Source: Candidatus Aminicenantales bacterium (GTDB taxonomy: Bacteria > Acidobacteriota > Aminicenantia > Aminicenantales > JAFGAV01). From it: a stretch of 53,220 nucleotides of DNA. The position numbers and the translations under genes are program-made. Below, in pieces: positions 1-53,220 of this stretch. The notes below the pieces were generated by a model. It ran no database searches, was not told the DNA's origin, and saw only the letters and a list, made by a program, of their open reading frames with translations. Position 1 is the first letter of the stretch, and every line of letters begins with the position of its first letter. The stretch is from positions 1-53,220 of the forward strand of contig JBAVVA010000087.1 of NCBI GenBank assembly GCA_049697055.1, read 5' to 3'.

Positions 1-168
1 CATCGGCCTTCACCCAGTAGGCATGAGACTCGCCGCTGCGGCCAGCGATAAAACCATGAAGGCGAATACGCTTGTTATTTTATGTGCGCAGCCGACTCTC
101 AGTCACTAACAAAAGAGCTTCTGGAGGGAATTCGCTGGGGGCAGCTTTTTAGGCCCTAAAATGCTGAA

Positions 169-1029
169 CTATTTCTCGAAGTGATAGTACTCTTTGGGCG
201 TTTTGGTGATGATGTACTTGATGGCCTCGCGGATCATCTTGCGGCAGGCTGCTTCTACCGGCGTGTTCTGGTAGCCCTGCAGAGTGGTGGGCAGGCTGCT
301 GGAGACGCTGCTTCCGCCCAGCCGCACATTCGTGGCGCTGCCTTTGACCGTGGTCACGGCCACGATCCGGCCGGTCCGGGTGTCGATGATCCTCAAGTCC
401 ATGCCTACCTCGGACCTGTTGTAGCCCAGGTTGGCGTCCACTATCTGGCCGAAGAGCGGGATGGGGATGGCCATCTCCCCGCCCTCCTTGGACGCTTCGA
501 ATTCCGTCAAGGCCCCGTAGATAAAGAGCTCCACGCCCTCCAACTGGCCGGCGGGAATCTTCGCCTTGGGATTGGCCGCCGCAGAGGAAGAGAGCTGCTG
601 TTCGGCCATGATATCGCCCAGGTTCTCCCGCTCATAGACGATGAAGCGGTTGCAGGCCACCAGCTCCGTGGTCAGCATCTCTTTGATCCCGGAGCTGATG
701 GGGTCGCTGAAATTTCCCCAGGCGTTGACCCAGGCCGCCTGCTGGGCCCCCGCCTGCTGCCGGTTGAGGTTCTTCATGGCCTCGGCCATGGCCTTCTGGG
801 CCTGGGCCATGATACGGGCGATATCGCGCTGGAAGGACATCCACATGTTCCCTTCAACTTTATTCTCAAAGCGGGCGACGGCAATCCGCGCCTTGGGCCC
901 GTTGTAGGCTTGGTTCTGGACGTCCTGCATGTTGGGCCCGCCTTGGGTGACGTAGCCCGTGGTGCAGCCGGCCAGGAGCAGGGCCAGGCCGGCCAGGGCC
1001 GAAAAAAGGCAAGCTTTCCGGGTCCTCAT
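169..1029 (-). CDS. CsgG/HfaB-family outer-membrane lipoprotein, paralogue 1 (carries an insertion of about 45 aa)
   Basis: 286-aa ORF. Lipoprotein signal ends in LLLAGC. CsgG-like blocks ARIAVARFENK and NRFIVYERENLGDIMAEQQL. ATGA overlap with the upstream paralogue at 1026-1029. Confidence 0.8.
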   Translation of the reverse strand: MRTRKACLFSALAGLALLLAGCTTGYVTQGGPNMQDVQNQAYNGPKARIAVARFENKVEGNMWMSFQRDIARIMAQAQKAMAEAMKNLNRQQAGAQQAAWVNAWGNFSDPISSGIKEMLTTELVACNRFIVYERENLGDIMAEQQLSSSAAANPKAKIPAGQLEGVELFIYGALTEFEASKEGGEMAIPIPLFGQIVDANLGYNRSEVGMDLRIIDTRTGRIVAVTTVKGSATNVRLGGSSVSSSLPTTLQGYQNTPVEAACRKMIREAIKYIITKTPKEYYHFEK

Positions 1030-1706
1030 TTGCCGGCTCCTTTCCCCAGGCTGGTGGTGACGATATAATCGACCGCTTTATCCAGGCAGATGCGGATGGC
1101 CTTGTCCATGGGGGTATTGTTCCAGGCGCTGAGGCTCATGACCATGGGAATGCCGCCTACCCATTTCAGCAGACCGACGCCTATGGCCGTGTCGGTGGCC
1201 TTGCCCTCCACGGTCACCGAGGCCACGATGCGCGATGTCCGCGCGTCCACGATGCGCAGGTCGATGGCCACGTGGGATTGCTTGACGCCGCCCAAGGGGG
1301 TCTGGACGCCCCTCTGGTTCGGCTCGAACTCGGTCACTGCGCCCAGGACCAGGAAGGAGGCGCCCTCCATCTCGCCGCTATTGATGGCGGCCTGCTTGCC
1401 GACCGCTCCGGATTTGGACAGCTCCTGCTCCTGCATGACCACGTCCAGGTTCTCCCTTTCCAGGACGATGAACCGGTTCGTCCGGAAGAGGGCCGACACC
1501 AGCATGTCGGTCATGCCGGTGCCGACCGAATACTGCGATTTGTTCTCAAAACGGGACACGGCGATGCGCATCTTCTCCGAAGCGCCGACGTTCTGGGCCT
1601 CCTCTATAGTCGGCCCTCCCGTGTTGACCACCATGGCCGTCGGGCCGCAGGCGGCGAAAAAGCACAAACCGGTCAAGATCAAAAAGGCGGGATGTTTTTT
1701 ACTCAT
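1026..1706 (-). CDS. CsgG/HfaB-family outer-membrane lipoprotein, paralogue 2
   Basis: Blocks MRIAVSRFENK and NRFIVLERENLDVVMQEQEL. Lipobox FFAAC. Start placed at ATG 1706 (MSKKHPAF), preceded by GAGGGA and lying downstream of the promoter and terminator. The ORF is open back to 1760. Confidence 0.8.
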   Translation of the reverse strand: MSKKHPAFLILTGLCFFAACGPTAMVVNTGGPTIEEAQNVGASEKMRIAVSRFENKSQYSVGTGMTDMLVSALFRTNRFIVLERENLDVVMQEQELSKSGAVGKQAAINSGEMEGASFLVLGAVTEFEPNQRGVQTPLGGVKQSHVAIDLRIVDARTSRIVASVTVEGKATDTAIGVGLLKWVGGIPMVMSLSAWNNTPMDKAIRICLDKAVDYIVTTSLGKGAGK

Positions 1707-1731
1707 TGTTCCCTCACTCATTAATGGCCTC

Positions 1732-1760
1732 ATTATAATCCCGCCTCCAGGCTTTGACAA
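1732..1760 (-). promoter_or_regulatory. sigma70-like promoter TTGTCA-N17-TATAAT for the CsgG-like pair
   Basis: On the minus strand, TTGTCA (1760-1755), a 17-nt spacer, then TATAAT (1737-1732). It sits about 25 nt upstream of ATG 1706 and just after the terminator. Confidence 0.5.
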
Positions 1761-1761
1761 T

Positions 1762-1810
1762 AAAAAAAAGGGATGGGCGCACGAGCGCCCATCCCTGCTT
1801 TTTTCTTTTT
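1762..1810. terminator. Bidirectional rho-independent terminator
   Basis: 11-bp GC stem GGGATGGGCGC/GCGCCCATCCC (1770-1780 / 1785-1795) with loop ACGA. It is flanked by an A8 tract on one side and a T-rich tract on the other. On the minus strand it follows the 131-aa gene. Confidence 0.75.
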
Positions 1811-1844
1811 AAGATCAGCCCTTCAACACAATCTCAATCAAGGT

Positions 1845-1870
1845 CAGCATCTCTGTTCCTGTTGATGCTG
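1845..1870 (-). repeat. Diverged third copy of the box that forms the 2300-2447 inverted repeat; also a local 7-bp hairpin
   Basis: The plus-strand sequence cagcatctctgttcctgttgatgctg resembles agcatctctgcttccgtgatg at 2299-2319. CAGCATC and GATGCTG can pair locally. Confidence 0.6.
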
Positions 1871-1876
1871 AATCGT

Positions 1877-2272
1877 TCATTCCAGCCAGATCTTGACCGT
1901 TTCGTCTTCTTCGTAAACTTCGATGAACATCATCGGCCCGAGCTTTTTCAGCTCGGCGAAAATTTCGGTCAGGTTGATGTCGAGGCCCTCCCGGTCGAGC
2001 TTGAAGCGACCCTTCTCATGCTGTTCAGCGTACTTGGCCAAGACCTCGACCAGGCTGAGGGGCAGGGTGATCTTCACCTTGTCCTTGCCCGTCTTGGAGT
2101 CGGTGACCAGCACCTTGAACCACTGCGCGGGCTTGCCGGCCTCGAACTCCGGGTTCTCCTTGACGGCCTTCTTGATGGCCTGCATGTCGTCCTTGTCCTT
2201 GGCATAGCCCTGGACGGAGAACATCAGGGCAGCCAGCAGGATAAGAATGGTGACGACTGTGGTTTTTTTCAT
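1877..2272 (-). CDS. Small secreted protein carrying the shared C-terminal 'PLxL...WLE' domain
   Basis: 131-aa ORF. Signal peptide MKKTTVVTILILLAALMFSVQGYA. GGGGAG RBS. The C-terminal part aligns with the C-termini of the 2452-3303 and 4671-5096 products. Confidence 0.7.
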   Translation of the reverse strand: MKKTTVVTILILLAALMFSVQGYAKDKDDMQAIKKAVKENPEFEAGKPAQWFKVLVTDSKTGKDKVKITLPLSLVEVLAKYAEQHEKGRFKLDREGLDINLTEIFAELKKLGPMMFIEVYEEDETVKIWLE

Positions 2273-2299
2273 GTTGTCTCCCCTTTCTTTTTAGCTTTA

Positions 2300-2447
2300 G
2301 CATCTCTGCTTCCGTGATGTGTTCCTATCATGAAGGGGTGGCGCGGCGGAGGGGCTCCCCGCCTGCGCACAGCCTTGCGAGCACAGCCGGGGAGGAGCCG
2401 CGACAGGACCCCACACGTTTTTGTTTTCATCACGGAAGCAGAGATGC
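2300..2447. repeat. Perfect 20-bp inverted repeat enclosing a 108-nt GC-rich, internally structured spacer
   Basis: gcatctctgcttccgtgatg (2300-2319) is the exact reverse complement of catcacggaagcagagatgc (2428-2447). It lies between two co-oriented genes of the ECF operon. Confidence 0.85.
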
Positions 2448-2451
2448 ATTT

Positions 2452-3303
2452 TCATTCGATCCATAATTTGATGAGGGTTTTTTCCTCACTGATCTCGATG
2501 ATGCTCATCTTGGTTCTTTCCAGGTCCTTCATGATCCGCTCCAGGTCATAGCCTTTCTGCCGGAGCATCTGCTTCTCCTTGGGAGGGATGGCCTGGATGG
2601 CCAGGTCGGCCAGGGCCAGGGGGATGTTGATCTTAATTTTGACCTTTCCGGCCTCGGTGACCTCGATCCTCAGCAGCCTGGTTTTGGCTTGAGAGTTCCC
2701 GTCCTCCCCCATGCCTTCCAGAGCCTCCGGGTCCACCCGCATCAGGCCAATCCTGGCCCTGTCCCTGAGCTCAGCGTCCTTTTCGTCCCTAATGATGTTT
2801 TTCAGGACCGGCACGGACTTGGCCGCCTGGGCCCGGTCCGTGATGTAACTGGTCTTGAAAGCGGCGTAGTACCGGACGACTTTGTTGGAACTGGCCAAGC
2901 GGCCCTCGATTTCCTTAAGGGTGGACCTGTTCCCCTTGGCATAGAGTTCATAGGCCAGGTCGATCACAATCACCTCGGACTCCTCGGCTAGGCTGGAGTT
3001 CCTGTCCTTGGACTGGAGGTAAGCCTGGAAGGCGGCTATAGCCTCAAACTCCCGGCCGTCGAGATGGCTCAGGCACTTGGCTTTGTAGAAAAGGGCCTGG
3101 GAGGCTGTCGGGCTCGAAGCATAATCCGCCAGGAGCGTCTCCAGCTTCTCCAGAGCCTGGTCCCATTTCCCGTCGAACAGAAGGACTTTCGCCTCCTGCA
3201 TGAGCCTCTCCTCCGGCTTGGCCGTTTGGCCGGCCGCCGGAGCGAGAGCCGCGAGGAGGATCAGCCCGGCCAGTGCAGCGATTTTAAAAGCTTTCGCGTT
3301 CAC
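2452..3303 (-). CDS. Secreted TPR/HEAT-like repeat protein ending in the shared C-terminal domain
   Basis: 283-aa ORF. Signal peptide MNAKAFKIAALAGLILLAALAPAAG. TPR-like helices. C-terminus reads KIKINIPLALADL...LIKLWIE. 20-nt overlap with the anti-sigma gene. Confidence 0.75.
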   Translation of the reverse strand: MNAKAFKIAALAGLILLAALAPAAGQTAKPEERLMQEAKVLLFDGKWDQALEKLETLLADYASSPTASQALFYKAKCLSHLDGREFEAIAAFQAYLQSKDRNSSLAEESEVIVIDLAYELYAKGNRSTLKEIEGRLASSNKVVRYYAAFKTSYITDRAQAAKSVPVLKNIIRDEKDAELRDRARIGLMRVDPEALEGMGEDGNSQAKTRLLRIEVTEAGKVKIKINIPLALADLAIQAIPPKEKQMLRQKGYDLERIMKDLERTKMSIIEISEEKTLIKLWIE

Positions 3304-4090
3304 TGTCCTGCAGCTCCTTTTTCACAAGATTGATCTTCAGCCAGAGCTGGCTGGCCTCGATCCGGTCCCGGATTTCGGCTCTTTCCTGGCCGGTCAGAGC
3401 CCCGCCGACTTGGGTCAGCTCCAGGATGAGCAGCTCGATCTGGTCGCAAATAGCTCTTGCCTTGGCCATCTGCCGCCGGCCGAGCTGAGAATTGATGTAT
3501 TTCTTCTTGGTCAGAAGGGCCTGTGCCTGCTGCTGGCCGAACCCCTCCCGCCACAGTTCGGTCGAATCGGCGGAGGCGGGCTGGACAAAATCGAGCAGCA
3601 GAGCCTGACTTTTATCGAGGTAACTCAACGTCTCCCGCCGGGCCAGCTCCAGTTCCACCCGGTCCAGAAACTCCGGCGAGGCGTAGAAGCCCGTGTCCCG
3701 GACGGGGCGCTGGAGGCCGGAGCGCAGCAGAAGGAACACGGCCAGGCCGCCGAGGAGAAGGCCGCCTAGAAGGCCGGCCGTGATGGGCCGGAGGAAGAAC
3801 GGCCCCAGCCAGCTTCTCCCGGAGGCCGGCGCCCGGAGTCTTTCCGGACGGTCGAACACCCGGCGGGCGATCCGCTCCGGAAGCGCTTCCCAGTCCACCG
3901 TGGCCATGACCTTTTCCATGTCTTTTTTTGCCGCGCCCGCGCCGTTGAAGATCCTCTTTAACGATTCCATCTCCCGGCGGCAGGCGGGACAATCTCCGAG
4001 GTGGCGGCTGACAGCCTGGCCATCCTCCCGGTCGAGGTCGCCCAAGAGAAAAGCAACCAGCTCCTGTTTGTCTTGACGGCAAGGCTTCAT
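3284..4090 (-). CDS. Anti-sigma factor, zf-HC2 type, single-pass membrane protein
   Basis: N-terminal H-x3-C-x2-C motif (HLGDCPACRRE). TM segment ITAGLLGGLLLGGLAVFLLL. ATGA overlap with the sigma gene at 4087-4090. Confidence 0.8.
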   Translation of the reverse strand: MKPCRQDKQELVAFLLGDLDREDGQAVSRHLGDCPACRREMESLKRIFNGAGAAKKDMEKVMATVDWEALPERIARRVFDRPERLRAPASGRSWLGPFFLRPITAGLLGGLLLGGLAVFLLLRSGLQRPVRDTGFYASPEFLDRVELELARRETLSYLDKSQALLLDFVQPASADSTELWREGFGQQQAQALLTKKKYINSQLGRRQMAKARAICDQIELLILELTQVGGALTGQERAEIRDRIEASQLWLKINLVKKELQDSERESF

Positions 4091-4674
4091 CGAGATACCC
4101 CCAAATATGGACTCAGGCGGCTCTTCAGGTTCTGAACAGCCTTGAAATGAAGGGATTTGACCGTCCCGGGCGCAATGTTCAGGATCCGGGCGATCTCCTC
4201 CACTTGAAATTGATTGTAGTGCCGCATGACGAAAATCAGGCGCTGCTTCTCGGCCAGCTTGTGGATGCAGCGGGACAGGATGTCCTTGACCTCGGCCGCG
4301 CGGCCGGCCGCCTCATTCTCCTCGGCTGGGAGGTTGAGCTCATCCAGGCTCTTCCCCGATTCGAACTCCTTGCGGCGCCGGTAGTTCTTGCGGAAATAAT
4401 CGACGCACAGGTTCTTGGCGATCTGCATGACCCAGCCCTGCAGGCTGTAGCCGCTGCGGAAAGTGTCGATTTTCTGATGCAGCCTCAAGAACGTCTCCTG
4501 AACAATGTCCATGGCGTCTTCCCGGTTGCCGAAAAAGGCATAAGCCAGCTGGAAGACTTTCTGCTGGTAGGTCCCCACCAGGTCCTTGAAAGCCTCCCGG
4601 TCGCCGGCCCTGATTCTATCGATGAGGCCGGCGGCCTGCTGGCCGCCCTGGAGCGCCGCTTCGGTCACGCTCAC
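4087..4674 (-). CDS. ECF-type RNA polymerase sigma-70 factor
   Basis: 195 aa. Region 2 (FKDLVGTYQQKVFQLAYAFFGNREDAMDIVQETFLRL) and region 4 (EIARILNIAPGTVKSLHFKAVQNLK) are recognisable. Confidence 0.9.
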   Translation of the reverse strand: MSVTEAALQGGQQAAGLIDRIRAGDREAFKDLVGTYQQKVFQLAYAFFGNREDAMDIVQETFLRLHQKIDTFRSGYSLQGWVMQIAKNLCVDYFRKNYRRRKEFESGKSLDELNLPAEENEAAGRAAEVKDILSRCIHKLAEKQRLIFVMRHYNQFQVEEIARILNIAPGTVKSLHFKAVQNLKSRLSPYLGVSR

Positions 4675-5096
4675 CTCAGCCAGACAAGGACCTGGCTTTG
4701 CTCGTCATCCACCGACACCAGCAAGCCTGGCCCGAATGGACCCAGGTCGCGGAATTTCCGCCAGTCAATGCCGTAGCGTCCATCGAAATCAAAGCCCCGG
4801 TCGTGTTCGCCGACTCCCAGACCCAGATCCAGGCAGGCTTTGGCCAGCCACAGCGGTATTTCGACGCGGACCAGGTCGCCGGCCTGGCGGTCGAGGACCA
4901 GAACGCAAAGCTCGTGGGCCCGGCCGTAGCGATGGGGATCGGCGGCCTCCAGCCGTTCGATCTCCTGGTAAGCCCGCCTGAAGAAGGGTTCCGCATCCCG
5001 GCATTTTTCTACGATCTGGACCCGGAAACAGGCGGCCGCGGCCAGGACCGCGAGGCCAAGTCCCGCTGCCTTGATCGAAATTCGGACCTTGCCCAT
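4671..5096 (-). CDS. Membrane-anchored or secreted protein with the shared C-terminal domain; first gene of the ECF operon
   Basis: ORF is open to 5123. ATG 5096 (MGKVRISIKAAGLGLAVLAAAAC) has a GAGGTG RBS 7 nt upstream. C-terminus reads VRVEIPLWLAKA...VLVWLR. ATGA overlap with the sigma gene. Confidence 0.6.
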   Translation of the reverse strand: MGKVRISIKAAGLGLAVLAAAACFRVQIVEKCRDAEPFFRRAYQEIERLEAADPHRYGRAHELCVLVLDRQAGDLVRVEIPLWLAKACLDLGLGVGEHDRGFDFDGRYGIDWRKFRDLGPFGPGLLVSVDDEQSQVLVWLR

Positions 5097-5128
5097 ATTG
5101 ACACCTCGGAAATGCATGTCCATCAGTC

Positions 5129-5156
5129 TCTACGGTCAATTTTATTAAAAGGTTCA
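5129..5156 (-). promoter_or_regulatory. Candidate ECF-type (autoregulated) promoter TGAACC-N16-CGTAGA
   Basis: On the minus strand, TGAACC (5156-5151), a 16-nt spacer, then CGTAGA (5134-5129), immediately upstream of ATG 5123/5096. It resembles the GAAC-N16/17-CGT architecture of ECF promoters. Confidence 0.4.
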
Positions 5157-5189
5157 CTCCCAATCCAGCCTTTCCAAAGACCCTTAGAA

Positions 5190-5371
5190 CCTTCGAATCT
5201 TTCTTAAATTTATAGAACCCCAGCCCCCCTGTATTCAGGGGGGTTAAAGAATGCTGCCTCCGGAAAGGTCGGCCGGAGGTACCTCCGAATCTTTCCTAAA
5301 TATATAACCCCCCCCTGCCCCCCTGGATTCAGGGGGGTTAAAGGACGGTGCCTCCGGAAAGGTCGGCGGAG
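5190..5371. repeat. Two tandem copies of a unit of about 91 bp, each with two GC hairpins
   Basis: Unit 1 spans 5190-5280 and unit 2 spans 5281-5371, mostly identical by eye. Each contains CCCCCTG-(t/g)att-CAGGGGG and a cctccgg...(c)cggag(g) hairpin. The unit junction forms the palindrome GGAGGTACCTCC. Confidence 0.8.
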
Positions 5372-5515
5372 ACAGTATTATTGAGCGGGGTTGTAGCCAG
5401 GCCGATAGACAGACTTCCAGGCCAAGTTCTCCGCCGGGAGCGACGTCTTGACCCGGAAAGCCGCCCCTACCGGAGGCGGCGGGATTTGATCAAGACGATC
5501 AGATGGAGAGAGCCG

Positions 5516-5794
5516 TCAATAGCGCGAGAAGGGTTTCCTTTCTCCTTGGGGCCTGTCGGTTCTGGGCTTGGCGTCGTTCACGATCAGCCGGCGTCCGTCG
5601 AACTCGGTGCCGTTCAGCTTGTTCTTGGCCTCCAGGGCGTTCTCGCCGGTGGCCATCTCCACGAAGCCGAACCCGCGTCCCTTGAGGATGTTGACGGACG
5701 TGACCTCACCGTAAGGGGTGAAGAGATCCTTCAGCGTTTCCTCGGTGGTTTTGTAGTTGAGGTTGCCCACGTACAACTTTCTCGAAGAATCCAT
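5516..5794 (-). CDS. RRM-type RNA-binding protein
   Basis: 92 aa. RNP2 KLYVGNL and RNP1 RGFGFVEM. GAGGAGG RBS. Confidence 0.9.
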   Translation of the reverse strand: MDSSRKLYVGNLNYKTTEETLKDLFTPYGEVTSVNILKGRGFGFVEMATGENALEAKNKLNGTEFDGRRLIVNDAKPRTDRPQGERKPFSRY

Positions 5795-5903
5795 AAAATA
5801 AACCTCCTCGCTCTCTCCGTCGTTTGACCCCAGGACTCGGGATCATGCGATCAAAAAGAACGCGCCCATTTTTCCATAATTAAAAAGCAAAATCAAGTCA
5901 CAA

Positions 5904-5932
5904 TTGGATATGTCGCTCTTTTCTGTTATATT
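5904..5932 (+). promoter_or_regulatory. Candidate sigma70 promoter TTGGAT-N17-TATATT for sppA
   Basis: Hexamers at 5904-5909 and 5927-5932. AGGAGG RBS at 5948-5953. ATG at 5959. Confidence 0.4.
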
Positions 5933-5958
5933 CCTGCTTGGCCCCACAGGAGGCAGTC

Positions 5959-7689
5959 ATGAAACGCAGCCGATATGTTTTGGCCATCGTTCTTATTTTT
6001 GCCCTGCTCCTGGCCGTGACTCTTATCAGCTTTTTTCTCACCTCGTTCGGCCAACCGCCCTCGGTCGGAGCCCGCTCCTACCTGGACATCCTCCTCGGCG
6101 GGGACCTGGTGGAATGGTCTTCGCCCAACTGGCTCAACACTCTATTCCTGGGCGGGCCGCCCCTGTCCGTCCATGACCTCTGGCTGAACCTCAAAAAAGC
6201 GCGGAGCGACCGGCGCATCCAGGCCGTCCTCCTCCGCCTCGACCTCCTCCTCTGCGACTGGGCCAAGGTCAGCGAAGTGCGTGACGCGGTTCTCGACTTT
6301 CGCCGTTCCGGGAAAAAGATCTTCGCCTACATCGAGGAGGCGCCGGACTTCGACAAAGAATATTACCTGGCCACCGCCTGCGACCGGATCATCATGCATC
6401 CGCTGGGCTGGCTGGGCATCAACGGCCTGGGCGGCCATGTCCCCTTCTATAAAAAAACGCTGGACAGGCTGGGCATCCAGGCTGAGTTCGAGCATGTAGA
6501 GGAGTTTAAGACGGCCGCCAGTCAGTACACCGAGACCGGCTTCACCCCGGCTCACAAGCTGATGATGGACTCCATCTACGGAGATCTGTTCGGCCAGTAT
6601 GTCCGGACCGTGGCTCAAGCCCGTAAGAAGAGCGAGGAAGAAGTCCGCCGGCTCATAGACAAAGGATTCTTCCAGGCCGATGAAGCGCTCCAGGACGGCC
6701 TGGTGGACGGCCTGATGTTCGAGGATGAGCTTCCGACGCTGTGGGACAAGGAGGGCGGGCTGCGCGCCTCCAAGGTCAGCCAGCAGGACTATGCCAAGAT
6801 CTCGCCTGAGTCGCTGGGCCTCAACCGCGGCCGGAAGATCGCCCTCATCTACGCCCAGGGGCTTATCCTGGCCGGCGAGAGCCTGAACGATCAGATGATC
6901 GGCAGCCAGACCTTGAGCCGCTGGATCCGGCGAGCACGGGAAGACAAGACCGTGGCGGCCGTGGTGTTGCGGGTGGACAGCCCGGGCGGCTCGGCCGTGG
7001 CCTCGGACTCCATCTGGCGGGAGATGGCCCTGACCAAAAAAGTCAAGCCTGTGGTTGTGTCCATGTCCGACCTGGCCGGTTCAGGCGGCTATTGGATCTC
7101 CATGGCCGCCCATAAAATTGTGGCCCAGCCCCAAACCCTGACCGGCTCGGTCGGCGTGCTCGTGGGCAAGTTCAATTTCCAGGGGCTCTACCAGAAGATC
7201 GGCATGACTTCGGAAAGAATCGCCTACGGCGCACATGCCGACGTCTTCTCCACATTTCGGCCGTTCACCACGGAAGAGAAGGCCTTGCTGAAGAAACAGA
7301 TATTGTGGATCTATGACCGGTTTCTGAGAAAGGCCGCTGAAGGCCGGAACCTAACCAAGGAGGACGTCAATAAGGTCGGCAAAGGCCGTGTCTGGACGGG
7401 CCATCAAGCCCGTTTGAACGGCCTGGTGGACGAGCTGGGCGGGCTTAACCGGGCCATCGAGCTGGCCAAGGAGTTGGCCGGCATCTCCGCTTATCAGGAC
7501 GTCAAGCTCGAAGTCTGGCCCCGAAAGACCTCTGTTTGGGGTTCCATATTCGGCCGCCAGGAGACTCTCCTGGACCTGGCTCACACCCCCAAAGAACTGG
7601 CCGCGGCCCTGGCCGGCCTGGAGAGGCTCATGGACAATGACCGCATTCTGAGCTTGATGCCTTTCGGGCTCGGCCTTTCGCCCCGCTGA
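5959..7689 (+). CDS. sppA: Signal peptide peptidase SppA, 67K (two-domain) type
   Basis: N-terminal TM segment. Two ClpP/crotonase-like halves. Second half has VVSMSDLAGSGGYWISMAA. Start taken at the ATG after AGGAGG; the ORF begins at TTG 5938. Confidence 0.9.
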   Translation: MKRSRYVLAIVLIFALLLAVTLISFFLTSFGQPPSVGARSYLDILLGGDLVEWSSPNWLNTLFLGGPPLSVHDLWLNLKKARSDRRIQAVLLRLDLLLCDWAKVSEVRDAVLDFRRSGKKIFAYIEEAPDFDKEYYLATACDRIIMHPLGWLGINGLGGHVPFYKKTLDRLGIQAEFEHVEEFKTAASQYTETGFTPAHKLMMDSIYGDLFGQYVRTVAQARKKSEEEVRRLIDKGFFQADEALQDGLVDGLMFEDELPTLWDKEGGLRASKVSQQDYAKISPESLGLNRGRKIALIYAQGLILAGESLNDQMIGSQTLSRWIRRAREDKTVAAVVLRVDSPGGSAVASDSIWREMALTKKVKPVVVSMSDLAGSGGYWISMAAHKIVAQPQTLTGSVGVLVGKFNFQGLYQKIGMTSERIAYGAHADVFSTFRPFTTEEKALLKKQILWIYDRFLRKAAEGRNLTKEDVNKVGKGRVWTGHQARLNGLVDELGGLNRAIELAKELAGISAYQDVKLEVWPRKTSVWGSIFGRQETLLDLAHTPKELAAALAGLERLMDNDRILSLMPFGLGLSPR

Positions 7690-7752
7690 GCGGCGGCGGG
7701 GCGGATACACAGCCAAACGGCGCCTCGGCGAGGATTTTCCTGCTTCCCTCCT

Positions 7753-8808
7753 TCAGGCTAGGGCTGATTTTGCATAATATTTCCGCTTGAACCTCAAGGC
7801 CACGTTGACCAGGCCGATCATAACCGGGACTTCGATGAGCGGTCCGATGACGGCGGCGAAGGCCTCCCCCGAATTGATCCCGAAAACGGCCACGGCCACG
7901 GCGATGGCCAGTTCGAAATTGTTGCTGGCCGCCGTGAATGACAGGGTCGCCGCCCGGGGATAGTCCGCGCCCGCCTTGCGGCTGAGGAAGAACGAGACGA
8001 GGAACATGACGACGAAGTAGATGAGGAGCGGGAGGGCGATCCGCAGGACATCAAGGGGAATTTTGACGATGAACTCGCCCTTGAGCGAGAACATAACGAC
8101 GATCGTGAAGAGCAGGGCGATGAGAGTCAGCGGGGAGATCCGCGGGATGAACTTTGTCTGGTACCAGGTTCTCCCCTTGAGTTTGAGCAGGCTGAAGCGC
8201 GTGATCACACCCGCCAGAAAAGGCAAGCCGAGATAAATGAAGACGCTCTTGGCGATTTGCCCGATCGTTACGTCGACCGCGGTCCCTTTGAGTCCCAGCC
8301 AGGCCGGGAAAACCGTGATGAAGACGTAGGCATAGACCGAGAAGAACAGAACCTGGAAGATCGAGTTGAAGGCGACGAGTCCGGCCGCATACTCCCTGTC
8401 CCCCTGGGCCAGGTCGTTCCAGACGATGACCATGGCGATGCAGCGGGCCAGGCCGATCATGATCAGGCCGTACATGTAGTGCGGATGACCGCGCAGGAAA
8501 ACAACGGCCAGGGCGAACATCAGGAGCGGTCCGATCACCCAGTTCTGGACAAGCGATAGGGACAGGATTTTGACGTTCCGAAAAACGTCTCCTAACTCCT
8601 CGTACTTCACTTTGGCCAGCGGCGGGTACATCATCAGGATGAGCCCGAGGGCGATGGGGATATTCGTCGTCCCCGACTGGAACCTGTTGATGAAGCCGAC
8701 GACACCCGGGACGAGATAGCCCAGGCCGACGCCGAAAGCCATAGCCAGGAAGATCCACAGCGTCAGATAACGGTCGAGGAACCTGAGTTTCGTTTTTCCG
8801 AATGTCAT
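7753..8808 (-). CDS. acr3: ACR3-family arsenite efflux permease
   Basis: 351-aa polytopic membrane protein. The N-terminus [24 protein letters not shown] is typical of ACR3. It sits in an ars context. Confidence 0.9.
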
Positions 8809-8881
8809 GCGTCTATCCTCTCTTTTAGACGTTCCCCCGCGGGCAAGGGCTCAGATGATCACGATTTCCGGCTCCAGGACA

Positions 8882-9364
8882 TCAGGATCCATGCTCCGCT
8901 CCTCCGGAAAAACCGCCTGGTCCGCCCGCCGCGCCGCCGGGACGTCCGAGCCCGGCACCGAACGTTTCCTCGACCCAGCGCCGGATCTCGTCTCGGCTGC
9001 GGCGGAAGCAGGCCAAAATGTCCAGCTCCGTGCCCCGGCAGGCTGCGGGGTCCTCGAAGGTCACGTGTCTGTATTCCTTTCCGCCCGGAAAAAACGGGCA
9101 TGTCTGACGGGCCTTATCGCATACCGTCACGATATAATCAAAAGGTTGGTTGATGAATTCGTCCACTCCTTTCGAACGATGGCCGCTGATGTCGATGCCG
9201 ATCTCGGCCATGACCAGGATGGCGGCCGGAAGGACCGCGGTGGCTTCCATGCCCGCCGAGAAAGCCTGGAACCGGTCGCCGTAAAGGGCGTTGACCAGTC
9301 CCTCGGCCATCTGGGAACGGGCCGAGTTGTGAGTGCAGATGAAGAGGATTCTTTTTTTATCCAT
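8882..9364 (-). CDS. arsC: Arsenate reductase, LMW-PTP / thioredoxin-coupled type
   Basis: CTHNSARSQ P-loop plus the distal Cys pair in VCDKARQTCPFF. Start at ATG 9364 with an AAGGA RBS, overlapping the arsR stop. Gly-rich C-terminal tail. Confidence 0.9.
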   Translation of the reverse strand: MDKKRILFICTHNSARSQMAEGLVNALYGDRFQAFSAGMEATAVLPAAILVMAEIGIDISGHRSKGVDEFINQPFDYIVTVCDKARQTCPFFPGGKEYRHVTFEDPAACRGTELDILACFRRSRDEIRRWVEETFGAGLGRPGGAAGGPGGFSGGAEHGS

Positions 9365-9791
9365 GATTGTCCTTTCCACGGGCGCCTCGCACCGTCTCCG
9401 CGCGCGACGTTTCGCAGACCCGCGCCCGAATATTCAGGCGAATGGAGGCGTCGAGCTTGCAGGTATCCTGGGCGGTCTCAGGCGACCCCTCGATCCGCTC
9501 CCGGAGCGCGCCGGCCAAGAGGTCCTCGACGAACGGCCGCGCCTCGGCGGAGATCCGGTAGATGATCCAGCGGCCTTGCCGGATGTCCTCGACGATCCCG
9601 GCCTCGCGCAGGATCCGCATGTGGTGAGAAACGCGCGACTGCTCCATGTCCAGAACGAACATGATCTCGCATACGCAGAGCTCGCGGCGGAGGAGGAGAA
9701 GCACAACCCGCAGCCGCGTCGGGTCCGCCAGCGCCTTGAAGATCCTGACGACGGCCTTCAGGGACGCTGGATAATTCCTTTTCTCGGCCAT
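9357..9791 (-). CDS. arsR: ArsR/SmtB-family metalloregulator
   Basis: Winged HTH (LADPTRLRVVLLLL...) and the ELCVCEI As(III)-site motif. Confidence 0.9.
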   Translation of the reverse strand: MAEKRNYPASLKAVVRIFKALADPTRLRVVLLLLRRELCVCEIMFVLDMEQSRVSHHMRILREAGIVEDIRQGRWIIYRISAEARPFVEDLLAGALRERIEGSPETAQDTCKLDASIRLNIRARVCETSRAETVRGARGKDNHG

Positions 9792-9799
9792 CGGTTCTA

Positions 9800-9843
9800 A
9801 TATATGAAGATATATTCATATATTTTTCGCAACCGCCTGTCAA
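9800..9843 (-). promoter_or_regulatory. ars promoter with a palindromic ArsR-type operator
   Basis: ATATATGAA-N6-TTCATATAT (9800-9823) lies 9 nt upstream of the arsR ATG. On the minus strand, TTGACA (9843-9838) is followed after 17 nt by TATGAA inside the palindrome. Confidence 0.5.
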
Positions 9844-9901
9844 GCCGGGCACGGTCGGCTTTGACTCTGTGGGCCTGGAGTGAAAGCCTACAGCCCGGCT
9901 T

Positions 9902-12865
9902 TCAGTAGGCGTAGGAGGAAGGGCAGATCCCCTTAAAATCGCAGTAACTGCAGTTGTGCCAGTCCGGACGGGCGGTGAAGTCCTGGCGGCGCAGCCCGTC
10001 CTCGGTCTCGCTGATCCTGTCCCGGGCCCGCTGCTTTTCCCGCTCGCCCTTGGCCGCCCGGCCGACAATGTCCGACTCGAGGTAATGGAGGCGGACCTCG
10101 GCCAAGGACTTTCCCTCTGTTTTCTCAAAGGACAGGGCGTAGAGGTCAAGCTGCAGGCTTTCCGCCGCCCGGTGGTCGGCCTCCTTCTGGTCCTTGACCT
10201 CGGCCGCCTTGAAATCGGTGATGACCGCGCCGCCGTCCGCGAGGTCCAGCCTGTCCCAGCGGCCGATGAAGCGGACCTTGCCTTCCTGCCAGCGGAAATC
10301 CGCCTCCAGCCGGTCGGGCGGCCGGCCCGCCGCGTCCTCACGCCGCCAGAACATCCGCAGCGCCCGCTCGCCCGCCTGGCGCCGCAGCTCCTCGTGCTCG
10401 CGGCTGAGGTAGCCTTCGTTCACCCACAGCCGGCCGTATTCGGCCACCAGCTCCTCCACGGCGGGGGGCTGGCCCGACATCTTCTTCTTTAGATAATAAT
10501 GAACGGCGTTGTGGAGGACGCGGCCGAAGACCAGGTTGTGGCCGGCCAGAACGGGGATGCGGAGGATATGGCGGTATTTGTAGCGGAGGGGACAGGTGAG
10601 GTAGTCGTCCACTTGAAAGAAGCTCAGGGTCAGGACGTCCGCGGGCTTGAAGGCCGGAAAGACTCCCGGCTGAAGCGTCCCTTGGGCCACCCGCCGGATC
10701 TCCTCCTCGGCCGGGGACTTCCGCGTCTCCTCCGGCATCTTGAGGATGTCCAAGGCGTCGAGGACAAAGGGCGATATCTTTTTTTGCCGCTTCAGGCCGT
10801 AATCCCTGGCCCAGGTCAAGTACAGGAAATGCTTGGCCCGGGTCATCCCCACGTAGAACAGACGGCGCTCTTCCTGAAGGGTGTTCTCGCCGGGCGGCAG
10901 AGGCTCCTTGAGCAGCTCATCCGGGAAGGGAATCTTCTCCCGCCGCTCCCGGGCGGGGAACCGGTCGGCCACCAGGCTGACCATGAATACAGCGGAAAAT
11001 TCCAGGCCCTTGGCCTTGTGGACGGTCAGCACATTGACCGCCTCTTCGTCCAGCTCGGCCTCGGCCGTGGAGGGGTTGTCGCCCATCTCCTGGAGAAGCT
11101 CCAGGTGCCGGACAAAAAGCTGCACTGAATCGTCCTCGGCCAGGTCGGAAAAATTCTTGATTTTATCGAAGAAAATACGAATGTTCTTGACCATGGCCTC
11201 GGCCCGCAGGCTCCGCTCCTCGAGCAGGGACTTGAGGAACCCGGACCTCTGCAGGAAGTCGAAGAGGAGCTGGCCGGCGTTCCGGCGGGCCGCTTCGTTC
11301 ACGTAGTGCAGAAGATCCTGGAAGAGCCGGCGGACTGCGGCGGCCGCCTCCTCCGAGATTTCCACCGGGCTGTGGCCCTCGGCGATCTGTTTGAACAGAC
11401 GGTGCAAGGGGATGTGCTTTTTGGAAGCCAGGGTCGAGATTTGGATCAGGTCATAGGCCGGCACGCGGTAAAGCGGGGAAAGGGCCAGGTAGTAGAGGCT
11501 GCGGCCGTCCTCGAAGTCGGTCAGGCTGCGGAGAAAAGAGATGAGGAGCTTGATCTCTTCCTGGGCATACAAGCCGCGGCTGCCCGAAAAGCGATAGGGA
11601 ATCTCCTTCATGTTCAAAGCTTTGAGGAACGGGTCGGCGTCCGCGTTCCGGCGGACGAGAATGGCCATGTCTCCATAGCCGAAGCCTTCCTTATGTCTTT
11701 CCAGGATGATATCCGCCACGCGGTCGGCCTCGTGGGAGACCGTGTCAAAAGCCTCCAGGAAGAGGCTGCGGGGCTGGCCAGGGACCGTGGCCTCCAGCTT
11801 TTTGTCCAAGCCCTGCTTAAACTCCAGCCGCTCTGAGTTGAGCCGGATGAGGCGGTAGGAAGCGTCCAGGATGGCCTGGTTGGAGCGGTAGTTGGTGGTC
11901 AGGATGACCTTCCGGCAGTCGGGATAGGCGCTCTGGAAGTTGAGGATATTGCTCAGCGAAGCGCCGCGGAAACGGAAGATGCTCTGGTCGTCGTCACCCA
12001 CCACGGTCAGGTTCCGGTGCCGCGCGGCCAACATCTTGAGCAGCTCGAACTGAATATGGTTGGTGTCCTGGAATTCGTCCACCAGGATGTACTTGAACTT
12101 GTTCCGGAACTCGTCCAAGACCGAGGGGCGGCTGCGAAACAGCTCGACCGCCAGGGCCAGCTGGTCCTCGAAATCGATCAGGCCCTTCTGCCGCAGCAGC
12201 CTCTGGTATTTTCCGAAAACCAGAGCTACCTCCAGATGTTTGCGCGCTGTCTCTTCCGCCTGACCGGGGCCGGGATCTTCTTTTCCCCTCAAGGACTTCG
12301 GCGGAGGCGCCACGGAGGCCGGCCGCGCCTCCCGGAGGCGTCGTCGGGCCCAGGCCCTGTACTCCCCGGGTGCGATGTCTTCCTGCTTCAGCCGGCGGAT
12401 GGCCTCCAGCATTTCCTGGATATAGCGGGCGGGAGAGCTGGGCGGCCGGAAAATGCGGAGGGGAAGGTCGAAGAGGTGCTCCCGGAAGAAGATGGCCTGC
12501 TCAACCTCATCCAGGAGATGGAAATCAAGCGGGTAGCCCAGCTCCAGGGCGTAGTTGCGCAGCATGCGCTCCCCAAAAGAGTTAAAGGTCGAGATTTCGA
12601 CGAAAGAATAGCTGTAGGGGATGAGCCGGTCCACCCGCTCTTCCATCTCATTGGCCGCCTTTTCGGTGAAGGTCACGGCCATGATCTCCTCGGGCTCGGC
12701 CATCTTGGAAGCGATAAGGTAGGCAATGCGGTGGGTGAGGACCTTGGTCTTGCCCGTGCCGGCCCCGGCGATGATCAGGAGCGGCCCCGGGCCGTGGGTC
12801 ACCGCTTGGCGCTGGCGGGGGTTCAGGTCTTCGAGGAGGGCCTGGATATCGTCCTGTCGGAACAA
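9902..12865 (-). CDS. UvrD/PcrA-type SF1 helicase fused to a C-terminal Fe-S PD-(D/E)XK (AddB/Cas4-like) nuclease
   Basis: 987 aa. Walker A AGAGTGKT and motif II VDEFQDTN. The C-terminus has CPLRYKY, GRWDRLDL, ITDFKA and CSYCDFKGIC. Confidence 0.85.
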   Translation of the reverse strand: MFRQDDIQALLEDLNPRQRQAVTHGPGPLLIIAGAGTGKTKVLTHRIAYLIASKMAEPEEIMAVTFTEKAANEMEERVDRLIPYSYSFVEISTFNSFGERMLRNYALELGYPLDFHLLDEVEQAIFFREHLFDLPLRIFRPPSSPARYIQEMLEAIRRLKQEDIAPGEYRAWARRRLREARPASVAPPPKSLRGKEDPGPGQAEETARKHLEVALVFGKYQRLLRQKGLIDFEDQLALAVELFRSRPSVLDEFRNKFKYILVDEFQDTNHIQFELLKMLAARHRNLTVVGDDDQSIFRFRGASLSNILNFQSAYPDCRKVILTTNYRSNQAILDASYRLIRLNSERLEFKQGLDKKLEATVPGQPRSLFLEAFDTVSHEADRVADIILERHKEGFGYGDMAILVRRNADADPFLKALNMKEIPYRFSGSRGLYAQEEIKLLISFLRSLTDFEDGRSLYYLALSPLYRVPAYDLIQISTLASKKHIPLHRLFKQIAEGHSPVEISEEAAAAVRRLFQDLLHYVNEAARRNAGQLLFDFLQRSGFLKSLLEERSLRAEAMVKNIRIFFDKIKNFSDLAEDDSVQLFVRHLELLQEMGDNPSTAEAELDEEAVNVLTVHKAKGLEFSAVFMVSLVADRFPARERREKIPFPDELLKEPLPPGENTLQEERRLFYVGMTRAKHFLYLTWARDYGLKRQKKISPFVLDALDILKMPEETRKSPAEEEIRRVAQGTLQPGVFPAFKPADVLTLSFFQVDDYLTCPLRYKYRHILRIPVLAGHNLVFGRVLHNAVHYYLKKKMSGQPPAVEELVAEYGRLWVNEGYLSREHEELRRQAGERALRMFWRREDAAGRPPDRLEADFRWQEGKVRFIGRWDRLDLADGGAVITDFKAAEVKDQKEADHRAAESLQLDLYALSFEKTEGKSLAEVRLHYLESDIVGRAAKGEREKQRARDRISETEDGLRRQDFTARPDWHNCSYCDFKGICPSSYAY

Positions 12866-12866
12866 T

Positions 12867-13178
12867 CTATTTCTGAGGGTTCACGATGACGATCTCATCA
12901 GGCCGCATCAGCCACAGCTTCTCCCGGGCTTCCTGTTCTACGGCCTGGGGGTTCTCTTCCAGCTGCTTGATCTCCCGCTCCAGCCGTATCCTCTGCTCTT
13001 CCAAACGCTGTTTTTCGAGGAGAAGGGACTGGTAGCCCTGGCGCGCTCGGCGGATCTCCAGGAATCCCTTCTTGCCGAAGAGGGTGGTGATGAGGAAGAC
13101 GACCAGGAACAGGGACAGGCCGGCCGCCAGCCACCGCCGGCGGCCTGAGCTTTCCCTCCGCTCCCGGATATTTCTCAC
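12867..13178 (-). CDS. ftsB: Septum formation initiator FtsB/DivIC family
   Basis: 103 aa. One TM segment, then a coiled coil and the motif EQEAREKLWLMRPDEIV. Confidence 0.75.
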   Translation of the reverse strand: MRNIRERRESSGRRRWLAAGLSLFLVVFLITTLFGKKGFLEIRRARQGYQSLLLEKQRLEEQRIRLEREIKQLEENPQAVEQEAREKLWLMRPDEIVIVNPQK

Positions 13179-14575
13179 GACAGCAGCTCCAGGCCGAGCT
13201 TCATCAGCCGGCTCATTTCCTTCTTTGATCCGGACTCGGCATAGCAGCGGATGAGCGGCTCCGTGCCGGAAAAGCGGAGCAGGACCCAGTCGTCATCGTC
13301 GAAGTCGAGCTTCAGGCCGTCGAGGGTTTCCACCCCCTTGGCCGTCCGGCTGTCCAACTTATGGGGCGGATTCTTGATCAGCCTGCGGAGCTTCTTCTCT
13401 CGCTCCGGAGTCAGGCTGATATTCTTCTGGCCGTCTACCCGTCGGCCATAGTGGCGGTAAAGGGCTTCACTGAGCTCGGTCAGCGTCTGGCCCGAGGCGG
13501 CCAGCATCTCCGCCACCAGCAGTCCGGCAAAAATGCCGTCCTTTTCCGGGAGATGATCCCGGACGGCAAGACAGGCGCTCTCTTCGCCGCCGAAGATGAT
13601 CTTCCGGCGGAGAAACAGGTCGGCCAGATATTTGAACCCGACCGGAGTTTTGAACAAGGGCAGGTCGTGCTTCCGGGCAATGCGGTCTACCAGGTGGGTG
13701 GTGGCCACCGAGCGGGCTACCCCGCCCCGCCAGCCTTTAGTGTCCACCAAATAGCTCAGGAGCAGGGCCAGGATGAGGTTCTGGTTGACCACTTCACCTT
13801 TTTCGTTCACGATGCCGAACCGGTCGCCGTCGGCGTCCGTGGCGATCCCCAGGCTGCACTTCTGCCCCACGACCAGCTTTTTGAGCTCGGCCAGGTTCTC
13901 CTCGGAGCAAGAAGGGGTCACCCCTCCGAAATAGGGGTCGATGTAGCCGTGGATTTCCTCTACCGGGATGTTGTTCTCCTCCAAAATTTCATCCAGATAC
14001 TCGCGGCTCGTGCCGAACAGCAGGTCCACGGCCACCCTCAGGCGGGAGCGCCGAATGAGCGAAAAATCGATTTTCTTCTGGATGAAGGCCAGATAGTCGG
14101 CCCGAAGGTCGATCTTCTCGATGTATTCCATCCGGGGATATGAGGGGAGGACGGAAAAACCCGGCTGAAGCCGTTTGATTTCCGCCTCGATCTCCAGCGT
14201 CTCCTGGGGCATGGCCGGCGCGCCGCTGGCCGTATTGAATTTAAGGCCGTTGTACTGGGGCGGGTTGAAGGAGGCGGTGAAGTTGATCCCGCCCTGGGCC
14301 TGGCGCCGGATGACTTGGAAGGCCTGGGCTTGGGAGGGCGCATCGCGCTCGGCCAGGTAAGTGTAGATGCCGTTGCGGGCCAGGACTTTGGCCGCTTCGA
14401 AAGCAAACCTCTCCGACAGGAAGCGCGTATCGTAGTTGACCACAATCGAGATTCGGCCCTTGGCATACTTGCGCTTCAGACAGTTGGCGATGGCCTGCAC
14501 AACCAGCCGCACGTTGTGGGCCGTGAATTCCTTGCCCATCACCGCCCGCCAGCCCGAGGTCCCGAACCTGATCAT
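13175..14575 (-). CDS. alpha-D-phosphohexomutase (phosphoglucomutase/phosphomannomutase family)
   Basis: MIRFGTSGWR N-terminus. Active-site loop TASFNP. Metal loop DADGDR. GGEES sugar loop. RFSGTEP phosphate loop. Confidence 0.85.
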   Translation of the reverse strand: MIRFGTSGWRAVMGKEFTAHNVRLVVQAIANCLKRKYAKGRISIVVNYDTRFLSERFAFEAAKVLARNGIYTYLAERDAPSQAQAFQVIRRQAQGGINFTASFNPPQYNGLKFNTASGAPAMPQETLEIEAEIKRLQPGFSVLPSYPRMEYIEKIDLRADYLAFIQKKIDFSLIRRSRLRVAVDLLFGTSREYLDEILEENNIPVEEIHGYIDPYFGGVTPSCSEENLAELKKLVVGQKCSLGIATDADGDRFGIVNEKGEVVNQNLILALLLSYLVDTKGWRGGVARSVATTHLVDRIARKHDLPLFKTPVGFKYLADLFLRRKIIFGGEESACLAVRDHLPEKDGIFAGLLVAEMLAASGQTLTELSEALYRHYGRRVDGQKNISLTPEREKKLRRLIKNPPHKLDSRTAKGVETLDGLKLDFDDDDWVLLRFSGTEPLIRCYAESGSKKEMSRLMKLGLELLS

Positions 14576-14624
14576 CTCTTCCAGAAAAACGTTAGCATAC
14601 TCGGCCCCGTCAAAGCAAACGGAC

Positions 14625-15335
14625 TCATTTTTTCTTCTTATCCACTTCGCCCGTCATGGGCACGAAACGGACATCCAACAGGCGGCGGACAAGGGGCTGG
14701 CCCCGGACCTTGGTGACCATGATCAGGACCTGCTCATCAAGCGGCCCGGCCAAGGGCATGACCAGCCGCCCCCCCTCGGCCAGCTGCTTCAAAAGCGGCT
14801 CGGGGATCCGCCCGGCGGCACTGGTGATCATAATGGCTTGGAAGGGCGCCTCTTCCGGCCAGCCGAAATAGCCGTCTCCGCACTTGATTTTTGCCCGGTA
14901 GCCAAGTTGCTGGAGAAGCTCGTCGGCCCGGACGGCCAGGTCGCACAGGATCTCGATGGAATAGACCTTGTCCGTCAGGCAGGCCAACACCGCCGCCTGG
15001 TAGCCGGAGCCGGTGCCCACCTCCAGCACCTTCTGGCCGGGCTTCAGGGCCAGACATTGGGTCATAAAGGCCACGATGTAAGGCTGGGAAATGGTTTGGC
15101 CGTCGCCGATGGGCAGGGGATAGTCCTCATAAGCCTGGTCCCGAAAGGCCGGGCCGACGAAAAGATGCCGCGGCACTTTGCCCATGGCGGCCAGGACGTT
15201 TTCATCGGTAATGTCCCGTCCGGCCAGTTGAGAGGCCACCATGTCCCGCCGCATCCGGGCATAGCCCTCCTCCTGGCCGGCCTGACAGACCAGAAAGGCA
15301 AAGATAACCAGAAAGATGCAAAATTTGAGGCGCAT
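14625..15335 (-). CDS. pcm: Protein-L-isoaspartate O-methyltransferase, possibly with an N-terminal hydrophobic extension
   Basis: Contains GQTISQPYIVAFM and LEVGTGSGYQAAVLA. The ATG at 15335 has no SD. An alternative start at ATG 15254 (MRRDMVASQL) is preceded by AGGAGGAGG. Confidence 0.85.
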   Translation of the reverse strand: MRLKFCIFLVIFAFLVCQAGQEEGYARMRRDMVASQLAGRDITDENVLAAMGKVPRHLFVGPAFRDQAYEDYPLPIGDGQTISQPYIVAFMTQCLALKPGQKVLEVGTGSGYQAAVLACLTDKVYSIEILCDLAVRADELLQQLGYRAKIKCGDGYFGWPEEAPFQAIMITSAAGRIPEPLLKQLAEGGRLVMPLAGPLDEQVLIMVTKVRGQPLVRRLLDVRFVPMTGEVDKKKK

Positions 15336-15474
15336 GGCAGTAATTATATTTATATCAAATAGATAAAATAAATCAATAGCTGATGGCAACCCTGTTCTCG
15401 GCTGTCCAGACTCTCACCCCTACGGGTGAGGGGAAAAATGGAAAAATCACCCTTTGATTCATCCCCTTAGGTGA

Positions 15475-15502
15475 TTGCCGGACAGGGGGCCGACTGTATA
15501 AT
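15475..15502 (+). promoter_or_regulatory. Candidate promoter TTGCCG-N16-TATAAT, which would give a coaD leader of about 160 nt
   Basis: Perfect -10 hexamer at 15497-15502. The leader would contain the hairpin CTTTTCGG-ctaa-CCGAAAAG (15561-15580). Confidence 0.35.
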
Positions 15503-15670
15503 GAGCGAAGCTACGGTACCAAAATGTCTCAAGACAGGAGGTTTGGCAACCCGCTCTTTCCTTTTCGGCTAACCGAAAAGCGAGGGAGCGGCGGCTTGAT
15601 TTGACAGAAATTGTTGGTGCTGAGATGAGGAGCTGTTCTTCGACTAAATCGAGGAGGGACAATTTTTGGC

Positions 15671-16171
15671 ATGAAAAACATTGCCATCTACCCCGGCTCC
15701 TTCGACCCTATCACCAACGGCCATGTGGACATCATCGAACGGGGTCTCAAAATCTTCGAGGGTATCCTGGTGGCCGTTCTGGAGAATCCGGGCAAGGATC
15801 GTCTGTTCAGCGCTGAGGAGCGTATGACCATGATCCGGGAAATCTTCTCCTCCCAGCCCAAGGTCGAGGTCCAATCTTTCCACGGGCTGTTGGTCGATTT
15901 TGCCAAAAAAAATAAGGCCCGGATTGTCATCCGAGGCTTGCGGGCCGTCTCCGACTTCGAGTATGAGTTCCAGATGGCCTTGATGAATCATAAACTCAAC
16001 CCGGACCTGGAGACATTTTTCATGATGCCCAACATCCGCTACACTTTCCTGAGCTCCAGCCTGGTCAAGGAGGTGCACCGGCTGGGCGGCTGCGTCCAGG
16101 ACCTTGTCCCTCCCTTGGTCGAGCGCAGGCTCGATGAGAAAAAAGATCAAACCCGGGGGTCTTTTTCCTAA
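15671..16171 (+). CDS. coaD: Phosphopantetheine adenylyltransferase
   Basis: N-terminus IAIYPGSFDPITNGHVDII. 166 aa. Confidence 0.95.
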   Translation: MKNIAIYPGSFDPITNGHVDIIERGLKIFEGILVAVLENPGKDRLFSAEERMTMIREIFSSQPKVEVQSFHGLLVDFAKKNKARIVIRGLRAVSDFEYEFQMALMNHKLNPDLETFFMMPNIRYTFLSSSLVKEVHRLGGCVQDLVPPLVERRLDEKKDQTRGSFS

Positions 16172-16186
16172 GCCGGAGAGAGAGCG

Positions 16187-17272
16187 ATGCTATCACTAAG
16201 CAAAAGCAAAAGCGTAGTGGCCCTGGACATCGGCTCCTATGCCATCAAGGTCATTGAGCTGCAGGCCAAGAAAAAAGCCGATGACTACCGCTATGAAGTT
16301 TTTCGGGCCGGCTTTGAGACTTTACCCCGGGATGCCATTGTCGAGGGGACGATCATCGACACCACCGCCGTCACCGACACCCTGAAAAGGATTTTCGAGA
16401 CCAACAAGATCTCCAACAAAAACGTCATCATCTCTTTGTCGGGCAACTCGGTCATCATCAAGAAGATCGCCCTGCCCCAGATGAAGAGCGAGGAGTTGGC
16501 CGAATCCATCCTCTGGGAGGCCAAGCACAACATCCCCTACCCCGTCGAGGAAACAAGCGTGGACTACGCCATCCTCAACGCCTCCCCCGATTCGCCCGAG
16601 GCCAACCTGGACATCCTGCTGGTGGCGGTCAAGAGAGAGAAGATCACCGCCTACAGCAGCGTTGTCTATCAGGCCCACAAAAACCTGGTGGCCGTCGAGG
16701 TGGACGGCTTCGGCCTGATCAACAGCTTCGAGGTCAACTATCCCGAGCTGTTCCGGGAGAAATCGGTGGCCCTGGTCAACCTGGGGGCCCACGTCACCAA
16801 CATCGTGGTCGTGGAACGGGGCCTGCCCCAGCTCTTCCGGGACATATCCCTGGGCGGGTTCTTCATCACGGAGAACATGAGCAAAGAGCTGGAGCTCAGT
16901 TTCGAGGAAGCGGAAAAACTCCTGCGCGGGGCTTCCTCGGCCCAAGTCAACATGGAACAGTTCAACGACATCCTGGACCGGAACATCAACGATATGCTGA
17001 CCGAGATTGAGAGAAACCTGTCTTTTTACACTGCCGAGAACAAGCGGGAGAAAAAGATCGATGTCATCCTTCTCAGCGGGGGCCTGGCCAGCCTGAAGAG
17101 GATGACCGGGGCCTTTGAGCGGACTTTCCAGATTCCCACTCGGCTCCTCGATCCCTTCCGCCACATTCATTACAGCGAGAGCCGGCTGAACCCGGTCTAC
17201 TACCAAAAAATACCCCTTCTCTTCGCCGTGGCCACCGGCCTCGCCACTCGAAGCATGGATCAAAAGAAATGA
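16187..17272 (+). CDS. pilM: Type IV pilus assembly ATPase-fold protein PilM
   Basis: Actin-like fold signature VVALDIGSYAIKVIEL. First gene of the pilMNOPQ order. Confidence 0.9.
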   Translation: MLSLSKSKSVVALDIGSYAIKVIELQAKKKADDYRYEVFRAGFETLPRDAIVEGTIIDTTAVTDTLKRIFETNKISNKNVIISLSGNSVIIKKIALPQMKSEELAESILWEAKHNIPYPVEETSVDYAILNASPDSPEANLDILLVAVKREKITAYSSVVYQAHKNLVAVEVDGFGLINSFEVNYPELFREKSVALVNLGAHVTNIVVVERGLPQLFRDISLGGFFITENMSKELELSFEEAEKLLRGASSAQVNMEQFNDILDRNINDMLTEIERNLSFYTAENKREKKIDVILLSGGLASLKRMTGAFERTFQIPTRLLDPFRHIHYSESRLNPVYYQKIPLLFAVATGLATRSMDQKK

Positions 17273-17919
17273 TACGCATCAACCTTTTCAAGCCCGAAAG
17301 AAAGGACATTCCTCTCCCCAGCCTGGCGGCCGAAGGGCCGAGCCGGGAGCCGGCCGAGGAGACCCCCCGCAAGTCGTCCACGCCCTCCTTGGTCCTGCTC
17401 CTGACGGTGGTGGCCATCGCCGCGGCAACCCTGACCCTGTCGCGGTCCATGGGCCGCGAGCAGCGGCTTCTCCGCTTGGCCGAGGAGGACAAGCGCCGGC
17501 TGACCAATGTGCTGACCAAGCTGGAGCAGCTGGAGTTACAGAAATCGATAGTGGAGAAGAAGATCAGCCTCATCAACCTGCTCAAGTCCCAGCGGGAGAT
17601 CGCCGTCCGGATCATGGACGAGCTGAGCAAGAACCTGCCGGATTGGGTCTGGCTGAATGAGGTGTCCTATGAAAACCAACTCCTCAGGATCAAGGGCCGG
17701 GCCATGTCCAACACTCAGATCGCCGAATACATCTCCAAGTTGGAGAATACCGAGGCGCTGAGCCAGGTCAACGTGATCGAGATCACGCAAAGGACCCAAC
17801 GGAACGAACAGTTCCTAGAGTTCATCCTCAGCGCGGCTTACGGCTCCGGGCCGCCTCCGCCTCCGCCGCCGGCCGCCACCGGAAAACGGCCGGCCCCCGT
17901 TAAGCAGAGGACGACATGA
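17269..17919 (+). CDS. pilN: Type IV pilus assembly protein PilN
   Basis: MIRINLF N-terminus, one TM segment and a coiled coil. ATGA coupling to pilM. Pro-rich tail. Confidence 0.8.
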   Translation: MIRINLFKPERKDIPLPSLAAEGPSREPAEETPRKSSTPSLVLLLTVVAIAAATLTLSRSMGREQRLLRLAEEDKRRLTNVLTKLEQLELQKSIVEKKISLINLLKSQREIAVRIMDELSKNLPDWVWLNEVSYENQLLRIKGRAMSNTQIAEYISKLENTEALSQVNVIEITQRTQRNEQFLEFILSAAYGSGPPPPPPPAATGKRPAPVKQRTT

Positions 17920-18548
17920 AACAGCAAAACCTGGTCACGTACATCGCCATCTCGGTTATTCTGGCCGGACTCTTTTTCTTCGCTTATTACAGGCCGCGCA
18001 GCTCCGAACTCGGGATACTCAAGAACAAGCGGACGGCGGCCGAGGCCGAAGTGACCAAGCTTCGGCAGAAGAAAAAGGAAATGGATAAGATCGAGAATCA
18101 GCTGCAATCGCTCCAAGCCGACCTGAAAGGACTGCAGGCCATCATCCCCGACAAGCGGGAGATCAGCGACATCCTCAGCCAATTCCAGCAGCTGGCCTTC
18201 AATTGCCGTTTGAATATCACCAAGTTCACCCCCAAGGGAGAGACGCCCCGGGAATTCTACGCCGAGTGGCCCATTCCCATCGAGATCACGGGCAACTACA
18301 ACAACCTGGGGATTTTCTTCGACCGCCTGAGCCGCTTCTCCCGCCTGTTCACCATCGATCGTTTCACCCTTAAAACCTTAACCAAGCAGACCGAGGCGGC
18401 CACTCTTTCCGCCAGCTTCACTTCTAAGACCTACATTTTCCTGGAGAATCCTCCTCTGCCGGTCAAAACGCCAGATAAAAAGGCCGGCCCCAAAGTTGCC
18501 ACCCCCGCCAAAAAGGGCAGAAGGGGGGAGTTGGAGGATCTAAAATGA
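17916..18548 (+). CDS. pilO: Type IV pilus assembly protein PilO
   Basis: N-terminal TM segment, coiled coil and ferredoxin-like C-terminal half. Position between pilN and pilP. ATGA coupling. Confidence 0.75.
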   Translation: MKQQNLVTYIAISVILAGLFFFAYYRPRSSELGILKNKRTAAEAEVTKLRQKKKEMDKIENQLQSLQADLKGLQAIIPDKREISDILSQFQQLAFNCRLNITKFTPKGETPREFYAEWPIPIEITGNYNNLGIFFDRLSRFSRLFTIDRFTLKTLTKQTEAATLSASFTSKTYIFLENPPLPVKTPDKKAGPKVATPAKKGRRGELEDLK

Positions 18549-19048
18549 AACGAACCTATGCGGCTGTCATTCTGACTCTGTTTCTGGCGGGGGGCCTGCC
18601 CTGCCTGATCGGGCAAGAGCAAGCCAAGGGCCAAGAGCAAGCCAAGAGCCAGGAGCAGGCCAAGAGCCAGGAGGGCGAAAACCAGCCCAAATATGAGCCC
18701 GACCTGACCCAGCCTTCTCTCTACACCTCTATCAATAAGCGCGACCCGTTCAAGGATTTGATGGGAGGGACGGAGACGACGGAGAAGCCCGGCCCGGGCC
18801 AGGGGCCCCAATTGACCATCGATGACCTGTTCCTCATCGCCATTGTCAAGGAAAAAGGGAAGCTCCAGGCTCTGGTCAACACCGGGCCCCAGGGATTCCC
18901 CCACAAGATCCAGGCGGGCGACAAATTCGCTGACGGCTATGTCCTCTCCATCTCCGAGTCCAGCGTGACCTTCCGTAGGATTTCGGATAAAGGCGTCCGC
19001 TTGCCCAAGCCCAGGGACGTCGTCAAGGAAATCTCCCAGGAGGAGTAA
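18545..19048 (+). CDS. pilP: PilP-like pilus assembly protein with a QEQAK(G/S) repeat linker
   Basis: Signal sequence, a low-complexity linker, then a C-terminal beta domain (LFLIAIVKEKGKLQALV...GYVLSISESSVTF). Position upstream of pilQ. Confidence 0.6.
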   Translation: MKRTYAAVILTLFLAGGLPCLIGQEQAKGQEQAKSQEQAKSQEGENQPKYEPDLTQPSLYTSINKRDPFKDLMGGTETTEKPGPGQGPQLTIDDLFLIAIVKEKGKLQALVNTGPQGFPHKIQAGDKFADGYVLSISESSVTFRRISDKGVRLPKPRDVVKEISQEE

Positions 19049-19052
19049 TAAG

Positions 19053-21392
19053 ATGGAAAGAAAAAGGATGTACCAGGCGGCCCCATTGGTCTGTCTTCTT
19101 CTCTTCCTGGCGGGCTATGCCCAGAACACAGGAGCTCCGGTCCAAATACAAAAGGTCATCGTCCAGGCCTCCCCGATCAACCCCAAGGTCATTCTCCAGT
19201 CGGATGGGACCCTCTCCGTTTCCAAGGCGGCCTATGCCGCCGACCTGCCGCGGACTCTGGTCCTGGACCTGAATAACGCCCGAGTGGAACCCAACTTGAC
19301 CGTCTCCACCGAAGGAGAATCTTTCTTCGAGGAGATCAAGCTGGTGCCCAACGGCGAAGGCCCGCTGCGCCTCTATTTGAGCTTGAAGGAGCAAGCCTTC
19401 TTCCGCGTCACCACCGCGCCGGGACAGACGGTCCTGGAGTTGAACAGGGTCCTGGACCCGCAGACTCAGGACGTGCTGGACCAAGGATTCCGTCAGGAGC
19501 TGGCCTCCCGGACTATCACCACCTCCACCCTGAAGACGGTTAACGTCTCCCGGGAGAACGGGAACGTACAGGTCCGGGCGGCGCTGCAGGGCCGCATCCC
19601 CTACTACGTTTTTTCCATGAGCAACCCTCTGCGCCTCGTGGTGGACCTGTTCGACACCCTCTACAATAGAGCCACGGCAACCTACGCCGTCGGCACGGCC
19701 GGGGTCAGCCAGCTCAAAGTCGGCCAGTATCAAGTGCAGAACCCCTACACCATCACCCGGCTTGTCTTTGATATGAATGAGCCGGGGCCCTACGGTGTCG
19801 AAGCCGGCGACCAGATGCTGACCATTACTTTCTTCGGCGCCCCTACTTCGTTCCAGGCCGGGTTGATCGAAAAGGCCAAGCCCGCCGCCGAGCCTTCCGC
19901 CGCGGGGGCTCAACCCGCCCCGGCTGAGACTGCGGCTGCGGCCAAGACAAAAGAACCGGCGGCCGCCAAACAGGAAAAAGCGGAGAAACCCGCAGAGAAA
20001 CCCGCGGAGAAGCCCGCCGAAAAACCTGCGGAGAAACCCGGTCCGGAATCGGCCGCCCAGTCCGCGGGCGGCATCCAGGGCCGGTTCGGCGCCAAAACCA
20101 TCAGCCGGGGCGTATTGCCCTACAACGGCGAAGTGCTAAGCGTCAAGGTCAAGGACCAGGATCTGCGGGACATCATCCTGTACCTGGGTGAGTTCGCCGG
20201 CCTGAACGTCATCTTCGATCCTGAAGTCCGGGGCAAGGTCACCTGCAACTTCGAGTATGTGCCCTGGGACCAGATCCTGGATGCTATCCTCCGCACCAAC
20301 AAGATGGGCAAGGTCCTGGAAGGCAACGTCCTCCGTATCGCCCCCATGAACGTCCTGACCCGGGAAAGCGAGGACGAGCAAAAACTGCAGGAGAGTCAGG
20401 AGTTGAGCGGCCCCTTGTTGACCAAGACTTTCCCCCTGTCCTATTCCAAGGCCGCCGACGTGGAAAAACTCCTGGAGCAGAAGAAGTCCAGCCGCGGCAG
20501 GATCGACATGGATGACCGGACGAATACCCTGATCATCACCGATGTGCGGGACCGCATGGACCTCCTGGAAAAACTCATAACCCTTCTGGACACCCCCACC
20601 CCGCAAGTTTCCATCGAAGCCCGCATCGTGGAAGCCACCTCGAACTTCGTCAGGAACCTGGGCTTCCAGTGGGGCTTCCTGGGCCAAGCGGACCCCTTCT
20701 ACGGCAACCAGACCCAGCTCGAATTTCCGAATAAAGCCCGGCTGGACGGCGCCCTGATCCCTCAAGGAACAGCGACCAAGGGTCTGGGCGGTCCGCTGGG
20801 CGGCTATGCCATTAACCTGCCCTCTCCCTCTTTTACCACGGCGCTAGGCCTGTCGCTGGCCAACGTCCTGGACACCTTCCGCTTGGACGCCACCCTGACG
20901 GCCATGGAGACCGAGGGCCAGGGCCGCATCATCTCCTGCCCCAAAGTGACCGCCCAGAACAACAAAGAGGCCGAAATCATCCAGGGCCGGCAGATCCCCA
21001 TCCAGACCACGGCCAATTTCACGGTGACCACCCGTTTTGTCAACGCGGCCCTGGAGCTGCGGGCCACCCCCCAGATCACGGCCGAGGGAACGATCATCAT
21101 GACCCTGGACATCCAAAACAACGCCGCCGACTTTTCCAACCAGGTCAACGGCATCCCCTCCCTCACCACCCAGCGGGCTTCCACCACGGTCATGGTCCCT
21201 GACGGAGGCACAACGGTCATCGGCGGCATCTACCGGACTGAAGAATCCCAGAACGAGGAACGGGTGCCTTTCCTGAGCAAGATCCCCATCCTGGGGAACC
21301 TGTTTAAATCCAGATCCCGGACCCGGCAGAACAGGGAGCTTTTGATCTTCATCACGCCCCGGATCATCCGGCAAGGAGGAGTCCAGCCATGA
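19053..21392 (+). CDS. pilQ: Type IV pilus secretin PilQ with AMIN-like N-terminal domains
   Basis: 779 aa. Secretin C-terminus (VPFLSKIPILGNLFKS...LLIFITPRII). (AEKP)x5 linker. Confidence 0.9.
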   Translation: MERKRMYQAAPLVCLLLFLAGYAQNTGAPVQIQKVIVQASPINPKVILQSDGTLSVSKAAYAADLPRTLVLDLNNARVEPNLTVSTEGESFFEEIKLVPNGEGPLRLYLSLKEQAFFRVTTAPGQTVLELNRVLDPQTQDVLDQGFRQELASRTITTSTLKTVNVSRENGNVQVRAALQGRIPYYVFSMSNPLRLVVDLFDTLYNRATATYAVGTAGVSQLKVGQYQVQNPYTITRLVFDMNEPGPYGVEAGDQMLTITFFGAPTSFQAGLIEKAKPAAEPSAAGAQPAPAETAAAAKTKEPAAAKQEKAEKPAEKPAEKPAEKPAEKPGPESAAQSAGGIQGRFGAKTISRGVLPYNGEVLSVKVKDQDLRDIILYLGEFAGLNVIFDPEVRGKVTCNFEYVPWDQILDAILRTNKMGKVLEGNVLRIAPMNVLTRESEDEQKLQESQELSGPLLTKTFPLSYSKAADVEKLLEQKKSSRGRIDMDDRTNTLIITDVRDRMDLLEKLITLLDTPTPQVSIEARIVEATSNFVRNLGFQWGFLGQADPFYGNQTQLEFPNKARLDGALIPQGTATKGLGGPLGGYAINLPSPSFTTALGLSLANVLDTFRLDATLTAMETEGQGRIISCPKVTAQNNKEAEIIQGRQIPIQTTANFTVTTRFVNAALELRATPQITAEGTIIMTLDIQNNAADFSNQVNGIPSLTTQRASTTVMVPDGGTTVIGGIYRTEESQNEERVPFLSKIPILGNLFKSRSRTRQNRELLIFITPRIIRQGGVQP

Positions 21393-21985
21393 AAATCGCA
21401 GGATTGATCCTTAAAGCCTCTCTCATCCTAGCAGCGGCTTTCCTGCTGCTGTCCTGCAACGCCCTGGAGAAGAATACACAATCCGCCAGCATGCTGGTCA
21501 TCAATAGCCTCAGGGGCACGAACCTGAAAGGGGAAGCCGCCGATTATCTCCAGTCCGATGTGTTGATAGAGGACGCCACCACGGGCGCGCAAACCATTAC
21601 GGCCGACTCGGCCATCGTCAATGTGACCGCGACATTGCTCGAGCCCACTCCTTCTCTGCCCACCTCGGTTTACAATGACATCCAGCTCGAGCGCTATGTG
21701 GTCACTTTCTCGCAGCCCAACGGTAACAAGGTAGAAGGCCGGGACGTGCCCTATTCCTTTGAGGGCCGCCTGTCGGCCCTGGTCAAGGTGGGCACCGACC
21801 TCGATGTGGGTTTCATCATTGTCCGCGAAGTGGCCAAGATTGAGCCGCCGCTCATCGATCTCCGCGACTACTCCGACATCCTGCAGGTGACGGCCAAGAT
21901 CGACTTCTACGGCAAGGACATAGCCGGCAAATCCGTCAAGGCCACGGGCTACTTGACCATCTTCTTCGCCAACTACGCCAACTGA
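21389..21985 (+). CDS. Lipoprotein of unknown function, translationally coupled to pilQ
   Basis: 198 aa. Lipobox LLLSC. ATGA overlap with the pilQ stop. The predicted protein has a beta-rich composition. Confidence 0.6.
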   Translation: MKIAGLILKASLILAAAFLLLSCNALEKNTQSASMLVINSLRGTNLKGEAADYLQSDVLIEDATTGAQTITADSAIVNVTATLLEPTPSLPTSVYNDIQLERYVVTFSQPNGNKVEGRDVPYSFEGRLSALVKVGTDLDVGFIIVREVAKIEPPLIDLRDYSDILQVTAKIDFYGKDIAGKSVKATGYLTIFFANYAN

Positions 21986-21999
21986 TAAGGAGGAAGCCG

Positions 22000-22455
22000 A
22001 TGTCTATCCCGCGTTCCGTCGTCATCTCCGTGGCGCTCTGCCTGCTCCTGGCTGTCGTTCCCGCCTGCAAGCGGTCGGCGGTCGAGGAGCCGAGCCCCTT
22101 CGGTCCCGCCTCCCTGTACCTGAGCTTCGAAGTGTTCGTTTCCCCCAACGTCATATTGACCTCCGACGTCCGCCAGACGGCCGAGGTCAGGGCCCTGGTC
22201 AAATTGGGCGGGGAGCCCTCCGCTAACCAGACGGTGTTTTTCACCATCATCAGCGGGCCGGGTGAGTTCGACAACTACACCCGCCGGACAGCCGTCGCCA
22301 CCAACGCCAACGGCTACGCCATCATCAACTATGTCAGCCCCACAAAATCTCAGATCAGCGGCGACGAATACGCGACCATTCAGGTGCAGCCCCAAACATC
22401 CTCGCCCTACTGGGCGTATAAATTGGTGGACATCATCCTGCTTAAAGGAGAATAG
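22000..22455 (+). CDS. Lipoprotein with a bacterial Ig-like (Big_1-like) domain
   Basis: 151 aa. Lipobox VVPAC. AGGAGG RBS. Contains VFFTIISGPGEF...TNANGYAIINYVSP. Confidence 0.6.
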   Translation: MSIPRSVVISVALCLLLAVVPACKRSAVEEPSPFGPASLYLSFEVFVSPNVILTSDVRQTAEVRALVKLGGEPSANQTVFFTIISGPGEFDNYTRRTAVATNANGYAIINYVSPTKSQISGDEYATIQVQPQTSSPYWAYKLVDIILLKGE

Positions 22456-22458
22456 GCT

Positions 22459-24612
22459 TCAGGGATAAAGGTGAACGGACCTGACCATCCGGGTCCGGGG
22501 CAGGCTCTCCTCCAGAACTCTCTCCAGGACACTCCTCTCGCTGGACCGCAACAGGACTTGAACGCGGTCGAAGCCCTTTAGCCGCGCAGCAGCGGCCCGG
22601 GCCGGCCCGAGGACTTCAACCGACCTCGACGCCGCGGCAACCCGCTTACAGAACAGCCGAGCTTGCAGGGCTAAGCCGCGGATTTCCTTTCCCTCCAACA
22701 GGATTTCGGCCAAGTGGGCAAAGGGCGGATAGTTCATGACCTTGCGGAACTCGATCTCGGACCGGTAGAACAGTTCATAGTCCCCCGCGGCGGCGGCCGC
22801 CACGGCATGGTGTTCGGGCAGGGCTGTCTGGATGAGGACCCGGCCTGAAGCGCGGGAGGCCGTGTCCATCATCCGGCAAAGCGTGTGATAAGCTTTCTGG
22901 CCGGCGCGGTAGTCGGGCAGACCCAGCTGCAGCTCGGGAAAGAGCACGGCGGCCAAGGAAAGCTCGGAGCTCATCAGCCGGAAAGCCAGAAGTTGAGTCC
23001 CGACCAGCAGGTCGATCTGACCTCGGCGAAATTTCTCCAGGACTTTCTTTTGAGCGGTCAGGCTGGGCACGACATCCGAATCGAAGACGGCCATCCTCAT
23101 CCGGGGAAAAAGGCGCCGCAGCTCTTCCGCCGCCGCCTCGACGCCCAGCTGGCGTCCGAGCCGGAGTGGGCCGCCGCAGGAGGGGCAAGCCCGCCAGGCC
23201 GGAAAACTCGCCGAGCAATAGCGGCAGACCAGGGTGTTTTTCTGTTTAGAGTAAGCCAGGGCGATATCGCAGCGCCGGCAGCGCGGGACATGGCCGCAGC
23301 GGAAGCAGATCAGCGAAGCGGCATACCCGCGGCGGTTGAGAAACACGGCCATTCGCTCCCCCCCGGCGGCTCCGGCCCGAAGGGCCTCGGCCAAATCCTT
23401 GGAGATGTAGGCCTTCTCCCGCCGGGCATCCACCACCAAGACCCGCCGGCCGGCTGGCTCCCGGCCCAAACGGATGAGCCGGCCGTCGGCTGAGGCCCGC
23501 TGGAAGCTTTCCACCGTGGGCCAGGATGAGCCGAAGACGACTGCCGCCCCCAAAGTCCGGCCGAGAAGACGGGCAGCCTGCCGCGCGTCATAGGACGGGC
23601 TTTCCGTTTGATAATAAGACTCATCCTGCTCCTCATCCAGGATGATGAGCCGCAAGCCGGGATGAGGCCCGAACAGGGCGGAACGCGGACCGACCACCAC
23701 TTCCGCCTGGCCGGACTTAATCCGGAGGTGTTCCCGTTCTTCCTGCGCTTGGGTCAACCGGCTGTGCAGGACGGCGGCTTTCCCCGGAAGCCGCTCCTCG
23801 ATTTTTCTCAGAAGGTCGCTGGAAAGCAAGATCTCCGGGACGAGAAAAAGCGTCCGGACAGGCCTGTCAGCCGAAGCCCGGATCAGGTGAAAATAGGCAG
23901 CCTCCCGGCTCTCCCGGCCGCCGAAAAGGTAAAACGGCGCGGACAGCACGCGGCCCGACCTCGGCCGAAGGGTAACAGCCTCCCTCAGCGCGGCCAGGCC
24001 GCTCGGGGCGGGGAAGTCCAAAACCAGCTGCCGCGGCCGCTCCGGCTTTCCTCGGGCTTTTCGTTTCTTCCCTTTCAGCCCGGGCCCGGGCAAGCTCTGG
24101 ATCAGCCCTTTGGCCTCCATCCGGGCTAAGATCGAGGCCGGGTTCTTCCCCAGCTTTCTCCGGAGATGGAGCGGACGATAGGACTTTCCGGCCAGCGCAG
24201 CGGCCAGCCTTCCCTCTTCCCCGCTCAACTTGCCCTCTCTCCAATCTGCTTCGCCCTTGGCCGTCAGCGAGATTCTGGCTCTGTCCCGGAGCAATAAGGA
24301 GGAGGGCAGGGACGAAGCCAAAAACGCGCCCCAGGATGACCGGTAATGCCGGCTGAGAAGATCGGTGAAGGCGAGAAAGCGGAGCGGAAAAATCGGCTCT
24401 TCGTCTAAAAGCGCCTTGATTTCCTTGAGCGGCGAGGGAGTCTCGGGGGGCCGGTCCCGGAGATGGACGATGAACCCCGTCAGGAGCCTTGGCCCCAGAG
24501 CGGCTGAAACCCGGCAGCCGAGGCGGGCCTTGGCGCCTAAGCTGTCGGGCAGAAGATAGGTGAACCGCTGGGGAAGGGGCAGGGGGAAGACCACTTCGGC
24601 ATAGCGGCTCAT
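22459..24612 (-). CDS. priA: Primosomal protein N' (PriA) homologue with degenerate ATPase motifs
   Basis: N-terminus YAEVVFPLPLPQRFTYLLP. LFLVPEI. A Cys-rich zinc region. The Walker A position reads GGRESREA and motif II reads DEEQ. Confidence 0.85.
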   Translation of the reverse strand: MSRYAEVVFPLPLPQRFTYLLPDSLGAKARLGCRVSAALGPRLLTGFIVHLRDRPPETPSPLKEIKALLDEEPIFPLRFLAFTDLLSRHYRSSWGAFLASSLPSSLLLRDRARISLTAKGEADWREGKLSGEEGRLAAALAGKSYRPLHLRRKLGKNPASILARMEAKGLIQSLPGPGLKGKKRKARGKPERPRQLVLDFPAPSGLAALREAVTLRPRSGRVLSAPFYLFGGRESREAAYFHLIRASADRPVRTLFLVPEILLSSDLLRKIEERLPGKAAVLHSRLTQAQEEREHLRIKSGQAEVVVGPRSALFGPHPGLRLIILDEEQDESYYQTESPSYDARQAARLLGRTLGAAVVFGSSWPTVESFQRASADGRLIRLGREPAGRRVLVVDARREKAYISKDLAEALRAGAAGGERMAVFLNRRGYAASLICFRCGHVPRCRRCDIALAYSKQKNTLVCRYCSASFPAWRACPSCGGPLRLGRQLGVEAAAEELRRLFPRMRMAVFDSDVVPSLTAQKKVLEKFRRGQIDLLVGTQLLAFRLMSSELSLAAVLFPELQLGLPDYRAGQKAYHTLCRMMDTASRASGRVLIQTALPEHHAVAAAAAGDYELFYRSEIEFRKVMNYPPFAHLAEILLEGKEIRGLALQARLFCKRVAAASRSVEVLGPARAAAARLKGFDRVQVLLRSSERSVLERVLEESLPRTRMVRSVHLYP

Positions 24613-25316
24613 TTCTTGCCCAGGAGGGCCATCACCTGCTTCACGTCCTCCCAGACTTGTTTCTTATATGATTTATTGCCCTCATTCCGCAGCAGGAAGG
24701 CGGGATGAAAAGTCGGCATGACGGGGATACCGTGGAAGTCGAGGAACCGGCCGCGGAGCAACCCCATGGGCAGAGCCTCGCCGGAAAAAAAGTTGGCCGC
24801 CGGCTTGCCCAGGGCGATGATGGCCTTGGGCCGGATAAGCTCGACCTGCCGCTGGAGATAGGGTGAGCAGGCTTGGACCTCATCCTGGTGGGGATCGCGG
24901 TTATTCGGCGGCCGGCACTTGAGGACGTTGGCGATGAAGACTTCCTCGCGTCGGAACTTCATGGCCTTAATGATGTCGTCGAGGAGATGGCCGGCCCGCC
25001 CGACGAAGGGGCGGCCCTGGATGTCTTCATCTTCGCCGGGCGCCTCGCCCACGAACATCAGCTCGGAGGCTGGGCTGCCTTCTCCGGGAACGGCCTGGCG
25101 GCGGAGCCTGGACAAGGAGCATTTGCGGCAGGCACGAACCTCCCGGTCGACCTCCTCCAGTTCCCCCTTGTTCCGGCCGGCGTCCAGGTGGGGCGGCGGC
25201 GAAGGTACGGCCGCCGGCCTCCCCCCTTCCTTCAAAATGAATTCGGCGCCCAGCTCCGCATAGAAACGGAAACGCTCCTCGGCCAGGCCGAGAAGGCTGT
25301 CATCTTTTCTGTCCAA
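24609..25316 (-). CDS. Family 4 uracil-DNA glycosylase
   Basis: Contains CRKCSL, FVGEAPGEDEDIQGRPFVGRAG and HPAFLLR. No in-frame ATG upstream of the domain. TTG 25316 has GAGG 6 nt upstream. The ORF stays open to 25538 but overlaps coaBC there. Confidence 0.8.
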   Translation of the reverse strand: MDRKDDSLLGLAEERFRFYAELGAEFILKEGGRPAAVPSPPPHLDAGRNKGELEEVDREVRACRKCSLSRLRRQAVPGEGSPASELMFVGEAPGEDEDIQGRPFVGRAGHLLDDIIKAMKFRREEVFIANVLKCRPPNNRDPHQDEVQACSPYLQRQVELIRPKAIIALGKPAANFFSGEALPMGLLRGRFLDFHGIPVMPTFHPAFLLRNEGNKSYKKQVWEDVKQVMALLGKK

Positions 25317-26505
25317 GTAAGACCTCAATCCTGTCGAACAGCAGACGGCTGAGCTCGGGCTTGGAGGCCCGGCCGGTCGGCGTCGCGCTTCCCGAGGAAT
25401 CGACCAGGAGGAGCTCGTTGTCCTCGGCCTCAAACCCGACTCCTTCTCGGGAAACATCATTGGCCGCCAGGAGATCGCACTTTTTATCTTTGAGCTTCTG
25501 CCGGGCTCTGGCCTCCACCTCTCCGGTCTCGGCGGCAAAGCCTACCAGGACCTGGTGGGTTTTTCTTCGGCCCAGTTCAGCCAGAATATCCGGGTTCCGG
25601 ACGAGCTGGACTTCCTCCGGGATATCCTGCTTTTTGATCTTGTCTGGCCATGTCCTGGCGAAACGGAAATCCGATACGGCTGCCGCCATGACCACCACGT
25701 CCGCTTGGTCGAAGCGCTTGAGGACCTCCTCTTCCATCTGGCCGGCGGATTCGACCCTGACCAGCTCGGCCCGAGGCGGGGGCACGAGCGACACCGGCCC
25801 GCTGACCAGTATGGTCTTGGCACCGCGCCGGACCGCTTCGGCGGCTAGAGAGTAGCCCATAAGCCCCGAGGAACGGTTGGACAGATACCGCACCCGATCC
25901 AGGGGTTCGCGGGTGGGCCCGGCGGTGACCAGGACCGTCCGGCCGGCCAGGCTCCGGCCGGCCAGCATGAGACGCAACCCGGCCTGGACAATCTGATCCG
26001 GAGAGGCCAGACGCCCCCAGCCCTCATCCCCGCAGGCTAAAAGGCCGCGGTCCGGCTCAACAAATTCCACCCCCCTCCCCTTGAGCCGGGCTATATTCTC
26101 CCTGGTCTGGGCATGGACGTACATGGCCTGGTTCATGGCCGGAGCGATAAGGACCGGACACTCGGCGGCCAGATAAAAAGTGCTCAGGAAATCGTCGGCG
26201 ATGCCTGCGGCGAACTTGGCCAAAACGTTGGCCGTGGCCGGAGCCACCACCAACAGCTCCGCTTCCCGGGCTAGGCGGATATGGGCGATGGTCCGCGATT
26301 CTTCCTGGTCAAAAGGGTCCAGGGCCGCCCTCCGTCCGGAAAGGGCGCTGAACAGCCGCGGCGAAACAAGCTTGGCGGCGTTGGGGGTCATGATGACCTG
26401 GACTTCCCAGCCTTCCTTTTGAAAGCCTCGCAGGATGTCCGGGGCTTTGTACAGGCTGATGGAGGAGCTGACACCCAGCACCACCAGCCGGCCTTTTTCG
26501 TTCAT
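25300..26505 (-). CDS. coaBC: Bifunctional phosphopantothenoylcysteine decarboxylase / phosphopantothenate-cysteine ligase
   Basis: A flavoprotein half (LGVSSSISLYKAPDILR) followed by a DFP ligase half. Start at ATG 26505, 7 nt after AGGAGG. Confidence 0.9.
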   Translation of the reverse strand: MNEKGRLVVLGVSSSISLYKAPDILRGFQKEGWEVQVIMTPNAAKLVSPRLFSALSGRRAALDPFDQEESRTIAHIRLAREAELLVVAPATANVLAKFAAGIADDFLSTFYLAAECPVLIAPAMNQAMYVHAQTRENIARLKGRGVEFVEPDRGLLACGDEGWGRLASPDQIVQAGLRLMLAGRSLAGRTVLVTAGPTREPLDRVRYLSNRSSGLMGYSLAAEAVRRGAKTILVSGPVSLVPPPRAELVRVESAGQMEEEVLKRFDQADVVVMAAAVSDFRFARTWPDKIKKQDIPEEVQLVRNPDILAELGRRKTHQVLVGFAAETGEVEARARQKLKDKKCDLLAANDVSREGVGFEAEDNELLLVDSSGSATPTGRASKPELSRLLFDRIEVLLGQKR

Positions 26506-26507
26506 GA

Positions 26508-27113
26508 TCATCCCTCCTGCCGATAGCTCATGAGGATGGGCCCCATCTCCTCCTGCCGAGCCTCCCGCCGGCATTTGCCGCAGATGATGATGGCCCGCAG
26601 TTCCTGAGTGGCCTTTTCCACGAGATCATTGATCACGATGTAATCGAACTCCGGGTAGGCCTCCACTTCCTTCTTGGCCGTAGCCAGCCGCTCCCGGATG
26701 GATTCGGGGGTGTTCTCGCCGCGGATCTCAAGCCTGCGCTTCAGCTCTTCCAGCCGGGAGGGCAAGACAAAGATGAAAACAGCCTGGGGGTATTTGGCCT
26801 TGAACAGACGGGCGCCCTGGACGTCGATGTCCAGGAGGAGGTCACCCTTGTGGAGCTTGGTTTCAATTTCTTTTTGAGAGGTGCCGTAATATTGGCCATG
26901 GACCACGGCCCACTCGACAAAAGCCCCTTCCTGGATCATGCGCTGGAACTCTTCCGGGGGGACGAAATAATAATCCTTGCCGAAGAGCTCCATACTCCGC
27001 TTGGGCCGGGTGGTATGGGAAACCGAGAAGTGGACCGTCTTTATTTCATTGAGCAGGCGTCGTATCAGAGTGGACTTCCCGCAACCGGAAGGGCCGGAAA
27101 TAACGTAAAGCAT
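26508..27113 (-). CDS. gmk: Guanylate kinase
   Basis: MLYVISGPSGCGKSTL P-loop. 201 aa. Confidence 0.95.
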   Translation of the reverse strand: MLYVISGPSGCGKSTLIRRLLNEIKTVHFSVSHTTRPKRSMELFGKDYYFVPPEEFQRMIQEGAFVEWAVVHGQYYGTSQKEIETKLHKGDLLLDIDVQGARLFKAKYPQAVFIFVLPSRLEELKRRLEIRGENTPESIRERLATAKKEVEAYPEFDYIVINDLVEKATQELRAIIICGKCRREARQEEMGPILMSYRQEG

Positions 27114-27135
27114 CTGGCTTCCTCTCCTACCTCTC

Positions 27136-28017
27136 TTACTCCAGATTCTGGACTTGCTGCCGGATGGCCTCTACTTCCCCCTTGAGGGTCAAACACTCCC
27201 GAGTGATGGCCAGGTCCTGAGATTTGGAGTTGATGGTGTTCGCCTCTCTAAAGATCTCCTGGGACAGAAAATCGAGCATCCGGCCCGGCGAGCCCGCCTT
27301 CTTCCGGGAAGAAAGCCAGTCCCCCACCGCCTCCAGGTGGCTCTTCAGCCGGACAATCTCCTCGGTGATATCGGAGCGCTGGACGAGGAGGGCCGTTTCC
27401 TGGGCCAGCCTTTCTTCGGACAGCGGAGCGGTGTTGGGAACCTCCCTGAGTCGCTGCCGCAGCTTCTCCCTCAACCTTCCACGCTGGGCTCGGAAGCGTC
27501 TCTCGATTCGGCCCAGGGAGCGGCGGATGGTCCGCACCTGGGACCGCAACTGGCTCTCGATGGCCCGGCCTTCACGGCGGCGGGCCCGGACCAAGTCAGC
27601 CAGGGTGCTCTCAAAGGCCCGGGCCAATATCTCCGCTTCTTTGCGGCGGAGCCCTTTATGCCGGAGCTCGACGACATTGGGAATACGGAAGACATTGTCC
27701 ACCGCGAAGCGGACTTCGCTCCGGGACCGCCCGGCCGCTTTTTTCAGCGCGTCCAGCAGCTTGGCCAGGAGCGGCTGGTTGATAAACAGTTCCCAGCCGG
27801 CCGGGTCGAGGAAAGTAATGTCCAGGCTGGCTTCCACTCGGCCGCGGCGGATGCTTTTCTGGCAGGCCGCCCTCAGCCGGTTTTCCAGTTTGCCCAAGGG
27901 AGCGCCTTTGTAGGACCAGTCCAGGTAGCGGTGGTTGAGGCTCTTCAAGCTGATCTTGGCCTGCAGGGTTGGGGAGGAGAAGCTCCGCTCGGCAAAACCG
28001 GTCATGCTCTCCATCAT
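27136..28017 (-). CDS. yicC: YicC/YloC-family protein
   Basis: MTGFAE N-terminus. C-terminus NTINSKSQD...LKGEVEAIRQQVQNLE. The classic yicC-gmk adjacency is present. Confidence 0.85.
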   Translation of the reverse strand: MMESMTGFAERSFSSPTLQAKISLKSLNHRYLDWSYKGAPLGKLENRLRAACQKSIRRGRVEASLDITFLDPAGWELFINQPLLAKLLDALKKAAGRSRSEVRFAVDNVFRIPNVVELRHKGLRRKEAEILARAFESTLADLVRARRREGRAIESQLRSQVRTIRRSLGRIERRFRAQRGRLREKLRQRLREVPNTAPLSEERLAQETALLVQRSDITEEIVRLKSHLEAVGDWLSSRKKAGSPGRMLDFLSQEIFREANTINSKSQDLAITRECLTLKGEVEAIRQQVQNLE

Positions 28018-29822
28018 CGGGCTCTCTCCTCATCCTCGGGGAACTGCAGCTCGTAGAGATGTTGGTAGATTCCGTCCAGCCGACAGAGTTCCTCGTGGGT
28101 GCCCGATTCAGCGATTCGTCCGTTATCGATGACAAAGATCTTGTCGGCGCTGCGCACTGTTGACAGCCGGTGGGCGATGATCAGGGTGGTCCGGTCCTTC
28201 ATGATGTTGTCCAGGGCCTCCTGGATGAGACGCTCCGATTCGTAATCCAGGGCCGAAGTAGCCTCATCCAGGATGAGAATGGGCGGATCCTTGAGCAGGG
28301 CCCGGGCGATGGCGATTCGCTGGCGCTGGCCGCTCGACAGCAGCCCGCCCCTCTCGCCGATCAGGGTATCGTAGCCGGAAGGCAGGGCCATGATGAAATC
28401 ATGGGCCATGGCCGCCTGGGCCGCCCGAACGATCCGTTCCTCGGGAATATCCCCCAGCCCATAAGCGATGTTGCGGCGGATGGTATCGTTGAAGAGGATA
28501 ATGTCCTGAGTCACCAGCCCCAGCTGGGCCCGCAACGAATCGAGCTGGACCTCGCGGATATCGATACCGTCGATGGTGATCCGGCCCGTGCCGGGGTCGT
28601 AGAAACGGGCCAATAAGTTAATGACCGTCGTCTTGCCGGCACCGCTCAGCCCGACAAGGGCGGCCGTGGTGCAGGCCGGCACCTCGAAATCGATATCCCG
28701 CAGGGCGGGCCTGCTCTGGTTGTAGCTGAAGGAGACGTCCTCGAAGCGCACAGCGCCTTTGACCTTAGGCAGCGGATAGGCCTGGGGGCTGTCCTGGATC
28801 GCCGGCGCCGCCTCCAGCACCTCCTGGATACGCTCGTGGCAGGCCACCGCTTGCTGGATGGAGTTATTGGCCTTGCTCAGACGCTTGATGGGCATGTACA
28901 TCATGAACATGGCCGCGACGAAAGCGCCGAAATCGCCGGCGCTGATGACGCCCTCACCGATGCGGCGCGACCCGACATAGAGGATGAAGGCGCCCACCGC
29001 GCCGCCCAGGAATTCCATGAAGGGCGAGCTGAGGCTGGAGATCCAGGCCAGCTTGAGGCTCGTCCGGAAGTAGTTCCGCGTCGCCTGGATAAATTTCTTC
29101 AGTTCGTACTTCTCCATAGTGAAGGCTTTGACCACCTTGTGGCCGGTGATGGTCTCGTGGAGCAGGTTATAGATGCCGGCCATCTCCACCTGGTTGCGGA
29201 GCCCCTTCTTTTTCAGCGCCCGGCTGAAGGCGGCCAGGGGGATGGCCGCCAGGGGGGCGACCACGAAGGACACCAGAGCCAAATGCCAGTCGATGACGAA
29301 GATTCCGACCAGCAAAGCCAGCAGGGTAAACAGCTCCTCGATGAAATCGCCCAGGCTGCCGGAGAGGGCTTGCTGGATTTTGTCCACGTCATTGGTCAGG
29401 CGGGACATCAGGTCGCCGGTGGGGTTGTGGTCAAAGTAGTCGGAGGACTGATAGAGGATATGGCCAAACAAGTCGTCGCGCATTCTTTTAACGACCCGGT
29501 GGCCGACGGCCTTCATAAAATAAGAGGACAGGAAGGTGAACAGGCCCTTGCCGAAGATGACCGCCATCAAGATCCAGGGAATGGCCGCCAGGATCCGTTC
29601 GGGGGGGATGTGCAAGATGCGGAAGACAATATCCATGAAACGCTTCTTGCCCGGCAATCCCACGACGACCGGCGCGCGGAGGAACATCTGGTCGATGATG
29701 GGCTGGACCAGTTGGAAGAAGACATAGGTGAAGCCGGCCAAGAACAGGGCGCACAAGAACGATAAACCCAGCCATTTCCTCTCCTGAAGGGCGAGTTTGA
29801 ATAGCTGGATGAGTTGTTTCAT
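28014..29822 (-). CDS. MsbA-like ABC exporter (fused permease and ATPase)
   Basis: 602 aa. Six-TM domain. Walker A GLSGAGKTT. Signature LSSGQRQR. Walker B ILILDEATS. Confidence 0.85.
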   Translation of the reverse strand: MKQLIQLFKLALQERKWLGLSFLCALFLAGFTYVFFQLVQPIIDQMFLRAPVVVGLPGKKRFMDIVFRILHIPPERILAAIPWILMAVIFGKGLFTFLSSYFMKAVGHRVVKRMRDDLFGHILYQSSDYFDHNPTGDLMSRLTNDVDKIQQALSGSLGDFIEELFTLLALLVGIFVIDWHLALVSFVVAPLAAIPLAAFSRALKKKGLRNQVEMAGIYNLLHETITGHKVVKAFTMEKYELKKFIQATRNYFRTSLKLAWISSLSSPFMEFLGGAVGAFILYVGSRRIGEGVISAGDFGAFVAAMFMMYMPIKRLSKANNSIQQAVACHERIQEVLEAAPAIQDSPQAYPLPKVKGAVRFEDVSFSYNQSRPALRDIDFEVPACTTAALVGLSGAGKTTVINLLARFYDPGTGRITIDGIDIREVQLDSLRAQLGLVTQDIILFNDTIRRNIAYGLGDIPEERIVRAAQAAMAHDFIMALPSGYDTLIGERGGLLSSGQRQRIAIARALLKDPPILILDEATSALDYESERLIQEALDNIMKDRTTLIIAHRLSTVRSADKIFVIDNGRIAESGTHEELCRLDGIYQHLYELQFPEDEERAR

Positions 29823-29828
29823 CGCCGG

Positions 29829-30854
29829 TCAGTGGGCCTTCTCAGCCAGCAGGGCCTTAGCCATCTCCAGCCCGTTCAAGGCGGAGCCGCAGGTCAGGTT
29901 GTCGGCCACCGTCCAGATCCAAAAACTCCCCGGAAAGAGGTTCTCCTTCTTGACCTGGCCGATGAAGATCTCCTCCCGGCCGGTGACGGATATGCAGGAA
30001 ACCGAGCACGGCTCGTCCGCGGCGCTGTCCTTGAGCAGGGGGCTTTGGTGAAGGAGCGTTTTCATCCCCTCCAGGTCGATCTCTTTATTCAGCTCTAGAT
30101 AGCACATCACGGCATAAGTATGGAATAGAGAGGCCTGAATGATGGACAGGGACAAAGGAAAGCTCGGCTGCTCCAGGACGATGGCCATCTCTGACACGAT
30201 CTGTCGCTCGCCGGCCGAGAAGCCGGAGGGGTCCGTCGGGCCGGTGGGGGACAGGAGGTTGAAGGCCGATTGCTGTTTGAAGACCTTGGTGGGCAACGAT
30301 GTGCCGGACAGCAGAGAGACGCTTTGGCCGGCCAACTCCTCGATGCCCGACTGCCCCAAAGCCGAGGCGGGCTGTAAGACGATGCCGATGACTTTGGCCA
30401 GGCCCAGCTGCCGGTGGAGGGGATGGAGAAGGTGGGCCAGGATGATCGTCACCGGGTGAGGGTTGGAGACCAGGGGGGGCTTGGACCGCAGGAGATGATC
30501 ATTGACGCCGGCCACGATAAGGGGAACGTCGCTCCGGCCGATGAAAGACTCATTCAGGTCGATGGCCTGAAAGCCGAGTTTCTTGGCCAGCGCGCCGTAA
30601 GTTCGGTTGGTCTCCAGGTCGGCGGCAAAAAAGACCAGATCCTGGCCTTCCAGGGACTCCGGGCTGAGACGATGGACGACTTTGGGCTCGTCCCGGAACT
30701 GGGACAGGCGACTGAATTCTTCCTCGACGTCCGGGTCATAGAACTCAACGCTGCGGAAAAGGAGGTCGCTCTCGGCCAGGACACGTCGGATCTCCTGGCC
30801 GCGGAGGGACTGGGTCCCGACCAGGGCAATTTTATATCCGGTCTTGGCGCTCAT
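29829..30854 (-). CDS. Aspartate-semialdehyde dehydrogenase-like protein lacking the catalytic Cys
   Basis: Collinear with Asd over 341 aa. SNPHPVT replaces the ANPNCST active-site loop, and the GxxGxxG motif is degenerate (GTQSLRG). Confidence 0.7.
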   Translation of the reverse strand: MSAKTGYKIALVGTQSLRGQEIRRVLAESDLLFRSVEFYDPDVEEEFSRLSQFRDEPKVVHRLSPESLEGQDLVFFAADLETNRTYGALAKKLGFQAIDLNESFIGRSDVPLIVAGVNDHLLRSKPPLVSNPHPVTIILAHLLHPLHRQLGLAKVIGIVLQPASALGQSGIEELAGQSVSLLSGTSLPTKVFKQQSAFNLLSPTGPTDPSGFSAGERQIVSEMAIVLEQPSFPLSLSIIQASLFHTYAVMCYLELNKEIDLEGMKTLLHQSPLLKDSAADEPCSVSCISVTGREEIFIGQVKKENLFPGSFWIWTVADNLTCGSALNGLEMAKALLAEKAH

Positions 30855-30873
30855 GACGAAGGGAAAAAGGGGG

Positions 30874-31095
30874 TCAGCGGGACTTCTGGTACTCGGCCAT
30901 CATCTGGTACATCTTGTCCTTGAGGGCCAGTTTCCGCTTTTTGAGCTCGACCTCCTCCAGCTTTTCCTGCTCGGTGAGAAAACTCTTTTTCTGGAACAAT
31001 CTCAGCCGCTCTTCATGCTGCCGATGCTCTTCAAAGATACGCTTGAAGTCCTCGCTCTCGCGGAGTAAGCGCTCCTTGAGCTCATTTTCGTCCAT
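30874..31095 (-). CDS. DUF465 / YdcH-like small coiled-coil protein
   Basis: Contains HRQHEERLRLFQKKSFLTEQEKLEEVELKKRKLALKDKM. ATG 31095 lies 7 nt after GGAGGA. The ORF is open to 31110. Confidence 0.7.
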   Translation of the reverse strand: MDENELKERLLRESEDFKRIFEEHRQHEERLRLFQKKSFLTEQEKLEEVELKKRKLALKDKMYQMMAEYQKSR

Positions 31096-31196
31096 ACGGA
31101 CTTCCTCCATTTACAGGATAACACAACGAATAGGGCATTTCAATTTGCCTCCCCAAGGGGGGACTTGTGTTGAAGCGAATGGTAAGAATGTGGCTC

Positions 31197-31394
31197 AGGG
31201 GCTGGGGGAGGGCTTCGGCGCCTGGCCGCGGTTCTTCACGCCGCGGAATCTCCGGCTTTCTCGGCGGTTGCGCAACTCGCTTCCTGCGGAAGCTCAAACA
31301 TGCTCACCTGCCGACAAGAATATGTCAGAAGCCTTCGAAACCCGTCGATTCCGGGCTGAACCGCTCATGGCGCCTCGCTCCTCTCCCAGCCCCT
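31197..31394 (-). repeat. Copy C (inverted orientation) of the unclassified structured intergenic element
   Basis: Its reverse complement aligns block by block with 45142-45388. Closing helix AGGGGCTGGG (31197-31206) / CCCAGCCCCT (31385-31394). Core gaagctcaaacatgc at 31289-31303. Confidence 0.55.
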
Positions 31395-31520
31395 CTACAC
31401 CAATAGAGAGGCAACTACACAATTTGTCATAAAGCTTTTCCGGCCAAAACCCAAGCCTCTGCTGCTTTCTTAACTGTGCTTGCCAGACGATCGGAGAAGC
31501 TTACTGTCTGGGCCAGAGGA

Positions 31521-32516
31521 TTAAGGCTGCAAATTGAGCTTAGAAAGGAAATGCCGCTCCAGACGGCTGGCCAGGCCGGACCAAGTGAATTCCTGTATCT
31601 GGCGGTACCCGGCCTCGGCCAGCCGGAGACGAAGCTCACGGTCCCGGATCAGGCGCTCGATGGCCCTCCTCAGCAAGAAGGGCAACGGCCAGGGGACGAC
31701 CAGGGCGGTCTGTCCGGGGAAGGCGAAATCCCGCGTGCCGCTGGAAGTGCAGACCACGGCCACCCGGCAGGCCATGGCCTCGGCCGCCGTGTTCGCCCAG
31801 CCGGCGCGCCTCTCGGCGCTGACGAAGATGTCCGCCCTGGAAAAAAGCGGGGCCAGGCGGTCCTGGGGAAGGTCCAAATGGAATTCATGAGCCAGCCGGG
31901 TCTTCAAAAGCGGGCGGGGGTCTCGCCTGTCCTGGCCGACCCTGGTATCAAACAGGATGAGCTTCAAGCGCGGATAGCGGGAGGCCAGGCCGTTCACCGC
32001 CTTCACCGCCTGCTGGATGCCCTTGCGTTTCTTATACAATCGGCCGTAGCACAAAATGCGGATCTCACCCGCCGGCCTTTCTTCAGGATCGGCGGCGGGA
32101 TAAAAAATTTCCGGGTTAACGCCGCCGGCGGCTTTGAAACAGTCCAGCCCGTATTTTCTGCGGAGGCGACGGCAAAGTCCTTCGGAGTTGGCCAGAAAAA
32201 AATAAGGTTTTCGGGCCGCCTCACGCTCCTGCTTGTGACCGGCCAGGACAAAATAGAAATACTTCGTCTTGGCCCGCAGCTTGTCAAAAAAGGGGAGGAT
32301 AGAATACTCGCTGCAGAGGCCGACATCAAAGGCCTCCTGGTCCAGAGCTGCCCAGGGCCGGGCTTCCCCCCTGAAAGCCAGCCAGCCAGGCTTTCCGCCT
32401 TCCGGATGGAAGAGGACAAAGCTGTGCCCCCGCCGGACGAGCTCATTTCCCAGCTCCAAATAGCGCCGGACGCCGCCGAAGACCTCGACATGGGGCAGCA
32501 GGGCCGCAATGCGCAT
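31521..32516 (-). CDS. GT-B fold glycosyltransferase (GT4/GT1-like)
   Basis: 331 aa. N-terminus MRIAALLPHVEVFGGVRRYLELGNELVRRGH. C-terminal region has E-x7-E-like features. Confidence 0.8.
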   Translation of the reverse strand: MRIAALLPHVEVFGGVRRYLELGNELVRRGHSFVLFHPEGGKPGWLAFRGEARPWAALDQEAFDVGLCSEYSILPFFDKLRAKTKYFYFVLAGHKQEREAARKPYFFLANSEGLCRRLRRKYGLDCFKAAGGVNPEIFYPAADPEERPAGEIRILCYGRLYKKRKGIQQAVKAVNGLASRYPRLKLILFDTRVGQDRRDPRPLLKTRLAHEFHLDLPQDRLAPLFSRADIFVSAERRAGWANTAAEAMACRVAVVCTSSGTRDFAFPGQTALVVPWPLPFLLRRAIERLIRDRELRLRLAEAGYRQIQEFTWSGLASRLERHFLSKLNLQP

Positions 32517-32562
32517 ATTTTTAGATATTTTACCAGATTTTTCATTTGTCTGAGAGAGAGAT

Positions 32563-32722
32563 GGTCGGGGCAGTCGCAGCGACCATCAGGGAAGGTTTAG
32601 CCTTTCTGAGCGGGCTTCGAAGGAACCCCGTTCTTCGGGGCGCCGAGGATGTTTGAGCTTCTTGATCACCAGGGAAGATGTCGGGAAGAACAAGAAGCTA
32701 ATGTTTTAAGCTATTTTTTTTA
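32563..32722 (+). repeat. Copy A (5' half only) of the structured intergenic element, ending in a hairpin plus T-tract
   Basis: 32563-32667 aligns with 45142-45244, including a 30-nt identical core at 32638-32667. AGCTTCTTG (32656-32664) pairs with CAAGAAGCT (32691-32699). A T8 run lies at 32714-32721. Confidence 0.55.
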
Positions 32723-32758
32723 TCTTCCCTCATGGTAAAATATCCCGGTCGGGGACGA

Positions 32759-33487
32759 ATGGACAAGACACTGATCGGCCGGGTCATCCGCAAGAAACGG
32801 ACACAGAAAGGCTATACCCAGAAGCAGGTGGGGGAGGCGGCCGGAGTCAAACCCTCCTACATCGCCCGGATCGAGAACGGCAAGGCCAATTTTACCATCG
32901 AGAAACTGTTGAAAATCGCCGTGTTCCTGGAGGTCCCGCCTTACGCCCTATTCGACACCAAGCCCCTCATCCCCTTCCGCCCCAAAACTCCCAAGCTCAT
33001 CTTCAACTCCCCCCAGGCTGACTACCAGGCCGTCAAGGTCTTCGCTAATCCAAATATCCTGAGTCCCGGCACCGAGATCAGCGAGCTCATCCCCCTGGAC
33101 TATGTGCCCCTGCACAAGAGCCTGCTGCCCCAGGCCGGAGGCGACGTGAAAGACCGCATCATCGCTTTCTCCATATCCGACAACAGCATGGCCCCGGCTA
33201 TCATCAAAGGCTCTCTTGTCTGGGTGGACCGTTTGGACATCGAGCCGCGGGCCGGCCAAATCTACGCCTTTCTCCTGCGAGAGGCCTCCACCGCCGTGAC
33301 CGTCAAGCGTCTGACCAAAATCGACCGCCATTTCTTGATCATCGACGGCGACAACCAGGACCCGGCCTGCCGCCGCGCGGAAGAGCTGAAGGATTATCCC
33401 ATGGTCCTCCATTTTAAAAAGACAGAAGCTGAGGACACTCCCCTAGTCCGCGGCCGGGTCATCTGGGTCCTGAACCGCCTCCTTTAG
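32759..33487 (+). CDS. XRE-family HTH repressor fused to an S24 (LexA/CI-like) self-cleaving peptidase domain
   Basis: HTH segment YTQKQVGEAAGVKPSYIARIENGK. S24 Ser in DNSMAP and Lys in VTVKRL. Upstream extended -10 TGgTAAAAT at 32733-32741. Confidence 0.85.
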   Translation: MDKTLIGRVIRKKRTQKGYTQKQVGEAAGVKPSYIARIENGKANFTIEKLLKIAVFLEVPPYALFDTKPLIPFRPKTPKLIFNSPQADYQAVKVFANPNILSPGTEISELIPLDYVPLHKSLLPQAGGDVKDRIIAFSISDNSMAPAIIKGSLVWVDRLDIEPRAGQIYAFLLREASTAVTVKRLTKIDRHFLIIDGDNQDPACRRAEELKDYPMVLHFKKTEAEDTPLVRGRVIWVLNRLL

Positions 33488-33548
33488 ATATTGACATTCG
33501 CGCAAATATGCCTATAGTAAAAGATAATTTGTTAAGGAGGAAGATATC

Positions 33549-33911
33549 ATGAGCAGAGACCTTTCCAAGCTGGGCGGAATTATCCAGGCTCTATTCGGAG
33601 CGGCCGGTAAGTTCATTCCGGGAGCGACAGATGTCCTGAGCCCACAGCAGCCGGTGACTCTTCAGGGCAACATCTTTAACATGGTCTCCGGCGCCCTGCT
33701 TTTCCTGGTGAGCTTTGGGAGTTCCGGCCTCACCAAATTATTTGGCGTGATCATAGGGCTGGTCAATGCCGCAGCCGGCGTGCTGGTCCTGACCCACAAA
33801 ACCAACCTCATACCCAGCTTCCAGCTCAACACGGGAACACCCCAGACCGTCCTCTACTTCGTCATCGCCGCCATCGGCCTCCTCAGCGTCTTCATCAGAA
33901 AAAAGAAGTAA
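33549..33911 (+). CDS. Small integral membrane protein of unknown function (about 3 TM segments)
   Basis: 120 aa. AAGGAGG RBS. Hydrophobic segments and a KKK C-terminus. Confidence 0.6.
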   Translation: MSRDLSKLGGIIQALFGAAGKFIPGATDVLSPQQPVTLQGNIFNMVSGALLFLVSFGSSGLTKLFGVIIGLVNAAAGVLVLTHKTNLIPSFQLNTGTPQTVLYFVIAAIGLLSVFIRKKK

Positions 33912-33978
33912 GGTCTCAAACTGAGCTCTGGATTATAGAGAGGGGCGACTTCCGGCCAGGCGAACGGCCGCCTCATTC

Positions 33979-34007
33979 TTGACTTTGCAAAAAGGAAAAA
34001 ATATACT
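33979..34007 (+). promoter_or_regulatory. sigma70 promoter TTGACT-N17-TATACT for tRNA-Phe
   Basis: Hexamers at 33979-33984 and 34002-34007, about 40 nt upstream of the tRNA. Confidence 0.6.
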
Positions 34008-34048
34008 TCCCGCATCGCTGAGCGGGAGTCCATCAGCGCGCTTCGACT

Positions 34049-34121
34049 GGCCAGGTAGCTCAGTCGGTAGAGCGAGAGACTGAAAATCTCTGCGTCGGCG
34101 GTTCGATTCCGTCCCTGGCCA
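34049..34121 (+). tRNA. tRNA-Phe (anticodon GAA)
   Basis: 73-nt cloverleaf. Acceptor stem GGCCAGG/CCTGGCC. D arm GCTC/GAGC. Anticodon stem AGAGA/TCTCT with loop CTGAAAA. T loop TTCGATT. CCA is not encoded. Confidence 0.95.
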
Positions 34122-34157
34122 TTCCTTCCTTCAGCTTAGAGGGACCGAGCCGTCGAA

Positions 34158-34499
34158 ATGACCATCACCCAATATTCCTTTGGAAAAATCGTCATCGACG
34201 GCCGGGCCTACACTTCGGACGTGATTATTTATCCCGGCCGGGTGGACGACAAATGGTGGCGCCGGGAAGGCCATCAGTTGCAGGCCGAAGACCTGGCCGC
34301 TGTGGTCGAGGCCGGGCCCGAGGCGGTGGTGGTCGGTACGGGCAACTTGGGGTTGATGAAAGTGCCGGCCCAGACGAAAGCTTTTTTGGAATCCAAAGGA
34401 ATCGAGGTCCACCTGGCCCGGACCGGCCGGGCGGTCGATCTCTTCAATGCGCTTCAGACCAAGAGGCGGACTATCGCCTGCCTGCACCTGACCTGCTGA
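34158..34499 (+). CDS. Mth938-like (DUF498) domain protein
   Basis: 113 aa. Contains FGKIVIDGRAYTSDVIIYP...REGHQL and VVVGTGNLGLMKV. Confidence 0.75.
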   Translation: MTITQYSFGKIVIDGRAYTSDVIIYPGRVDDKWWRREGHQLQAEDLAAVVEAGPEAVVVGTGNLGLMKVPAQTKAFLESKGIEVHLARTGRAVDLFNALQTKRRTIACLHLTC

Positions 34500-35372
34500 T
34501 CAGGTTTCTTTGCCCAGGACGGATCTCAACAGCTCCCTGAAGCGGTCCCGAAATTCCGGCCGCTTCAGGGCCAGATGAACCGTCGCTTCCAGGTAGCCGA
34601 ATTTATCCCCGCAGTCGAAACGCCTGCCCTCGAAAAGCAGGCCGTAGACCGGCTGTTTTTCAAGCAACACCCGGATGGCGTCCGTGATTTGGACCTCGCC
34701 GTTTTTATCGGGCGGAGTCCGTCGGATGGCCTCGAAGATCTCCGGGGTGAAGACGTAGCGGCCCAGGATGCCCAGGTCGGAGAAGGCCTTTTCCGGCCCG
34801 GGCTTCTCGGCCATGTCCATGATTTGGAAGACCCGCGGGGAAAGCTGGCGGGGCTTGACCACGCCGTATTTTTTCGTCCCCTCGGCGTCGATCCGGCCCA
34901 GGACGATAACCGTGGCCTTCTTCTCCATGAAAACATCGATGAGCTGGCGGGTGCAGGGCGGTTCGCAATCATAAATATCGTCGGGGGTGAGGGCGGCGAA
35001 CGGCTCGCCCGCCACAAACGTCTCCCCCATGAGGATGGCATGCCCCAGGCCCAGCGGCTGGGGCTGACGTATGGCGGTGATCTCGGCCAGCCCCTGGAGA
35101 CGGCGGACTTCCTCTAAAAGATCTGCCCTCCCCTTCGCCTCCAGGTAAGCCTCCAGGTCGGGATTCCGGTCGAAATGGTCCTCCAGAGCGGCCTTGCCCC
35201 GGCTGTTGACCAGGCCGATCCTGTCCAACCCCGACCCGGCCGCTTCTTCCACGCAATACTGGATAAGAGGCTTGTCGATGACGTTGAGCATTTCCTTGGG
35301 CAGGACCTTGGTGACGGGCAGGAACCGTGTGCCGAAACCGGCGGCGGGAATGACCGCTTTGCGGATATTCAT
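34500..35372 (-). CDS. galU: UTP-glucose-1-phosphate uridylyltransferase
   Basis: N-terminus KAVIPAAGFGTRFLPVTKVLPKEML. Confidence 0.9.
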   Translation of the reverse strand: MNIRKAVIPAAGFGTRFLPVTKVLPKEMLNVIDKPLIQYCVEEAAGSGLDRIGLVNSRGKAALEDHFDRNPDLEAYLEAKGRADLLEEVRRLQGLAEITAIRQPQPLGLGHAILMGETFVAGEPFAALTPDDIYDCEPPCTRQLIDVFMEKKATVIVLGRIDAEGTKKYGVVKPRQLSPRVFQIMDMAEKPGPEKAFSDLGILGRYVFTPEIFEAIRRTPPDKNGEVQITDAIRVLLEKQPVYGLLFEGRRFDCGDKFGYLEATVHLALKRPEFRDRFRELLRSVLGKET

Positions 35373-35389
35373 GCCTATTTGTTTATCAA

Positions 35390-35448
35390 AAAAACGGAGA
35401 AAAAAAAAGGGGCGGCCGCTTCCCCCGGAGGGGGGATGCCTCCGCCCC
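35390..35448 (-). terminator. Rho-independent terminator after the FadL-like gene
   Basis: Minus-strand GC hairpin GGGGCGG...CCGCCCC (35448-35409) followed by T9. Confidence 0.7.
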
Positions 35449-35473
35449 CTGGTCTTCCTCTCTCAGGCCGCGA

Positions 35474-36784
35474 TCAGAACTTGTAGCTGACCGAGATATT
35501 GGGCACCACGATGTTCATGCCGTACTTGCCGGGCTGAGCGTGGGGATACCTCGCGCCGGGGAGGGTGTCGAGGTATTGGATCGTTCTGTCCTTGCCCATC
35601 AGGTACTCGAAGCCAAGGTCGACATTCAGGCTGTTCAGGCCGTAGCCCACTCCGAAGGTCAGGACGTTGAAATCAAAACTGGGCAGGAGAACGTTCATGG
35701 TCGCGTCCGGCGCGGGCGACGGATCGATGTAGTAGCCGGCCCGCAGGGCGATGGCCTGGGTCACCTTGTACTCGGCGCCGAAACGGATCTGGAGGGCGTC
35801 CTTCCACAGCAGGGGCAGAACATCCTGCCCGGAAGTAGCCATTATGATCTGCCACAGCGGGTTCGCATATTCCAGGTCGATCTCGTCTACGGACGACCAC
35901 TTGGTCCACTGCAGGTCGCCGGTGATGATGAGCTTGTCGATGGGTTTGACCGCCACGCCGGCCGCCAGCCACATCGGCCAGCTCAGCTTGAACTCCACGT
36001 TCGAAGAATTGGGCGGGTACAAGGAGGGCCCGAGGGGCACTAAGTTCAGGTTGGCGATGGTCGTCTGGCCCTTGAGGGTAAAGCTGGAGGCGGTGCGGAA
36101 CGAGGCGCCGATGCTGATCATGTCGCTGGGCTTGACCAGAACGCCGAAGGTGGCGCCGAAGCCCCAGCCGTTGACGCTCATATCGAACTGGCCGAGGTCC
36201 AGGGAACCTGCGGCGTTGGCCCACCGCTTGAGGTCGAACATGGCATAGTTGACGTTCAGGGCGGCCCCCACCGAAATCATATCGCTGATCTTATAGGACA
36301 GGCCCGGGGCGATGGTGATCAAGCCGATCCTGCTGTTCCACTCATAGGAGCGCATGAAGGGTGAGGTGGCCATGACGAAATCATCGCCGGCCCAAGCCGC
36401 CCCCAGGCCGGAGGGGACATAGACGCCGATTCCGGCCACCATCTTGTCGTTGATGGGATGATAGTAGGCGGCCAGTCCGCTCAGGTAGTGCTTGGCCTGG
36501 GTCTTGGCATCGACCGCGGTTAGGGTTCCGATGGCCGTGGGAATTTCCAGCAAATAGCTTCCGGAGGGGATGATGTCCGTGCCGTACAGCCCGAAGGTCT
36601 TGGACGTGAACTGAGACATGCCGGCCGGGTTCCAGTAGATGGCGCTGTAATCATCGGCCAGGCCGACGAAGGCGCCCCCCATGGCCAGCGCCCGAGAGCC
36701 AAGGCTGTTCAAGTTGAGCCCGTTGGCCAGGGCCAAGGCCGGCAGGAGGGTCAAACATAAAAGAGCGATCAGGATTTTTTTCAT
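35474..36784 (-). CDS. FadL/OmpP1/TodX-family outer-membrane transport protein
   Basis: 436 aa. Signal peptide. Alternating beta-strand pattern. Terminal ...SVSYKF. Confidence 0.8.
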   Translation of the reverse strand: MKKILIALLCLTLLPALALANGLNLNSLGSRALAMGGAFVGLADDYSAIYWNPAGMSQFTSKTFGLYGTDIIPSGSYLLEIPTAIGTLTAVDAKTQAKHYLSGLAAYYHPINDKMVAGIGVYVPSGLGAAWAGDDFVMATSPFMRSYEWNSRIGLITIAPGLSYKISDMISVGAALNVNYAMFDLKRWANAAGSLDLGQFDMSVNGWGFGATFGVLVKPSDMISIGASFRTASSFTLKGQTTIANLNLVPLGPSLYPPNSSNVEFKLSWPMWLAAGVAVKPIDKLIITGDLQWTKWSSVDEIDLEYANPLWQIIMATSGQDVLPLLWKDALQIRFGAEYKVTQAIALRAGYYIDPSPAPDATMNVLLPSFDFNVLTFGVGYGLNSLNVDLGFEYLMGKDRTIQYLDTLPGARYPHAQPGKYGMNIVVPNISVSYKF

Positions 36785-36811
36785 TGAAACCTCCTCAAGA
36801 TTTGCTATCCT

Positions 36812-36839
36812 TTTATAATAAAATTGCGATGAATGTCAA
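36812..36839 (-). promoter_or_regulatory. sigma70 promoter TTGACA-N16-TATAAA for the FadL-like gene
   Basis: On the minus strand, hexamers at 36839-36834 and 36817-36812. GAGGAGG RBS lies before the ATG at 36784. Confidence 0.5.
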
Positions 36840-36887
36840 ATACGTCGTCGGCCGCTCAGGGCCCGATATCTATCCCCGCCCCCGATA

Positions 36888-39473
<2,586 letters not shown>

Positions 39474-39517
39474 TCAACCTCTCCTTGCCGAAACTCCTAT
39501 CCTTTCAGTACCTATTT

Positions 39518-39596
39518 TAAATAAGCGCAGCGCCATTATCTGTCAAGTTGAAAAAGGGATATTCCTTCTTGACAAAAGGGGAAAAATGGCTATGTT
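39518..39596. promoter_or_regulatory. Divergent promoter region between clpB and the acidic-protein gene
   Basis: Minus strand: TTGACA (39546-39541), N17, TATTTA. Plus strand: TTGACA (39569-39574), N16, TATGTT. Both -10 elements are weak. Confidence 0.35.
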
Positions 39597-39613
39597 TTGT
39601 TGGGGAGACCTTC

Positions 39614-39985
39614 ATGGAAGAGATCGAAGTCGCTAGCTGGCTGACCCTGGACGCGCTCAAGAAGGCCGCAGCAGCCGTCGAGACCGTGGGAAATCTTCAG
39701 ACCGGACACAGCATGTCCGTCTTCTGCACCATCGAAGAGGATTACCTGGAGCTTCACTACAGCGATTCGGCCGCCAACTACCTCCGCTGCTATGAAGATC
39801 GCGAGGAATTCGAAGAGGCTCTTAAGGAAAGGAAAGAGGAAGTCGGCGAGGCCCCTTACGACGAAGAAGAGGACATGGATTTTGAGGAAGAGGAAGAAGA
39901 AGAGGAAGAGGAAGAGAAAGAAGAGAAAGAAAACGAAGGTTCTGAGGAAGAGGAAGAAAAGGAAGGCAAAAGCGAGAAGTATTAG
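39614..39985 (+). CDS. Highly acidic protein with a poly-Glu C-terminal tail, unknown function
   Basis: Start at ATG 39614 after GGGGAG; the ORF is open from TTG 39548. The last 55 aa or so are dominated by E, D and K. 4-nt overlap with the convergent mutS stop. Confidence 0.55.
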   Translation: MEEIEVASWLTLDALKKAAAAVETVGNLQTGHSMSVFCTIEEDYLELHYSDSAANYLRCYEDREEFEEALKERKEEVGEAPYDEEEDMDFEEEEEEEEEEEKEEKENEGSEEEEEKEGKSEKY

Positions 39986-42606
39986 CGCTTGATTTTTTCT
40001 TGGAGCCGATGGAGGAGGTTGAGCGCCTCGATCGGAGCAAGCGTGGTTAAGTCCCGGCCCAAAATCTGTTCCCGGATTTCTTCCAGCGTTTCCCGGTCGC
40101 GGTCTTCCTGAAAAAGGAGCTGCTGGTCCTTGTCCCGTCCGCGCATCGGCCGCTTGGCCAGGACGGGACGGCCGGCCTCATCCAGCTCCTGCTTTTCCAG
40201 GTTGAACAGGATCTCCTTGGCTCGGTCAATGACCTCCCGAGGAAGGCCGGCCAATTTGGCCACGTGCAGGCCGTAGCTCTGGTCCGAAGGGCCGGGCAGG
40301 ATTTTTCTCAGAAAGACGACTTCCCCCCGCCATTCCTTGACCGCCAGGTGATAGTTCTGAATGCGGCCCAGGGTCAGGGCCAGCTCGGTCAGCTCGTGGT
40401 AGTGGGTGGCAAAGAGGGTCAAGGGCCGGACCTCCTCCCGCTCGTGGAGGAACTCGGCCACGGCCCAGGCCAGGCTCAGGCCGTCAAAAGTGCTCGTGCC
40501 CCGGCCGATCTCGTCGAGCAGCACCAAGCTGCGGGCCGTGGCGTTATTCAGGATGTTGGCCGTCTCCAGCATCTCCACCATGAAAGTGGACTGGCCCAGG
40601 CTCAGAAAATCCATGGCCCCTATCCGGGTGAAAATGCGGTCCACCATTCCAAGCGACGCCTCCTGGGCGGGAACGAACGAGCCCGTCTGGCCCAGGATGA
40701 CGATGAGCGCGGTCTGACGCAGGTAGGTGGACTTGCCGCCCATGTTGGGCCCGGTGATGATCAGGATCTGATGGTTGTCCCGGTCGAGGGTCGTATCATT
40801 GGGGATAAAAGGCTCGGCGCTGGACGCTTCCACGACCGCATGACGGCCGCCCCGGATCACGATCCCCTGGCCGCTATGAATTTCGGGACGGACATACTGC
40901 CTGAGGCAGGCGACCTCGGCTAAGCCGGCCAGGACATCCAGGCCGGCCACCCGGCCGGCGATACCCTGCAGCCGGGCCGCCTCCCGGCCCACCCGTTCCC
41001 GCACTTCCAGGAACAGCCGGTGCTCGAGCTCGCCGATCTTCTCCTCGGCGTGGAGGATTTTCTCCTCATATTCCTTGAGGGCCGGAGTAATGAACCTCTC
41101 TGACCCGACCAGAGTCTGCTTGCGGATAAAATCGTTGGGCACCAGGGCCAGGTTGGGCTTGGTGACCTCGATGAAATAGCCGAACACCTTGTTGTAGCGA
41201 ACCTTGAGGGAAGAGATGCCGGTCCGCTCCCTCTCTTTCCGCTCCAGGTCGGCCAGGAATGATTTGCCGGACCGGCTGATCTTCCGTAGATCGTCCAGCT
41301 CACCATTATAGCCGTCGCGGATGATCCCGCCCTCGGTCAGCAGGAAGGCCGGCTCGTCCAGGAGAGCTTTTTCGATGAAGTCGGCCACGTCCGCTGCATC
41401 ATCCCATTGTTCCTTAAGACCGCTGAGGATCGGCGAGCAGAAAGGCTGGAGAAGGGCTCTCAGCCCGGGCAGAGGACGCAGCGCTTTCCGGAGCGCCACC
41501 AGGTCGCGCGGATGGGCCACTCCCAGAGAGATCTTTCCGGTCAGACGCTCCAGGTCGAGGACGCCCTTAAGGGTTTGGCGCAGCTCCTGGCGCTCGATCA
41601 AGGCTTTGGCCAGTTCTTCGACCGCGCTGTGTCGGTCCTTGATCCGCTCCAGGTGCAGGAGCGGCCGGAGCAGCCAATCCCGGAGCAGGCGGCCGCCCAT
41701 GGAAGTGACCGTCTGGTCAACCACGCCCAACAGCGAATCCTTGACTTTGCCGTCGCGCAGGTTGCGGACCAGCTCCAGGTTCCGGACCGAAGCCGCGTCG
41801 AGAAGGAGATGCTGGCGGCCGTGGACATAGGTCAGGCGGTGAACCAGCCGCTGGGAATCTTTGCGCACTTTCTTGAGATAGTGGAGCAGGCCGCCGGCGG
41901 CCATGACGGCTAAGGGCGTGTCCTCCAAACCGAACCCGGCCAAACTGGCCGCCTGGAGTTCAGCTAGCAGAAGATGGCGGGCTTGGGGCGGGTCGAAGGC
42001 CCAGGGTTCGACCGGGCTTCGGAGCACGCCGTCCAGGCCGCTTCCGGCCAGCACCTCCTCCAGCCTCGACTCCTCGCCGGCCGGATAGACGACCTCCCGG
42101 GGAGCGGACCTGAACAGCTCATCCTTGAGGTCCTTGCTCTCCTCCGGCCGGACCTCACTCGTCTTGAGCTCTCCCGAGCTGATGTCCATCAAGGCCAAGC
42201 CCCAGCCTCCGCTGCCGAAGGCCAGGCTGCAGATGAGGACGGACTCCTTGGCTTCTTCAAGATCAACCTCGACGGCCGTTCCGGGCGTCAGCACGCGCAC
42301 TACATCACGCTTTACGACGCCTTTGGCCGTCCGCGGGTCTTCGATCTGCTCGCAGACTGCCACTTTGAATCCCTGGCGCAGCAGCTTGGCCAGATAAGAA
42401 TTAACGGAATGGTAGGGAACCCCGCACATGGGAACTTTCTGCCGTGAGGTCAAGGCGATCTCCAGAATCGGCGAAGCCGTCTGGGCGTCCTCATAGAACA
42501 TTTCGTAGAAATCCCCCAGCCGGAAAAAGAGAAGAGCCTCGGGATGGCTCCGCTTAAGACGGAAGTATTGTTCCATCATCGGGGTCAGGGAATCTTGGCC
42601 GGCCAT
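39982..42606 (-). CDS. mutS: DNA mismatch repair protein MutS
   Basis: N-terminus LTPMMEQYFRLK. Walker A GPNMGGKST. Start taken at ATG 42606; the ORF begins at TTG 42642. Confidence 0.95.
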   Translation of the reverse strand: MAGQDSLTPMMEQYFRLKRSHPEALLFFRLGDFYEMFYEDAQTASPILEIALTSRQKVPMCGVPYHSVNSYLAKLLRQGFKVAVCEQIEDPRTAKGVVKRDVVRVLTPGTAVEVDLEEAKESVLICSLAFGSGGWGLALMDISSGELKTSEVRPEESKDLKDELFRSAPREVVYPAGEESRLEEVLAGSGLDGVLRSPVEPWAFDPPQARHLLLAELQAASLAGFGLEDTPLAVMAAGGLLHYLKKVRKDSQRLVHRLTYVHGRQHLLLDAASVRNLELVRNLRDGKVKDSLLGVVDQTVTSMGGRLLRDWLLRPLLHLERIKDRHSAVEELAKALIERQELRQTLKGVLDLERLTGKISLGVAHPRDLVALRKALRPLPGLRALLQPFCSPILSGLKEQWDDAADVADFIEKALLDEPAFLLTEGGIIRDGYNGELDDLRKISRSGKSFLADLERKERERTGISSLKVRYNKVFGYFIEVTKPNLALVPNDFIRKQTLVGSERFITPALKEYEEKILHAEEKIGELEHRLFLEVRERVGREAARLQGIAGRVAGLDVLAGLAEVACLRQYVRPEIHSGQGIVIRGGRHAVVEASSAEPFIPNDTTLDRDNHQILIITGPNMGGKSTYLRQTALIVILGQTGSFVPAQEASLGMVDRIFTRIGAMDFLSLGQSTFMVEMLETANILNNATARSLVLLDEIGRGTSTFDGLSLAWAVAEFLHEREEVRPLTLFATHYHELTELALTLGRIQNYHLAVKEWRGEVVFLRKILPGPSDQSYGLHVAKLAGLPREVIDRAKEILFNLEKQELDEAGRPVLAKRPMRGRDKDQQLLFQEDRDRETLEEIREQILGRDLTTLAPIEALNLLHRLQEKIKR

Positions 42607-42696
42607 GGCTGCCTTCTCAATATATCCGCCGCGGCCGAGCAATTCAAGCCAGGCAAATGAGGGTAAATCGCTTTTTATTTATTGAGAGGGCTGATC

Positions 42697-43482
42697 TTAT
42701 TGTGTGTTGTCGGCACATCGTAGTTGCCAGATCGTGGCAGCCACACCCGCGGCGAAGGTGAACACTACGATCACCAGGCTTGCCGGCGCGAGCATCATGA
42801 CTCTCGGTCCCGCCACGCCGGCGAACAGGGGCACAATCGACCATGGGAACCATTTGCCCCATCCTGTCGCTCCGAGCACCATGCCCAGCACCAGCATGAA
42901 AATGGTGAAACCCAGCGGCGCAAGGTAACCTTGACCGAGCGATGCTATCCAACATACAAACGGCACCAGCAGATAGGCGACAAGGGATGCGAACAGGATG
43001 TTGCCGATTGACGACATGGCCAGCGACGTTGAGAATCCCGACAGTCCCAACAGCGCGCCCACGGCCAGTCCCTCAACTATAAAGAGCACGGCCAGAAGGC
43101 CGAACCAGGTGAAAACAACCGCAAGCTTGGCCAAGACGAAGCGGTGACGAGCAACCGGAAGGGCGAGCATATTCTTCGCCGTGCTGTCGGAATATTCGCG
43201 CCCGAACACATAGGCTGCCATGACCGAGACCAGAATCATTCCGCCGACCCCCATCGTTTGCAGGAGAAGGCTGAAGTAGGACGGCCAGTCGGCGGTTGCG
43301 CCTGCGAAACGCGCTTTCTGGCCCAGCAGCCCAAGCTTCGCGGCGCGCTGGGGCTCCCGGATGATCCACATGAAAAGCCCGCCGACCAGGGGCATGACCG
43401 ACAAGGCCAGCCAGGACAGCCAGGTAATTTTGCTGCGTCTCAGTTTCAAGAATTCCGAAGCCAGAACCTGTCCGAACATCAC
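42697..43482 (-). CDS. ABC-2 type transporter permease
   Basis: 261 aa with about 6 TM segments. ATGA coupling to the upstream ATPase gene. Confidence 0.8.
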   Translation of the reverse strand: MMFGQVLASEFLKLRRSKITWLSWLALSVMPLVGGLFMWIIREPQRAAKLGLLGQKARFAGATADWPSYFSLLLQTMGVGGMILVSVMAAYVFGREYSDSTAKNMLALPVARHRFVLAKLAVVFTWFGLLAVLFIVEGLAVGALLGLSGFSTSLAMSSIGNILFASLVAYLLVPFVCWIASLGQGYLAPLGFTIFMLVLGMVLGATGWGKWFPWSIVPLFAGVAGPRVMMLAPASLVIVVFTFAAGVAATIWQLRCADNTQ

Positions 43483-44402
43483 GTCCCGTCTCCTGTGAGC
43501 CGAAGGAAGTGCGCCTCGAGGTTTTCTTCGACGAGGCAGAGGCGCGTCAGGTCAAGACCGTCGCAGGCAAGAACCCGCGCGATCGCTGCGGCGCGATCCA
43601 GGCCCTCGAAGATGCGCAGGCCGCCCTCTGTCGTGCGCTCGACTTGAGTGATCCCCAGGCGCTCGGCCAGCAAGGCCACAGCTCGGTCGGGGTTCGAAAC
43701 GACGACTTCCAAGCACGCGCGACCTTGGGCGCGCAGCCTATCCTGGCCGAGCTCTTCGACAAGCCGGCCGGCGTGCATAATGCCGATGCGGTCGGCGAGG
43801 TGCGCCACTTCGGCGAGGATGTGGCTCGACAGAAAGACCGTGACGCCGCGCTCGTCGGCAAGACGGCGCAAAAGGCCGCGGACCTCGACGATGCCGGCAG
43901 GATCGAGCCCGTTGGCGGGCTCGTCCAGCAACAGCACGTCGGGATGGTGCAAGAGAACGCGGGCCAGGGCGAGCCGCTGTTTATTGCCGAGCGACAGCCG
44001 CCCCGCGCGTCGGTCTGCATACTCGCCCAGGCGCAGGAGCTCAATCGCCTCGGCGACGGCCTTGCGCGGCGCACCAGTGAGGCGGCGCTGGATGTCGAGA
44101 TTCTCATGTACGGTGAGGTTCGGATAGGAGGTCGCCGTCTCGACCAGATAGCCAATCCGCGCAAAAACGGCCTGCCGGCCTGGCCTGATGCGATTGTCGA
44201 GCATCATCACTTGCCCGCCCGTCGGACGGATGAGGCCAAGCAGCAGGCGGATGGTCGTGGTTTTCCCCGCGCCGTTTCGGCCCAAAAAGCCGTAAATTTC
44301 ACCCCGGCGAACGCAGAGGTCGAGGCCGTCCACAGCCCGCACTTCTCCATAGTATTTGGAAAGGCCTGTCGTCTTGATGACGATTTCTTGATCATGCTCC
44401 AT
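43479..44402 (-). CDS. ABC transporter ATP-binding protein (ABC-2 / drug-exporter type)
   Basis: Walker A GRNGAGKTT. Signature LSLGNKQR. Walker B LLLDEP. Confidence 0.9.
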   Translation of the reverse strand: MEHDQEIVIKTTGLSKYYGEVRAVDGLDLCVRRGEIYGFLGRNGAGKTTTIRLLLGLIRPTGGQVMMLDNRIRPGRQAVFARIGYLVETATSYPNLTVHENLDIQRRLTGAPRKAVAEAIELLRLGEYADRRAGRLSLGNKQRLALARVLLHHPDVLLLDEPANGLDPAGIVEVRGLLRRLADERGVTVFLSSHILAEVAHLADRIGIMHAGRLVEELGQDRLRAQGRACLEVVVSNPDRAVALLAERLGITQVERTTEGGLRIFEGLDRAAAIARVLACDGLDLTRLCLVEENLEAHFLRLTGDGT

Positions 44403-44408
44403 TGCAAT

Positions 44409-44437
44409 TTGACTCCCCGCATTGGCTATAGTATATC
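44409..44437 (+). promoter_or_regulatory. Candidate promoter TTGACT-N17-TATATC for pgsA (near-leaderless geometry)
   Basis: Hexamers at 44409-44414 and 44432-44437. The ATG at 44446 is only 8 nt downstream and has no SD. Confidence 0.4.
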
Positions 44438-44445
44438 ATCCCCCA

Positions 44446-44994
44446 ATGAACCTGGCGAATGCCTTGACCGGCCTGCGGATCTTGATCATCCCCTTTTTGG
44501 TAATCGTACTTCTGTCCTCATTCAAAGGCCGAGAGATGGTCGCCTCCATCCTGTTCGTCACAGCCTGGATGACCGATTGGCTCGACGGCCTGTGGGCCAG
44601 GAAAAATAAGAAGATATCAACCCTGGGCCAGCTTCTCGATCCGACCGCGGACAAGCTGCTTATCGTTTCCGTGCTGATCTGCCTTGTGGCGACCGGCCAG
44701 GTCAAAGCCTGGATGGCGGTCATCATTATCGGCCGGGAAGTGGCCGTCTCCGGGTTCCGGGCCATCGCCGCCTCCCGCGGCATGACCATCCCCGCTTCCC
44801 TGCTGGGCAAATCCAAAATGATCCTGGAGTCCGTGACTCTCTCGCTCCTTCTCCTGGGCCGCCATTATCTCGGAGGCTTCTATATCACTGCCCTGATCGG
44901 GCTGTGGCTGGTGGTGGCTGTCTCGCTGATCTCAGCCGCCGAGTATTACATTAAATATATACCTCATCTGACCCCAGGCCCGCCCGCAAAATAA
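44446..44994 (+). CDS. pgsA: CDP-diacylglycerol-glycerol-3-phosphate 3-phosphatidyltransferase
   Basis: CDP-alcohol phosphotransferase motif DWLDGLWAR...GQLLDPTADKLL. Confidence 0.9.
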   Translation: MNLANALTGLRILIIPFLVIVLLSSFKGREMVASILFVTAWMTDWLDGLWARKNKKISTLGQLLDPTADKLLIVSVLICLVATGQVKAWMAVIIIGREVAVSGFRAIAASRGMTIPASLLGKSKMILESVTLSLLLLGRHYLGGFYITALIGLWLVVAVSLISAAEYYIKYIPHLTPGPPAK

Positions 44995-45007
44995 AAAACT
45001 ATCCGAA

Positions 45008-45036
45008 TTGCTAGAAATTGGCTGGAAATATATATT
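45008..45036 (+). promoter_or_regulatory. Candidate promoter TTGCTA-N17-TATATT reading into element copy B
   Basis: Hexamers at 45008-45013 and 45031-45036. No protein gene lies downstream on this strand. Confidence 0.4.
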
Positions 45037-45130
45037 CCGATGGCGACGGACAGCCCTCGGCAATAAGATTTTGTGTTTGTTTTCCCAAGAAAAATGGCCA
45101 AGCTGTCGCAGCAACCATGACCGCCTTTGT

Positions 45131-45388
45131 AGAAAAGGGCAGGCCGGGGCTGCCCGCAGCGACCATGCGAGGGTTTAGCCTTCCTGAACTGCCCTTCGAG
45201 GGAACCCGGCTTCCGGGCGCCGAGGATGTTTGAGCTTCTTGATCGTCACGGAAGACGATAAAAATTCCAGGGAACATGATATGAGCCTTGGTTATTCGCG
45301 CGAGTTCCGCAGGCGCCGAGAAGCGCGGTGAAGGAACGGCGTTAAAAACCCGAGCGGGAGCTAGGACAGCCCCGGCCTGCCCTTTTCT
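45131..45388 (+). repeat. Copy B (full length) of the unclassified structured intergenic element; candidate ncRNA
   Basis: A perfect 22-bp closing inverted repeat (45131-45152 / 45367-45388) encloses 214 nt that are homologous to copies A and C. Confidence 0.6.
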
Positions 45389-45418
45389 AAATCAAATAGG
45401 AGCAAACGAAGGGTGTGC

Positions 45419-46342
45419 TTAGGCCAGGGCGGCTCGCGCCTTTTCCAAAGAATCCATATCTTCAACGTTGAGCACGGTGAAAGGCTGGGGCCAGCCGCGG
45501 CCGATCCTTTTTATCAGGCCGGTCAGGACCTTGCCCGAGCCCAGTTCGACGAAATGCGTCACCCCCTCGCCCTTGAGCCTGTCCATGGATTCTTGCCACA
45601 GGACCGGCCGGCTGACCTGCCGCTTGAGCGCGTCACGGGCCTCCTCTCCGCTGCGGATGGGGCGGGCGTCTACGTTGGTCACCACCGGAAAGCGAAGGTC
45701 CTGGAAAACGGTCCGGTCCAGGTCCACGGCCAGCTTTTTTTCGGCGCTTTTCATCAGGCTCGAATGGAAAGGCGCGCTGACCGAAAGGAAGACCGAGCGC
45801 GGCGCTTTGATCAGGGCTACCGCTTCCTCTACCGCCGCTTTGTCTCCGGCGATGACGGTCTGCTCCGGGCTGTTCCAGTTGGCCACTTCGGCTATTCCCG
45901 AGCTGACCCGGGCCAGGCCGTCGAGCACAGACTGCCGGTCCGCACCCAACAGGGCGGCCATGGCCCCCTGCCCGACCGGCACGGCTCCCTGCATGTACCG
46001 GCCCCTTTTATGGACGAGGCTGACGGCGTCCTCGAAAGCGAGGCTGCCGGCCGCTACCAGGGCCGAATATTCGCCCAGGCTGTGGCCGGCGGCCAAAGCC
46101 GGCTCCGAGCCCAGCAGCCGGCCGGCGATGGTGCTGACCACGAGCAAGGCCGGCTGGGTGTTTTGGGTCAGCCTCAATTCCTCCTCGGGGCCCTCAAAGC
46201 AAAGCCGCGAGAGTTTGGTGCCGAGGACTTCATCGGCCCGGCCGAAAAGTTCCCGGGCCACTTCGGAGCGGTCGTAAAAATCACGGCCCATGCCTACCGA
46301 CTGCGAGCCCTGACCGGGGAAAAGATGAACGATCCGTTTCAT
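45419..46342 (-). CDS. fabD: Malonyl-CoA:ACP transacylase
   Basis: Contains FPGQGSQSVGMG and GHSLGEYSAL. Confidence 0.95.
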   Translation of the reverse strand: MKRIVHLFPGQGSQSVGMGRDFYDRSEVARELFGRADEVLGTKLSRLCFEGPEEELRLTQNTQPALLVVSTIAGRLLGSEPALAAGHSLGEYSALVAAGSLAFEDAVSLVHKRGRYMQGAVPVGQGAMAALLGADRQSVLDGLARVSSGIAEVANWNSPEQTVIAGDKAAVEEAVALIKAPRSVFLSVSAPFHSSLMKSAEKKLAVDLDRTVFQDLRFPVVTNVDARPIRSGEEARDALKRQVSRPVLWQESMDRLKGEGVTHFVELGSGKVLTGLIKRIGRGWPQPFTVLNVEDMDSLEKARAALA

Positions 46343-47031
46343 GGCCTGTTCTGCTCCTTGTCCAAGGCATTCAGGCAGGAGTCGAAAATCTGGACCTCGG
46401 CCTGGCTCCTGAGGTTCTTGACCCAGGAATCCACCTGGCGGGCAATCTTTTCTTCTTTGAGGAGGGCCTCGATCTCGCCCAACGCTTCCAGCACCGGGCG
46501 GGGCTTCTCGCCCCGTTTCTCCAGGGCCGGGCCATAGACCTCCCGGTAGTAGGTCTCGATCTCCTTCAGAGTGACGATCGTGCCGCGGCTAAACCTCAGG
46601 GAGATGATTTCATGATAGATGAGTTTTTCCTCGAAGTAGGGCAACAGGTCGTTGGGCCCGAGGCCCAGTCGAGCGAGCGCCCGCTCGGCCCGGCCTGGTT
46701 CCAGGCGGGCCAGGGCTTCCCGGCGGGCGGACTCGACCTGTTGGGGCGGGATGGTCACTCGTTCCCGGACCAGGTCGATGACGATCTTGAGGTTGATGAT
46801 TTTTTCCAAAATAGCCCGCTGACGGCCGCCGGGAGCCTGGCCGATCTCGGCATCATAGAGCCCGAAGGCGTCCAGAATCTTGATGTCGGCCAGCGTGACG
46901 GGCCGGTCGTTGACCCTGGCCAGGAGGCAGTCGAGAGGCTGGGAAACGGGCTGGCCGAAGAGGCCGGCCGAAAGGACGGACCCTAGGATGAGGGCCCTGA
47001 GCCAAAGCCGGAACAGCCGTTTAAAAGACAT
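46339..47031 (-). CDS. SurA N-terminal-domain-like periplasmic chaperone without a PPIase domain
   Basis: 230 aa. Signal peptide. LLARVNDRPVTLADI resembles the SurA_N start. Coupled to both bamA and fabD. Confidence 0.6.
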   Translation of the reverse strand: MSFKRLFRLWLRALILGSVLSAGLFGQPVSQPLDCLLARVNDRPVTLADIKILDAFGLYDAEIGQAPGGRQRAILEKIINLKIVIDLVRERVTIPPQQVESARREALARLEPGRAERALARLGLGPNDLLPYFEEKLIYHEIISLRFSRGTIVTLKEIETYYREVYGPALEKRGEKPRPVLEALGEIEALLKEEKIARQVDSWVKNLRSQAEVQIFDSCLNALDKEQNRP

Positions 47032-49750
47032 TGCCTATGGTAATGGCCGGGAAGATCTTTTTCTGCCCGGCGGGCGCTTCCGGATTCAAGCCGATGTCCA
47101 AACGCAGCGGTCCCAAGGGCGTGCGGTAGCGGAGGCCGAACCCCACGGCATCCTTCAGCTGGCCCAGGTCAAAATCCTTCCGCTTGGCGAAAACATTTCC
47201 CTTGTCATAGAAAAAGGCCAGGGATAGGTCCTCCAACGCGCCGATGAGAGGGAAGGAGACCTCCAGGTTAAACAGCAGCAGGACTTTCCCCCCGACCGGC
47301 TGGCCCGAGATCGAATCCCGGGGGCCCAGCTCATCAAAATCCGTCCCCCGGAAAGAATTGCTCCCGCCGGCAAAGAACCGCTCATGGATGGGCATTCGCC
47401 CCTGGCCCAGCCCCAGCCGGGCCGTGCCGCTGAACCCCAAGCTGGAAAACAAGGACAAGGTGTGCTGGTACTTGACGAACAGCTTCAAGAAATCCGACTC
47501 GACGCCGAACAGAGGATAGGCCCATTCCAGGGAAGCGCTGAAGAACGTCCCCCGCGTCGTGTTCAAGGCGTCGTCCCGCTTATCCCATAAGACGCTGGCG
47601 GCGATCGAAGTCTTGGAGAAAGGGAAGAACTGCCGGTCGATCTCGTTCTCGGCAATGTCCAGATAATAAAGTGTGGTGCTGGCCCAGGTGAGAGTGGCCA
47701 ACAAGATAAAATCTTTGAACAAGGGCTTGATCCCGGTGAAGCTCAACCCGCGGCGGTCGAACCCGTAGCTCATCCTGTCCTCGCGCTCCAGCCAGGCGTT
47801 GAGGTAGTTCTGGAGCGGCAGGCCGAAGAAATAGGGCTGTTCCAAAGAGACCACTCCCCTCTTCTCCCGAAGGCTGAACTGGCCCACCAAGCTGAACTGG
47901 GAGGCGTCGCCGAAGATGTTGTTGCGAATATATTCGGCCGTACCGCGCGGGCTGATGACGTTTTCCCAGATGGCCAGCTGGAAAGGCATATTCTTGTTTT
48001 CCACACCCAGCCCCAGGGAAATGTAGTTCTGCTCCCCCTCCTGGAGTCTGATGACCAGGTTATCCTCATCGGGCGGGACAAGAATTTCTTCGATCTTAAC
48101 TTCGGAAAAAATGCCCAAATGCTCCAGGTTCCGCCTTGTCTCGTTGACGGCCTCCAGGCTGACCGGCTGGCCCTCCTTGAGACGAATTTCCCGCAAAATG
48201 GTGCTCCGCCGGGTGATCTTCTGTCCGATGATGGTAATGCTCTTAAGCCGGACAACCTGGCCCTCCTGCACCCGGAATTCCAGGTCGTACCTGTCATTGG
48301 GGCGGGGTGTGATCAAAGACGAGATTTTTGTGCCCCGCAGGCCGTTGTTTAGATAAAACGTCTCCAGCTTCTCCACGTCCTTCTGGACATTGGGCTGGTA
48401 AAAGGGCCCACCGGACCGGCTGCTCACCTCGGCCAGAAGCCTTGCCGCGGGGAAGAGAGAAGCTCCGCTAAACATCACTCTATCCAATTTTTGCTGGGGC
48501 CCTTCCCCCAGCGAATAAACGATGGTGACGGCGCGGCCCGACCGTTCGAAATTGAGCTCGACCCGGGCGCGCGGAAATCCCTTAGTCTGGTACAGGTCCT
48601 CAATCTCACCGGGAAGGCTGAAGACCCGTTCGCCGTCCAGGCTATTGGGCAGAAGCAGAGAGCCCTCGAGGTTCAAGGCGCTCTTGAGCTGCTCAGGGGT
48701 GAAATAGGTCAGGCCCTCGAAACGCAGTCCCCGGATATAGCACCTCAGGCCCGGGTCCGCCTCGTAGGTCACCAGGAGCCGGTTCCCCTCCCGCTGGATA
48801 GTGGAGGAGACCAGGGCAAAGAGAAACCCCTTTTTGCGGAGAAAAGACAGGATACGGGCTTCTCCCTCCAGCAGGCCCCATTCTTCGAAAATTTTCTCTT
48901 CCCAGATGGGACGGACCAGCTCCACCGGAACTTGGGCTCCAGTGATGGAGATTTCGATCTTCTCGCCGGCTTCGACTTTCAAGCTGAGGGAGGCCGTCCG
49001 GAGTCCGTCATCCAGGCGAGGCGGTGCGGCTTCGACCTTGGCCCGGGGATAGCCGAATCCGTGCAAATAGACCTCCAGGCCGGCAATGTCTTTTTCCAAA
49101 AGCGCGGGCTCATAGGGTTTTCCCTCCCGGGAGACCATGCGCTTGAGGAGCATTGCGGCGGCTACCGGGACGTCCCCGCTGAAGCTCATCGAAGAAATGA
49201 CATAGCGGACCCCAGGAAGGATGTCGAAGGTCACATCCATGGCTGCCGCTTCGCTGTCCTTGAAGAGCACGGGCACAGCCCGGCACCCGAAATGGCCTTC
49301 TCTTTCGAGTAAAGCCACAACTTCTTGTCCAGCTTTTTGCAAGCGCTCGCTGGAGAAGGCGGCGCCCGGCCGGAGCACGGTGAGCCCCTGTTGGACTTTG
49401 CCCAAGGGCAGGGAGCCGGCGCTGCGCAAGATCATTTTTCGGACGAAGAGCTTCCGGGACAGGGAAAAAAGCAGAGTGAGGTCCGGAGCATCGCGGCGGT
49501 CCACGCGGATGTCGGAGAACAGCCCCGAGCTGTAGAGCTGTTTGAGGCTGCGGTCGATATCATAAAGAGAAAAAACATCGCCGGCCCGCACAGTGACCAG
49601 GCTACGGATCTCCGGAGAAGCCTCCTGGCCGTCCACCGCCACTTCCACCCGGGCGATGGCGGGCGCCGCGGCCAAGCTCGGATCCGGGCCTGAGGCGGCT
49701 AGGGCCAGCGGCAGAACCAGCCAGGCGGCGATCAGGCTATATCCTTTCAT
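47021..49750 (-). CDS. bamA: Outer-membrane protein assembly factor BamA (Omp85)
   Basis: 909 aa. Signal peptide, POTRA repeats and a C-terminal beta-barrel ending ...ITIGNVF. Confidence 0.9.
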   Translation of the reverse strand: MKGYSLIAAWLVLPLALAASGPDPSLAAAPAIARVEVAVDGQEASPEIRSLVTVRAGDVFSLYDIDRSLKQLYSSGLFSDIRVDRRDAPDLTLLFSLSRKLFVRKMILRSAGSLPLGKVQQGLTVLRPGAAFSSERLQKAGQEVVALLEREGHFGCRAVPVLFKDSEAAAMDVTFDILPGVRYVISSMSFSGDVPVAAAMLLKRMVSREGKPYEPALLEKDIAGLEVYLHGFGYPRAKVEAAPPRLDDGLRTASLSLKVEAGEKIEISITGAQVPVELVRPIWEEKIFEEWGLLEGEARILSFLRKKGFLFALVSSTIQREGNRLLVTYEADPGLRCYIRGLRFEGLTYFTPEQLKSALNLEGSLLLPNSLDGERVFSLPGEIEDLYQTKGFPRARVELNFERSGRAVTIVYSLGEGPQQKLDRVMFSGASLFPAARLLAEVSSRSGGPFYQPNVQKDVEKLETFYLNNGLRGTKISSLITPRPNDRYDLEFRVQEGQVVRLKSITIIGQKITRRSTILREIRLKEGQPVSLEAVNETRRNLEHLGIFSEVKIEEILVPPDEDNLVIRLQEGEQNYISLGLGVENKNMPFQLAIWENVISPRGTAEYIRNNIFGDASQFSLVGQFSLREKRGVVSLEQPYFFGLPLQNYLNAWLEREDRMSYGFDRRGLSFTGIKPLFKDFILLATLTWASTTLYYLDIAENEIDRQFFPFSKTSIAASVLWDKRDDALNTTRGTFFSASLEWAYPLFGVESDFLKLFVKYQHTLSLFSSLGFSGTARLGLGQGRMPIHERFFAGGSNSFRGTDFDELGPRDSISGQPVGGKVLLLFNLEVSFPLIGALEDLSLAFFYDKGNVFAKRKDFDLGQLKDAVGFGLRYRTPLGPLRLDIGLNPEAPAGQKKIFPAITIGNVF

Positions 49751-49752
49751 CG

Positions 49753-52700
49753 TCAGAATCTCTTGCGGGCCTTGATCTCAAAGCTTATCCGGCCCAACTC
49801 GTCCCGTATGCCGACCACAGACAAGTTGTCGGCCAAGTCCCATTCCAGGCGCACGATCTCCTCCCGCTGGGTGGTCAGGTTAGTCGAATAATAGACGAAC
49901 AAGTCCTTGGTCACCTTCTTGCCCACCGTCAGCCGGGCGGTCATTTCAGAGGAAGAGCCCAGGATGAAGGGGTCGATGCGCAGGCGGTCCACCATGAGGA
50001 GCGCGGCCGCCCGCTTCTTGGCCTCTTCGGAAAGTTGGAAAGTGAGCAGAGTGGCCGAGCTGAGCTGGGCACTGGTTTCGGCCCGGTAGGTCCTTTTAAA
50101 AGCCTCGCCCATAGCTAACAGGGCCAGCACATCTTCGGAAGGCAGGGGCGGCGAGGAACTAAACTCCGGTTTGAGATGGTCGAGCAGGCCGGTCAGGGTG
50201 AAGGTCACTCGATAATCCTTGATGTAAGCCTCCCCTTTGAAATCCAGATAGGGGTCCGCGGCCAGGGGGTTGAAGAAGCTCAGGTGGCCGCGCAGGAGGT
50301 TGAGCTTCCGGTCCTGAAAGTTCACCGTGCCGCCCAGCGATACAATCTCGCCCAGAATGATGGGTGAGTTCACATTCCCGGTGACGGTCAGGTCGAACCG
50401 GGCCCGAACCCGGCCCAGGGAGTTGTCCAGCCAGGCATTGTCGTCGGCCCGCAGCCGGATGTTGAGCGTCAGGTCGTCGAAGAATCCTCTTTCCGAGGAG
50501 GGCTGGTAGAAGGAGTTGGAGCTAAACAGGAATTTCTCGCTGAGCTCCCGCCGCCAGGACAGGGAGCTCACTTGGAAATCACCCTCCAGGACGAACTGGC
50601 CGGCATCCCTGACCATCCTCAGCCGGCCGTCGGTGAGAGCCCTGGCCCTCTCCAGGAAAAAGAGTTGCATCTTTTTTCCCTCTACGGCCACATCCACATC
50701 CACATCTCCGTCGGGCCGGAAGGTGAGCTGGCCCGAACCCTGGATGGGGCCGCCGCCGATGGTGGCCTGGAAGGAGCGGAGCGAGGCTCGCCGGCCCTCG
50801 ACGAAAATAAGGCCGGAATAATCGTTGAGAGCTTGGGCGAACTTGGGGATGGGCAGGACCGGGCCCTGGAAATCGATAACGCCCTTGAATCCCGGCCCGG
50901 AGGAGGGGTTCCGGATCTCGGCCAGATAATTGACCCGGCCCTTGACGCCCCGCCAGGGGAAGAGAAGGTCCAGGTTAACGAATGACCCCTTGATGTCCAC
51001 GGCATAGGACCCCTCCGGCGGCTGGTAGCTGAAGGTCAGGTTGAAATCATTGTCCTCCGGCCGGATGAAGCCCTTCCAGGACCCGTCCACTTTAAGATCG
51101 GAAAAACGGATTTCCGCCTGTCCTCCGGCCTGGAAGGCTTGAAGGCTGCCGGTGCCCAGATTCCGGACCTCCACATTGCCCTTGACCGCGTCGCGGCCCA
51201 TGAGCCCGCCGCCTTGGAGGTTGAAGAATATCTGACCCTTCAGCCCGGAGGCCAGGGAGGCCAAGTCGATGTCCTGCCCGGACAAGCCCAAGTCGAACTC
51301 ATGGCTGGTCAGCCCCAAGAAACCGGCCCCCGTCACCCGGCCGCCGTGGAAGAGGAACTGGAGCGACGGAAAACGGAGCACGTCGTCCTTCCATTCCAGC
51401 CGGCCCTTGACCTCTTTGAACACTTGTCCGGCCAGCCTGAGGTTAGAGCCGGCAAAATCGCCGGAGACTTCCAGCTGGTCGTGGAGGCCCCGCACGTCGA
51501 ACTGCCCTTGGCCGTCGCCCCGGAGGTCGAGCGGAATGTCGAGCGCCGGGAAAAGGCGCTGGGTCGAGCCTCGGCTGAGCTTGATCTTGGCCTCCCATTG
51601 GGGACCTTCCGCGTTGAGGTCCACCTGGCCCATGAGCTGTGGGTCGTCCGCCCGGCAGTGGACGGTGACGCGGCGGCCTTGAACATCGGCCGTGCCCTCA
51701 ATGAAAGAGGCCTCCAGCTTGTCAAAGGCTCCGGGAAAAAGGAAGAATTTCGACTTGACCCTGGGAGAATGGTAGGGGCCGGAAATCCGGATGTCGGCAT
51801 TTCCCCGCCCCCGGATCTCGGGGATATCGAACTCCTCTTCGAGCATGAGAGAAGTGAACTGCCGGGCCTGCTTCACATCCCTCACTTCGCCGGCCACGTG
51901 CATATCGAACGTCTGGCCGATGACGATATCCGCTTCAAGAGCCATTCGGCCGAACGAAGATTCGAATTCTTTGGACTCGAAACGGACAGTGGAGCGGCCG
52001 TCCCAGCTCAGGGTGAAAGCCCCACGGAATGGAAACCTGTCGTCGGGCGGCCCTTCCTGGACCAGGGAATCGTCCCGGAACTCGGCTTCGACCTCCAGGC
52101 GTTTGTTCTGAAGGACAAACCGCCCCCAGGCTGGAGAACGGACCGGCCAGGGCAGGTCGATCTCATTCATCACCGGGTCGAGCGCAATTCCTTCTGCCCG
52201 GCCTTCGATCCTCTTGCCGGCGAAATCAAGATGCAGGACCTGCTGCCGCCCGGCCCTCGAAACGGCCACCAGATCCAGGGTGCCTCCTTTCTCGGCCTGG
52301 ACATCCAACTTGGCCCGGACCGTTCCCAGGGCCACCCGGTTGAGCTCCAGGTCGCGGCTGTTGAGGTCGGCCTGGAGCGACAGCTGTCCGTCCACGGACA
52401 GGACTCGGCCGGTGCCCCGCGCTTCTCCGTCCCACTGAAAAGGAAGATCAAGGGCCTCGGCGATGAAAGCTGCCCGCAGGTTGAAATCGCCCTCCAAGGA
52501 CCAGGCGGGCTTCCGGCCTTGCCGGATCTCACCCGCGGCTTTGAGGTAGAGTGAAGGTCCGCTGGCCACCACTCTTTTGACCTGGATCTGATCCGGCCGG
52601 CCCAGCAGATGGAGCTGGAGCTGGCCGACCAAAGGATGCTCGGAATTGGGCAGCAGGACGACGGCCTCCCTGGCCCGGCCTTGGACCTCGAAGGAGGCTT

Positions 52701-53154
52701 TCTTCCAGGTGAAGATGGCGTCCAGGCCGCTGGCCCGGACGCGGCCGTTTCCGCGCCAGAACAGTTCTCCGTTGCGGATCAGTCCTTTTTCCACGGCGAA
52801 GGGCAGCTCAATCTTCATACGCTTGCCGGCGCGGGGGGCTGTCTCGATGAAACGGAGGTTCGGCTCTTCCAAGACTACCGAGACCGGGCGTTCGGCGGAC
52901 AGGAGAGCCGGGTAGGATATCGACACCCTGACCGACCGGGCGGTGAAGCTGGGCGAGGCGGATTTACTGCGCAGGTTCTCTATGACCAAGGAGGGCGGGA
53001 GGAAGGAGACCCGGATCCGGCTGTACTGGAAGTTCGCCTCGATCTGGCCTTTGACCTGGCTGAGGATGATGTTGCGGACAACCATCCCGGCCGCCAACAG
53101 GAAGAATATCAGGCCCAGCAGGATGATGAGCGGGCGGAGGGACTTCTTCTTCAT
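49753..53154 (-). CDS. tamB: Translocation and assembly module protein TamB (AsmA-like / DUF490)
   Basis: 1133 aa. N-terminal signal anchor, a long beta-rich body and a DUF490-like C-terminus (LTVGKKVTKDLFVYYS...VRLEWDL). The stop lies 2 nt before the bamA start. Confidence 0.85.
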   Translation of the reverse strand: MKKKSLRPLIILLGLIFFLLAAGMVVRNIILSQVKGQIEANFQYSRIRVSFLPPSLVIENLRSKSASPSFTARSVRVSISYPALLSAERPVSVVLEEPNLRFIETAPRAGKRMKIELPFAVEKGLIRNGELFWRGNGRVRASGLDAIFTWKKASFEVQGRAREAVVLLPNSEHPLVGQLQLHLLGRPDQIQVKRVVASGPSLYLKAAGEIRQGRKPAWSLEGDFNLRAAFIAEALDLPFQWDGEARGTGRVLSVDGQLSLQADLNSRDLELNRVALGTVRAKLDVQAEKGGTLDLVAVSRAGRQQVLHLDFAGKRIEGRAEGIALDPVMNEIDLPWPVRSPAWGRFVLQNKRLEVEAEFRDDSLVQEGPPDDRFPFRGAFTLSWDGRSTVRFESKEFESSFGRMALEADIVIGQTFDMHVAGEVRDVKQARQFTSLMLEEEFDIPEIRGRGNADIRISGPYHSPRVKSKFFLFPGAFDKLEASFIEGTADVQGRRVTVHCRADDPQLMGQVDLNAEGPQWEAKIKLSRGSTQRLFPALDIPLDLRGDGQGQFDVRGLHDQLEVSGDFAGSNLRLAGQVFKEVKGRLEWKDDVLRFPSLQFLFHGGRVTGAGFLGLTSHEFDLGLSGQDIDLASLASGLKGQIFFNLQGGGLMGRDAVKGNVEVRNLGTGSLQAFQAGGQAEIRFSDLKVDGSWKGFIRPEDNDFNLTFSYQPPEGSYAVDIKGSFVNLDLLFPWRGVKGRVNYLAEIRNPSSGPGFKGVIDFQGPVLPIPKFAQALNDYSGLIFVEGRRASLRSFQATIGGGPIQGSGQLTFRPDGDVDVDVAVEGKKMQLFFLERARALTDGRLRMVRDAGQFVLEGDFQVSSLSWRRELSEKFLFSSNSFYQPSSERGFFDDLTLNIRLRADDNAWLDNSLGRVRARFDLTVTGNVNSPIILGEIVSLGGTVNFQDRKLNLLRGHLSFFNPLAADPYLDFKGEAYIKDYRVTFTLTGLLDHLKPEFSSSPPLPSEDVLALLAMGEAFKRTYRAETSAQLSSATLLTFQLSEEAKKRAAALLMVDRLRIDPFILGSSSEMTARLTVGKKVTKDLFVYYSTNLTTQREEIVRLEWDLADNLSVVGIRDELGRISFEIKARKRF

Positions 53155-53220
53155 GCGAATACGAATCGATCCGGCATAGGAGCCATAATATCATATTCAT
53201 TATAGACAAAAAACCGCCCC

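Follow-up and report, generated by a model that had tools for sequence, protein, structure and literature searches.

In the RpoE-RseA-RseB(-RseC) system of E. coli and in AlgU-MucA-MucB of Pseudomonas, proteolysis of the anti-σ factor is controlled by an accessory protein bound to its periplasmic domain. CnrX of the CnrY-CnrX-CnrH system in Cupriavidus metallidurans is a four-helix protein that senses metal. The sigW-rsiW operon of Bacillus subtilis is not known to include a co-transcribed set of secreted paralogs. In P. gingivalis, an ECF σ factor gene followed by genes for a hypothetical protein and at least one small DUF4252 protein without assigned function is listed as a co-regulated block in both PG0214-PG0218 and PG0985-PG0987 (PMC10101095, PMC10434189). 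The operon analyzed here varies the well-known ECF σ/anti-σ unit by three secreted proteins that carry a module outside Pfam and NCBIfam.

Five co-directional genes, g1 to g5, are located between positions 1877 and 5123 on the minus strand of the window, i.e. the whole 53-kb stretch of DNA that was analyzed, and all open reading frames were found at the coordinates of the original prediction. Gene g1 (4671-5123, 150 aa; 4671-5096, 141 aa if translated from the ATG at 5096) codes for a lipoprotein, g2 (4087-4674, GTG start) for a σ factor of 195 aa, g3 (3284-4090) for a single-pass anti-σ factor of 268 aa, g4 (2452-3303) for a secreted TPR/HEAT-like protein of 283 aa, and g5 (1877-2272) for a small secreted protein of 131 aa. 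A single ECF σ/anti-σ transcription unit with tight gene coupling had been predicted, and the sequence features support this view. Two of the predicted overlaps, ATGA at 4087-4090 (g2/g3) and 20 nt at 3284-3303 (g3/g4), are present as described, whereas the one at 4671-4674 reads GTGA instead of ATGA because g2 starts with GTG, which overlaps the stop codon of g1. Coupling is retained across loci: 56 of 75 loci have a 4-nt overlap of g2 and g3, and g3 and g4 either share 11 nt or are separated by 1 nt, an arrangement that would fit synthesis of the products in fixed proportion. The spacer between g4 and g5 measures only 16-18 nt in relatives. In the window it contains a 148-nt hairpin element (2300-2447, minus strand) with terminal inverted repeats of 20 bp that match perfectly and, inside them, a GC-rich stem (ΔG -88 kcal/mol, z -6.8) which had no match in Rfam; given the short spacer of the relatives, this element is a lineage-specific insertion outside the conserved cassette.

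The product of g2 exceeds the cut-offs of the Pfam models Sigma70_r2 (69 bits), Sigma70_r4_2 (52 bits) and Sigma70_ECF (29 bits) and of TIGR02937 (110 bits; cut-off 42.9), and on these profile matches it is an ECF (group 4) member of the σ70 family, with just the regions σ2 and σ4. When g2 and four relatives were compared with the ortholog groups of NCBIfam (SigW, RpoE, SigM, PG0214/GFO_1088 and others), no equivalog or subfamily cut-off was reached. The best ratios were obtained with the PG0214/GFO_1088 model (102-112.5 bits; cut-off 130) and the Bacteroidetes type-1 model (107-119 bits; cut-off 126), and orthology of g2 with SigW was rejected (115 bits; cut-off 209). The gene directly 3' of g2 encodes g3, which matches zf-HC2 (PF13490) at residues 4-38 (28.5 bits; cut-off 22.2) and has an HxxxCxxC motif (H30, C34, C37) conserved in homologs; by these features g3 is assigned to the zf-HC2/ZAS family of anti-σ factors. 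A transmembrane segment (approximately residues 100-122) is followed by a helical periplasmic domain (residues 130-268) for which no Pfam family match was obtained. The strong conservation of this domain in homologs implies a specific partner or ligand.

A survey of 115 species-level genomes allowed gene order to be assessed in 83 loci of the Aminicenantes, the class Aminicenantia of the Acidobacteriota in GTDB. The order g2-g3-g4-g5 was found in every covering locus except that of one partly deleted close relative, and it also occurs on two deep-branching contigs (35% identity for the σ factor, 32-34% for g5). The exception is the closest genome, which has lost the genes for the σ and anti-σ factors together with half of g4 and the first part of g5; this speaks for decay of the cassette as a unit. 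Synteny in relatives, on which the original prediction had hinged together with significant module similarity and a position outside characterized families, was thus found, as were the other two. The distribution places the operon in the predicted core genome of the Aminicenantes, a class of uncultured bacteria.

The ECF-type promoter expected ahead of the first gene (TGAACC-N16-CGTAGA, 5156-5129) is present on the minus strand, with the -35 element GTGAACCTTT at 5157-5148, the -10 element CGTAGA at 5134-5129 and 17 nt between GAAC and CGT. It is the only match to the motif in the 53-kb window. Of 94 loci, 57 contain a single copy of the exact motif TGAACCTT-N14-CGT, always on the strand of the cassette and 5' of its first gene, never on the opposite strand, and most of the other loci have TAAACCTT-N14-CGT at the equivalent place. 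Across about 75 loci, the motif reads GT(G/A)AACCTT-N14-CGTA, with nearly invariant -35 and -10 elements and a variable spacer; this sequence precedes the cassette in essentially every locus for which upstream sequence is available, and in loci without g1 it is found directly 5' of g2. The proposed promoter is therefore strongly supported by footprinting across loci, and one conserved ECF-type promoter probably drives g1 to g5, with autoregulation by the σ factor of the operon. The ATG at 5123 falls in or behind the promoter, a mere 5 nt from the -10 element, so that the start at 5096, which has GAGGTG just 5' of its ATG, is the one that can be used and would yield the 141-aa form of g1.

The products of g1, g4 and g5 share one C-terminal module of about 80 aa (encoded at 4674-4928, 2455-2691 and 1880-2131, respectively; minus strand). 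Similarity is significant in BLASTP for g1 and g5 (E=1e-13) and for the C-terminus of g4 and g5 (E=5e-7). An HMM built from g5 homologs only, when searched against the 576 open reading frames of at least 50 aa in the window, recovered g5, g4 (1.9e-8) and g1 (1.8e-3) and nothing else, and hhalign comparison of family profiles gave 98.2% for g1-g5, 94.7% for g4-g5 and 88.1% for g1-g4. The prediction of three paralogous modules is thus borne out, and no further open reading frame in the window encodes one. All three proteins are probably exported, one as a lipoprotein and two as secreted proteins. The lipoprotein signal of g1 contains the lipobox variant AAAC (L-[ST]-[AG]-C in relatives), and the lipobox cysteine is conserved in 50 homologs; about one locus in three lacks g1. 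In g4, a signal peptide is followed by TPR-like repeats (approximately residues 30-105), a HEAT-like region (approximately residues 120-190) and the module. Matches of g4 to TPR_16 (30.4 bits; cut-off 32.7) were significant by E-value (5e-7) yet below the curated cut-off, as were the scores for TPR_6 below theirs (23.2 bits; cut-off 26.3), and HEAT_2 was likewise sub-threshold (E=0.076). The product of g5 consists of a signal peptide, a short helix and the module. Its 479 homologs are all approximately 128-131 aa long and lack Pfam domains, and those with a named source come from Aminicenantes MAGs. An AlphaFold2 model of g5 comprises a hairpin, two helices and a second hairpin, and the order of secondary structure elements in the module is the same in both AlphaFold2 models.

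As predicted, the module could not be assigned to a named family: no Pfam or NCBIfam cut-off was passed in profile searches with the module proteins and their relatives, g1 and g5 matching no family in either collection, and no relative was detected in the PDB by sequence or, with Foldseek, by fold. An RseB/MucB-type (LolA-like) identity was rejected since there was no sequence match in Pfam, NCBIfam or the PDB and Foldseek comparison with LolA gave E≥0.17 and TM≤0.28. The DUF4252 model (PF14060) did not match g1, g4 or g5. It gave sub-threshold hits to 3 of 43 and 6 of 119 relatives (E 0.004 or worse) and, with consensus sequences of the module family, E values of 0.07-0.5 over about 33 residues (at most 13.7 bits; cut-off 23.9); on these scores, the module may or may not be homologous to DUF4252. 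Further, the module belongs to a large, unannotated family. Most members are found outside the Aminicenantes, as two-module proteins that are secreted and about 185 aa long (where a source is named, in few cases, it is Terriglobia, Candidatus Acidiferrales or Candidatus Eisenbacteria); these align with the Aminicenantes module at hhalign values of 93-98%; an HMM built from these proteins only retrieved the same three open reading frames in the window and no others. Their genes occur as paralog sets in which a soluble member lies beside a membrane-anchored one, an arrangement that fits pairing of modules with each other, and no σ/anti-σ pair is adjacent. A dedication of the module to σ/anti-σ units is at odds with the absence of an adjacent σ factor gene in most of the family; the module is therefore not in itself an anti-σ ligand. 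The suggestion of partner switching found no support either: no domain of the anti-anti-σ type was seen, and g1, g4 and g5 have signals for export.

The most likely role of the module proteins, to which we tentatively assign a probability of about 0.45, is that of periplasmic partners of g3. By analogy with its family, the cytoplasmic zinc-finger domain of g3 would hold the σ factor at the membrane, while g1, g4 and g5 would assemble in the periplasm via their shared module, as a lipid-anchored protein, a TPR/HEAT scaffold and a small soluble component. They may bind the periplasmic domain of g3 and act like RseB/MucB or CnrX, either by shielding g3 from proteolysis or by relaying an envelope signal. 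A signal that disturbs the complex would then lead to degradation of g3 and release of the σ factor, and the released σ factor would re-transcribe the whole operon and so reset the system. This reading draws on the conserved gene order, coupling and promoter, on the conservation of the periplasmic domain of g3, on the paralog sets outside the Aminicenantes, on the decay of the cassette as a unit and on co-evolution. Co-evolution was assessed in 40 loci by partial Mantel tests with SppA as control, a procedure that readily yields false positives when sequences are related and in which SppA is an imperfect control: partial r was 0.44 (p 0.001) for the σ factor and the cytoplasmic part of g3, which served as positive control, 0.29 (p 0.001) for the periplasmic part of g3 and the g4 module, 0.24 (p 0.002) for the periplasmic part of g3 and g5, and 0.39 (p 0.001) for the g4 module and g5, whereas the cytoplasmic part of g3 gave 0.13 (p 0.07) with the g4 module and -0.07 (p 0.77) with g5. 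The co-variation with the σ factor is indirect evidence that g3 may bind and inhibit its cognate σ factor, and a possible role in envelope sensing gains weak, indirect support from these tests. Points against a role as partners are that about a third of lineages can do without g1, that most relatives of the module are not linked to σ factors and that the ZAS motif of g3 would be compatible with redox sensing in the cytoplasm.

The main rival explanation, quite possible though well short of even odds, regards g1, g4 and g5 as σ factor output, i.e. envelope-protective or structural proteins that would be produced more strongly once the σ factor is released and would lie in the operon solely for joint induction, with g3 itself sensing the signal via its periplasmic domain or the zinc site of the ZAS motif. 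Within the 53-kb window, as in every 14-kb locus, the promoter motif has a single copy, always 5' of the cassette, and no other target is seen nearby. This would fit operon products that act as output equally well, but the motif scan covered just a small part of any genome. The size of the module family and its mostly σ-independent occurrence indicate that the family serves the envelope in its own right, and g1 is optional, as an effector might be. Against this stand the translational coupling between g4 and the anti-σ factor gene, which is tight and conserved, and the co-variation of the periplasmic domain of g3 with the modules, which is more typical of partners in a complex. More doubtful is the wider proposal that the module represents an undescribed periplasmic domain family with a fold unlike solved structures, whose members pair in sets of paralogs (one anchored, one or more soluble), and that in the Aminicenantes one such set has been linked to the periplasmic part of an anti-σ factor of the ZAS type. 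If true, a set of anchored and soluble paralogs would act as an extracytoplasmic co-sensor of a new class in ECF signaling.

It had further been suggested that the CsgG-like channels encoded downstream are clients or cargo of the system. In the window and three close relatives, the two genes (169-1760) directly follow the cassette in the same direction, and both products pass the Pfam cut-off for CsgG (PF03783; 136 and 104 bits; cut-off 20.8) and are hence CsgG-domain lipoproteins; they were rejected as orthologs of curli CsgG (equivalog NF011731; 24-26 bits against 505). Yet a strong intrinsic terminator (1761-1796, minus strand; 12-bp stem with nine G-C pairs at 1796-1769, 4-nt loop, T8 tract) closes the operon, and a σ70-type near-consensus promoter of their own (TTGTCA-N17-TATAAT, 1760-1732) starts the CsgG pair after it. 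The pair is confined to a small clade, no CsgG homolog is found 3' of g5 in the other approximately 80 loci, and relatives with 88% identity in g5 have a NusG-like gene there instead. A role of g1, g4 and g5 as cargo, clients or sensors for these channels is therefore very improbable. Chance or compositional likeness of unrelated C-termini, for which the pairwise identities of only 19-30% and the insignificant BLASTP comparison of g1 with g4 (E=0.17) might speak, has a negligible probability and is refuted by two independent HMMs that each select exactly the same three of 576 open reading frames, by hhalign probabilities of 88-98% for every pair and by the matching secondary structure pattern in both models.

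Compared with known systems, the operon shares with the Bacteroidota DUF4252 operons an ECF σ factor gene followed by genes for small proteins, but the module fails the DUF4252 model and g2 stays below the PG0214/GFO_1088 cut-off of 130. The two-module proteins have in common with g1, g4 and g5 the module, N-terminal signal peptides and an organization in paralog sets; they differ in having two tandem modules per protein, no σ/anti-σ neighbor and no fusion to TPR/HEAT repeats. The CnrY-CnrX-CnrH operon encodes a periplasmic sensor acting on a membrane anti-σ factor within an ECF operon, as the present one would if the module proteins are partners of g3, though gene order is different and there is no homology. 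SigW-RsiW is similar with respect to its membrane-bound ZAS-type (zf-HC2) anti-σ factor and the form of the promoter (TGAAAC-N16-CGTA there, TGAACC-N16-CGTA here), and SigW models are among the top-scoring NCBIfam matches of g2. The RpoE and AlgU systems consist of an autoregulated ECF operon, as the present one is predicted to be, and share with it a single-pass anti-σ factor gene that directly follows the σ factor gene, is coupled to it and precedes genes for periplasmic accessory proteins. In the Aminicenantes, however, the anti-σ factor is of the zf-HC2/ZAS type and not of the RseA type, the accessory proteins match RseB or MucB neither in sequence nor in fold (LolA-like TM <0.3), and there are three paralogous accessory proteins instead of one, with one of them a lipoprotein encoded ahead of the σ factor.

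Five consecutive minus-strand ORFs were found between positions 1877 and 5123, exactly at the coordinates of the original prediction. In transcriptional order they are g1 (4671-5123; 150 aa, or 141 aa if read from 5096), g2 (4087-4674; 195 aa), g3 (3284-4090; 268 aa), g4 (2452-3303; 283 aa) and g5 (1877-2272; 131 aa). The g2 product is an ECF σ factor: it is matched by the Pfam models Sigma70_r2, Sigma70_r4_2 and Sigma70_ECF, and the only NCBIfam cut-off that it passes is that of TIGR02937 (ECF superfamily). Assignment of g2 to the PG0214/GFO_1088 group, whose operons contain DUF4252, was rejected, as the score lay below the cut-off and several unrelated ECF models fitted equally well. The g3 product matches zf-HC2 above the Pfam cut-off, and its homologs conserve an HxxxCxxC motif and a single hydrophobic span. 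Matches of g4 to TPR_16 (E=5e-7), TPR_6 and HEAT_2 were all below the curated Pfam cut-offs, and g1 and g5 matched no Pfam or NCBIfam model. The genes are co-directional and coupled at the predicted places; the ATGA overlap at 4087-4090 and the 20-nt overlap at 3284-3303 are both correct, while the overlap at 4671-4674, predicted to be ATGA as well, reads GTGA because the start codon of g2 is GTG.

Localisation signals were read directly off the sequences. Classical N-terminal signal peptides are present in g4 and g5. Homologs of g1 conserve a lipobox, L-[ST]-[AG]-C, which in the g1 product of the window reads A-A-A-C, a variant that keeps the conserved cysteine; this marks g1 as a predicted lipoprotein, which is more than the merely anchored protein originally described.

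ECF-dependent promoters are marked by AAC at -35 and CGT at -10. The predicted ECF-style promoter upstream of g1, TGAACC-N16-CGTAGA at 5156-5129, is present; even with one mismatch permitted, nothing else in the 53-kb window matches GAACCTTT-N13-CGT. Its position is conserved across loci: 57 of 94 contain TGAACCTT-N14-CGT, once per locus, always on the strand of the operon and never on the opposite strand, and in nearly all other loci for which upstream sequence is available this position is taken by TAAACCTT-N14-CGT. The resulting consensus is G.GTGAACCTTTT, a variable spacer, and cCGTAgtA. The motif lies about 59 nt 5' of the g1 start codon, or 60-270 nt 5' of g2 in lineages that lack g1, as would be expected of an operon promoter. 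Footprinting of this promoter across loci gives good support to the predicted autoregulation of the σ operon. Only 5 nt separate the -10 element of the window from the ATG at 5123, so the real start of g1 is the downstream ATG at 5096, preceded by GAGGTG as its Shine-Dalgarno sequence and yielding a product of 141 aa, compared with 140-142 aa in relatives. In most loci a TGAA is conserved some 8-10 nt past the -10 element CGTAgtA (approximately 5118-5122 in the window), and it could indicate the region where transcription starts or an additional recognition element.

The distribution of the gene set was determined in relatives from 115 genomes (one genome per species scanned), of which 80 loci were fetched and searched with all window proteins by tblastn. 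As predicted, the set is syntenic: the order g2-g3-g4-g5 is kept in every locus that covers it except L017, a partly deleted locus. It also occurs on two metagenomic contigs of much deeper branches, where identities to the window proteins are 35% for the σ factor, 30% for the anti-σ factor, 37-40% for g4 and 32-34% for g5. The g2/g3 overlap is 4 nt in 56 of 75 loci; in relatives the g3/g4 junction is either a 1-nt gap or an 11-nt overlap, and the g4/g5 spacer measures 16-18 nt. A gene for the S49 peptidase SppA and one for a small RRM protein lie upstream in most loci, as in the window. The g5 family comprised 479 hits, all of 128-131 aa, and every source name present was that of a Candidatus Aminicenantes MAG. 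About two thirds of the loci have g1, and the others lack it. No match to it was found in L028, L034, L036, L037, L050, L054-L058, L060, L063, L065-L068, L071 and L080, and in several of these loci (e.g. L036, L055, L056 and L080) the promoter and g2 are separated by an unexplained stretch of about 200 nt.

The exception L017 (OY969762.1, 79694-93921) comes from the closest complete genome. It is 97.6% identical across sppA (compared with window positions 2109-5358), and identity falls to 87% across the region. Two stretches are missing: 2,442 bp that comprise the promoter, all of g1-g3 and the part of g4 for its N-terminal 117 aa, and a further 342 bp that comprise a hairpin element and codons 1-55 of g5. 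Mere remnants of g4 and g5 are kept. The operon is therefore dispensable, or strain-variable, in the window lineage. Many records that hold the operon (L006-L008, L013, L014, L019, L020 and others) are titled 'uncultured Eubacteriales bacterium', although the genes next to the operon are those found in the Aminicenantes MAGs; these labels are probably placeholders or errors.

The 148-nt hairpin element (2300-2447, in the g4-g5 spacer) ends in perfect 20-bp inverted repeats, GCATCTCTGCTTCCGTGATG ... CATCACGGAAGCAGAGATGC; its inner stem is GC-rich, and its folding energy is -88 kcal/mol (z -6.8). It is single-copy in the window and specific to this strain, being absent from all relatives, and an Rfam search of positions 1-9000 gave no match to it or to anything else. 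It resembles a small inserted hairpin of the MITE or REP kind, lying inside the predicted operon transcript. Further off on the minus strand (7753-9379), genes for an SBF/ACR3-type transporter (204 bits) and a low-molecular-weight phosphatase/ArsC-like protein (66 bits) adjoin each other; they probably make up an arsenic-resistance unit that has nothing to do with the σ operon.

The predicted three paralogous copies of one C-terminal module (about 80 aa) in g1, g4 and g5 were borne out by several comparisons. In BLASTP, g1 and g5 aligned over nearly their full length (E=1e-13) and the g4 C-terminus matched g5 (E=5e-7), while g1 against g4 gave only E=0.17. An HMM built from 120 g5 homologs alone matched solely g5, g4 (1.9e-8) and g1 (1.8e-3) among all 576 stop-to-stop window ORFs of at least 50 aa, and an HMM built from non-Aminicenantes proteins only retrieved exactly the same three ORFs (6e-14, 7e-5 and 4e-4). 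Alignment of family profiles with hhalign (50 g1, 76 g4 and 120 g5 homologs) gave 98.2% for g1-g5, 94.7% for g4-g5 and 88.1% for g1-g4. By these comparisons, the resemblance of the three modules exceeds chance.

A search of 1.84 billion representative proteins with the module profile returned 842 hits (clusters at 50% identity) at E<=0.001, 128 of them at <=1e-10. Apart from g5-like proteins, there is a large group of secreted proteins that contain the module twice in tandem and measure about 180-200 aa; when 43 two-module sequences served as query, at least 2,812 clusters of this branch were retrieved at 90% identity, none of them with a precomputed Pfam domain. Where a source is named, which is rare, it is Terriglobia, Candidatus Acidiferrales or Candidatus Eisenbacteria. 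In three long contigs the gene for a two-module protein (about 186-190 aa) is followed by one for a paralog of about 160-172 aa with an N-terminal transmembrane anchor (L091 5001-6046, L092 5001-6256 and L093 5001-6079; HMM E=1e-18 to 3e-10), and no σ or anti-σ gene is adjacent. The genes around the pair vary between the three contigs. Outside the Aminicenantes the pair is a self-contained, unannotated two-gene unit. Linkage to σ factors in other phyla was considered for one contig with an ECF pair 2.7 kb off, beyond opposite-strand genes, and was judged coincidental.

An AlphaFold2 model of a two-module protein (119-sequence alignment) was confident (pLDDT 86, pTM 0.76), each module consisting of a β hairpin, a helix, a short strand, a helix and a β hairpin; the less confident model of g5 (pLDDT 64) repeats this pattern. 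Foldseek comparison of both models with the PDB gave at best E=0.065, with TM below 0.3. Profile searches of the PDB with the g5 and two-module alignments gave best E values of 0.03-1.5, and the top matches (fatty-acid-binding proteins, Roadblock/LC7 and PCNA) were taken as noise. No significant Pfam or NCBIfam family was found for g1, g4, g5, 39 g5-family members, 43 and 119 two-module relatives, or the family consensus sequences, just as the module could not originally be assigned to a named family. Sub-threshold Pfam matches among the 119 two-module relatives were scattered over DUF6432 (20/119), DUF3394 (12) and DUF4252 (6). DUF4252 is noteworthy because it lies in ECF σ operons of P. gingivalis (PMC10101095, PMC10434189); in sequence-versus-profile comparison of the 162 relatives and the consensus sequences its similarity was not significant (E 0.004-0.5). 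The domain family is outside Pfam and NCBIfam and without a relative among solved structures. It is large, its confident model has no neighbour among these structures, and it would lend itself well to curation as a new family and to experimental work on its structure.

About 80 nt past the g5 stop codon lies a terminator-like hairpin (1796-1769; 12-bp stem with nine G-C pairs, 4-nt loop, T8 tract). It is directly followed by a predicted σ70-type promoter, TTGTCA-N17-TATAAT (1760-1732; 11/12 positions). The two genes downstream (169-1760), which overlap by 4 nt, encode CsgG-domain lipoproteins (136 and 104 bits); their identification as orthologs of curli CsgG was rejected by the NCBIfam scan. 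The near-consensus promoter falls within the longest ORF call of the first CsgG gene, which therefore probably starts at a later ATG (MSKKHPAF...). Presence of the CsgG pair 3' of g5 is limited to the window and three close relatives (L017, L084 and L085); a NusG-like gene takes this place in relatives with 88% identity in g5, and unrelated genes do so in more distant ones. Given the terminator, the promoter of its own and the restricted distribution, the CsgG pair is a separate, lineage-restricted transcription unit.

Taken together, the σ factor, a membrane-bound anti-σ factor of the ZAS type and two or three putatively exported paralogs form one conserved, apparently autoregulated unit. As such it is a standard ECF σ/anti-σ operon, and its accessory proteins come from this large domain family. 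We propose, with a probability of roughly 0.45, that the paralogs form a periplasmic assembly which binds the periplasmic domain of the anti-σ factor and modulates either its stability or the signal that it takes in. In this assembly one paralog would be lipid-anchored and another would contribute a TPR/HEAT scaffold. We favour this reading because the coupling of g4 to the anti-σ gene is conserved, because the periplasmic domain of g3 is itself highly conserved, because module genes elsewhere pair an anchored with a soluble member, and because the periplasmic part of g3 co-varies with the modules. The last point comes from a partial Mantel test (40 loci, SppA as control), a weak test prone to false positives, in which the periplasmic part gave r 0.29 (p 0.001) with the g4 module and 0.24 (p 0.002) with g5, the cytoplasmic part showed no co-variation (0.13, p 0.07, and -0.07, p 0.77, respectively), and the positive control, σ factor against the cytoplasmic part of g3, gave 0.44. 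The periplasmic domain (seven sequences) had no Pfam match and does not contain the module. In 64 of 72 g3 homologs from L001-L083 the protein ends in (S/G)-E-V-COOH, with SEV in 54; the window lineage has a 4-aa extension and the terminus ...SERESF (3284-3295). As a speculation, the conserved tripeptide resembles a recognition tag for PDZ domains or tail-specific proteases.

The main rival explanation, in which the σ factor has the module proteins as its output, we regard as a serious if somewhat doubtful possibility. Most of the module family occurs apart from σ factors, and neither the window nor any of the loci showed the promoter motif a second time. Both points fit a σ factor whose products are the module proteins themselves; conserved gene coupling and co-variation with the periplasmic part of g3 speak for binding to the anti-σ factor. 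The CsgG-like channels, originally suggested as client or cargo, are set apart by the terminator, their own promoter and their confinement to a small clade; neither this suggestion nor that of partner-switching is supported.

Aminicenantes are abundant in anoxic sediments and have no known cultured representative; literature searches found no paper on an anti-σ factor of this group. The operon is among the few class-wide regulatory units of Aminicenantes, and its promoter motif, now readable from sequence, offers a concrete handle for regulon prediction in complete genomes and for heterologous tests. If the module proteins do not bind the anti-σ factor, the unit is still a clean, ordinary ECF operon. 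Their proposed role is akin to that of RseB/MucB and CnrX, which act as periplasmic accessory proteins in other ECF systems; if they do bind the anti-σ factor, they would constitute a new type of periplasmic accessory beside RseB/MucB, CnrX and others.

Follow-up and report, generated by a model that had tools for sequence, protein, structure and literature searches.

The structured sequence between pgsA and fabD is probably an old, immobilised copy of a lineage-specific, MITE-like repeat of Candidatus Aminicenantes. It lies on contig JBAVVA010000087.1, of which 53,220 nucleotides were analysed (the window), and is one of three copies there. An earlier sequence-only reading had already placed these copies, and its account of them is confirmed: B is full, C is full and inverted, and A has the 5' half only. 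The repeat family is previously undescribed and, as far as scanned, confined to Aminicenantes; a search of the literature on Aminicenantes repeats or non-coding RNAs found none. The copies and the parts of B are laid out as follows.

45131 to 45388, + strand: copy B, full core without terminal inverted repeats; perfect 22-bp inverted repeat and a covariance-model match at 45147-45374 (150 bits)
45131-45152 and 45367-45388, + strand: basal stem P1 of B, a perfect inverted repeat
45158 to 45180, + strand: conserved blocks 1 and 2 of B (AGCGACCAT ... GGTTTAGCC), invariant or nearly invariant columns in alignments A2 and A5
45205 to 45217, + strand: hairpin P5 of the three-way junction (CCCGG-CTT-CCGGG), which every subfamily has, in differing sequence; its pairs covary
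45226 to 45306, + strand: arm P6 of B, with an apical length that varies and flanking blocks that are invariant between copies
45226-45235, + strand: conserved ATGTTTGAGC of P6, an invariant flanking block
45236-45299, + strand: variable apical insertion of P6, 64 nt, differing in length between copies
45300-45306, + strand: conserved GCGAGTT of P6, an invariant flanking block
45337 to 45361, + strand: conserved blocks 5 and 6 of B (CGGCGTTAAAAACC ... GGGAGC), invariant columns in A2 and A5
45106 to 45123, + strand: fragment to the left of B resembling block 1 of an A-type copy (GTCGCAGCAACCATGACC); the relative L143 holds a longer A-like piece there
32563 to 32678, + strand: copy A, limited to the 5' half and degenerate at its left end, from blastn to B and a covariance-model match that leaves the 3' half unmatched
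31197 to 31394, - strand: copy C, full core of a diverged subfamily (covariance model 96 bits; fold z = -6.9)

Copy B occupies the non-coding gap between the convergent pgsA and fabD genes, which measures 424 nt from the pgsA stop at 44994 to the fabD stop at 45419, as had been described; Pfam confirms the two genes as PF01066 and PF00698. Its closing helix is exact, with 45131-45152 the perfect reverse complement of 45367-45388 and 214 nt enclosed, and the arms given by a repeat finder are longer, 26 nt at 96% (45130-45155 and 45364-45389). The helix is nothing peculiar to B; it corresponds to the basal stem of the rod, which varies within the family. The fold of B stands well apart from shuffled sequences (z = -7.9). 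Its GGTTT block pairs with AAACC of block 5, and the last pair of this helix shows pyrimidine-purine covariation (UA:31, CG:5, UG:2 in 38 cluster representatives). P5 takes the form CCCCG..CGGGG in A and CCGGCYC..GCCGG in the LacPavin type, and the apex of P6 can be as short as 3 nt or exceed 200 nt depending on the copy, the minimal natural version being GAGC-GAA-GCGAG in L110, where the whole copy takes up 168 nt (2583-2750). The left arm of B read on the fabD strand (45157-45131, - strand) is a terminator-like hairpin (GGGCAGCCCCGGCCTGCCC) followed by TTTTCT; the predicted hairpin could terminate fabD transcripts.

Copy A is flanked by two divergent genes, one for a GT4 glycosyltransferase and one of the XRE/S24 type. 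Blastn aligns it to B at 82% identity over 118 nt (E = 2e-23), and the 30-nt core said to be common to both is exact (32638-32667 = 45215-45244). The covariance model scores A at 21.6 bits (E = 2e-4) through the 5' half alone, the fold is weak against shuffles (z = -2.6), and at the orthologous locus (L008) A is in the same half-copy state. Copy C has the GT4 gene on one side and a DUF465 gene on the other. Its homology to B had been described as a series of blocks in the same order; the order holds, but blastn shares just a 51-nt block (72%) and a 17-nt block. The model, which was built from relatives, nevertheless scores C at 96 bits (E = 1e-24) against 150 for B, and C is 91-93% identical to copies elsewhere (L013, L082, L129). 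The divergence of A and C between the window and MFD04408 was set against third codon positions, where the local background is too low to inform.

Beyond A, B and C, no significant covariance-model match was found in the 53-kb window. Two weak - strand matches, at 19837-19942 (12 bits, E = 0.085) and 22605-22701 (10 bits, E = 0.35), have no junction region and are probably due to chance. C on the - strand and A on the + strand bracket the GT4 gene at 31521-32516 (window 31197-32678) with their 5' ends facing it, which is probably a coincidence. The window also holds two 56-nt direct repeats, 91% identical and 94 nt apart (5218-5273 and 5312-5367), each with a hairpin CCCCCCTG-N4-CAGGGGGG; they are unrelated to the element studied here.

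The element is neither a known RNA nor a coding sequence. With Rfam 15, only tRNAs scored at the gathering thresholds across the window and 12 loci, in agreement with the sequence-only reading, which had recognised no RNA family. In E-value mode, the best sub-threshold matches to B and to a minimal copy are unrelated (E = 0.19-7) and amount to noise at E <= 10. A tRNA or tmRNA origin was rejected, because ARAGORN finds only a tRNA-Phe in the window (34048-34122). Reading frames are not conserved, as had been noted: the frame of the GGTTYAGCC block changes from copy to copy, and mini-ORFs beginning MFEL stop after 9-29 unrelated codons. A coding role, whether as such a mini-ORF or as the start-and-stop remnant of a transposase, was rejected because the frames are not conserved between subfamilies.

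The family is large. An exact pattern, GGTTYAGCC-N40-60-ATGTTTGAGCTTC, was scanned against GTDB with one genome per species and gave 19 matches, all in four Candidatus Aminicenantes MAGs (9, 6, 3 and 1 copies); no species representative outside these four matched. A pattern from the other arm, anchored on block 5, found at least 120 further copies on metagenome contigs from sediment and freshwater, bringing the total above 140, and the full copies form at least 48 clusters at 85% identity. The window itself is ~96% identical to chromosome OY969762.1 (L143), which is one of the scan-positive genomes. Nearly identical copies occur at unrelated loci of one genome, and several contigs carry two. 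Among the metagenome matches listed, 23 of 80 contigs end within 300 nt of the element, an effect typical of repeats. A viral origin was rejected, since two matches on viral contigs are due to chance and show no further similarity.

Several copies are arranged or enlarged in other ways. At L010, a copy at 2954-3186 (-) lies beside one at 3330-3538 (+), and the diverged copy scores 51 bits. In two MAGs, a canonical copy has a diverged head-to-head copy ~100-150 nt upstream, and similar upstream segments are seen in L003, L014, L017 and L018; such pairs suggest a larger composite repeat unit. Hairpin-rich insertions of 60-110 nt interrupt single copies in the apical region (L012 and L020), the 3' arm (L015) or P5 (L104), with the remaining fold kept. 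The ortholog of window 31197-31394 in L008 (3990-4328), and likewise in L143 (~3950-4330), is a copy C with two extra segments of ~150 and ~94 nt. In this 96%-identical relative, the segments occupy mirror positions on both arms of one helix, and the window copy has neither.

We also observed a second small repeat family, with the core CCAACGYTCGCTTCGCTC and an adjoining hairpin GGAAGGAAACCC..GGGTTTCCTTCC. None lies in the window, several are nested inside copies of the main element, and the nested insertions differ between 96%-identical genomes. Its 10 instances in 8 loci are these.

L008: 4027-4044
L055: 2889 and 5864
L075: 3138
L087: 764 and 7011
L079: 3996
L107: 5504
L122: 6200
L125: 2093

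Complete copies reveal how the family is bounded. They span 256-377 nt, with two longer examples at 511 and 592 nt, contain no ORF, and carry ~25-bp terminal inverted repeats, GGTTCTCTTCCATTTYGTGTGGG ... CCCACACRAAATGGAAGAGAACC, outside the region that they have in common with B. With up to 3 mismatches allowed, there are 29 pairs of GGTTCTCTTCCATTT-type termini, spaced 256-592 nt apart. The 8-nt flanks of these pairs are identical at 8/8 positions in 9 cases and at 7/8 in 8 more (17/29 at 7/8 or better; mean 6.2 of 8), whereas two shifted controls average 2.0 and 2.4 of 8 with none reaching 7/8. The duplicated targets are 84% A+T, compared with 44% in the loci. Terminal inverted repeats and 8-bp target duplications, combined with small size and many unrelated loci, are defining features of a MITE (PMC3184786), and we therefore assign the family to this class: its members are small, have no transposase ORF and are present in many copies at unrelated loci. 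B, A and C have neither terminal repeats nor target duplications, and we infer their presumed mobility from their relatives.

No cognate autonomous element or transposase with matching termini was found in the window or in ~1 Mb of repeat-carrying loci. Terminus pairs 0.7-3 kb apart in the fetched loci enclose no transposase-like ORF, and an IS26 transposase query (an approximate sequence) found no IS6-type transposase in the fetched DNA by tblastn. We rejected an autonomous element with its gene in the apical loop, as no right half has a distant left half enclosing an ORF. A second subfamily, in the LacPavin and C20 MAGs, has a different outer inverted repeat around the same core, and no target duplication was found for it.

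The core itself comprises ~170 nt and adopts the same fold in all subfamilies, a long rod that ends in a three-way junction formed with hairpin P5 and arm P6. The rod begins with P1, a long basal stem of variable sequence, and continues through an internal loop in which AGCGACCAU lies opposite GGGAGCGAGG. This is followed by a GGUUY/RAACC helix, an asymmetric loop (A opposite GUKAA), the GCC/GGC and UUCCC/GGGAA helices, and a variable helix that leads into the junction. P6 contains a conserved asymmetric loop, UGUYUGA/GAGUU, closed by GC/GC, below a variable apical stem. The loop sequences are nearly invariant across copies.

Helices had been reported to be kept by different sequences in A, B and C, and the larger family shows strong covariation. 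In 38 cluster representatives, aligned with the apical region swapped for GAAA as a synthetic edit, 94.6% of cells are paired, while sliding the partners leaves 36-52%; 29 of 41 pairs show double changes, and the covariation score of 0.439 exceeds the 0.08-0.13 otherwise obtained and is reached by none of 500 shuffles. The 95 distinct unedited copies, aligned to the model, give 93.6% compared with 35-54% and double changes at 31 of 41 pairs.

The two strands are not equivalent. The + strand, in the orientation of B, folds better as RNA in 93 of 96 copies with a mean gain of 14.7 kcal/mol, and the consensus energy is -39.4 compared with -28.8 for the complement. G-U exceeds A-C by 72:19 over pairs predicted on either strand and by 32:14 over pairs predicted on both. 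In a larger alignment the ratio is 195:44, with G-U ahead at 28 pairs and A-C at 5 (p = 7e-5), an excess that is partly inherited within subfamilies of related copies and that should be read with alignment A6 having been fitted to the + strand model. Since G-U is tolerated far above A-C, one strand appears to be under structural constraint, most simply as RNA.

These asymmetries bear directly on the idea that the element is a palindrome at the DNA level only, its arms covarying through shared transposase-binding sites or through template switching (quasi-palindrome correction) with no RNA involved. The terminal repeats and target duplications do indicate a DNA transposon, copies are oriented at random to genes and lack an internal promoter, and the hairpin of each copy is nearly complete as far as its termini. 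The matching of transposase sites and template switching are both strand-symmetric, however, and so do not predict the excess of G-U over A-C or its distribution over the pairs; nor do they sit well with the better folding of the + strand. Moreover, the arms are not mirror images, as they contain the asymmetric loops A/GUKAA and UGUYUGA/GAGUU and the one-sided hairpin P5. We consider a palindrome without RNA unlikely.

In a MITE with such a core, we give a role at the RNA level about an even chance. Such a role would be plausible from the modeled fold, although the absence of a recurrent promoter and the random orientation leave the source of + strand transcription unaccounted for. A stronger version is that the core would be a functional RNA needed for the element's own spread, with the DNA-transposon ends only its vehicle; it could, for example, be the guide or binding partner of a transposase or host factor that has gone unrecognised, or scaffold a mobile ribonucleoprotein. 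Such an RNA would account for an interior conserved on a par with the termini and for its presence in at least two different outer shells, but we think this version quite improbable.

The sequence-only reading pointed to stand-alone small-RNA genes with their own promoters, represented at B by a sigma70-like match at 45008-45036; on such a view, copies would have spread by duplication and not by transposition. Strong covariation, invariant loops, strand specificity and the lack of coding potential would all suit such genes. The match upstream of B does exist, at 9/12 of the consensus, but 0.5 such matches are expected there by chance, and its sequence is not conserved in L143, a 94-96% identical relative. 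Nor do 25 full copies share an internal sigma70-like promoter on either strand. Gene duplication also does not account for the terminal inverted repeats and the 8-bp duplications, for near-identical copies at unrelated loci within one genome, or for the deletion and rearrangement of B in close relatives. Many copies with conserved termini (here ~25-bp TIRs) and TSDs (here 8 bp) are, moreover, what that reading had itself named as pointing to a mobile element and away from a functional RNA. Stand-alone RNA genes are thus very unlikely.

Position relative to genes was analyzed at 57 loci. In GC-rich DNA an antisense ORF is often the longest one, so genes were called by codon log-odds, with those of the window as the training set. 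The element lies between divergent genes at 23 loci, tandem-antisense at 16, tandem-sense at 10 and between convergent genes at 8, and therefore it is not co-oriented with genes. Its preference for promoter-bearing spacers fits an A+T-rich target. The convergent, divergent and tandem settings in the window are as had been stated, and the neighbors there are housekeeping genes.

A riboswitch, leader or terminator acting in cis on adjacent genes would be expected in a fixed place upstream of a recurrent gene class, and the neighboring genes are unrelated across loci. Some individual copies do have a suggestive placement: A and C directly precede the XRE/S24 and DUF465 genes in the same orientation, the L002 copy ends at the ribosome-binding site of the next gene, and the left arm of B offers the terminator-like hairpin with its TTTTCT on the fabD strand. 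B itself, however, lies between two gene ends, the orientation counts show no alignment with neighbors, and there is no match to a riboswitch family. Regulation in cis of adjacent genes is accordingly so improbable as to be nearly negligible.

The state of B agrees with that of a MITE copy that has lost its ends. Its identity to L061 and L090, which bear terminal inverted repeats, is 74-75% but is confined to 45136-45382 and stops inside the stem. The outer stem of B (AGAAAAGGGCAGGCC) aligns with the interior of the L061 stem and, like its terminal sequence, is found at no other locus; B is therefore without both terminal repeats. A TA-duplication (IS630-like) reading of the B ends was rejected, as the flanking T and A just lengthen the palindrome by one pair.

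Relatives differ at this locus by deletion and rearrangement, and none offers a clean empty site. In L146 and L147, whose FabD is 92% identical to that of the window, the orthologous spacer is 119 nt and keeps only the 3' arm of B and the right end of a C-type copy. In L143 (FabD 94% identical), it is 681 nt and contains an A-like 5' fragment together with the 5' half of B joined to a C-type copy with nested insertions. Because these relatives hold deleted or rearranged remnants, B is ancient at the locus; it is older than the split from relatives with FabD 92-94% identical and is intact only in the window's lineage. The fragment at 45106-45123, where L143 has the longer A-like 5' piece GTCGCAGCGATCATCAGGGAAGGTATAACC, is what remains of an older copy. 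Along with the remnants in relatives, it indicates that the spacer has gained and lost copies over a long time.

Taken together, the following mechanism is proposed. Copies would be moved in trans by a DDE-type transposase making 8-bp staggered cuts, and the termini look IS6-like or ISL3-like. The family inserts, as its flanks indicate, at A+T-rich sites with an 8-bp duplication and is bounded by 25-bp inverted repeats. Structural selection would act on one strand of the core, most simply in the form of a transcript to which a conserved partner binds, and this putative RNA would serve either the element or the host. B, which has kept the core and the 22-bp stem and lost both terminal repeats, would no longer be able to move. 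In its present state it is most likely just carried along passively in the spacer between pgsA and fabD and may at most form a stable hairpin in read-through transcripts.

Naming and delimiting the family has practical value, as it breaks assemblies of an uncultured and widespread sediment phylum and would otherwise be mis-annotated as 'intergenic'. The analysis also provides a covariance model and an alignment of ~100 copies for a structured element absent from Rfam. Strong covariation and the signatures of a mobile element coexist here, and neither should be taken to exclude the other. If the fold is an expressed RNA, the family would be a tractable example of a structured RNA spreading on a DNA-transposon chassis.

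Several known systems resemble the repeat in part. HEARO or omega RNA (IscB-TnpB) and the IS110 bridge RNA are likewise conserved, covarying, multi-copy, structured non-coding sequences on transposable elements. They adjoin a nuclease or recombinase gene, however, and their elements have no terminal inverted repeats with an 8-bp target duplication, whereas no such gene lies beside any copy of the present repeat and no Rfam match was obtained. REP and REPIN sequences are intergenic, hairpin-forming and multi-copy, with stems kept by compensatory change, and are mobilised in trans by a single-copy RAYT gene. REPs are GC-rich palindromes of 20-40 nt and REPINs reach ~100 nt, without the combination of terminal inverted repeats and target duplications, whereas the elements described here are ~300 nt long with 25-bp inverted repeats, 8-bp duplications and a branched core.

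[quoted passage not shown] In the IS6 consensus, the GG tip is accompanied by cTGTt and caaa motifs and by 8-bp repeats, and two IS6 MITEs, of 227 and 336 bp, are on record (PMC7986276). The termini here are GGTTCTCTTCCATTT, in which the cTGTt and caaa motifs are matched only in part (CTCTT, CCATTT). Repeats of ~8 bp are also made by ISL3, IS256, IS1595 and IS66 elements. Given 8-bp repeats in several IS families and a partial motif match, the parent family is therefore not fixed on IS6.

The closest counterparts are bacterial MITEs with conserved RNA-type folds, above all bcr1 but also Correia/nemis and ERIC, which are similarly ~150-400 bp, non-coding, multi-copy and intergenic, with terminal inverted repeats, target duplications and long stem-loops. 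Known MITEs, up to ~400 bp in size, include ones whose RNA folds into long stem-loops, and in the bcr1 repeats of the Bacillus cereus group a branched RNA-level structure is maintained by compensatory changes (PMC3184786). The present repeat is unrelated to these in sequence, and its duplication is 8 bp in A+T-rich DNA, against 5 bp for bcr1. It also differs in that its interior (the 170-nt rod with its three-way junction and invariant loops) is conserved to the same degree as its termini in at least 48 clusters and occurs with at least two different outer layers, and its hosts are uncultured Aminicenantes. The deep conservation of the interior, the branched architecture and the second outer inverted repeat in two MAGs are unusual for a MITE.
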